Assembly (NCBI GenBank): GCA_934660865.1 | Contig: CAKUIA010000013.1 | Span: 46,851 to 78,850 of the forward strand | DNA: 32,000 bases | From: an uncultured Opitutales bacterium | GTDB taxonomy: Bacteria; Verrucomicrobiota; Verrucomicrobiia; Opitutales; Intestinicryptomonadaceae | Direction: 5' to 3' | In this document: positions 1 to 32,000 of the stretch, one piece after another | Layout: each line of letters begins with the position of its first letter | How positions within the stretch are numbered: the stretch's first letter is position 1 | Notes under the pieces: generated by a model | Seen by the model: the letters and a program-made list of their open reading frames with translations, nothing else | Told to the model about the DNA's origin: nothing | Databases searched by the model: none | Made by a program: the position numbers and the translations under genes

Positions 1-157
1 CTTTTGCGAAAATCCTGCAAAGCTCCTCTTTTTGAAGGGGTTTGCCCGTTGCCGGGTTTATGGGCTTGGGCGTGCTTCTCGGCAAATCCGCCTCTATGTT
101 GTACCACTGTTTGGGCGTTTGCTCTTCGTCGAGTATGTATCTTACTTTGTTGTCCAT
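1..157 (-). CDS. TrpB-like PLP-dependent enzyme (TrpB2-type tryptophan synthase beta homologue). Only the N-terminal ~52 codons are present; the gene runs off the left edge.
   Basis: Not in the ORF track because it leaves the window. The reverse-strand ATG at 157-155 translates to MDNKVRYILDEEQTPKQWYNIEADLPRSTPKPINPATGKPLQKEELCRIFAK. This fits the conserved TrpB2 N-terminus (IPxxWYNIxxDLP..P..P.TG.P....L..IF). It lies 20 nt downstream of the preceding minus-strand gene. Confidence 0.6.
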   Translation of the reverse strand, partial: MDNKVRYILDEEQTPKQWYNIEADLPRSTPKPINPATGKPLQKEELCRIFAK

Positions 158-177
158 ATATCTAAAAATTTTGGTTG

Positions 178-549
178 TTATCTTGCAATTATCTGAACGG
201 CGCCCTGCTCGGTCGGCGACTTTTTCATGTCGAATACAATCTTTTCGGGAACGGCGCTTTTTTCGGGCGCGTTTTGGCTGTAGGCGGGGAACGACACTAC
301 CTGCGTGTTCAAATCAGCCTTTTGGGGCAACGCGGTGATAAGGGCGGGCTTTGCAAAGCAGCCAAATTCGTTTGTTTCAAACTCTATTTCAAGCGGCGCT
401 TCGCCCAAATTCAGCCCGTTTACTATAATCGGTGCGCCCTCGGGCACGCTCTGTATCGAAACTACCCTTGTTTCGTTTAGCCTTTCGGGAGTCGAACACG
501 CAAAAAGCAAAATTGCGGGCAACAAAAAAATTGTGTAAATTTTTCTCAT
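178..549 (-). CDS. PEGA-domain lipoprotein
   Basis: ATG at 549. The N-terminus MRKIYTIFLLPAILLFAC is a signal peptide plus lipobox (LFAC). The segment VSIQSVPEGAPIIVNG..LGEAPLEIEF matches the PEGA motif. Confidence 0.7.
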   Translation of the reverse strand: MRKIYTIFLLPAILLFACSTPERLNETRVVSIQSVPEGAPIIVNGLNLGEAPLEIEFETNEFGCFAKPALITALPQKADLNTQVVSFPAYSQNAPEKSAVPEKIVFDMKKSPTEQGAVQIIAR

Positions 550-600
550 AAAGCGTTAAATTCAAACAGCTATGATACGAAAAATCAACAACTAAAAACG

Positions 601-1821
601 CTACTTTGCCGCGGCCGCATTCAAGGTAAAGCGCCTTTTTAAAGAGCTTTGCAGCCGCGTATCGGCGTCGAACTGCATTGCATACGCCAAGTATCTTGCA
701 ACAAGGTCGTTGCGCAAATTTTTTGCAACCGAATTTTGCGCGACAATCCCCATAAGCCCCTTTACGGTGTTTTCCCTGTCGGCATTGCTTTTTATAAGCG
801 AGGCGTCTTTTGCGACTTTTCGGGCAAAATCCATTTGCGCTTCGCTTTGCATAAAATCCAAAATTTTTCTAAACGGCTTGTAGGTTCCGGTCGCAAAAAA
901 TTCGCCCCAAAGCAGGTCTATGTCGGCAACCGACAAGGTTGCGGAATACGCGTCGAAGGAAAAGTCGCACTCGTTTCTAAAATAGTTTTGGTAAAAAACC
1001 TCGTCGCGGCAAAGCCTGTTTTGCCCCACCGCTTTTGCGCCGCAAATCGCAAAAAGCGCAAGCGTTTTTATGCGCATATCCGGGTGCATTTTGTCGAAAT
1101 CTTCGTCGAGCTTTTCAAGCAAAAATTTGTGTTTTTTAAACGCAAATTTAAAAAATGAGCAGGCAAAGGGGTTAAAGCCGCGCCAATTACCCTTTAAAAA
1201 AAAGTTTAAGTCTTTGCAAAAAAATGCGGCGTATAAATTTTCGGGCGAAAAGTTTTGGTTAAAACCCGAATAAAAATCGGCAAGCGATTCTATTTTTATA
1301 TCGGGCCTTACCCACTCTTTTAGCGTAAATTTCGAGACGCACTGCGCAGTTTCGCGCGAAACGTAATTTTGCGCCGAAAATGTAATTTGGTAGTCGCCCG
1401 CAATATCCGACTTTTCCATTTGCACGGTAAACGAAAGGGGCAGCTCGATATAGCAGCCCGCCTTTTGCTGCACACCGCTAACGTAGTCGTCGAAAACCGC
1501 TTTCGCCGCGCTGTTGTCGCATTTCGAAACGGTTATAACGCATTTTATTTTAAAGGCGTCGCCGTCGTTTTTTGCCGCGTTATAGGCCATTGGCACATAC
1601 AAAAAATCCTCGCCGGCATATACCGTGTTTACATAGGCTATTTTCGCGGTATTAGGCGGCGACTTAAACCAATAGTCCATATTCTTGTCGCCGAGCGTAG
1701 TATACGAAACTACGCCGAATTTGCCGTTGTTGGCATCGGCATTGCCCGAATTTGCGTCGGCAAAAACCCCGCCGCCGAATGCGGCAAACGCCAATGCAAA
1801 CACTAACGCAAATCTACGCAT
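601..1821 (-). CDS. Exported protein of unknown function (406 aa)
   Basis: Signal peptide MRRFALVFALAFAAFGGGVFA. Its ATG overlaps the mcsB stop (ATGCGTAG, 8-nt overlap at 1814-1821). I recognise no family by eye. Confidence 0.7.
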   Translation of the reverse strand: MRRFALVFALAFAAFGGGVFADANSGNADANNGKFGVVSYTTLGDKNMDYWFKSPPNTAKIAYVNTVYAGEDFLYVPMAYNAAKNDGDAFKIKCVITVSKCDNSAAKAVFDDYVSGVQQKAGCYIELPLSFTVQMEKSDIAGDYQITFSAQNYVSRETAQCVSKFTLKEWVRPDIKIESLADFYSGFNQNFSPENLYAAFFCKDLNFFLKGNWRGFNPFACSFFKFAFKKHKFLLEKLDEDFDKMHPDMRIKTLALFAICGAKAVGQNRLCRDEVFYQNYFRNECDFSFDAYSATLSVADIDLLWGEFFATGTYKPFRKILDFMQSEAQMDFARKVAKDASLIKSNADRENTVKGLMGIVAQNSVAKNLRNDLVARYLAYAMQFDADTRLQSSLKRRFTLNAAAAK

Positions 1822-2923
1822 TTTTTGCGCGCTTTTTTGTCAACAAAGATTTGTCGAGCTTAAATACGGGGTCTTTTATAAAGCCCAAAGCCTTTTTTAT
1901 GTAAAGCGCCCTGAAAATGTCCCTTTCCTCGCTTGTCATATCGTAGCAGGCCGCCTCGCACATAAGGTGGGCGCACTGCACGCCAAGCATTAAAAAGTTT
2001 ACTATCTTGGCCTTGTTTTTCGTAAAATAGCCCATTGCAAAGCCCAGCCTTACCGCCGACAAGCACTCCAATGCCTCGGCCGAATTTATAAGCTCGCAAT
2101 ACAAAAGTTTGCCCCAGGCCCTGCCTATTTTGTCGAACAAAACCGCGGGGGTGTCTTTTAAGAGCTTTTTTCTGGCGTCCAGCTCGAAAGATTCAACCTT
2201 CTTTGCCATTTCGGTTACTTTTGCGATAATTTCGGCCTCCGAAAGCCCCATTGTGCGCTGGTTCGAAAGCTGGTACATAGAGCCAAGCGACTCGCTGCCC
2301 TCGCCGTTTGCGCCCCTTATTACTATGCCAAGCTGCGCAAGCCCGCGGGCGATTTTCTCGATTAAGTCCGACATTTCAAGCGCGGGCAAATGTAGCATAA
2401 CCGACGCCCTCATACCCGTGCCCGCATTGCTGGGGCACCCGGTTAAATAGCCGTATTTTTCGGAAACCGCATAGCTTAGTTTGCCCTCAAGCTCGCTGTC
2501 GAATTCGTCCAGTTTTTGCCAAATTTTGTCGAGCGACAAGCCCTGCTGTATAGACTGTATCCTTAAATGGTCCTCCTCGTTTACCATAACAACGCAGTCG
2601 AGGTTTTTCGACATAAACACGCCGCCGACTTTGTTTTTATTTTCGCAAAGCTCCTTGCTTATAAGCCTGCATTCGAGTAAAAAAAGGCGCTCGCTGTCGG
2701 TTAAATCCGACATCGCAAAAATCTTTGCGCCCCTGCCTTTTTTTGTGTTTTTTAGGGCGTTGCAAACCGTTTGGTACACATTCTCAAGTTCGTCTTTCGA
2801 CGCCGACGAGATGAATTTTGCGTCGGACAAATTGCGGGCGAGCCTTATGCGCGAGCTTACAATTACGGGGGTTTCGTTTATATTGTATATTCCCGCATCG
2901 TTTTCTATCAAAAATTTTATCAT
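1814..2923 (-). CDS. mcsB: Protein arginine kinase McsB (ATP:guanido phosphotransferase family)
   Basis: 369 aa. Motifs seen: SSRIRLARN, NEEDHLRIQ, GYLTGCPSNAGTGMRASVMLHLPAL, RGANGEGSE..YQLSNQ. The C-terminal LSAVRLG region is collinear with Bacillus McsB. Confidence 0.9.
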   Translation of the reverse strand: MIKFLIENDAGIYNINETPVIVSSRIRLARNLSDAKFISSASKDELENVYQTVCNALKNTKKGRGAKIFAMSDLTDSERLFLLECRLISKELCENKNKVGGVFMSKNLDCVVMVNEEDHLRIQSIQQGLSLDKIWQKLDEFDSELEGKLSYAVSEKYGYLTGCPSNAGTGMRASVMLHLPALEMSDLIEKIARGLAQLGIVIRGANGEGSESLGSMYQLSNQRTMGLSEAEIIAKVTEMAKKVESFELDARKKLLKDTPAVLFDKIGRAWGKLLYCELINSAEALECLSAVRLGFAMGYFTKNKAKIVNFLMLGVQCAHLMCEAACYDMTSEERDIFRALYIKKALGFIKDPVFKLDKSLLTKKRAKNA

Positions 2924-3450
2924 TACTTTTTCGGGCTTGTGGGTTTTAGCTCTTTTATTTTGTCGCGCAATACGGCGGCGTCTTCGTAGCGCTCTTCGGC
3001 TACGGCCTCGTTAAGCTGCTCGTTAAGGTTTTTAAGCAGATTTTTTGGAATCTTTTTTTCGAGAACTTTGGGCATTTTGCCGCAATGCCTGTTCGAGCCG
3101 TGCATTTGCATTAAAATTTCGTCGAACTTGTCGGCAAAGGCCTCGTAGCAATACGCGCACGAAACCCTGCCCGTCTTTTCGAAATGCGAAAATTCGGCCT
3201 CGCAATTCGGGCATTTTTTTGCGGCCGAACTCCTTTCGGGCTGCTTACCGCTTTCGCTTTCGGCGGTGTCTAAGGGCACATTCTGAGCCTGCCCCAAAGC
3301 CACTTGCGTGTTTACCAATGCCTCTATCTGCGCAGGGTTTTCCTTTGCGCATTTTTCGCACAAATGAATTTTAAACTTCTGTCCGTTTATAATTTTGGTT
3401 ATGTGAACAGTAGCCTTTTTTCCGCAAATGTCGCACTTGTAATCCGCCAT
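2923..3450 (-). CDS. mcsA: McsA-type activator of protein arginine kinase (two Cys4 zinc-finger pairs plus a UVR domain)
   Basis: The first zinc-finger pair is CDICGKKATVHITKI..G.K...HLCEKCAKE. The second pair is CPNCEAEFSHFEKTGRVSCAYCYEAF. A C-terminal UVR-like EERYEDAAVLRDKIKEL is present. The stop shares TAATG with the mcsB start. Confidence 0.85.
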   Translation of the reverse strand: MADYKCDICGKKATVHITKIINGQKFKIHLCEKCAKENPAQIEALVNTQVALGQAQNVPLDTAESESGKQPERSSAAKKCPNCEAEFSHFEKTGRVSCAYCYEAFADKFDEILMQMHGSNRHCGKMPKVLEKKIPKNLLKNLNEQLNEAVAEERYEDAAVLRDKIKELKPTSPKK

Positions 3451-3457
3451 AGTTCTA

Positions 3458-4999
3458 CTACATTTTCAACAGTTCTTCGGCAGAAGGTATGTCGCGTATA
3501 ATCTGCGAGGGCATCGGGCCTACGCCTATATACCTTAAATTCGGAATGCGCGTTGGCTCTTTTCCCCTGTTTGCCAACCTTACAATGGTCTTAAAGCAAA
3601 ATACGACATAGTCTTTAGCCTCTTTAGGCAAATCGGCAAAACTGCGCACGTTTGAAATGTCTTTTGTAAAGGGCTTTAATTTGGCGTATACGGGAACAAG
3701 CTTTTTCCTTAGCGTGTCGTTGCGGGGAACATACTCGTACTCCTTGCCGGTTTGCGGGTCTTTATAGGCAACGCAAACATTCAAATCTTCCCAGCCTTCC
3801 TCGCATTTAAGGGCGTCTAGCTTGTTTATTATAAGGTCGTCGTAGCCGCCGTAGCGCAGGGTGTCGGCCTTTTCGACGCAGTCGAACCAGCCCACCATGC
3901 GCTGGCGCCCCGTGCTTGTACCGAACTCAAGCTTTTTAAGCTTTTGCGTAAGGGGCTTTTCGTCGTCCATTTTTGTAAGGAACAAGTGCGTTCCCACTTT
4001 TGTGTCGTACGCCTTGCAGCACCCCAAAGTGTGCACGGGCATTACGGGCAAGGCCGCGCTTTGGAAAAACTCGGGAACCGTTGTATGCGACGCCGTAACA
4101 TTGGGCGCAAAACCGTGGCGTTTGTCCAGCCAATAGGCCTGGCCGAATTCGCCTATTATGTAGCGGCCCTCCTCCAAAACCTTTTGGCAAAGCTCGCGCA
4201 CGTCGGCAATGTTTTTGGCCAATTTTTGCCCGGCGTTCCAATAAACTTTAACCGTTTTTTCGATATCCAATTCGAAGGGTTTTTTGCCCTTGAATACCGA
4301 AAAGTCGAATTCGGACTTGTCGAACACACCCTGCTCTATTGCGGCGGCGTTCGCCCTAAGCTCCGCATTTGTAAGTATGTCGAAAAATCCGTCCCAATCG
4401 CTTTCTGAAACCTTGCAAACATACTTTATAGTGTCGCAAGCCCTAAGCAGCTGCCCCGACAGTTTCTTTTCGAAATCGGCATAATCGCCGAGAAAATCGC
4501 TATACCAAATTTGGAACTGGCCGACTTCGTCCATATACGAGGGGGTTATGCCCCTGCCCGTAGAGCCGCGGGGGGCTTCCTTTAAAACGTTGACCCTGTA
4601 TTTTTCCCAGGCCAAATCCAAAAGCCTGTGGCCTACGTCGCTTAAAAGCGTGCGCTCGTCTATAACAAGCCTCGAAAAGATGTTATAGCCCTGTCTTTCG
4701 AGCGGTTCGCCCTCCCAAATAAACTTGCGCGGGTCGGCAACAACGCCGCAGCCGATAGCCAAAAACTCTACCGACTTTTCTATCACGCCAGCAGGCAAAA
4801 GGTTAAGTTTTACGTTGCCCGCCGTATGCCCCGAATTTGCGCCGCCGTTTACTTTTATAACTATGCCGGCAATGTCGTCCTTTTTGGTTTGAGACTTTAA
4901 TTCGTCTATTACTTCGTATACGAGACGGCCTTTGCCTTCGTCGCCCATGCTGATGCCCGTGTCGGCAATCAACTGACTTTTAAATTTTGTCAACGCCAT
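3458..4999 (-). CDS. purA: Adenylosuccinate synthetase-like protein, long divergent form (513 aa)
   Basis: All AdSS blocks are visible: GDEGKGR, NGGANSGHT, GSTGRGITPSY, FGQAYWLD, YDTKVG, GTSTGRQRMVGWFD, INKLDAL. It is about 80 aa longer than canonical ~430-aa PurA, with extra sequence between the blocks. Its stop lies 7 nt upstream of the mcsA start. Confidence 0.7.
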   Translation of the reverse strand: MALTKFKSQLIADTGISMGDEGKGRLVYEVIDELKSQTKKDDIAGIVIKVNGGANSGHTAGNVKLNLLPAGVIEKSVEFLAIGCGVVADPRKFIWEGEPLERQGYNIFSRLVIDERTLLSDVGHRLLDLAWEKYRVNVLKEAPRGSTGRGITPSYMDEVGQFQIWYSDFLGDYADFEKKLSGQLLRACDTIKYVCKVSESDWDGFFDILTNAELRANAAAIEQGVFDKSEFDFSVFKGKKPFELDIEKTVKVYWNAGQKLAKNIADVRELCQKVLEEGRYIIGEFGQAYWLDKRHGFAPNVTASHTTVPEFFQSAALPVMPVHTLGCCKAYDTKVGTHLFLTKMDDEKPLTQKLKKLEFGTSTGRQRMVGWFDCVEKADTLRYGGYDDLIINKLDALKCEEGWEDLNVCVAYKDPQTGKEYEYVPRNDTLRKKLVPVYAKLKPFTKDISNVRSFADLPKEAKDYVVFCFKTIVRLANRGKEPTRIPNLRYIGVGPMPSQIIRDIPSAEELLKM

Positions 5000-5097
5000 A
5001 TTTTTAAAGTATATTATGATTCCGTTAAAAATAAACTTTCAGTTAATCCTATAAAAATCGTCTTGTAAAGCTTTCTTTATTATGTATTTTTTGCGTT

Positions 5098-6396
5098 ATG
5101 AACTTAAGACAATTCGTATATATGATTTCGGCGGCGCTAATTGCGTTGCCTTGTTTTGATTCTTTTGCGCAAAGCGCGCATTCAAAAACGCCGATGATAA
5201 AAAGCTGCAAGGGCCTTGTAGTTACCGGTTATCAGGGCTGGTTTAGAACCCCAAACGACAACAGCCGCCGCGGCTGGGTGCACTGGAACGGCAAACTTAG
5301 GGAATTTTCGCCGAGAAGCTGCACCATAGACTTTTGGCCGTATACAAAGGAATACGAAAAGCTGTACGACACGGGCTTTACAAACCCCGACGGCACTGTT
5401 GCCCAGGTATTTAGCTCGTACGACTACTCTACCGTAGACACCCACTTTAAGTGGATGAAGCAATACGGCATAGACGCCGCTTTCATGCAGAGATTTTACG
5501 GAGCTACCGTCCACAACCCCAACGACGGGCGAACCGTTATAGGCAACGCCTACAAAGCCGCGCAAAAATACGGGGTGGGCATAATGGTTATGTACGACAT
5601 TTCGGGTATGCCCAAAGGCGAAGTAGCCCAAAAGCTTATCGACGACTGGAAATATTTTGTAGACACCGTAAAGATAACGGGAGGCGACAACAACGTATAT
5701 GTAAGGCACAACAACAAACCCCTTGTATGTGTTTGGGGCATAGGCTTTAACGATAGGCATTTTTCGCCCGAAGAAAGCGACATAAACAAGTTTTTCGACT
5801 TCTTAAAGAACGACGAAAGATACGGCAACTGCTCTATAATGATAGGCGTGCCAACGGGCTGGCGCACTCTGGATACCGACTGCATAAAAAACCCGAAGTT
5901 GCACGAATTTTTAAAGAAGTATGCCGACATTATTTCGCCCTGGAATATAGGCAGGTACAGCATGAAAAACGGCGTGCACCGCTGGTCTAAGGGCGAATTG
6001 ACAAAAATGGTCGAAAAGGACATAGCCTGGTGCGAGGAAAAAAACAAAAGCTACATGCCCACAATATACCCCGGCTTTTCGTGGTACAATTTGCAGAAAG
6101 TTGAAGGCTTAACGAACAATGCCCGCCTAAACCAAATCCCGCGCGAAAAGGGCAAATTCTTCTGGAATATGGCGGCCCAGGCGGTTGAAGGCGGAGCCGA
6201 AATGCTCTATTATTCGATGTTCGACGAAGTTGACGAAGGCACTGCAATCTTCAAAATATCGAATACCCCGCCCTCTACCGAAGGCTGCCCCTTTGCCGAC
6301 TTAGAGGGTATGCCCGAAGACCACTACCTGTTCCTTGCAGGCAAGGCAAAGGAAATGCTTAAAAGCGGCTCGGCTTTGCCAATGCCGAAAAGATAA
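5098..6396 (+). CDS. Secreted glycoside-hydrolase-like protein (Trp-rich TIM-barrel type); family not assignable by eye
   Basis: Signal peptide MNLRQFVYMISAALIALPCFDSFAQS. Motifs include GYQGWF, VCVWGIGF, ISPWNIGRY, YPGFSW and MFDEVDEGTAIFK. These recall GH99/GH71-like and 'xylosidase/arabinosidase'-annotated proteins. Confidence 0.55.
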   Translation: MNLRQFVYMISAALIALPCFDSFAQSAHSKTPMIKSCKGLVVTGYQGWFRTPNDNSRRGWVHWNGKLREFSPRSCTIDFWPYTKEYEKLYDTGFTNPDGTVAQVFSSYDYSTVDTHFKWMKQYGIDAAFMQRFYGATVHNPNDGRTVIGNAYKAAQKYGVGIMVMYDISGMPKGEVAQKLIDDWKYFVDTVKITGGDNNVYVRHNNKPLVCVWGIGFNDRHFSPEESDINKFFDFLKNDERYGNCSIMIGVPTGWRTLDTDCIKNPKLHEFLKKYADIISPWNIGRYSMKNGVHRWSKGELTKMVEKDIAWCEEKNKSYMPTIYPGFSWYNLQKVEGLTNNARLNQIPREKGKFFWNMAAQAVEGGAEMLYYSMFDEVDEGTAIFKISNTPPSTEGCPFADLEGMPEDHYLFLAGKAKEMLKSGSALPMPKR

Positions 6397-6419
6397 ATAC
6401 CGCAAAGCACAAAACAAAA

Positions 6420-6457
6420 ACGGCGCAAAGAAAAAATCCCCTTTGTGCCGTTTTTTT
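6420..6457. terminator. Bidirectional intrinsic terminator between convergent genes
   Basis: ACGGCGCAAAG (6420-6430) pairs with CTTTGTGCCGT (6441-6451), with one G-U pair and a 10-nt loop. A T7 run follows on the plus strand, and TTTTTGTTTT follows on the minus strand. Confidence 0.75.
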
Positions 6458-6482
6458 GCAAACATAACCCTATGCAAAGCAC

Positions 6483-7466
6483 CTAGCGGGTAATTACAAC
6501 CTTGCCGCCCCTTTGCGACATTGCCGCAACTTTCAGCGCCTCTTTTATGTCTTTAAGCTGAAACCTTGCAGAAACGGGAGCCTTTAGCTTGCCCGCCTTT
6601 ATGTAGCCGAAAATTTCGTCAAGCACCTTTTGTATTTCGTCTTTTGTGTGGATGCGCTGCCACTTGTCCCACCAAAAGCCCCTAAGGCGCAAATCGTTGA
6701 AAATCAAAAATCTGGTCGGGAACCTTACGGGCTCGCCCGTCATGCCGCCTACGGTTACAACCGTGCCGGAATCGGCCATAACTTTTATCATATTCGAAAC
6801 GCTGTTGCCGCCTATTTGGTTTAGGCCAAGTTTGGGCAATGGATACGTTGCCCTAATCTTTTTGTAGTCGAACTCGGCTTCGTCTACAACAACCGTTGCC
6901 CCTATGTCTTTCAACGCTTTTTCCCTTTCCTTTGCGTTGCGCAGCATATTTATGGTGTTGATTTTTCTTTCGGCGCAAAGCTGAATCATAAAATAGCCGA
7001 GCGCGCTCGAAGCCCCGTTTTGTATAATCCAGTCGCCCTCCTTTAACCCGCAAAAATCGCGCAGCACGCGCAAAGCCGTGGGCGGGTTTATAAAGGCCAT
7101 GCACGCGGCGTCGTAGTCTACGCCCTCGGGCACGCTGTATAGCGAATCGGCGTCAGCCACGCAATATTCGCGCCAAGCCCCCTGTTCGGGCGGCATTCTT
7201 ACAATGTCGCCAACCTTTAGGCTGCAAACGTTTTTGCCTACGGCTTCAATTTGCCCAATACCCTCGCGCCCGGCAACTGCGGGCAGCTTTTTTAGCGTGC
7301 CGTACGAGCCGCCAATCATGCCCATATCCGACGGGTTTATAACCGCCCTTAAAAATTTTACAAGAACCTGGGTTTCGCCCATTTCCTCGAGATTTATTTC
7401 GCTATAGTTTACCTCTTGCGACGGCGTTCCGTATGCGTTGTAGACGGCGGCGAATGTAGTTTTCAT
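6483..7466 (-). CDS. MDR-superfamily 2-enoyl thioester reductase (Etr1/MECR-like) or quinone-oxidoreductase-like protein
   Basis: 327 aa. Motifs seen: INPSDMGMIGGSYG..LPAVAGREG, KVGDIV, NGASSALG (NADPH-binding loop), and the C-terminal LRLRGFWWDKW typical of the MECR/Etr1 subgroup. Confidence 0.65.
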   Translation of the reverse strand: MKTTFAAVYNAYGTPSQEVNYSEINLEEMGETQVLVKFLRAVINPSDMGMIGGSYGTLKKLPAVAGREGIGQIEAVGKNVCSLKVGDIVRMPPEQGAWREYCVADADSLYSVPEGVDYDAACMAFINPPTALRVLRDFCGLKEGDWIIQNGASSALGYFMIQLCAERKINTINMLRNAKEREKALKDIGATVVVDEAEFDYKKIRATYPLPKLGLNQIGGNSVSNMIKVMADSGTVVTVGGMTGEPVRFPTRFLIFNDLRLRGFWWDKWQRIHTKDEIQKVLDEIFGYIKAGKLKAPVSARFQLKDIKEALKVAAMSQRGGKVVITR

Positions 7467-7513
7467 AATTTGCTATTGTGTATTTTGTTTAAATGCTATT
7501 CTTTTGTAGGGGT

Positions 7514-9523
7514 ATGAGTAAAAACAACCACCCTTTTTTAAGCAAGAAACTTCCTCCCGATTGGACTGCAATGCAGGGGAAATTTCTTAAGACAGATATT
7601 TTAATCGCCATAAAAGAGGCAAAAGACAACTTTAAAAAAATAAAATCGCAAAAAAAGTTAACCTACAACAACTGCATTAAGGCCTACGAAAACGCCGAAA
7701 TAAATCTGGCAAGAGCCTGGAACTACGCAAACCATTTAGACTCGGTTAACGACAACCCGCAGTTGCGAAAGGCAATGAATGCGGTTTTGCCTACGGTTAC
7801 AAAATTTTTAAGCTCGTCTACGCTCGACGCAAAGCTTTGGAGGCAGATAAAAAAATATTCGCAAAGCTGTGAGGCGAAAAAGCTAAAAGGCAACAAGGCG
7901 GCGGCATTAAGGGAAATAGTAAACGAGTTTGTCGACAGCGGCGCCGAACTTTGCAAAGACGACAAAGCCAGGCTAAAAGAGCTGGACGAACAACTGGCAA
8001 AACAGGCAAAAAAATATTCCGAAAACGTATTGGATTCCACCAACGAATTTTCGCTTTATTTTGAAGACGCAGCCCCCCTTAAGGGACTGCCCGAAAGCGC
8101 GCTTGCCCTGGCCCGCGAAAACGCCAAAGACAAAGGCAAACCGGGCTATATGCTGAAACTGCAAGCGCCCCTTGTAATTGCGGTTCTTAGATACGCCGAA
8201 AGCGAGAATTTGCGCAAAACAATTTGGCAGGCCTACACAAACATTGCAGTTTCCGGCAAGTTTTCAAACGAAAAGCTTGTAGGGCAAATGCTAAAAACAA
8301 GAATGCAAATTGCAGCCCTTTTCGGCGAAAAAAACTGGGCCAACTACGTCCTAAAAAGGCGCATGGCAAAAGACGGCTTTACAGCCCGCGCCTTTATAGA
8401 ATCTTTGCACGGCAAAATAGAAAAATACTTTTCAAAAGAGGTAAAAGAGCTTAAGGATTTTGCCAAAACTTTGGGCGAAAAAACGCTAAAACCGTGGAAT
8501 AGCTCGTATTATTCCGAAAAGCTTAGGGCGAAAAAATACGACTTCGACGAAGAGGCATTGCGCAAATATTTCAGGTTTGAAGACTGCCTAAAGGGAATGT
8601 TCAAGCTAAGCGAAAAGCTTTACGGCCTTAAAATAAAAAAGTCGAAAGCCGAAAACGTATGGGCAAAAGACGTGGGCTTTTACGAAATTTTCGACAAAAA
8701 CAACGTGCATATATGCTCGTTTTATACCGACTTTTTCCCCCGCTCTACAAAGCGCGGCGGAGCCTGGATGAATATCCTAAGCCAGTATTCAAAAAACAGG
8801 CCCGCAATCTGCTTTATAGGCGGCAACATAAATGCGCCGTCTAAAGGCAGGCCCTCGCTTTTAAACCACGACGAACTTTGCACGCTGTTCCACGAATTCG
8901 GGCACCTGCTGCATTTTTCGATGATGACTATGCCCGAACTTTCGCTGCGCGACGTTGCCTGGGACTTTGTGGAACTACCCTCGCAGATTATGGAAAACTG
9001 GTGCTGGAACAAAGAGTGTTTGGACACGTTTGCAAAAGACTACAAAACGGGGGCGAAAATCCCCCAAAAGCTCTTCGACAAAATGGTAAGGGCAAGAAAA
9101 TTCCAGGGGGCAATGGCCTTTATGCGCCAGCTTTTGTTCGCCGAAAGCGACTTGAATTTGCATATCGACACAAAAAAATACCTCGGCAAAAACCTGTTCG
9201 AACTGGCCGAAAAATCGGTCGAAAACTATAAAATAGGCTTCGCCGAAAAAGCCCCGTCGCACCTGTACAAATTCACCCACATTTTCGGCGACGATGTAGG
9301 CTATTCGGCCGGCTACTATTCGTACAAATGGGCGGAATTGCTCGACGCCGACGCCTTTTCGCGCTTCGAAAAGGAGGGAGTTTTCAACAAAAAAACGGGC
9401 GGCGATTTTGCCGAAAAAATATTGAAGGTTGGCTGCAGCGTTGCCCCCGACGCAGCTTTCAGAAACTTTATGGGGCGCAACCCCAACCCCGAAGCCCTTA
9501 TAAACAAATGCGTGGAAAAATAA
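7514..9523 (+). CDS. M3-family zinc metallopeptidase (oligopeptidase A / peptidyl-dipeptidase Dcp type)
   Basis: HEXXH motif in LFHEFGHLLH, and a downstream EL/EPSQ-type glutamate region (FVELPSQIMENW). I chose the ATG at 7514, preceded by AGGGG. An alternative ATG at 7493 would add MLFFCRG. Confidence 0.85.
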   Translation: MSKNNHPFLSKKLPPDWTAMQGKFLKTDILIAIKEAKDNFKKIKSQKKLTYNNCIKAYENAEINLARAWNYANHLDSVNDNPQLRKAMNAVLPTVTKFLSSSTLDAKLWRQIKKYSQSCEAKKLKGNKAAALREIVNEFVDSGAELCKDDKARLKELDEQLAKQAKKYSENVLDSTNEFSLYFEDAAPLKGLPESALALARENAKDKGKPGYMLKLQAPLVIAVLRYAESENLRKTIWQAYTNIAVSGKFSNEKLVGQMLKTRMQIAALFGEKNWANYVLKRRMAKDGFTARAFIESLHGKIEKYFSKEVKELKDFAKTLGEKTLKPWNSSYYSEKLRAKKYDFDEEALRKYFRFEDCLKGMFKLSEKLYGLKIKKSKAENVWAKDVGFYEIFDKNNVHICSFYTDFFPRSTKRGGAWMNILSQYSKNRPAICFIGGNINAPSKGRPSLLNHDELCTLFHEFGHLLHFSMMTMPELSLRDVAWDFVELPSQIMENWCWNKECLDTFAKDYKTGAKIPQKLFDKMVRARKFQGAMAFMRQLLFAESDLNLHIDTKKYLGKNLFELAEKSVENYKIGFAEKAPSHLYKFTHIFGDDVGYSAGYYSYKWAELLDADAFSRFEKEGVFNKKTGGDFAEKILKVGCSVAPDAAFRNFMGRNPNPEALINKCVEK

Positions 9524-10764
9524 ACAAAGTCGAGCTTATGTCGCCCGCGGGCGACATGGTATGCCTTAACGCCGCAATTAAAGGCGGGGCAAACGCCGTA
9601 TATTTGGGGCTGAAAGGCTCGAATATGCGCGCGGGCGCAAAAAACTTTTCGCTTGGCGAACTAAAACAGGCGTGCAAAATCTGCGCAAAAAACGGCGTCA
9701 AAACCTATTTGACAATAAACACAATCTACTACGAAAACGAGCTTGGCGCGCTTAAAAAAACCGTAGAAAACGCGGCAAATGCGGGCGTAGACGCCTTTAT
9801 TGCATGGGACAACGCAGCCCTGGGCATTTTAAAGGAAATGGGGCTAAAGGCCTTTCTTTCGACACAGGCAAGCGTTTCGAACTCGCAGGCGATTTTGCAG
9901 TACTACAAAAATTTCGGCATAAAAAGGTTTGTGCTTGCAAGGGAATGTACGCTAGAGCACATAAAGGCCATACGGCGCAATTTAAAAAAGGCATTGGGAG
10001 CGGCTGCAGACGAAATCTCGATAGAGGTTTTTGCGCACGGTGCAATGTGCGTTTCGGTTAGCGGCAGGTGCTTTTTGTCGGAATTTATGTGCGGCAAAAG
10101 CGCAAACAGGGGCGAATGTTTGCAGCCCTGCCGCAGGCTCTACAAAATCAGCGACACATCGCCAAGCGGCATAGAATACGAGCTCGGCAACAACTATGTG
10201 CTAAGCCCCAAAGACCTTTGCACCCTGCCCTTTTTGGACCTTTTGCTGGACGCAAAAGTAAATTCCCTTAAAATAGAGGGGCGCAACCGCAACGCCGAAT
10301 TTGTGTACGAAACAACGCGTGCCTACCGCACGGTTATAGACGCCTACTACGCAAAAATGCCCAAGGCGGAATTTGAAGCCCTGAAAAAAGAGCAAACCGC
10401 CAATTTGCAAAACGTGTTTAACCGCGGCTTTTCGGAGGGCTTTTTTATGGGCGTTCCCCTAAAAGACTGGCACAGCAACTGCTCGGGCAACAAATCAAAG
10501 CAAAAAAAACGGGCTTTGGGCAGAATAACAAATTTCTTCGGCAAAATTTCGGTTGCCGAAATACAGCTAAATTCGGGCAGCCTAAAGCGCGGCCAGCTTT
10601 TGCAGGTAGAGGGCGAAAAGACGGGCTTTGTGCGCTTTGCGGCCGACTCCATGCAAATAGAGCTAAAAGACGTAGACTTTGCCGAAAAGGGGCAAAAAGT
10701 TGCGGTAAAATGCCCGCACAAACTGCGCCGCGGCGACAACGTATACACATTCGCCACCGCTTAA
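9508..10764 (+). CDS. U32-family protein ('peptidase U32', probably Fe-S dependent)
   Basis: The typical N-terminus is KVELMSPAGD. Cys cluster: GAMCVSVSGRCFLSEFMCGKSANRGECLQPCR. LKIEGRNR is also present. The ATG at 9508 overlaps the upstream stop by 16 nt. The ORF-track start at 9328 lies inside the M3 gene and is unlikely. An ATG at 9538 is also possible. Confidence 0.8.
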   Translation: MRGKINKVELMSPAGDMVCLNAAIKGGANAVYLGLKGSNMRAGAKNFSLGELKQACKICAKNGVKTYLTINTIYYENELGALKKTVENAANAGVDAFIAWDNAALGILKEMGLKAFLSTQASVSNSQAILQYYKNFGIKRFVLARECTLEHIKAIRRNLKKALGAAADEISIEVFAHGAMCVSVSGRCFLSEFMCGKSANRGECLQPCRRLYKISDTSPSGIEYELGNNYVLSPKDLCTLPFLDLLLDAKVNSLKIEGRNRNAEFVYETTRAYRTVIDAYYAKMPKAEFEALKKEQTANLQNVFNRGFSEGFFMGVPLKDWHSNCSGNKSKQKKRALGRITNFFGKISVAEIQLNSGSLKRGQLLQVEGEKTGFVRFAADSMQIELKDVDFAEKGQKVAVKCPHKLRRGDNVYTFATA

Positions 10765-10808
10765 ATTTTGTTTGACCGCTTTTTTTAATAATACATTCTT
10801 TATTGGCA

Positions 10809-11390
10809 ATGACTGACATTTTTAAGAGAATCTACAAAACCGCGCTTTTTGCAGCCGCAACATTTATGCTTTTTGCATGTCTGCCCGAAAGGGAAAGAAT
10901 GATTACCGTCGAAGACGAGGAAGTGCCCGAAGAAAGCGAGCTTTCCGAAACCGACGGCATTTTGGGCGTAAACTATCAGGGCAACTCGCAAATTTCGTAC
11001 TGCCGTTTTGAATATCTAAACAAACATAAGGCAACCTATTTGCCCGAAAAGCTGCTGGGCGAAAAAGCCAATTATTTCTACCCCACCTACCTTAGCAACC
11101 CCGACAAAAAAGCGGGCATGTACTGCTTCTTTTGGCTTGAAGGCCCCATCTATTTGGGAATGGGAACAACATTCGAGCTTAGCGTAGCGGCAAACAAGTC
11201 GCCTAAGGTAAAGACATACAAATTCATAGTGCCCGAAACGCGCCGCATTGTAAGGGAAATAAAGCTGGGCATAACTGGAGCCGACTGGCCCGACAAAGAC
11301 GAAAAGGTTACCGCCTGGAAGCTTGTTGTAAAAAACGCCGCAGGCAAGATTATAACCGAAAAGCACTCGTGGCTTTGGTCCGTCAAGTAG
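10809..11390 (+). CDS. Lipoprotein of unknown function
   Basis: The first ATG is at 10809; the track start at 10803 is TTG. MTDIFKRIYKTALFAAATFMLFAC gives a signal peptide plus lipobox. No recognisable domain. Confidence 0.65.
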   Translation: MTDIFKRIYKTALFAAATFMLFACLPERERMITVEDEEVPEESELSETDGILGVNYQGNSQISYCRFEYLNKHKATYLPEKLLGEKANYFYPTYLSNPDKKAGMYCFFWLEGPIYLGMGTTFELSVAANKSPKVKTYKFIVPETRRIVREIKLGITGADWPDKDEKVTAWKLVVKNAAGKIITEKHSWLWSVK

Positions 11391-11400
11391 GAAGCTTTAT

Positions 11401-12255
11401 ATGGCAAACGTCGAATGGGCAAGCCCCGAAAGGCTCGGCGTTAAATTTGCGCCGAAAGATTTTGCCGAAACCCTCGACGGCGGGCAGTCTTTTTGCTGGT
11501 ATAAAAACGCCGACAATTCCTACTGCGGGGTTTTCGGCAACGATGTTGCAATGCTTTTTTTGGACGGCAAAAATTGCGTTAATTTTTGCGCCCCGAAGAA
11601 TGTTAATTCAAAAAAACTTAAAGGGCGCCTTTTAGATTATCTAGACGCCGGGCGCGACTACGAAAAAATTAGAGAGCGCCTTTTTGCAATAGGCGACAAG
11701 TGCCTAAACGAGCGGCTTTTGCAACAGCCTACATTGCGCATATTAAGGCAGGACATAGACGAAACGATAATCTCGTTTATATGCAGCTCAAGCAAGCGCA
11801 TAGTGCAGATAAAGCAGTGCGTTGGCCTCTTAAGAAAAACTTTCGGCAAAGAAGTTTGCGGCGGTTTTTACACGCTGCCTACTTTCGAATCTTTGGCAAA
11901 TGCCGATATGCAAAGTCTAAAAGACTGCAAACTCGGATTTAGGGCGGCCTATCTTAAAAAGACGGCTCAAAAGATTGTAGGCGACAATTTCGACACGGGC
12001 GCGCTCCTTGAAATGCCGTATAAAGAGGCAAAAAGCTACCTTGTTTCGCTAAGCGGAATAGGCGAAAAGGTTGCCGACTGCATTCTCCTTTTCGGCGCGC
12101 ACCGCTTCGAGGCTTTCCCCGTGGATACCTGGATAATCAAATCTATGAAATCGCTTTACGGAATGGAAAAACCCGCAGACATACGCAGGTTTGCGGCCGA
12201 ACATTTCGGCGAAAACGCAGGCTTTGCGCAGCAGATATTGTTTGCCGCCTCGTAA
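11401..12255 (+). CDS. ogg: 8-oxoguanine DNA glycosylase / AP lyase, OGG1 type (HhH-GPD)
   Basis: AGGAAG RBS. HhH-GPD signature SLSGIGEKVADCILLFG....FPVDTWI, with the catalytic Lys (GEKVADC) and Asp (PVDTW) in OGG1-like positions. The N-terminal OGG_N-like region includes GQSFCW. Confidence 0.8.
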   Translation: MANVEWASPERLGVKFAPKDFAETLDGGQSFCWYKNADNSYCGVFGNDVAMLFLDGKNCVNFCAPKNVNSKKLKGRLLDYLDAGRDYEKIRERLFAIGDKCLNERLLQQPTLRILRQDIDETIISFICSSSKRIVQIKQCVGLLRKTFGKEVCGGFYTLPTFESLANADMQSLKDCKLGFRAAYLKKTAQKIVGDNFDTGALLEMPYKEAKSYLVSLSGIGEKVADCILLFGAHRFEAFPVDTWIIKSMKSLYGMEKPADIRRFAAEHFGENAGFAQQILFAAS

Positions 12256-12261
12256 TGGTAT

Positions 12262-14223
12262 ATGGACGAAAATTTTATATTAAAATCGAAATATGCGCCT
12301 GCGGGCGACCAGCCCAAGGCCATAGAAACACTGTGCCAAAGCCTTAACGCAGGCAACAAATATACTACCCTTGTAGGCGTTACGGGGTCGGGCAAAACGT
12401 TTACAATGGCAAACGTGATAGCCAAGCTTAACAGGCCTGCAATTATAATTTCGCACAACAAAACTTTGGCCGCCCAGCTTTATTCGGAATTTAAGGCTTT
12501 TTTCCCCGACAATGCGGTTGAATATTTTGTAAGCTACTACGACTACTACCAGCCCGAAGCCTACATTCCCCAAACCGACACCTACATAGAAAAAGATTCG
12601 GCCATAAACGACGAAATAGAAAAACTGCGAATTTCGGCGGCAAGCTCGCTTGTAAGCAGGCGCGACGTTATTGTAATAGCCAGCGTTTCGTGCATATACG
12701 GGTTAGGCTCGCCCGAAGACTTTAAAAAGATGATGGTGCCCCTAAGAAAGGGCGTTTCGCTTAAAAGAAAGGATTTTCTGGAAAGCCTTGTAGGCATAAA
12801 CTACACCAGAAACGACACCGTTTTAGAGCGCGGTTCCTTTAGGGTTAAAGGCGACATTGTAGACGTTTTCCCCGCCTATTTAGAGTCGGCCTTAAGGGTT
12901 GAATTTTTCGGCAACGAAGTGGATTCGCTAAAGGTTATAGACCCCCTTACAAGCTCGTTTATACGCAGGCTCGACAGGTTCGATTTGTATCCTGCAACGG
13001 CGTTTATAACCCCGCGCGAAAACATAGAAAGAGCCGTTCCCGCAATAAGGGCCGAAATGCTGGAACAAGAGGCTAAATTTGAACGCGAAAAAAAGTTCAT
13101 AGAAGCCCAGCGCATAAAAATGCGCACCGAGCAAGACCTGGATATTTTGCTGGAAACGGGAACGTGCTCGGGCATAGAAAACTATTCCAGACACCTCGGC
13201 AACCGCGCCGCAGGCTCGCGCCCGTGGTGCCTGCTAGACTTTCTGCCCAAAGACGCGATTTTATTCATAGACGAAAGCCACGTAACCGCCCCGCAAATAA
13301 AGGCGGCCTATTTGGGGGATTTGTCGAGAAAACAAAAATTGGTAGAATACGGCTTTAGGCTGCCCAGCGCGCTCGACAACCGCCCCCTTAAGCAGGAGGA
13401 ATTCGAAAAAGTTACCGGGCAAACCGTGTTTGTTTCGGCTACCCCATCGGAATACGAGCTAGGCCAAAGCGCGGTTGTTGCCGAGCAAATTGTGCGCCCC
13501 ACCGCCCTGCTCGACCCCGAAATGGTTATACGCCCCATAAAGGGACAGGTGGAAGACTGCGCCAATATGATAAGCGAATACGCAAAGCGCGGCGAAAGGG
13601 TTTTTGTTACAACCCTTACAAAGGCAATGAGCGAGGAGATTTCGCAATACCTAAGGGAAATAGGCATTAGGGTTGAATATCTGCACTCCGACATAGACAC
13701 CATACAGCGGGTGGAAATTTTGCGCCGTTTAAGGCTTGGCGAATTCGACGCGCTTGTGGGCGTAAACCTTTTGCGCGAGGGGCTTGACATTCCCGAAGTT
13801 TCGCTGGTTTGCATTTTAGACGCCGACAAGGAGGGATTTTTAAGAAGCGCCACCAGCATAATACAAACGGCGGGCAGAGCCTCGCGCAACAAAGACGGCC
13901 TTGTAATTTTATACGCCGATACCATAACAAAATCTATACGCGCCGCCCTCGACGTTTGCGGCAGGCGAAGGGCCCTGCAAAAGGAATACAACCTAAAACA
14001 CAACATAACGCCAAAAACGGTTAGCCGAAAAATAGAGGCTTCGCTTGTAAAGGCCGAAAGCAAAAAGCCCAACGCCAAGCTCGAAAAAATGGGCGTAAGC
14101 GAAAAAACCGCCCTTATAGAAGAGCTTAAGGCCGAAATGATGAAAGCCGCCCAAGAGCTGAAATTCGAAAAGGCCGCCCTAATAAGAGACCAGATAAAAC
14201 TCATAAAAAAATCGCAAAAATAA
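12262..14223 (+). CDS. uvrB: Excinuclease ABC subunit B
   Basis: Walker A GVTGSGKTFT, beta-hairpin YYDYYQPEAY, DESH box, helicase motifs, and the C-terminal UVR domain ELKFEKAALIRDQIKLI. Confidence 0.97.
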   Translation: MDENFILKSKYAPAGDQPKAIETLCQSLNAGNKYTTLVGVTGSGKTFTMANVIAKLNRPAIIISHNKTLAAQLYSEFKAFFPDNAVEYFVSYYDYYQPEAYIPQTDTYIEKDSAINDEIEKLRISAASSLVSRRDVIVIASVSCIYGLGSPEDFKKMMVPLRKGVSLKRKDFLESLVGINYTRNDTVLERGSFRVKGDIVDVFPAYLESALRVEFFGNEVDSLKVIDPLTSSFIRRLDRFDLYPATAFITPRENIERAVPAIRAEMLEQEAKFEREKKFIEAQRIKMRTEQDLDILLETGTCSGIENYSRHLGNRAAGSRPWCLLDFLPKDAILFIDESHVTAPQIKAAYLGDLSRKQKLVEYGFRLPSALDNRPLKQEEFEKVTGQTVFVSATPSEYELGQSAVVAEQIVRPTALLDPEMVIRPIKGQVEDCANMISEYAKRGERVFVTTLTKAMSEEISQYLREIGIRVEYLHSDIDTIQRVEILRRLRLGEFDALVGVNLLREGLDIPEVSLVCILDADKEGFLRSATSIIQTAGRASRNKDGLVILYADTITKSIRAALDVCGRRRALQKEYNLKHNITPKTVSRKIEASLVKAESKKPNAKLEKMGVSEKTALIEELKAEMMKAAQELKFEKAALIRDQIKLIKKSQK

Positions 14224-14263
14224 TTCTTGATTTTTAAAAGAAAATCATCTTTTTTATCTGTAA

Positions 14264-14359
14264 ATGGAAAGAACAGCGCACAGAGCAGAACGGCAACAGC
14301 AAACGGCAAGGTTTGTTTCGCCCTTCTTTTTTGCCTACTACTATTACTTCAAGAATTAA
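14264..14359 (+). CDS. Candidate leader peptide sORF (31 codons): MERTAHRAERQQQTARFVSPFFFAYYYYFKN
   Basis: Hand-translated ATG 14264 to TAA 14357-14359. Eight of the last eleven codons are Phe or Tyr (TTC TTT TTT GCC TAC TAC TAT TAC TTC). There is no clear SD. It sits immediately upstream of alternative hairpins and a terminator. Confidence 0.3.
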   Translation: MERTAHRAERQQQTARFVSPFFFAYYYYFKN

Positions 14360-14442
14360 CAAAAGGTTCTCGAACTTAGGCGCATTTTTACACCACAACA
14401 ATTTTAAAAAGCTCGGGAACAAATAAAACCCGGGCTTTTTTT
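14348..14442 (+). promoter_or_regulatory. Candidate transcription attenuator (three mutually exclusive hairpins A:B, B:C, C:D)
   Basis: A 14348-14356 (TTCAAGAAT) pairs with B 14366-14374 (GTTCTCGAA), with one mismatch. B 14366-14375 (GTTCTCGAAC) pairs with C 14411-14420 (GCTCGGGAAC) at 9 of 10 positions. C 14411-14417 pairs with D 14429-14435 to form the terminator stem, followed by T7. Confidence 0.35.
14406..14442 (+). terminator. Intrinsic terminator-like hairpin 27 nt upstream of the aldolase start
   Basis: AAAAA-GCTCGGG (14411-14417), 11-nt loop, CCCGGGC (14429-14435), then TTTTTTT (14436-14442). The stem is 7 bp with one G-U pair and can be extended by A-U pairs. Confidence 0.6.
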
Positions 14443-14468
14443 ATACAAAGAAAAACACACAACAAAAA

Positions 14469-15467
14469 ATGAATACTAAAGCAAAAGCATCTATAGAACA
14501 AATCCAGCAAAAATGGGTTGGATACAGGGAAAACCTGAAAGTTCTCGACTGCACAATCCGCGACGGCGGCCTTATGAACGACAGCAATTTCGAAGACGCC
14601 ATCGTTAAAGCCGTTTACGACACAATATGCGCTGCGGGCGTAGACTATATGGAATTCGGCTACAAGAATTCCGACAAAATCTACTCGAAAGACAAGTATG
14701 GAGCATGGCGCTTTTGCAGGGAAGACGACATCAAGCGCATTGTAGGCGACAAGGCCCACAATTCGCCCAAGCTTTGCGCCATGGCCGACGCCGAAAAAAG
14801 CGAGCGCAAAGACATTCTAAAAAAGAAGGACAGCCCGCTTGATATGATTAGGGTTGCAACCTACATCTACCAGGTGCCGCTGGCTTTGGAAATGATTAAA
14901 GACGCCCAGGACAAGGGCTACGAAACAACCGTAAACCTTATGGCGGTTTCAACCGTAAGGGAGCAGGAGCTAGACGACGCGCTACAGCTTTTGTGCGCAA
15001 GCAAGCCCAATGCGATATATTTGGTAGACAGCTTCGGCTCGCTATACGGCGAACAGATTTCGTACCTGCTAAGGAAATACTCTAAATTTGCAAAGCAATA
15101 CGGCGTTGAAGTCGGCATACACGCGCACAACAATTTGCAGTTGGCTTTTGCAAACACAATAGAGGGTATAATTAGGGGCGCAACCCTGCTGGACGCAACA
15201 ATAGCGGGCTTGGGCCGCGGTGCCGGCAACTGCCCGCTGGAGGCCTTGCTCGGTTTCCTGCACAACCCAAAATACAACATTCGTCCCGTGCTTGAATGTA
15301 TAGAAAAACACATTGAGCCCTTAAGAAAGAAGCTAGGCTGGGGCTACGACTACCCGTACATGATTACGGGGCTGTTAAACCGCCACCCGAGAGACGCAAT
15401 GAAACTTTGCGAAACCGGACACCGCCACGAAATTGTGGATTTCTACGATTCAATGACAAGCCAATAG
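14469..15467 (+). CDS. DRE-TIM metallolyase (HMGL-like); 4-hydroxy-2-oxovalerate aldolase (DmpG/BphI)-like
   Basis: LKVLDCTIRDGG (metal-binding Asp). Also VEVGIHAHNNLQLAFANTI and AGLGRGAGNCPLEAL, collinear with the DmpG catalytic domain. The C-terminal GYDYPYMITGLLNRH resembles the DmpG communication domain. Confidence 0.7.
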   Translation: MNTKAKASIEQIQQKWVGYRENLKVLDCTIRDGGLMNDSNFEDAIVKAVYDTICAAGVDYMEFGYKNSDKIYSKDKYGAWRFCREDDIKRIVGDKAHNSPKLCAMADAEKSERKDILKKKDSPLDMIRVATYIYQVPLALEMIKDAQDKGYETTVNLMAVSTVREQELDDALQLLCASKPNAIYLVDSFGSLYGEQISYLLRKYSKFAKQYGVEVGIHAHNNLQLAFANTIEGIIRGATLLDATIAGLGRGAGNCPLEALLGFLHNPKYNIRPVLECIEKHIEPLRKKLGWGYDYPYMITGLLNRHPRDAMKLCETGHRHEIVDFYDSMTSQ

Positions 15468-15476
15468 CAAACACAA

Positions 15477-15503
15477 AGCCCCGCACTGTTGCGGGGCTTT
15501 TTT
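15477..15503. terminator. Bidirectional intrinsic terminator between convergent genes
   Basis: AGCCCCGCA (15477-15485), loop CTGT, TGCGGGGCT (15490-15498), then TTTTT. On the minus strand it is followed by TTTGTGTTTG. Confidence 0.85.
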
Positions 15504-15523
15504 GCGCAAAAACAAAACGGAAA

Positions 15524-17650
15524 CTACTTTGCCAAACGCGCGTTGTACATTTTTTCGCCTATTTGCCTGAAAACTTGCGTCAACTCGCTTTTCGGCGTGT
15601 CGCAAATATCCACTACGCCTATGTTGTAGTTTTCGCCGTCGCTGCGGCCGCTAACGGGCTCGTTTACGTATTGAAACCAGTGCGCACCCACAATTTGCGG
15701 ATTTTCAACGGCGCCTTTTAGGTAGTTTCCAAGCATTTTAGCGCAATCGGCCAACGAAGCGCCTTCAACTAAACCGCCGCCAAAAACCCCGCTGTCGGCC
15801 GAGCCGAAATGGAATTCGCCTATAATTACGGGCTTGTCGGCACACCCTTTCGGCAAAGCAAAATCCGCCACCTGCTTGCGGTATAGGTTAAAGCTTACAA
15901 CATCGCAATATTTTGCAGCCGACATTATAACTGCGTCGTTTACCCATTTTGCGTCGTAGGCAAAGCGGCAGCCCATATATAAAATTTGCGGGTTTTGAGC
16001 CTTTACGGCTGCTTTGCAAACCTCGAAATATCTGTCGTAAAACATGCTTTCGCACTCCGACAAATCGGCCTGCGAGGCCTTTGTTTGGGGGACAAAGTCG
16101 CGTTCGCTTAAAAAGTCGTTCCAATTTTTATACGAAGACGCCCACGCCCTGTTTAGCGCCGAAATTACGGCGTATTTTTTCTTTAAAAATTCGGCAAAGG
16201 CCATTTTTGCGGGCTGCGTTTTCGGGCACCTAAGCACCGCCATTGGCAGCAAAAGCTCCTGCGACTGCCAGGGCAATTCGTTGTCGAAAAACACGCCCAA
16301 ACAATACCTGTTTTTCATCAGGGCGGCGTTGTTTTTACATTCGGCAAAAACAGCCTTTTCAAATTCCTTGTCGTAAAAGTCGCGGGGCTTCGACCAATAG
16401 CCGGTCAGCTCGGCCTTTGTGTCTAAAACCGCACCCGCGGCAGTGCTAAGAATCAAAGCGTAGGGCATTTTCGCCTTTTGGGCGGTTTCGTAGCAGCTCC
16501 ACGCGCCAAAGGTATTCATATTCCATGCCGTAAACCTTTTTCTTGCAAGCGACGCTTTTTTTGCCTTCGAGCAAATGCCGTATTTTACGGCAAAGTTTTT
16601 GTCGTAAAAATTAAACTCGTCGTGGGCTGCCGCATATTCGCCCATTCCCCAATAGGCGGTATAAACATATTTTTTGTCGGAAATATCCTCGAAATACGAT
16701 TCCCTGTTTTTTGTCGGGCTCGACACATTCGCCCCAACGCAGTCTACGCCAAGCGACCAAAACAGATTGCCCTTCGGGGTAATAAAAAACCATTTGCCGT
16801 TTATTTTTTCGGTTCTAAAATATTTCGAAGCCCCGTAGTTTTTGCCCCTTACAACGCCGAAAAATTCGTCGAATTTTTGCGTTCTTTTGGCAATCCATTT
16901 CGAGCAAACGGCGTCCTCTAAATTTGCGTTTAACTTTAGCTGTTTGTCCTCCGAAATTTTGGAGCTCCACTTGCCGTGTTTATACTGCCCGTATTTGTCT
17001 ACAAAAGGCAAAAAGCTACCGCTTGGCATTTGCGCCAAATCCATATTGTAGGCCAAAAAGTCGGGGGCGCTCGGTGCAACTTTCATAGCCTTAAAAGAAT
17101 CTTCGGCAAGCAAAATGCTGTTGTCGCTTAGTTTTATGCGGTCTACCGACAAGTTGTCTATAACGATTTTTGCCGATTGCATGGACGTTATCGAAACATT
17201 TGCCCTTAAAAATTCCTTAGGAACTGCAACTGCAACATTTACCGAAAGCTCTTCGTTTTCGGCAGTGCCGAAAACTTTTGTGCACAGCCTTTTGCTTTCG
17301 CCGTCTGCCGCTATGGCGTCTACAACAAGAAAATTGCAGCCGTTTTTTATTCCCAATTTTTCCACCCTATATTTAAACGAAAAGCGGTAGACATAACCCG
17401 ACGGCAAACCGTCTTTAAACATATTAACTGCAACGGGCCAACCGCTTTGCCCAAGCGTGTTTAGCCTTAGCGAAGCGGCGCCCTCTATGGCGTTTTTGCC
17501 TCCGACTTTTTCCTTTTTTGCATTTGCAAAATCGGCGCACTCAAACAATTTCGAGGCTTTAAAATTTTCGAAGTTGTCGAAAAGCACCGGTTCTATATCG
17601 GCAAGGCACACAACACTTACAAAAGCGAACAATACATATATAATCTTCAT
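15524..17650 (-). CDS. Secreted clan GH-A glycoside hydrolase (GH50/GH42-like TIM barrel) with an N-terminal beta-sandwich (CBM-like) region
   Basis: ATG at 17650; the track start at 17656 is TTG. Signal peptide MKIIYVLFAFVSVVCLA. Candidate acid/base FFDNELPW and nucleophile VIIGEFHFG motifs are spaced as in clan GH-A. The exact family is not certain. Confidence 0.6.
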   Translation of the reverse strand: MKIIYVLFAFVSVVCLADIEPVLFDNFENFKASKLFECADFANAKKEKVGGKNAIEGAASLRLNTLGQSGWPVAVNMFKDGLPSGYVYRFSFKYRVEKLGIKNGCNFLVVDAIAADGESKRLCTKVFGTAENEELSVNVAVAVPKEFLRANVSITSMQSAKIVIDNLSVDRIKLSDNSILLAEDSFKAMKVAPSAPDFLAYNMDLAQMPSGSFLPFVDKYGQYKHGKWSSKISEDKQLKLNANLEDAVCSKWIAKRTQKFDEFFGVVRGKNYGASKYFRTEKINGKWFFITPKGNLFWSLGVDCVGANVSSPTKNRESYFEDISDKKYVYTAYWGMGEYAAAHDEFNFYDKNFAVKYGICSKAKKASLARKRFTAWNMNTFGAWSCYETAQKAKMPYALILSTAAGAVLDTKAELTGYWSKPRDFYDKEFEKAVFAECKNNAALMKNRYCLGVFFDNELPWQSQELLLPMAVLRCPKTQPAKMAFAEFLKKKYAVISALNRAWASSYKNWNDFLSERDFVPQTKASQADLSECESMFYDRYFEVCKAAVKAQNPQILYMGCRFAYDAKWVNDAVIMSAAKYCDVVSFNLYRKQVADFALPKGCADKPVIIGEFHFGSADSGVFGGGLVEGASLADCAKMLGNYLKGAVENPQIVGAHWFQYVNEPVSGRSDGENYNIGVVDICDTPKSELTQVFRQIGEKMYNARLAK

Positions 17651-17791
17651 CTGCAAACGAAGCTAACAATATGCTTAAACAAATGCAAAAACAAAATAAA
17701 GCGGCAAGAAAACCGTCTTATTTACCTATTAACAGAAATCATAAAATCGAGTAAAAGCGCCATACTGCAAACAAACTCTATTGCAGATAAA

Positions 17792-17938
17792 ACAAAGCCT
17801 TCTTTTGCAATCTTGCAACTATTTCCTCCAACAAAGACATACAAAGCCAACCCCAAACACCCTATAACAAACATAAAATTGCAAACAATACAAAGCCGCC
17901 TTTTTTGCAATCCTACAAACACTCCACTAACAAAGTCC
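17792..17938. repeat. Degenerate 3 x 49-nt tandem array, each unit starting with ACAAAGCC
   Basis: ACAAAGCC occurs at 17792, 17841 and 17890, an exact 49-nt period. Units 1 and 3 also share TTTTGCAATC and a terminal ACAAAG (17831, 17930). TTGCAA palindromes occur at 17805, 17813, 17879, 17905 and 17945. Confidence 0.6.
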
Positions 17939-18008
17939 AAAAAATTGCAAAGCATAAAAACTTAATCAGGCAATTTTGTAAACGCACTATAACAGTCTAT
18001 CTCAAACA

Positions 18009-18046
18009 ACAAAAAAAGCCCGATTTTTCAATCGGGCTTTTTTTGA
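18009..18046 (-). terminator. Intrinsic terminator of the outer-membrane protein gene
   Basis: Perfect 10-bp stem: AAGCCCGATT (18016-18025) with AATCGGGCTT (18030-18039), 4-nt loop. It is flanked by A7 and T7 runs and lies 24 nt downstream of the stop at 18063. Confidence 0.9.
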
Positions 18047-18062
18047 TAAATATTTCGTTAAA

Positions 18063-19247
18063 TTAGTATTTAACCGAAACGTTCAACGATACCAAGTGTT
18101 GGTTGTATGTAGCCGACGCCGACGTAGACGAGTTCATCAAGTAGTTATAATCGGCACCAACGGTGATGTATTTGCAGGGTGTGTATGTCAAACCGATGTT
18201 TGCGCTGTATTCGTCGTCGGTACGGTCGCCGTACGATTCATACTTCGAGTTTTCGTATCTTAACGAAGCCCTTGCCGCAACAAATTCGGTTATCGCATAG
18301 CGCGAACCCAAAACAACGCCTGTGTTTACGATGTTCTGACGAGATGCACCACTGTTGAAGTCTCTGTAGAAATCGAGTGTTGTTACCAACTTTTCGGTAA
18401 CTTGGTATGCCAAGTTTGCGCTCATTGTAAAGTTCCAGCTGCTCGAATCGTCTACAAGTGCGTCGTTCATTTCGCGGTTTGTAGCACCGAAGTATAACGA
18501 ACCCGTCAACTTTTCGAAGATTTCGCCGCGAACGTTTACGCCAACAAAGTGGTCGTCGCGCGAGCTGCCGTAGAGAGCAGCCGAAATGGGATCGCCGCCC
18601 GAGAATGTTGTTCTACGATATTGATACGAAAAACCTGCATTTATCTTTTCGGTTACCTGATAGAGAATGTTCAGGGGAACGGAAATGCAGTTGTTGTCGG
18701 AATACGTATTTGTGTATTCAAGGAAGTGTTGGCGGTAATACCTAATAGACAATTCGCCCATAAGCTTATCGGTGAAATTGTAGGTATTCATAAAGCCCGC
18801 ATTGTAGGTGTCGTAACGAACCTGGTCTCCGCCAGTTATACCGCCACGGATTGTGGCACTGTTTTGCTGGAATTGCCTGTACGAAAAGTCTGCATCGCCG
18901 CGGTAGCGTTCGTCTACATAGCTTACTTTTGCAATCACGTTCGCCAATTCGTTGTTCAAGTGCGACTCGCTTGCATAGCGGTTGATGTCTTCAAAGAACT
19001 TTATGTTGGCCTTAAATTTGCTGTTTTTGCCGTAGTCCAATTCGGCACCCAAACGGACGGTCAATACATAGTCGTCTACCTTGGGGCTGTTCGCTGCGCC
19101 TGAGCCGAGGTATACGTTGCTGTCCCACTTACCGATTACTGCGCCTTTAAAAAAGACGTCTACTTCATCGCCGATAGTTACAAGAGGAGCCGCATTTGCG
19201 GACGCCGCCAAGCCCAATACGGCCATATACATTGCTATTTTTTTCAT
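18063..19247 (-). CDS. Outer-membrane beta-barrel protein (porin-like)
   Basis: Signal peptide MKKIAMYMAVLGLAASANA. Alternating amphipathic strands rich in Y/G/N/S/T run throughout. The C-terminus is ...LVSLNVSVKY (aromatic last residue). AAGGGA RBS. Confidence 0.7.
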   Translation of the reverse strand: MKKIAMYMAVLGLAASANAAPLVTIGDEVDVFFKGAVIGKWDSNVYLGSGAANSPKVDDYVLTVRLGAELDYGKNSKFKANIKFFEDINRYASESHLNNELANVIAKVSYVDERYRGDADFSYRQFQQNSATIRGGITGGDQVRYDTYNAGFMNTYNFTDKLMGELSIRYYRQHFLEYTNTYSDNNCISVPLNILYQVTEKINAGFSYQYRRTTFSGGDPISAALYGSSRDDHFVGVNVRGEIFEKLTGSLYFGATNREMNDALVDDSSSWNFTMSANLAYQVTEKLVTTLDFYRDFNSGASRQNIVNTGVVLGSRYAITEFVAARASLRYENSKYESYGDRTDDEYSANIGLTYTPCKYITVGADYNYLMNSSTSASATYNQHLVSLNVSVKY

Positions 19248-19328
19248 TCGATAATTCCCTTTAAGGTTGTTGTTATTATGAAATTTGTTGATAAAAAGTG
19301 TCGTTAAAGCTTTGTTAAATCGGCAGTT

Positions 19329-19358
19329 ATTGTCTTATTTTTTGGACCGCATTGTCAA
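19329..19358 (-). promoter_or_regulatory. Possible sigma70-type promoter for the OMP gene
   Basis: On the minus strand: TTGACA (19358-19353), an 18-nt spacer, then GACAAT (19334-19329). It lies directly after the apbE stop. The -10 is weak. Confidence 0.3.
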
Positions 19359-19365
19359 GCGAAAT

Positions 19366-20205
19366 TTAAAATTTTATACATTTTACCGCATTTGCTTTGC
19401 ACACATACTCTATGTCGGAATCGTCCAAAATCATAAATGCGGTCGAAAACGCGTCGGCCAAAAAGCCCGAATCGGCAACCGCATATATAAATTCGGCGTC
19501 TTTTTTCGGGGCGGTGCCCGCCATGGGGTCTATAATGTGGTGCCCTTGCACCCTAATCCCAGACCCCGCCAAAGCCTGCCCGTCTTTTAAAACAAAATTT
19601 TTGTCCTCTCCGTTTAAAAGAACTTTCCAGCCGTCCGAATTTTCCGAAGCCCCGATAGCCAGCATTGTGCTAGACCCGAAATCTATAAGCGCGTTTTCTA
19701 TAGACCACTCGTCTTTTAACAACTCGGCAATTTTGTCTACCGCATAGCCCTTGCCTACCGCACCGAAATCCAAACACCCTTCGCCTGTCTTTTGGGCTAT
19801 AAAGTTGTAGTTGTCTATTTTTAGGGTAATCCTCGAAGGTTTTTCGTATTTTGTCTGGTTTTTGGCGTTTGTAAAGAATTGCCCCATGCAAACGTCTACA
19901 GCCCCCAGCGTTTTTTCGTATACTTGCCCCGAAAGAGCGAGACATTCGGTTGAATATTCGCCCAGCCTTACATAGTCGCCCACCTTTGCGTTGTTTATCG
20001 CGTATATATCCGAACCCGCCTTATACATGCTAATTTGCTCTTCTATGCGCTCGGTTAAAAAGAAGGCTGCCTGCGCAGCGCTTTCGGCATATTTGCGCGA
20101 ATCGGCGCAAATTGTAAGAGCCAAACTTGTGTTCATCAAATCCTTGTCGAAATTATAGGCAGTCATATATAAACCCCATAAAACCACGGCACAAAAAAAC
20201 CGCAA
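19366..20205 (-). CDS. apbE: FAD:protein FMN transferase (ApbE family)
   Basis: Motifs: FDKDLMNTSLALTI, SDIYAINN, DFGAVGKGYAVDKI, and the C-terminal ADAFSTAF. The start is uncertain. TTG at 20205 adds a hydrophobic MRFFCAVVLWGLY. ATG at 20166 is preceded by TGGGG. Confidence 0.85.
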   Translation of the reverse strand: MRFFCAVVLWGLYMTAYNFDKDLMNTSLALTICADSRKYAESAAQAAFFLTERIEEQISMYKAGSDIYAINNAKVGDYVRLGEYSTECLALSGQVYEKTLGAVDVCMGQFFTNAKNQTKYEKPSRITLKIDNYNFIAQKTGEGCLDFGAVGKGYAVDKIAELLKDEWSIENALIDFGSSTMLAIGASENSDGWKVLLNGEDKNFVLKDGQALAGSGIRVQGHHIIDPMAGTAPKKDAEFIYAVADSGFLADAFSTAFMILDDSDIEYVCKANAVKCIKF

Positions 20206-20237
20206 ACATAAAATTATGCCTGCGGTTAAAACCGAGA

Positions 20238-20313
20238 TGGTGGTCAGGGGCGGAATCGAACCGCCGACACAAGGATTTTCAGTCCTCCGCTCTACCGACT
20301 GAGCTACCTAACC
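20238..20313 (-). tRNA. tRNA-Phe (anticodon GAA), CCA encoded
   Basis: Minus-strand sequence GGTTAGGTAGCTCAGTCGGTAGAGCGGAGGACTGAAAATCCTTGTGTCGGCGGTTCGATTCCGCCCCTGACCACCA. It folds by hand into a full cloverleaf: 7-bp acceptor stem, GCTC/GAGC D stem, anticodon loop CTGAAAA, T arm GGCGG-TTCGATT-CCGCC. Confidence 0.97.
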
Positions 20314-20477
20314 GTTCTCTCAATTAAAGTTGCCTATTCTCCATATTCGTTTTGTTTAGTCAACACAAAAAATAAAATTTTTGAAATTATTTTTTTAATC
20401 CGTTGTATTTATTGTCAAACCGCCGTCGTTTTATGTTTGACCGCCCACCCCCAAAACAGACTAATATCGAATTTATC

Positions 20478-21038
20478 ATGATACGTTTTTCGCAAATTTT
20501 CGTTTCGGCAATATGCGCCGTTTTGCTTGCCTCGGCATGCAGCACCGCAAAACCCGAAAGCAGTGCCGCAGAATACAAGCCGGCAGCTACAATGTCCGAC
20601 AGCATAACGGGATATTGGACAGTTCCCGACCCCGACACAAACAAGACCGACGCCATTGTGATAGGCTACCAAAAAGACGGCGTTTTCTACTACAGAATGG
20701 TTGCCGTCTACGACGATTCGGGCAAGCTTACCGATACGGCCGCAAACTGCACGCAAAAGGCCAAAGGCATAAAGGGCAACCCAAAAATGTGCAGCTTCGA
20801 CATGATTTGGGGGCTAAAATTCGACGGCAAAAAATATTCGGGCGGGCATATAATAGACCCCGATTCAGGCAAAGTATACAACTGCGAAGTTTGGTACGAC
20901 GCGGCAAAGCAAAGCCTTGTAGTACGCGGCGAGCTTTGGATATTCGGCGAAAATATGAATTGGTATAAGGCCGAAAACATTCCAAACGGCGCAAAAGTAA
21001 ACCCCGCAAATTTAACCCCTTTTACTTTCGAAAAATAA
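20478..21038 (+). CDS. DUF2147-like lipoprotein
   Basis: ATG at 20478 gives MIRFSQIFVSAICAVLLASAC (lipobox). GYWTVPD ... GGHIIDPDSGKVYNCEVW...LVVRGELWIFGENMNW matches the DUF2147 pattern. The track start at 20403 adds a non-signal extension. Confidence 0.75.
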   Translation: MIRFSQIFVSAICAVLLASACSTAKPESSAAEYKPAATMSDSITGYWTVPDPDTNKTDAIVIGYQKDGVFYYRMVAVYDDSGKLTDTAANCTQKAKGIKGNPKMCSFDMIWGLKFDGKKYSGGHIIDPDSGKVYNCEVWYDAAKQSLVVRGELWIFGENMNWYKAENIPNGAKVNPANLTPFTFEK

Positions 21039-21042
21039 AAAA

Positions 21043-21540
21043 ATGCTTACATTTAAAACGGCAACTATAGACGACATTAAAACAATACAATCCGTCGCTG
21101 CGCCCGCCTTTAGCGACGCCTACAAAAACATACTTACGCCCGAACAGACGGCGTATATGCTGGATATGATGTATTCTAAAGAATCGCTTACAAAACAGCT
21201 GCAAGGCGGGCACATTTTCTTTATCGCCTACGAAAGAGCAAAACCCGTCGGCTATGTCTCGGTAGAAAGGCAATCGCAACAACTTTTCCACCTGCAAAAG
21301 ATATATCTACTAAGCGAATGTCGCGGCAAGGGCTACGGCAAAATGCTTTTCGAAAAGGCGCAAAACTATGCCCTAAGCCAATGCAGCGGCGAATGTGTTA
21401 TGGAGCTAAACGTAAACCGCAACAACAAGGCGCTGGAATTTTACAAAAAAATGGGCATGCACATTGCCGAAAGCGGCGACTTCGACATAGGCGGCGGCTT
21501 TTATATGAACGACTATATAATGCGCAAAAAGCTGCGTTAA
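21043..21540 (+). CDS. GNAT-family N-acetyltransferase
   Basis: 165 aa. Acetyl-CoA binding motif A: QKIYLLSECRGKGYGKMLFEKA. Starts 4 nt after the upstream stop. Confidence 0.8.
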   Translation: MLTFKTATIDDIKTIQSVAAPAFSDAYKNILTPEQTAYMLDMMYSKESLTKQLQGGHIFFIAYERAKPVGYVSVERQSQQLFHLQKIYLLSECRGKGYGKMLFEKAQNYALSQCSGECVMELNVNRNNKALEFYKKMGMHIAESGDFDIGGGFYMNDYIMRKKLR

Positions 21541-21550
21541 TCGACGCTGC

Positions 21551-21595
21551 AAAAAAGGCGCAGCCCCGTTCGCACTGCGCCCTTTCTTTGTTTTT
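21551..21595. terminator. Bidirectional intrinsic terminator between convergent genes
   Basis: GGCGCAG (21557-21563) pairs with CTGCGCC (21575-21581), 11-nt loop. CTTTCTTTGTTTTT follows on the plus strand, and TTTTTT follows on the minus strand. Confidence 0.7.
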
Positions 21596-21605
21596 GCGCC
21601 AAAAA

Positions 21606-23534
21606 TCAATACCAATATTCGCTTAAAAGGTTTTTAAAAAAGCCTTTGTCTTTGTAGAATTGCACCGAAATTTTCGCCTTTGTATTGGGCTTTATTTTCA
21701 CGCTAAAGCCGCAGAACGAATATCCCTTAAGGGGCAAATCCCTTTTGTCTGTAATTTTGTTTTCGAATACGGCAGCGCAAACGGGCACATTGGCCTTTAT
21801 CTTTGCAAAGACTTTTTCGCCGCCAAAACTTAGCTGTATCACCGAATCGGAAAGAATTTTAACCTGCGCCCTTGTCGGTATGTTAAACACATATTCCACT
21901 TCGCCGTCCAAAGTTTCGATTTCGTCGAAAACTTCGGCTTTTGCGGAATTTTTAATGTATAGCGTTCTATAGGCGGTTTTTAGTTTTGTTTTATACAATT
22001 CCGACAAGTCGAATTTTACGCCGCTTTTTTCTGGGGTGTCGTATTTTTCCACCATCGCGCCAAAACCGTCTACATTCGGCTGAACGCCCTTTATGTAAAA
22101 CGAGCTGTGCGAGGTATCCTTATAGCATAAAAGCGACCACCTTTCGCTTTCCTGCGTCAAAAAGAAAAGCCTCTTTACCCCCCTGCTTTCCAGCTCGGCA
22201 TAGCCTACTATGTTCGGATCGCACACAAAGCGGTTGCCGTCGAAATCCAAAACAAACGAGCCTACGTCCATATGTCCGTGCGAATTCGAGGCCTTGCCGC
22301 CCTTTGCAGCCAAGTAAATGCCTGTGCCCTTTTTCCAATCGGTTCTGCCCATAAAAAGGTGCTGTTTACCCTTTGCAAAATAGTTTTTTTGCTTTGGCAA
22401 AGCAAGATTTTGGCAGTCTATATTTGCAATGCTTTTCATAAGCATGGGCAAATTAAGGTTAAACTTGGGCTTTATTTTGCCCGTTTGCACATCGTTAAAA
22501 TAGTCTTTATATTGGTATAAAAGCGAATTGTCGTTTAAGTAGTCGGCAAACCAAAATTGCGGAAGTTGCGGGGCCTGCAACACCGTGTCGTAGCAGTCGC
22601 CGTAATTAAAGGCAAGCATACTACAGCCCGTCGAAAACTGCATAAACTTTGCCGAGGCGAAAATTTCGCCGTGCTTTTCCATACCCAAAAGCGAGCCGTA
22701 TGCCGTCTTTGCCGACTGCATAAGCAGAACTTCGTAGCCCGTGCCGAACTCCCAATAGCCGGCGGCTTCCGGATACGCTCCGTCGGGCTTGTATAAATCG
22801 AACGACTTTGCGTTCATATCCAGACAGCGCAAAATTATTTTTTTTGAAAGCTCGGGGTATTTGTCGAACAGGGCAAGAGCGCCCATAAAAATGCCCGCGT
22901 TGCAAACCTGATTCCAGTTGTTGTGTATGCTAAGCCATCTCCACCAATATTCGGGGTGATTTTTGTCGTACGTAATTATAAGCGCCTTTTCGTAAACGGC
23001 CTTTTCCACAATCTCCAATGTAGACTTGGGCAAGTCGTAATAAAGCCAGTCGTAGCCTATTGCCATGCCCGTTGCCATTGCCGAAACGTCCAAAAAATGC
23101 CCCGGGTTCCAGCTTTTAAAAGAGGCCGCCTTTAGCATATATTTTTCGGCGGCGTTTAAATATTTTTTGTCTTTTGTAATCCTATAGGCATATGCAAGAG
23201 TGGGAATAGACCACCTGTATTCGTAGCAGGTTGCAAGCCTGTATACCACCATTTTTGCTTCGGGCGGCTCGGTTTTTGCAAGCTCGTTTGCCTTGTCTAT
23301 AAGCGTGTTGTGATAGGCCTTTAACAGCGCGCCGCTTTTTAGGCCCTCTTTTATGGCGGCTTCGTCCGCCTTTGTCATAAGCAACCGAGGGTGTTTTGCT
23401 ATGTTGTCCAACCACGGGCTTTCCGCAATTTTCCGCTCGGACGCCGTGGCAATGGCGTATTTTTCGTCAACCGAAGTTGCCGCAAACAAAGCCGACGCAA
23501 AAACCGCAAAACAAAAAGCAAAAATCTTTTTCAT
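21606..23534 (-). CDS. Secreted heparinase II/III-family polysaccharide lyase-like protein
   Basis: ATG at 23534; the track start at 23546 is TTG. Signal peptide MKKIFAFCFAVFASALFA. N-terminal alpha/alpha-toroid region with HPRLLMTKADEAAIKEGL, then NNWNQVCNAG. The C-terminal signature is SNSHGHMDVGSFVLDFDGNRFVCD. Confidence 0.75.
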   Translation of the reverse strand: MKKIFAFCFAVFASALFAATSVDEKYAIATASERKIAESPWLDNIAKHPRLLMTKADEAAIKEGLKSGALLKAYHNTLIDKANELAKTEPPEAKMVVYRLATCYEYRWSIPTLAYAYRITKDKKYLNAAEKYMLKAASFKSWNPGHFLDVSAMATGMAIGYDWLYYDLPKSTLEIVEKAVYEKALIITYDKNHPEYWWRWLSIHNNWNQVCNAGIFMGALALFDKYPELSKKIILRCLDMNAKSFDLYKPDGAYPEAAGYWEFGTGYEVLLMQSAKTAYGSLLGMEKHGEIFASAKFMQFSTGCSMLAFNYGDCYDTVLQAPQLPQFWFADYLNDNSLLYQYKDYFNDVQTGKIKPKFNLNLPMLMKSIANIDCQNLALPKQKNYFAKGKQHLFMGRTDWKKGTGIYLAAKGGKASNSHGHMDVGSFVLDFDGNRFVCDPNIVGYAELESRGVKRLFFLTQESERWSLLCYKDTSHSSFYIKGVQPNVDGFGAMVEKYDTPEKSGVKFDLSELYKTKLKTAYRTLYIKNSAKAEVFDEIETLDGEVEYVFNIPTRAQVKILSDSVIQLSFGGEKVFAKIKANVPVCAAVFENKITDKRDLPLKGYSFCGFSVKIKPNTKAKISVQFYKDKGFFKNLLSEYWY

Positions 23535-23611
23535 ATACGTGTACAAATGTTTGCCGAAATTTTTTTCATATTAAAATTATTGTCAAAACAATATTATGGG
23601 CAAAGGCGCGC

Positions 23612-23641
23612 AAAAAAAGGCCGGCGCACCGAATGCGCCAG
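23612..23641 (-). terminator. Intrinsic terminator of glnN
   Basis: Minus strand: CTGGCGCA-TTCGG-TGCGCCGG, then CC and TTTTTTT. It lies 43 nt downstream of the stop at 23685. Confidence 0.85.
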
Positions 23642-23684
23642 CCCCGTAAAAAACTTTAAAAAGACTGCAAAAGCCGCTTGCCGA

Positions 23685-25817
23685 TTAGTATATAAACAGC
23701 ATTTCGCAGTATTTGGGCAAAGGCCAAACTTCGCTGTCTACCAAAATTTCGGCGGTATCGGCGTTTTTGCGCACTTTTGCCATGGATTCAAGCAAGGTCG
23801 AATGTGCGGCCAAATTGTGCAGCAATTCCTCAAGCTCGTCGGCCGAAGCGATTGTTTCGTCCAGCAATGTTGCCATTCGCAAAACAAAGGCTTCAAGCTT
23901 TGTCTTTTTAAGCCCAAGTTCGCGCTGGGCTTTCAGTGCGTTGTTCAACTTTGCAACATACTCGCCTATTGCGGGTATTATGTGCGTTCTTGCAAGCTTA
24001 AGGGTTAGCCCCGCCTCGATCTCGATTTTCCTTTCGTATTCCTCAAGGAACACTTCGTATCTGGAAACAAGCTCGGCACGGTTAAACACCTTGTACTTTT
24101 CGAACATTGCAATGTTCTTTTCGTCTATATAGGGCTTTAGGGCTTCGGGAGTGGTCCTTAAATTGGGCAAGCCCCTCTTTTGCGCCTCTTTAACCCATTC
24201 GTCGTTATAGTTGTTGCCGTTAAATATAATTCTTTTGTGCTTTTTAATTATATCGCTTAAAATGCCCTGCAGCGTTTCGTGGAAATTCGCGCCCTTTGCG
24301 TTTTCAAGCTTTGTGGCAATTTCGTCGAAAGCTTCGGCAACGGCGGTATTTAGTATAATGTTCGGGCCCGCGCAGCTTTGCGAAGAGCCCGCCGCCCTAA
24401 ACTCGAACTTGTTGCCCGTAAAGGCAAAGGGGCTTGTTCTGTTCCTGTCGGTTGCGTCGCACGGCAAAGTGGGCAAAGTGTCTACGCCAATTTTAAGCAC
24501 GTTCGACTTCTTGCTTGTTTTTGCGTCGCCCTTTTCTAGCTGGCGCACAATGTCGGTAAGCTGTTCGCCCAAAAATATTGAGATTATCGAGGGCGGAGCT
24601 TCGTTCGCGCCCAGGCGGTGGTCGTTGCCGGCGCCCGCCGTCGACGCCCTAAGCAGGTCGCTATGCCTGTCTACGGCCTGTATTACCGCGCAAAGCGTTG
24701 TAAGGAATATCGCATTTTGGTGAGGGTCGCTGCCGGGATTTAGCAGGTTTACATCGCCAACCGAAATGGACCAGTTGTTGTGCTTGCCCGAACCGTTTAC
24801 GCTTGCAAAGGGCTTTTCGTGAAGCAGGCAGGCAAAGCCGTGCTTGTCGGCTATCTGGCGCAGGGCGTCCATAACAAGCATATTGTGGTCTACCGCCAAG
24901 TTAAGCTCTTCAAAAATGGGGGCAACCTCGAACTGCGCGGGGGCAACTTCGTTGTGGCGCGTTTTAGAGGGAATGCCCATTCTCCACAGCTCTTTGTCTA
25001 CATCGCTCATAAACGCCAAAATTCTGGGCTTTATTGTGCCGAAATAGTGGTCGTCCAGCTGCTGGTGCTTTTGCGGAGGCGCGCCGAAAAGGGTTCTGCC
25101 CGTCTGCATTAAGTCGGGGCGTTGAACGTAAAGGGATTTGTCTATAAGAAAATACTCCTGCTCGGCGCCGAGGGTAACCGAAGGCTCGGCGTTTTCTATG
25201 CCGAAACATTTTGCCAGACGTTTTGCCTGAAAGCCCAAAACCTGCATAGAGCGCAAAAGCGGCGTTTTTTTGTCGAGAACTTCGCCCGTATACGAGCAAA
25301 ACGCCGTGGGTATGCACAATGTGGCAACATTGCCCCTGCGCTTTATAAAGGCCGGGCTTGTAGGGTCCCACGCGGTGTAGCCGCGGGCTTCGAATGTAGA
25401 CCTAAGCCCGCCCGACGGGAAACTAGAGGCGTCGGGCTCGCCCATAATCAGGTTCTTGCCCGAAAACCTTGTAATTACGTTGCCGAGCTTGTCGAATTCC
25501 AAAAACGAGTCGTGCTTTTCGGCGGTAGAGCCCGTAAGCGGCAAAAACCAGTGGGTATAGTGGGTTGCCCCCCTTTCTATCGCCCACGACTTCATTGCAT
25601 GGGCAACGGAATCGGCAATGGAGGAATCCAACGCCATTTTGTTGTTTATTGTCTCAAGCAGCTTTCTGTATACGGGACGGGGAAGATACTCTTCCATGGC
25701 CTTTTTGCCGAAAACATCGCAACCGAATTCCTCAACAATGCTGTAGTTTTTCGAAACGCAATCCTTTTCGGGAAGCCTTTCGGCTATTTTTGCAATCGCC
25801 TCATTTCTTATGTTCAT
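23685..25817 (-). CDS. glnN: Glutamine synthetase type III
   Basis: About 710 aa. Motifs: GCDVFGKKAMEEYLP, TAWDPTSPAF, GAEQEYFLID, HNEVAPAQFEVAP, HEKPFASVNGSGKHNNWS, GANEAPP. I preferred the ATG at 25817, preceded by AAAGGA. An upstream ATG at 25853 would add the basic peptide MRKHKFRRKRTF. Confidence 0.93.
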   Translation of the reverse strand: MNIRNEAIAKIAERLPEKDCVSKNYSIVEEFGCDVFGKKAMEEYLPRPVYRKLLETINNKMALDSSIADSVAHAMKSWAIERGATHYTHWFLPLTGSTAEKHDSFLEFDKLGNVITRFSGKNLIMGEPDASSFPSGGLRSTFEARGYTAWDPTSPAFIKRRGNVATLCIPTAFCSYTGEVLDKKTPLLRSMQVLGFQAKRLAKCFGIENAEPSVTLGAEQEYFLIDKSLYVQRPDLMQTGRTLFGAPPQKHQQLDDHYFGTIKPRILAFMSDVDKELWRMGIPSKTRHNEVAPAQFEVAPIFEELNLAVDHNMLVMDALRQIADKHGFACLLHEKPFASVNGSGKHNNWSISVGDVNLLNPGSDPHQNAIFLTTLCAVIQAVDRHSDLLRASTAGAGNDHRLGANEAPPSIISIFLGEQLTDIVRQLEKGDAKTSKKSNVLKIGVDTLPTLPCDATDRNRTSPFAFTGNKFEFRAAGSSQSCAGPNIILNTAVAEAFDEIATKLENAKGANFHETLQGILSDIIKKHKRIIFNGNNYNDEWVKEAQKRGLPNLRTTPEALKPYIDEKNIAMFEKYKVFNRAELVSRYEVFLEEYERKIEIEAGLTLKLARTHIIPAIGEYVAKLNNALKAQRELGLKKTKLEAFVLRMATLLDETIASADELEELLHNLAAHSTLLESMAKVRKNADTAEILVDSEVWPLPKYCEMLFIY

Positions 25818-25979
25818 AAATGTCCTTTTGCGCCTAAATTTGTGTTTGCGCATGTAGAGTTTTATTTGAAAGACAATTTTGTAGCATACAAATTAGCTTG
25901 CAAGTACAATTTTGAAGAAAAAACGCGCAAGTTCGCGTAAAAATATAAAAGGGGCAAAAAAGTCCGATGCCTAAATATT

Positions 25980-26873
25980 ATGGAATGGTTTTTATATGCC
26001 CTGATTTTTGCGTTTTTCAACGCCCTTACAATGCTTATAAGCCAGCATTTTAAGCTGAACGGACACCTTATGTCGGGCATGAGGGGCATAGGAGTGGGCA
26101 TTATATACTTTCCGCTGCTGTTTTTTTGCGAAATCCCAAAAAGTGCGGTGTTTTGGGCGCTTATAGCCCTTGAGGCCGCAATAAGCACCGTTTATAACGA
26201 AAAATTGTACACGGCCTCGGCAAAATACGGGGCAAGTTCTACATCTATAATAATGGTGCTTTCGGTTGCGCTGGGCATGGTTTTTTGGTGGATTATAGAC
26301 TTAAACCGCTTTTTAGCCCTCATACACAACCCCATTATTCTTTGCGGCATAATATGTTCGGTTGTTTTCATTGCAGTCGGCTTTTTTATTACAATAAAAA
26401 ACACTTTTGCCGATTTGCGGCTAGAACAGATAAAATTCACAATGCCCGCAGTTTTTCTGCTTTCGGTAATGATGATATGCCGAAAGGAAATAATGCTGGG
26501 CGAAAATTTCATCACCGCAATGACATACTATTGCACCGTTTCGATTTTCCTTAGCGGGCTGGCCAACATTGCATGGTTTAGGTTTGCAAAAGCAAGGCCT
26601 TCCGCAAAATCGAAAACAATTTTGTCGGCCGGCGTGCTTATGGCGGCGGCAAGCGCAATTACAATTTTGTGCGGAAACGCGTCGTCTTTGTATTGCCCCA
26701 ACCCAGCCTATATAAACGCGGTTTGCCTTACAAGCCCCCTGTGGATTGTGCTTTTCGACAAATTTACGGGCAAAAAAGACGGCCTAAACTACATTGGCCT
26801 GGCCCTTATGCTTTCGGCAATGCTTGCGCTTATATACTTTGCAAATTCGCCTATTTTGCCGCCCTACCACTAA
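25980..26873 (+). CDS. Polytopic inner-membrane protein, DMT/EamA-like transporter (tentative)
   Basis: 297 aa, about 10 hydrophobic segments in two halves. No sharper motif is recognisable by eye. Confidence 0.5.
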   Translation: MEWFLYALIFAFFNALTMLISQHFKLNGHLMSGMRGIGVGIIYFPLLFFCEIPKSAVFWALIALEAAISTVYNEKLYTASAKYGASSTSIIMVLSVALGMVFWWIIDLNRFLALIHNPIILCGIICSVVFIAVGFFITIKNTFADLRLEQIKFTMPAVFLLSVMMICRKEIMLGENFITAMTYYCTVSIFLSGLANIAWFRFAKARPSAKSKTILSAGVLMAAASAITILCGNASSLYCPNPAYINAVCLTSPLWIVLFDKFTGKKDGLNYIGLALMLSAMLALIYFANSPILPPYH

Positions 26874-26919
26874 TCGGACGCACCGCCCGAAAAAAACAAA
26901 TCTACTTTACAAAGGCAAA

Positions 26920-28149
26920 ATGTCGGGCAACAATGGCGGTATGAAAACATTTTTATTTACCCTTGCGGCATTTTTTGCGGTCGGCACATTGTGCGCCGAA
27001 TTTAACATTACTTCAAAACCATTCGGCAAAACGAAAGACGGCAAAGAGGTTATTCAATATACCATAAGCAATTCCGACATGTCGGTTTCGGCGCTAAACT
27101 ACGGCGGCGTTATAACCGAAATAAACGTGCCCGACAGCGGCGGCAATGTAGAAAACATAACGCCGAACTTTAAGACCGTTGCCGAATACGAAAATTCCAC
27201 AACATATTTCGGCGCGCTAATAGGCCGCTACGGCAACAGAATTGCAAACGCCAAATTCGAGCTAAACGGCAAAACCTATAAGCTGGGCGCAAACGAAAAC
27301 GGCAAATGCCTGCACGGCGGCATAAGCGGCTTTAACGACAAAATCTACAAGGTAGATTCCGAACGCGGCAAAAACTACATTGCGCTTGTCTTTACAAGAA
27401 TTTCGCCCGACGGCGAAGAGGGATTCCCCGGCAACTTGGCAGTTTCGGTTAAATATGTGCTAACCGACAAAAACCAGCTTGTTTTTATATACAGCGCAAA
27501 GAGCGACGCCGACACCGTATGCAACCTTACGCAGCACACCTACTTTAACCTTACGGGCAAATTGCAGCCCATAACAAACCACACCCTGCAAATAAACGCC
27601 GACTTTATCACCCCCGTCGACAAAAACCTCATTCCCACAGGAGCCTTTAAGGGGGTGGAAAACACGCCCTTCGACTTTAGAATTGCAAAACCAATAGGCA
27701 AAGACATCTCGCAAAACGACGAGCAGCTTGCGCTGGGTGGCGGCTACGACCACAACTTTGTATTAAACAAAGACGACACGAAAGACATGCAGTTTGCGGC
27801 CTCGCTAAAAGACGCGCAAAGCGGCAGGATTATGGACGTGTATACAACAGAGCCGGGGCTTCAGTTCTATTCGGGCAACTTTTTGGACGGCAAAATAAAA
27901 GACGCCAAAGGCCGCACTATAAACTACCGCTGCGGGCTTGCATTGGAAACGCAGCATTTCCCCGATTCCCCTAACCGCAAGAATTTCCCCGGCACCGTGC
28001 TGGGCAAGGGGCAGGAATATTTTTCGGCCACAATGTATGAATTTAAAACGAAATCGTTTTTAGACAAGCTGGACATTTTCGGCCTATTCGAAATATTCGA
28101 AAAAAAGTCTCCGAAAAGTCTTGATATTTTAAAAAAATCCGTAAAATAG
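26920..28149 (+). CDS. galM: Aldose 1-epimerase (galactose mutarotase), exported
   Basis: Motifs: GRYGNRIANAKFELNGKTYKL..NENG.CLHGG..GF, LTQHTYFNL, GGYDHNFVL, GLALETQHFPDSPN. Signal peptide MKTFLFTLAAFFAVGTLCA. Start is either ATG 26920 (AAAGG RBS) or ATG 26941. The ORF-track start at 26794 overlaps the upstream gene. Confidence 0.88.
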   Translation: MSGNNGGMKTFLFTLAAFFAVGTLCAEFNITSKPFGKTKDGKEVIQYTISNSDMSVSALNYGGVITEINVPDSGGNVENITPNFKTVAEYENSTTYFGALIGRYGNRIANAKFELNGKTYKLGANENGKCLHGGISGFNDKIYKVDSERGKNYIALVFTRISPDGEEGFPGNLAVSVKYVLTDKNQLVFIYSAKSDADTVCNLTQHTYFNLTGKLQPITNHTLQINADFITPVDKNLIPTGAFKGVENTPFDFRIAKPIGKDISQNDEQLALGGGYDHNFVLNKDDTKDMQFAASLKDAQSGRIMDVYTTEPGLQFYSGNFLDGKIKDAKGRTINYRCGLALETQHFPDSPNRKNFPGTVLGKGQEYFSATMYEFKTKSFLDKLDIFGLFEIFEKKSPKSLDILKKSVK

Positions 28150-28154
28150 TACCT

Positions 28155-28177
28155 TTGTTAATATGAACCATTAACAA
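28155..28177. promoter_or_regulatory. Perfect 8-7-8 inverted repeat (candidate repressor operator) upstream of rubrerythrin
   Basis: TTGTTAAT (28155-28162), ATGAACC, ATTAACAA (28170-28177). It ends 23 nt before the ATG at 28201. TAATAT (28159-28164) lies inside the left half. Confidence 0.4.
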
Positions 28178-28200
28178 TTAGAAAAGGAAAAACGAAGATT

Positions 28201-28755
28201 ATGAAACAGATAGTATGCCCCGTTTGCGGCTATGTTATGGACCCCAACAACGTTCCCGATTTTTGCCCCCAGTGCAAGGCACCCAAGGCAAAGTTTATAG
28301 AAAGGGAAGTTTCCGCCGAAAAGCCCGCCTGGGCCGACGAACACCGCATTGGCGTTGCCAAAGATGTAGACCCCGAAGTTTTGGAAGGCCTTAGGGCAAA
28401 CTTTACAGGCGAATGCACCGAAGTTGGAATGTATTTGGCAATGAGCCGACAGGCTGACAGGGAGGGCTACCCCGAAGTTGCCGAAGCCTACAAGCGCATT
28501 GCGTTCGAAGAAGCCGAACACGCCGCAAAGTTTGCCGAATTGCTGGGCGAAGTTGTAGTGCCCTGCACAAAGACAAACCTTATTGCAAGGGTAGAAGCCG
28601 AAAGGGGCGCAACCGAAGGCAAGCTTGCCATTGCAAAACGCGCAAAGCAACTCGGCTACGACGCGATACACGACACCGTTCACGAAATGTGCAAAGACGA
28701 AGCGCGCCACGGCTGTGCGTTCTCGGGCCTGCTAAAACGCTATTTCGGCAAATAA
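28201..28755 (+). CDS. Reverse-type rubrerythrin (N-terminal rubredoxin-like Cys4 domain, C-terminal diiron ferritin-like domain)
   Basis: N-terminal CPVCGYVM....[11 protein letters not shown]. Diiron ligand motifs: [43 protein letters not shown]. Confidence 0.9.
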
Positions 28756-28780
28756 AATTTTGCCATTTGGCGAAAACAAA

Positions 28781-28814
28781 AAAGCTTTCCGACAAAAAAC
28801 GGAAAGCTTTTTTT
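28781..28814. terminator. Bidirectional intrinsic terminator between convergent genes
   Basis: AAAGCTTTCCG (28781-28791) pairs with CGGAAAGCTTT (28800-28810), 8-nt loop. T-runs follow on both strands. Confidence 0.85.
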
Positions 28815-28831
28815 GCGCCGCGCACAAGCGC

Positions 28832-30667
28832 CTACAAACTTAGCACGAAAATCTCCAAATCGCGCAATTCGCCGTCGCTAAGCTGCGAAGTTTCGCCGTG
28901 GGCGTTGTCTTTGTTTTGCTTTAGCATGTCGAATATCGTGGGGGCTTTGCCGTTGTACAAATACGGAGCCGTCCTCCACACTTCGCGCAGCGTGGGCGTG
29001 TCGAACTTTGCGTTTTCGTAAAGGCCCGTCCCCGTCTTTACGTTGTGCATTTTCATATCGGTATAGTATTCTCCCGAATGGCACATATTGCATTTTGCCA
29101 TTTCAAAATAGGCCGCCCCGTTTTCTATGCTCTGCAAATATTTTTCGTCGTATAAATAGGGGCTTGGCACCTCCCTTAAAGACGACAAATACTTGTCTAT
29201 GCAAACGGCGTCCCTTTCGGGGCGCGACGCAAACTGTATGTATTTTATGCCCTTTCTTACCGCAATATACGCGTTTTTGCGTATGCCCGTTATCATCGAA
29301 GGCGGCGTAAAATGCGAATATAGCATGGATTTCGACTGCTTCGGATTGCCGATACCGTCGTTTAGCAGGTCCCAATTAAGGCCGTCGGAACGCACCTGCG
29401 TGTGGCACGTTACGCACGAAAGCCAGTTTTGGAAACACAGCGAAGCGTCGTGAAAATACAAGTCGCCGCGGCGCACATCGTTCATTTTTTCGTTGCCGCC
29501 AATGTCGATTTTTTCCGCCTTCATATCGGGAAGCGACACTTTGTTAAGCGTGTCGGAATAGTACATTGCAACAATCAAATTTCCGTTTTCGTCGAAATCC
29601 ATATTGCGCGGGCCAAAGCCCTTAAGCACAACGCGCTTTTTTAGACCGTCGGCAAACGACAAATCGTTTTGCGGGGCTATTGCGCCCTTTGGGTCTTTTG
29701 CATAGTTTGCATACTTTTTAAAAATCCCGTCGAGATTCAACGCGGCCAATTCGTGGTTGCCCGCCGAAAGAACGTACAAGGTTTTGCCGTCGGGCGAAAC
29801 TTTAACGCCGTACGGGTTTGCAAAACCCTTGTCGGCGTCGTCCAGCAAAAACGCAAACATAAGCTCCTTTTTTTGGGCGTCTACAACCGAGATTGCGTTT
29901 GTGCCCACCCACCCTTTTTCCACCTGCGTTGTAGGCACGTTAAAGCGGCCTATAACATGCGAGCAAAACAGGTATTTGCCGTCGGGCGAAGCGCACACAT
30001 ACTTGCCGTTTATGGAACCTGCGGGCAAAGATATGTTTTTTATGTTTTGCATTTTATTTGCGTCTATAACCGAAAGGCCAAGCGCAATATTCGCGTCGCG
30101 CGAGGCGTCTTTGGCCGCGGGTATTTGGTTTAGCACAAAAAGGCTGCCGTTTAAAACGAGCATTGAAAACGGGTCTCTAACCGCCTTGGCTTTGCATTCC
30201 GCCTTCAGTGTTTTAAGGTTAAATTTTAAAATCTCGTTTTTAAACTGCAAGGCCACATACAAAAACTTTGCGTCGGGAGAAATGGCAACCGCTTTGGGCA
30301 TGTGGCCCACAAAAAATTCGCGCTCTACCTTCGCGCTTTGCACGTCTACAACCGCGCATTTGCCCAGCGGGGCGTTTATTAAAACATACAGTTTTTTCGA
30401 ATCGGGCGAAAACACGCAGTCGCCGGTATAGCCCGAAAGCTTTACTTTGCCCGTAATTTCGCCGCCCTTGTAAAACATTATGCCCTTGCCGGTTCTGCAT
30501 GTTATGCAAAGCGTGCCGTCTTCGGCTTTTGCGACATAGTCGGGGCTAAGGTAAAATTCGCCGTAGTCGGGAATATCGCCGTAAACTTCCGTCTGCCCTG
30601 ATTGTTGGTCGGCGCACAGTAAAAGCGAGCTAAAACTAAAAAACGCGGCAATTAAAAACTTTTTCAT
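28832..30667 (-). CDS. Exported beta-propeller (YVTN-type repeats) fused to a di-haem cytochrome c peroxidase (CCP/MauG-family) domain
   Basis: Signal peptide MKKFLIAAFFSFSSLLLCA. Repeated SPD(G/S/A)K.LYV blade motifs occur four times. Two CXXCH haem sites: SCVTCH and KCNMCH. FDTPTLREVWRTAPYLYNG is typical of CCP. Confidence 0.8.
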   Translation of the reverse strand: MKKFLIAAFFSFSSLLLCADQQSGQTEVYGDIPDYGEFYLSPDYVAKAEDGTLCITCRTGKGIMFYKGGEITGKVKLSGYTGDCVFSPDSKKLYVLINAPLGKCAVVDVQSAKVEREFFVGHMPKAVAISPDAKFLYVALQFKNEILKFNLKTLKAECKAKAVRDPFSMLVLNGSLFVLNQIPAAKDASRDANIALGLSVIDANKMQNIKNISLPAGSINGKYVCASPDGKYLFCSHVIGRFNVPTTQVEKGWVGTNAISVVDAQKKELMFAFLLDDADKGFANPYGVKVSPDGKTLYVLSAGNHELAALNLDGIFKKYANYAKDPKGAIAPQNDLSFADGLKKRVVLKGFGPRNMDFDENGNLIVAMYYSDTLNKVSLPDMKAEKIDIGGNEKMNDVRRGDLYFHDASLCFQNWLSCVTCHTQVRSDGLNWDLLNDGIGNPKQSKSMLYSHFTPPSMITGIRKNAYIAVRKGIKYIQFASRPERDAVCIDKYLSSLREVPSPYLYDEKYLQSIENGAAYFEMAKCNMCHSGEYYTDMKMHNVKTGTGLYENAKFDTPTLREVWRTAPYLYNGKAPTIFDMLKQNKDNAHGETSQLSDGELRDLEIFVLSL

Positions 30668-30691
30668 AGTTTGTCCCCCATTTTATATTTT

Positions 30692-32000
30692 TCAGAAAAC
30701 AAAGCTTCCCTTAAACAGGGTTCGGCAGTTATCCTTCGCTTTCGGCGCAACTACAACCCCTATGTTCCCGGAAACCTTTATCGGCAAAATGCTACCATTT
30801 TCGAGCTTTACTGCAACTGCATTTTTCGGCAAATCGAACAAAACTTTTTCGTTCGGCTTTGCAAAGAAATAAAAATTAAGCTCTTTGCCGCATTTTTCCA
30901 TTATGTAGCTAGACGGCGTTTCGGCTTTTGTCTCGCCTATTTTAACAAGGTTAAACGCACATTCAACGCCTTCGCCTTTTGCGAAAAATCCGTCGTTTGC
31001 CACGGTATGGTTGTCTATAGTAAGCGTTGTGTTCCCAATGGCCGCGGCAATTTTTATGCCGCCGTATTGCGAAAATATTGTGGCCGAATCGTCGCCGTCT
31101 TGCTCGGCATTTGCCCATTTATGCGCAAAGTTTTGCATTGGTTCGCCTATTAGTTTCGACAAAAGCGACATTTGAATTTGCGCCGTCCAGCGCCTCCATT
31201 GCACCATTTGCGGAATTTTGGCGTATCTGGCGTTTAAATGGTTTATCATCGAAAAGCCGTAGGCTACGGTGTAGACAAGCTTTACGGGGTTGTCTACGTC
31301 CATACCCAAATTGTGGTGGGTTAGCACCACTTTGTCCCCGAAGAATGCGCCCGTTAAATTGCCCAAATTAAAGCCGTCTTTGGGAAATGCGTCCCAAGCG
31401 TTTTTATACCACGCCCCCGAGTGCATAAACGAAAACGAAAATCCGCAAAACTGTATTTCGCCGTCGCAAAGCGCCCACCAACCGTCTTCGGTAGACAAAT
31501 ACGCTTTTTTCGAATCCTCCATTACGGTCGACAATATCCCCTCCGGATACGCGCTCGGACTGGGGGCCGCCTTGTTGTAGTCGTACTTAAACGACCTCGA
31601 ACCGCACTGGTCCTGAAAGACAATATCGCTGTTATAATCCGTAGCTGCAAGTTTTATGATGTTTTTGTTGGCGTCTCTTGCGTCTTTATGCCACATGCAG
31701 GTTGTCCAGCCCTTTGCGTGCCCGTAGCTTTCAAAATATTTTTTGCCGTTCGCGTCGAAAGCCAACGCAAAGTCGCCTTTGGCGGTAAAAGTCGGCCCTT
31801 TGGGGAAATCGCACCACCAGGTGTTGTTTGTATAGGGCATATATAAATGCCCTTTTGATTTGCAAAATTCTATAAACGCCAAATATTCTTCGTTTGTTCC
31901 GTACGACGCCCTCGGCGGATACAAATCGGGATATAGGCCGTCCAACCCCGCCCTAAGGTGGGCGGTAGTGTGTATTAGCGCGGGGTAATCCATTATAGAC
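30692..32000 (-). CDS. Protein of unknown function, possibly glycoside-hydrolase-like; probably 5'-truncated by the window edge
   Basis: The frame stays open to the right edge: there is no stop in the two codons upstream of the ATG at 31993, and no signal peptide at that Met. The sequence is Trp/aromatic-rich (NNTWWCDF, WTTCMWH, EDGWWALCDG) with a C-terminal beta-rich tail. Its stop lies 24 nt upstream of the peroxidase start. Confidence 0.5.
   Translation of the reverse strand, partial: SIMDYPALIHTTAHLRAGLDGLYPDLYPPRASYGTNEEYLAFIEFCKSKGHLYMPYTNNTWWCDFPKGPTFTAKGDFALAFDANGKKYFESYGHAKGWTTCMWHKDARDANKNIIKLAATDYNSDIVFQDQCGSRSFKYDYNKAAPSPSAYPEGILSTVMEDSKKAYLSTEDGWWALCDGEIQFCGFSFSFMHSGAWYKNAWDAFPKDGFNLGNLTGAFFGDKVVLTHHNLGMDVDNPVKLVYTVAYGFSMINHLNARYAKIPQMVQWRRWTAQIQMSLLSKLIGEPMQNFAHKWANAEQDGDDSATIFSQYGGIKIAAAIGNTTLTIDNHTVANDGFFAKGEGVECAFNLVKIGETKAETPSSYIMEKCGKELNFYFFAKPNEKVLFDLPKNAVAVKLENGSILPIKVSGNIGVVVAPKAKDNCRTLFKGSFVF

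What the first reader, a model, noticed from the sequence alone, without database searches (positions are those of the whole stretch)
14224..14468. Phe/Tyr-rich 31-codon sORF plus three mutually exclusive hairpins and a U-tract: candidate ribosome-mediated attenuator
Seen in sequence: ATG 14264 to TAA 14357 encodes MERTAHRAERQQQTARFVSPFFFAYYYYFKN. Codons 21-29 are TTC TTT TTT GCC TAC TAC TAT TAC TTC, that is 4 Phe and 4 Tyr in 9 codons. The downstream segments pair in a chain. A (14348-14356, covering the last Phe codon) pairs with B (14366-14374). B (14366-14375, GTTCTCGAAC) pairs with C (14411-14420, GCTCGGGAAC) at 9 of 10 positions. C (14411-14417) pairs with D (14429-14435) and is followed by T7. 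B starts 7 nt after the stop codon. A ribosome at the stop would therefore mask B and favour the C:D terminator. A ribosome stalled on the Phe/Tyr codons would mask A and free B to sequester C, giving antitermination. Established knowledge: this is the topology of the pheA, pheST and trp leader attenuators. Inference: expression of the downstream DmpG-like aldolase may respond to charged tRNA-Phe/Tyr levels. That would be an unexpected regulatory link for a DRE-TIM aldolase. Caveats: the stems are short and AU-rich, the sORF has no obvious SD, and the hairpin could simply be the uvrB terminator.
Basis: partly seen in the sequence, partly recalled or inferred. Interest (0 to 1): 0.7.

Follow-up and report, generated by a model that had tools for sequence, protein, structure and literature searches.

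The report
Tyrosine/phenylalanine leader-peptide attenuator before an aldolase
The 245-base gap between uvrB and an uncharacterised aldolase gene in this gut Opitutales genome very probably holds a classical ribosome-sensing switch, and that ties an aldolase of unknown function to tyrosine/aromatic amino acid supply.

Summary

- **What is there:** the 31-codon sORF (14264-14359), its FFFAYYYYF run, three mutually exclusive helices and a strong terminator 26 nt before the aldolase ATG are all present.
- **It travels with the aldolase, not uvrB:** six divergent Opitutales/Verrucomicrobiota lineages (aldolase 60-91% identical) have uvrB, SMC, carA or other genes upstream. All carry a promoter-like box, a short ORF ending in a Tyr-rich run followed by Phe, and a terminator.
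- **Switch geometry:** the antiterminator 5' strand sits at or just after the stop codon. A ribosome at the stop covers it. A ribosome stalled on the Tyr/Phe codons leaves it free.
- **Selection:** in the window's species cluster, 14311-14442 differs at 0-3 of 132 bases, while 4-fold sites differ by 23-32%.
- **Independent support:** in 36 Lachnospiraceae-type loci the orthologous aldolase sits directly downstream of tyrS. A T-box motif with a Tyr (UAC) specifier precedes tyrS in nearly all of them, and aroC is often adjacent.

This is a new, Rfam-absent member of the leader-peptide attenuator class. It is Tyr/Phe-specific and found in a phylum where I know of none. All evidence is computational, and the aldolase's function remains unknown.

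The parts
12262..14223 (+). uvrB, the upstream gene. It is context only and not part of the regulatory unit.
   Evidence: Pfam UvrB_inter, UvrB, UVR and Helicase_C domains. In other lineages the same leader follows SMC, carA or other genes.
14226..14257 (+). Promoter-like region: CTTGATT box (14226-14232) preceded by an A-rich tract. A T-rich hexamer lies about 17-19 nt downstream (14250-14257). The implied 5' leader before the sORF AUG is very short or absent.
   Evidence: An A-tract, a CTTG(A/C)(A/T)(A/T) box, 17 nt, a hexamer ending in T and then 8-17 nt before the ATG are found in all six lineages. Positions 14224-14283 differ at 1-2 of 60 bases from relatives, against 23-32% at neutral sites. 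The generic sigma-70 scan did not report this site, and the -10 assignment is inferred.
14264..14359 (+). Leader ORF of 31 codons plus stop: MERTAHRAERQQQTARFVSPFFFAYYYYFKN.
   Evidence: It was called as a gene in the identical contig L082. The frame is kept in all 12 haplotypes. Analogous sORFs occur in L108, L002, L202, L207 and L001.
14284..14310 (+). Substitution hot spot (leader codons 7-16). The sequence appears unconstrained, but the reading frame is preserved.
   Evidence: 12-13 of 27 bases differ from relatives, with no indels and no stop codons. The 5' arm of the long minimum-free-energy (MFE) hairpin lies here and changes without compensation.
14324..14350 (+). Regulatory codon run F F F A Y Y Y Y F. 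The Tyr codons are 14336-14347. This is the proposed ribosome stall site when charged tRNA-Tyr or tRNA-Phe is scarce.
   Evidence: Invariant even at synonymous positions in the species cluster. A Tyr-rich run (YYY(Y) in four of the six) followed by Phe is conserved in all six lineages.
14348..14357 (+). Segment A (anti-antiterminator 5' strand). It overlaps the last Phe codon through the first base of the stop codon.
   Evidence: A:B hairpin, -4.1 kcal/mol, present in the MFE fold. An A:B-type hairpin is also in the MFE fold of the 5' part in four of the other five lineages; in L207 it is not clearly formed.
14365..14389 (+). Segment B, the antiterminator 5' strand. It has two parts, 14366-14373 and 14382-14389. 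It is covered by a ribosome sitting on the stop codon.
   Evidence: Pair list. With the ribosome on Tyr/Phe codons the nascent-RNA MFE is -10.0 kcal/mol and contains B:C. With the ribosome at the stop it is -2.0 kcal/mol. Shuffle p = 0.046.
14406..14420 (+). Segment C, the terminator 5' arm (14406-14417) plus 3 loop bases. It is shared by the antiterminator and the terminator.
   Evidence: 12 nucleotides (AAAAAGCUCGGG) are used by both helices.
14429..14442 (+). Segment D, the terminator 3' arm (14429-14440), and the T7 tract (14436-14442).
   Evidence: Hairpin of -16.2 kcal/mol, z = -4.65. The only changes in relatives are in the loop.
14469..15467 (+). Regulated gene: a 332-aa HMGL-like (DRE-TIM) aldolase of unknown substrate. 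It is monocistronic and followed by a terminator at 15475-15500.
   Evidence: Pfam HMGL-like. Below the cut-off of every named NCBIfam family. The closest solved structure is 3dxi, 'putative aldolase'.

Best explanation
The uvrB-aldolase spacer is a ribosome-mediated (leader-peptide) transcription attenuator that senses charged tRNA-Tyr and tRNA-Phe.

1. Transcription starts at a promoter just after the uvrB stop codon, and perhaps also reads through from uvrB. The 31-codon leader ORF is translated without a Shine-Dalgarno (SD) sequence, as is normal in this genome.
2. When Tyr and Phe are plentiful, the ribosome runs to the stop codon (14357-14359) and covers segment B (14366-14373). The terminator C:D (14406-14440 plus T7) then forms, and transcription ends 26 nt before the aldolase ATG.
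3. When charged tRNA-Tyr or tRNA-Phe is scarce, the ribosome stalls on codons 21-29. B stays free and pairs with the just-made terminator 5' arm C before D is transcribed. The terminator cannot form, and RNA polymerase reads into the aldolase gene.
4. Without any translation, A:B would sequester B and termination would follow. This last branch is the weakest part of the model.

Shown: the sequence anatomy, its conservation, and the in-silico geometry of the switch. Inferred: the promoter, the stalling, the kinetic competition between helices, and the physiological response.
For: **Anatomy.** All features are at the stated coordinates.

**The architecture recurs in six lineages.** Their aldolases are only 60-91% identical and their upstream genes differ.
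- window: ...FFFAYYYYFKN
- L108: ...AYYFGDFYYSYFMK
- L002: MASIFNSFYYYFTGVTS
- L202: MTTNFAGYYYYFTSLGVR
- L207: MQIKSVSYYYFFSYLLYVR
- L001: MQKTGLYYVYYFSYLLGVR

Each sORF is followed by a terminator.

**Background rate.** There are 1315 sORFs in 353 kb of verrucomicrobial loci (both strands counted). Nine have at least 6 F/Y in 10 residues, and six of those nine are these leaders. All four sORFs containing YYY are leaders. None of about 140 more distant loci has such an sORF together with a terminator close to the aldolase start.

**Switch geometry holds in every lineage.** The nascent RNA was folded without segment D.
- Ribosome in the main Tyr run: B:C forms, at -10.0, -15.1, -16.7, -19.4, -19.9 and -18.3 kcal/mol.
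- Ribosome at the stop codon: -2.0, -5.0, -5.3, 0.0, -0.3 and -3.7 kcal/mol.
- 7-12 nucleotides of C are shared by the two helices.

**Shuffle test of the spacer** in four lineages: p = 0.046, 0.0055, 0.09 and 0.096, with Fisher combined p = 0.001.

**Covariation in B:C.** Three positions change on both sides, six on one side, and none is broken.

**Purifying selection.** 14311-14442 differs at 0-3 of 132 bases, while 4-fold sites of uvrB and the aldolase differ by 23-32%. P(2 or fewer differences) = 3e-14.

**No SD needed.** Most genes in the window lack an SD-like motif.

**Independent physiological link.**
- The orthologous aldolase lies 3-160 nt downstream of tyrS in 36 Clostridia loci, and 35 of the 36 spacers have no terminator-like site.
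- A T-box scores above Rfam's gathering threshold in 10 of the 13 tyrS-linked loci scanned.
- The T-box motif is present upstream in 33 of the 36.
- The specifier motif GAA-UAC-A (Tyr) is found in 33 tyrS-type T-box loci.
- aroC is convergent nearby in 26 loci.

**Precedent for a mixed Phe/Tyr leader.** C. glutamicum aroR, with a Phe-Tyr-Phe motif, lies upstream of aroF (PMC11802643).
Against: - There is no experimental data of any kind.
- At equilibrium the terminator wins in all ribosome positions (P = 0.78-0.97). The model therefore depends on co-transcriptional kinetics, as it does in trp.
- A:B is weak in the window (-4.1 kcal/mol, z = -1.5).
- Single-lineage shuffle tests are only marginal.
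- The -10 element is poor, and the generic promoter scan found no site here.
- Four related lineages (L107, L194, L198, L206) have the aldolase without any leader.
- In L202 about 125 nt separate the terminator from the aldolase ATG, which leaves room for a second promoter.
- The regulated gene is not a known Tyr/Phe biosynthesis gene.
- In three Clostridia loci the homologue follows thrS and a Thr T-box instead.
- The helix alignment used for covariation was fitted to the predicted structures.
Confidence: 0.8

Rival explanations
1. The hairpin at 14406-14442 is simply the uvrB terminator. The sORF and the A/B complementarities are chance products of a T/A-rich spacer, and the aldolase is expressed from its own promoter.
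For: There is no other strong terminator after uvrB. The first hairpin, 14228-14247, is only -4.8 kcal/mol with z = -1.1. Within a single sequence A:B and B:C are weak. L107, L194 and L198 show plain 'upstream-gene terminator, then aldolase' arrangements.
Against: The same sORF-plus-terminator architecture follows SMC, carA and other genes in five further lineages. Only 26 nt lie between the T-tract and the ATG. Positions 14311-14442 are under strong purifying selection. Such F/Y sORFs are otherwise almost absent.
Confidence: 0.03
2. The sORF encodes a functional Tyr/Phe-rich micropeptide, for example a small hydrophobic or membrane peptide or a modified-peptide precursor. Its C-terminal motif is conserved for protein function, and the terminator is an ordinary, leaky gene end.
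For: The YYY(Y)F core is conserved at the peptide level in six lineages. Some leader peptides are known to act in trans, for example peTrpL (titles listed).
Against: - The N-terminal half is free to vary, and lengths range from 17 to 39 aa.
- Synonymous positions and the non-coding 14360-14442 are as invariant as the codons, so the constraint is at the RNA level.
- The stop codon keeps a fixed spatial relation to B in every lineage.
- The hydrophobic stretch is too short to span a membrane.
Confidence: 0.06
3. The conserved terminator/antiterminator pair is switched by a ligand or an RNA-binding protein, in riboswitch or TRAP/PyrR style. Translation of the sORF is incidental.
For: The whole 14360-14405 spacer is invariant in the species cluster, which is more than a minimal attenuator needs. 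The intergenic region folds more stably than shuffles, z = -4.2.
Against: - No Rfam family matches.
- The spacer sequence is not conserved between lineages, and no shared aptamer-like structure is visible. The long MFE hairpin is not conserved.
- The features that are conserved between lineages are exactly those a ribosome-sensing switch needs: the Tyr-rich ORF, the stop codon next to B, and B:C/C:D exclusivity.
Confidence: 0.05
4. It is a leader-peptide attenuator, but it reports general translation stress, such as ribosome-targeting antibiotics, the stringent response or slow decoding of consecutive aromatic codons, rather than Tyr/Phe supply specifically.
For: Attenuators that respond to drug-induced stalling exist (titles listed). 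The regulated gene has no established role in Tyr/Phe metabolism. A homologue follows thrS in one lineage.
Against: Enrichment for one codon family (Tyr, flanked by Phe) in all six lineages is the hallmark of amino-acid-specific attenuators. In Lachnospiraceae the same gene is under a Tyr-specifier T-box together with tyrS.
Confidence: 0.05

Closest known systems
E. coli pheL-pheA and pheM-pheST leader-peptide attenuators, and the trpL, hisL, leuL and thrL class
   Same: The layout matches: a short ORF with clustered codons for the sensed amino acid near its 3' end, then 1:2, 2:3 and 3:4 alternative helices ending in an intrinsic terminator just before the regulated gene. The local peptide PFFFA resembles E. 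coli PheL ([15 protein letters not shown], from my own knowledge). The regulation of pheA and pheST is described in PMC11802643.
   Different: - No sequence or covariance-model homology. Nothing reaches Rfam gathering scores, and the best weak hit, Thr_leader, scores 19.6 bits against 55.
- Tyr is the constant regulatory residue.
- The host is Verrucomicrobiota, not Proteobacteria.
- The regulated gene is an uncharacterised DRE-TIM aldolase, not a known biosynthetic or charging enzyme.
- The leader is probably translated without an SD sequence from a very short 5' end.
Corynebacterium glutamicum aroR-aroF attenuator (Neshat et al. 2014, as summarised in PMC11802643)
   Same: A leader peptide with mixed Phe and Tyr codons (Phe-Tyr-Phe) controls an aromatic-pathway gene by ribosome stalling.
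   Different: - The phylum differs and there is no sequence relationship.
- There the target is DAHP synthase. Here the target's function is unknown.
- There only Phe limitation had an effect. Here 3-5 Tyr codons dominate.
- That system was tested experimentally. This one has not been.
T-box riboswitch (RF00230) with a Tyr specifier upstream of tyrS-aldolase in Lachnospiraceae
   Same: It senses the charging state of tRNA-Tyr and controls a terminator/antiterminator choice. It controls the orthologous aldolase, which is 52-56% identical.
   Different: The mechanism is entirely different: direct binding of tRNA, with no ribosome and no leader peptide. No T-box is present in the window. The relation is convergent regulation, not membership.
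DmpG/BphI-type 4-hydroxy-2-oxovalerate aldolases (for the regulated gene)
   Same: The DRE-TIM/HMGL fold and the metal and substrate motifs DxxxRDG and HxH are shared (DCTIRDGG and HAHNN here).
   Different: - It scores far below the equivalog cut-offs: 109 bits against 286, and 121 against 229.
- It has no DmpG communication domain hit.
- The residue after RDG(S/G) is Leu here, where DmpG has His.
- The closest structure is the uncharacterised 3dxi.

Membership tests
Ribosome-mediated (leader-peptide) transcription attenuators | A short translatable ORF lies between the promoter and the regulated gene, on the same strand. | tested here: met
   The ORF is 14264-14359. Its frame is kept in 12 haplotypes despite 12-13 substitutions in codons 7-16. 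Analogous ORFs occur in five other lineages. Translation itself has not been shown.
Ribosome-mediated (leader-peptide) transcription attenuators | Codons for the sensed amino acid are clustered near the 3' end of the leader ORF. | tested here: met
   The window has 4 Tyr and 4 Phe in 9 codons. The other lineages have 3-5 Tyr and 1-3 Phe. Six of the nine F/Y-rich sORFs in 353 kb are these leaders.
Ribosome-mediated (leader-peptide) transcription attenuators | An intrinsic terminator lies between the leader ORF and the regulated gene. | tested here: met
   14406-14442, -16.2 kcal/mol, z = -4.65, followed by T7. Terminators are present in all six lineages.
Ribosome-mediated (leader-peptide) transcription attenuators | An antiterminator helix excludes the terminator. 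Its 5' strand is free when the ribosome stalls on the regulatory codons and masked when the ribosome reaches the stop codon. | tested here: met
   In-silico masking in six lineages. 7-12 nucleotides of C are shared by the two helices. Shuffle test combined p = 0.001. Covariation shows no broken pair. This is thermodynamic modelling only.
Ribosome-mediated (leader-peptide) transcription attenuators | An anti-antiterminator (1:2) helix ensures termination when the leader is not translated. | tested here: inconclusive
   A:B appears in the MFE fold of the window and of four of the other five leaders; in L207 it is not clearly formed. In the window it is only -4.1 kcal/mol with z = -1.5.
Ribosome-mediated (leader-peptide) transcription attenuators | The regulated gene serves the supply or charging of the sensed amino acid. 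| tested here: inconclusive
   The aldolase has no known function. Indirect support comes from its linkage to tyrS, a Tyr T-box and aroC in Lachnospiraceae. A counter-example is the thrS linkage in three loci.
Ribosome-mediated (leader-peptide) transcription attenuators | Read-through rises in vivo when the cognate amino acid or charged tRNA is limiting. | not testable with these tools
   This needs Term-seq, reporter assays or in vitro coupled transcription-translation.
Rfam leader families (Phe, Thr, Leu, His and Trp leaders; L20 leader) | A covariance-model score at or above the family's gathering threshold. | tested here: not met
   There is no hit at gathering threshold in the window apart from one tRNA. 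The best sub-threshold hit is Thr_leader at 19.6 bits against 55, E = 0.31, and it is mostly the terminator.
T-box leader (RF00230) | Stem I with a specifier loop, and the T-box sequence that pairs with the tRNA acceptor end. | tested here: not met
   There is no T-box hit in the window. T-boxes are found only in the Clostridia loci.
4-hydroxy-2-oxovalerate aldolase (DmpG/MhpE/BphI equivalog) for the downstream gene | An NCBIfam or TIGRFAM equivalog score above the cut-off, and the DmpG C-terminal communication domain. | tested here: not met
   TIGR03217 scores 109.2 bits against 286, and NF006049 scores 120.7 against 229. The only Pfam hit is HMGL-like.

The most novel reading that the evidence does not exclude
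The HMGL-like aldolase is a so far unrecognised enzyme of aromatic amino acid (tyrosine) supply. One concrete possibility is a pyruvate-dependent aldolase that condenses pyruvate with erythrose 4-phosphate to make DAHP, giving a PEP-independent entry into the shikimate pathway.

The reasons to consider this:
- Two unrelated tRNA-charging sensors control the gene: a Tyr/Phe leader peptide in Opitutales and a Tyr T-box shared with tyrS in Lachnospiraceae.
- aroC lies next to it in Lachnospiraceae.
- The one known mixed Phe/Tyr leader, C. glutamicum aroR, controls DAHP synthase.
- DAHP is formally a 2-keto-3-deoxy acid, the kind of product made by pyruvate aldolases.
- In Latescibacterota the orthologue follows an enolase-superfamily (acid-sugar dehydratase-like) gene, which fits 2-keto-3-deoxy-acid chemistry.
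Probability: 0.15. Interest if true: 0.85.

Novelty: new member of a known kind. Interest (0 to 1): 0.66.

Why it matters
- **Reach of the mechanism.** Leader-peptide attenuation has been described mainly in Proteobacteria, Actinobacteria and a few Firmicutes. A conserved Tyr-run leader in Verrucomicrobiota extends it to a phylum with SD-poor translation initiation. It also adds a tyrosine-dominated specificity that is not in Rfam and that I could not find described.
- **A functional clue.** The regulatory logic hints at what the gene does. The same uncharacterised DRE-TIM aldolase family is widespread in gut Lachnospiraceae, Verrucomicrobiota and Latescibacterota. Its closest structure, 3dxi, is unannotated. 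Two independent mechanisms wire it to tRNA-Tyr charging in two phyla.
- **A testable hypothesis.** The family may act in tyrosine/aromatic amino acid supply, possibly filling the 'missing DAHP synthase' gaps noted in genome surveys (PMC3018139).
- **An annotation trap.** In several relatives a loop mutation removes an in-frame stop. Gene callers then extend the aldolase by 46 codons across the terminator and into the leader, which hides the element.

Tried and rejected
- **Rfam, gathering and permissive thresholds:** nothing beyond chance-level leader-like hits driven by the terminator.
- **Long MFE hairpin 14281-14333:** rejected as a functional structure. Its 5' arm carries 12-13 uncompensated substitutions in close relatives while the 3' arm is invariant.
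- **Equilibrium folding with ribosome masks:** uninformative, because the terminator always wins. It was replaced by folding the nascent transcript without the 3' arm.
- **First hairpin after uvrB (14228-14247) as a separate uvrB terminator:** weak and not significant.
- **Genome and metagenome scans with the aldolase:** they returned mostly relatives of 68% identity or less. Only L001 and L002 carried the leader. Closer lineages had to be reached through exact-protein look-ups.
- **MAFFT alignments of the B-to-D region (A3, A4):** these put the window and L108 helices out of register. I therefore did not run the count of structure pairs and used register-anchored pair tables instead.
- **Literature searches** for this aldolase family, for DRE-TIM plus shikimate, and for Tyr-codon leaders: nothing specific.
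- **Regex extraction of T-box specifiers:** my first two attempts were too strict or wrong. The third worked.
- **Aro genes in the 32-kb window:** none found.
Full report
**Context.** The window comes from a gut-associated Opitutales (Verrucomicrobiota) genome.
- The aldolase protein is in the same 90% cluster as NCBI MDY6068840.1, 'aldolase catalytic domain-containing protein [Opitutales bacterium]'. Identical or near-identical contigs come from human and pig gut metagenomes.
- The local gene order is U32 peptidase, an unknown gene, OGG glycosylase, uvrB (12262-14223), a 245-nt spacer, and an HMGL-like aldolase (14469-15467). A convergent 710-aa unknown gene follows.

**Checking the observation.**
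- The sORF runs from 14264 to 14359. It ends ...SPFFFAYYYYFKN, and the codon run is TTC TTT TTT GCC TAC TAC TAT TAC TTC at 14324-14350.
- The TAY(x4)-TTY pattern is unique in the 32 kb, with 0.10 matches expected.
- The terminator (14406-14417 with 14429-14440, then T7) is strong: -16.2 kcal/mol, z = -4.65.
- A:B is weak (-4.1 kcal/mol, z = -1.5).
- B:C is 8 contiguous pairs (14366-14373 with 14413-14420). A second helix, 14382-14389 with 14406-14412, adds to it. Together they cover all 12 nucleotides of the terminator 5' arm.
- Rfam has no family for this element.
- On this sequence alone the interpretation would remain a plausible guess.

**Relatives in the same species cluster.** I retrieved 26 loci carrying a 98-100% identical aldolase, giving 12 distinct spacer haplotypes.
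- 4-fold degenerate sites of uvrB and the aldolase differ from the window by 23-32%.
- From leader codon 17 to the end of the T-tract (14311-14442) there are 0-3 differences in 132 bases, mostly in the terminator loop. P(2 or fewer) = 3e-14 at a neutral rate of 0.25.
- The first 60 nt of the spacer are also nearly invariant.
- Leader codons 7-16 (14284-14310) differ at 12-13 of 27 bases, yet have no indel and no stop codon.
- This is the pattern expected of a leader ORF. The frame matters, the N-terminal sequence does not, and the regulatory codons and downstream RNA are constrained at the nucleotide level.
- The same comparison removes the long MFE hairpin 14281-14333. Its 5' arm changes without compensation.

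**More distant lineages.** The nearest other aldolases are about 70% identical. Six lineages in total carry the same architecture although the upstream gene differs.
- window: uvrB upstream.
- L108-L113: SMC upstream; MKHLDDIANIETSSLEVGSTCVSTNAYYFGDFYYSYFMK.
- L002: MASIFNSFYYYFTGVTS.
- L202-L205: carA with its own terminator upstream; MTTNFAGYYYYFTSLGVR.
- L207: MQIKSVSYYYFFSYLLYVR.
- L001: MQKTGLYYVYYFSYLLGVR, upstream of the first of two tandem aldolase copies.

The aldolases of these lineages are 60-91% identical to one another. Four lineages lack any leader: L107, L194, L198 and L206.

- In 353 kb of verrucomicrobial loci (both strands counted), only 9 of 1315 ATG-sORFs have at least 6 F/Y in 10 residues. 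Six of the nine are these leaders, and all four that contain YYY are leaders.
- None of about 140 more distant loci has such an sORF together with a terminator close to the aldolase start.
- Upstream of each sORF, an A-rich tract and a CTTG(A/C)(A/T)(A/T) box sit at a constant distance. A 17-nt spacer, a hexamer ending in T and 8-17 nt to the ATG follow, which suggests a dedicated promoter and a very short 5' leader.
- The generic sigma-70 scan did not report this site, so the promoter is an inference.
- The missing SD sequence is normal here. Only 4 of 24 genes in the window have even a loose SD-like motif.

**Mechanism test.** At equilibrium the terminator always dominates, whatever ribosome position is masked. 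The same is true of classical attenuators, where the decision is kinetic.

I therefore folded the nascent RNA up to, but not including, the terminator 3' arm. The bases up to 12 nt past the A-site codon were masked.
- With the ribosome on the main Tyr run, B pairs with C in every lineage: -10.0, -15.1, -16.7, -19.4, -19.9 and -18.3 kcal/mol.
- With the ribosome on the stop codon, B is covered and almost nothing forms: -2.0, -5.0, -5.3, 0.0, -0.3 and -3.7 kcal/mol.
- B lies at or just after the stop codon in all six lineages, and 7-12 nucleotides of C are shared by the two helices.
- Shuffling the spacer gives p = 0.046, 0.0055, 0.09 and 0.096 in the four lineages tested. The Fisher combined value is 0.001.
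- The terminator arms differ between lineages and B follows them. Three B:C positions change on both sides, six on one side in a wobble-compatible way, and none is broken.
- That comparison used alignments anchored on the predicted helices, because MAFFT placed two lineages out of register.

**An independent link to tyrosine.** I clustered the neighbours of 160 more distant aldolase loci.
- In 36 Lachnospiraceae/Clostridia loci the orthologue (52-56% identical) lies 3-160 nt downstream of tyrosyl-tRNA synthetase on the same strand. 35 of the 36 spacers have no terminator-like site.
- Chorismate synthase is convergent nearby in 26 loci.
- A T-box above Rfam's gathering score precedes tyrS in 10 of the 13 tyrS-linked loci scanned.
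- The T-box sequence motif is present in 33 of the 36.
- The specifier is UAC (Tyr), seen in 33 tyrS-type loci.
- The same gene family is therefore placed under tRNA-Tyr charging control by two unrelated mechanisms in two phyla.
- A caution: in three loci of another Clostridia lineage the homologue follows thrS and a Thr-specifier T-box.
- In Latescibacterota it follows an enolase-superfamily gene.

**The aldolase.** It has the DRE-TIM motifs (DCTIRDGG, HAHNN) but falls far below the cut-offs of all named families. It lacks the DmpG communication domain. Its closest solved relative is the uncharacterised 3dxi. 'DmpG-like' is therefore true only at superfamily level.

**Comparison with known systems.**
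- The element works like pheL-pheA, pheM-pheST and trpL attenuators.
- Its closest precedent in specificity is C. glutamicum aroR, a Phe-Tyr-Phe leader upstream of the DAHP synthase gene aroF (PMC11802643).
- It is not a sequence member of any Rfam leader family.
- I found no description of a tyrosine-run leader, or of leader-peptide attenuation in Verrucomicrobiota, in the searchable literature.
- I classify it as a new member of a known kind.

**The more novel reading, not excluded.** The aldolase may be an unrecognised enzyme of aromatic amino acid supply, for example a pyruvate-dependent DAHP-forming aldolase.
- DAHP synthase is reported missing from many otherwise shikimate-competent genomes.
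- A pyruvate aldolase, KDPGal aldolase, has been cited as a surrogate (PMC3018139).

**Verdict.** My confidence is about 0.8 that this is a Tyr/Phe-sensing, ribosome-mediated attenuator of the aldolase. The terminator probably also ends uvrB transcripts. All of the evidence is computational.

Noticed in passing
window 14284-14310: A 27-nt substitution hot spot inside the leader ORF. It differs at 12-13 of 27 bases from all relatives, against 23-32% at neutral sites (binomial p about 0.05). Nearly invariant sequence flanks it. Relatives carry two further alleles of the same segment. Relaxed constraint explains most of this, but the slight excess and the allelic pattern are unexplained.
   Followed up: partly
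window 14331-14468; L081, L091-L098 (proteins P0001, P0124, P0125, P0129, P0134): In several relatives a T-to-A change in the terminator loop (window 14424) removes an in-frame TAA. Gene callers then extend the aldolase by 46 codons, to 378 aa, from a TTG inside the leader ORF. The extension runs through the terminator hairpin. This looks like an annotation artefact, and it hides the leader.
   Followed up: yes
L027-L080 and L159-L190 (36 loci), e.g. L031:2373-5000: A conserved Lachnospiraceae arrangement: T-box (Tyr specifier UAC), tyrS, the HMGL-like aldolase, and often convergent aroC. A GH25 lysozyme-like gene follows the aldolase in 26 loci, and tgt (queuine tRNA-ribosyltransferase) lies downstream in 6.
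   Followed up: partly
L053:1760-4990, L185, L191:414-3496: In another Clostridia lineage the aldolase homologue (about 50% identical) lies downstream of thrS. A T-box precedes thrS; its specifier reads ACC (Thr) in L053, the one locus where I read it. The aldolase family therefore sits next to two different aminoacyl-tRNA synthetase genes.
   Followed up: partly
L001:2925-4950: Tandem duplication of the aldolase, with the two copies 91% identical. The Tyr-rich leader and terminator lie only upstream of the first copy.
   Followed up: partly
L012-L019 (Latescibacterota), e.g. L019:2385-3866: The orthologous aldolase (about 61% identical) follows a mandelate racemase/enolase-superfamily gene on the same strand in 7 loci. 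This suggests a dehydratase plus 2-keto-3-deoxy-acid aldolase pair in that phylum.
   Followed up: no
window 20238-20313 (-): The only tRNA gene in the window is tRNA-Phe (GAA), 5.8 kb from the Phe/Tyr leader. This is probably coincidence.
   Followed up: no
window, start regions of 24 genes: Genes in this genome mostly lack Shine-Dalgarno motifs (4 of 24 with a loose match) and have A-rich start regions, as reported for Bacteroidota.
   Followed up: partly
window 1814-3450 (-): An ATP:guanido phosphotransferase (McsB-like protein arginine kinase) lies next to a small protein with a UVR motif (McsA-like), in a verrucomicrobial genome.
   Followed up: no
window 15475-15500: A strong GC-rich hairpin (11 pairs) sits between the convergent aldolase gene and the 710-aa unknown gene. 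The scan reported it as a terminator on the minus strand. By position it could also end the aldolase transcript, which I did not test.
   Followed up: no
L045:8524-8687 (-): A TwoAYGGAY RNA (RF01731, 103.8 bits) is present in a Lachnospiraceae locus. It is unrelated to the finding.
   Followed up: no
L202:2874-3000 and L205: In this lineage about 125 nt lie between the attenuator terminator and the aldolase ATG. They include a GC-rich inverted repeat (GGCGCGGGCGG...CCGCCTGCGCC) with no T-tract. Its role is unknown; it could be a second regulatory element or a promoter region.
   Followed up: no
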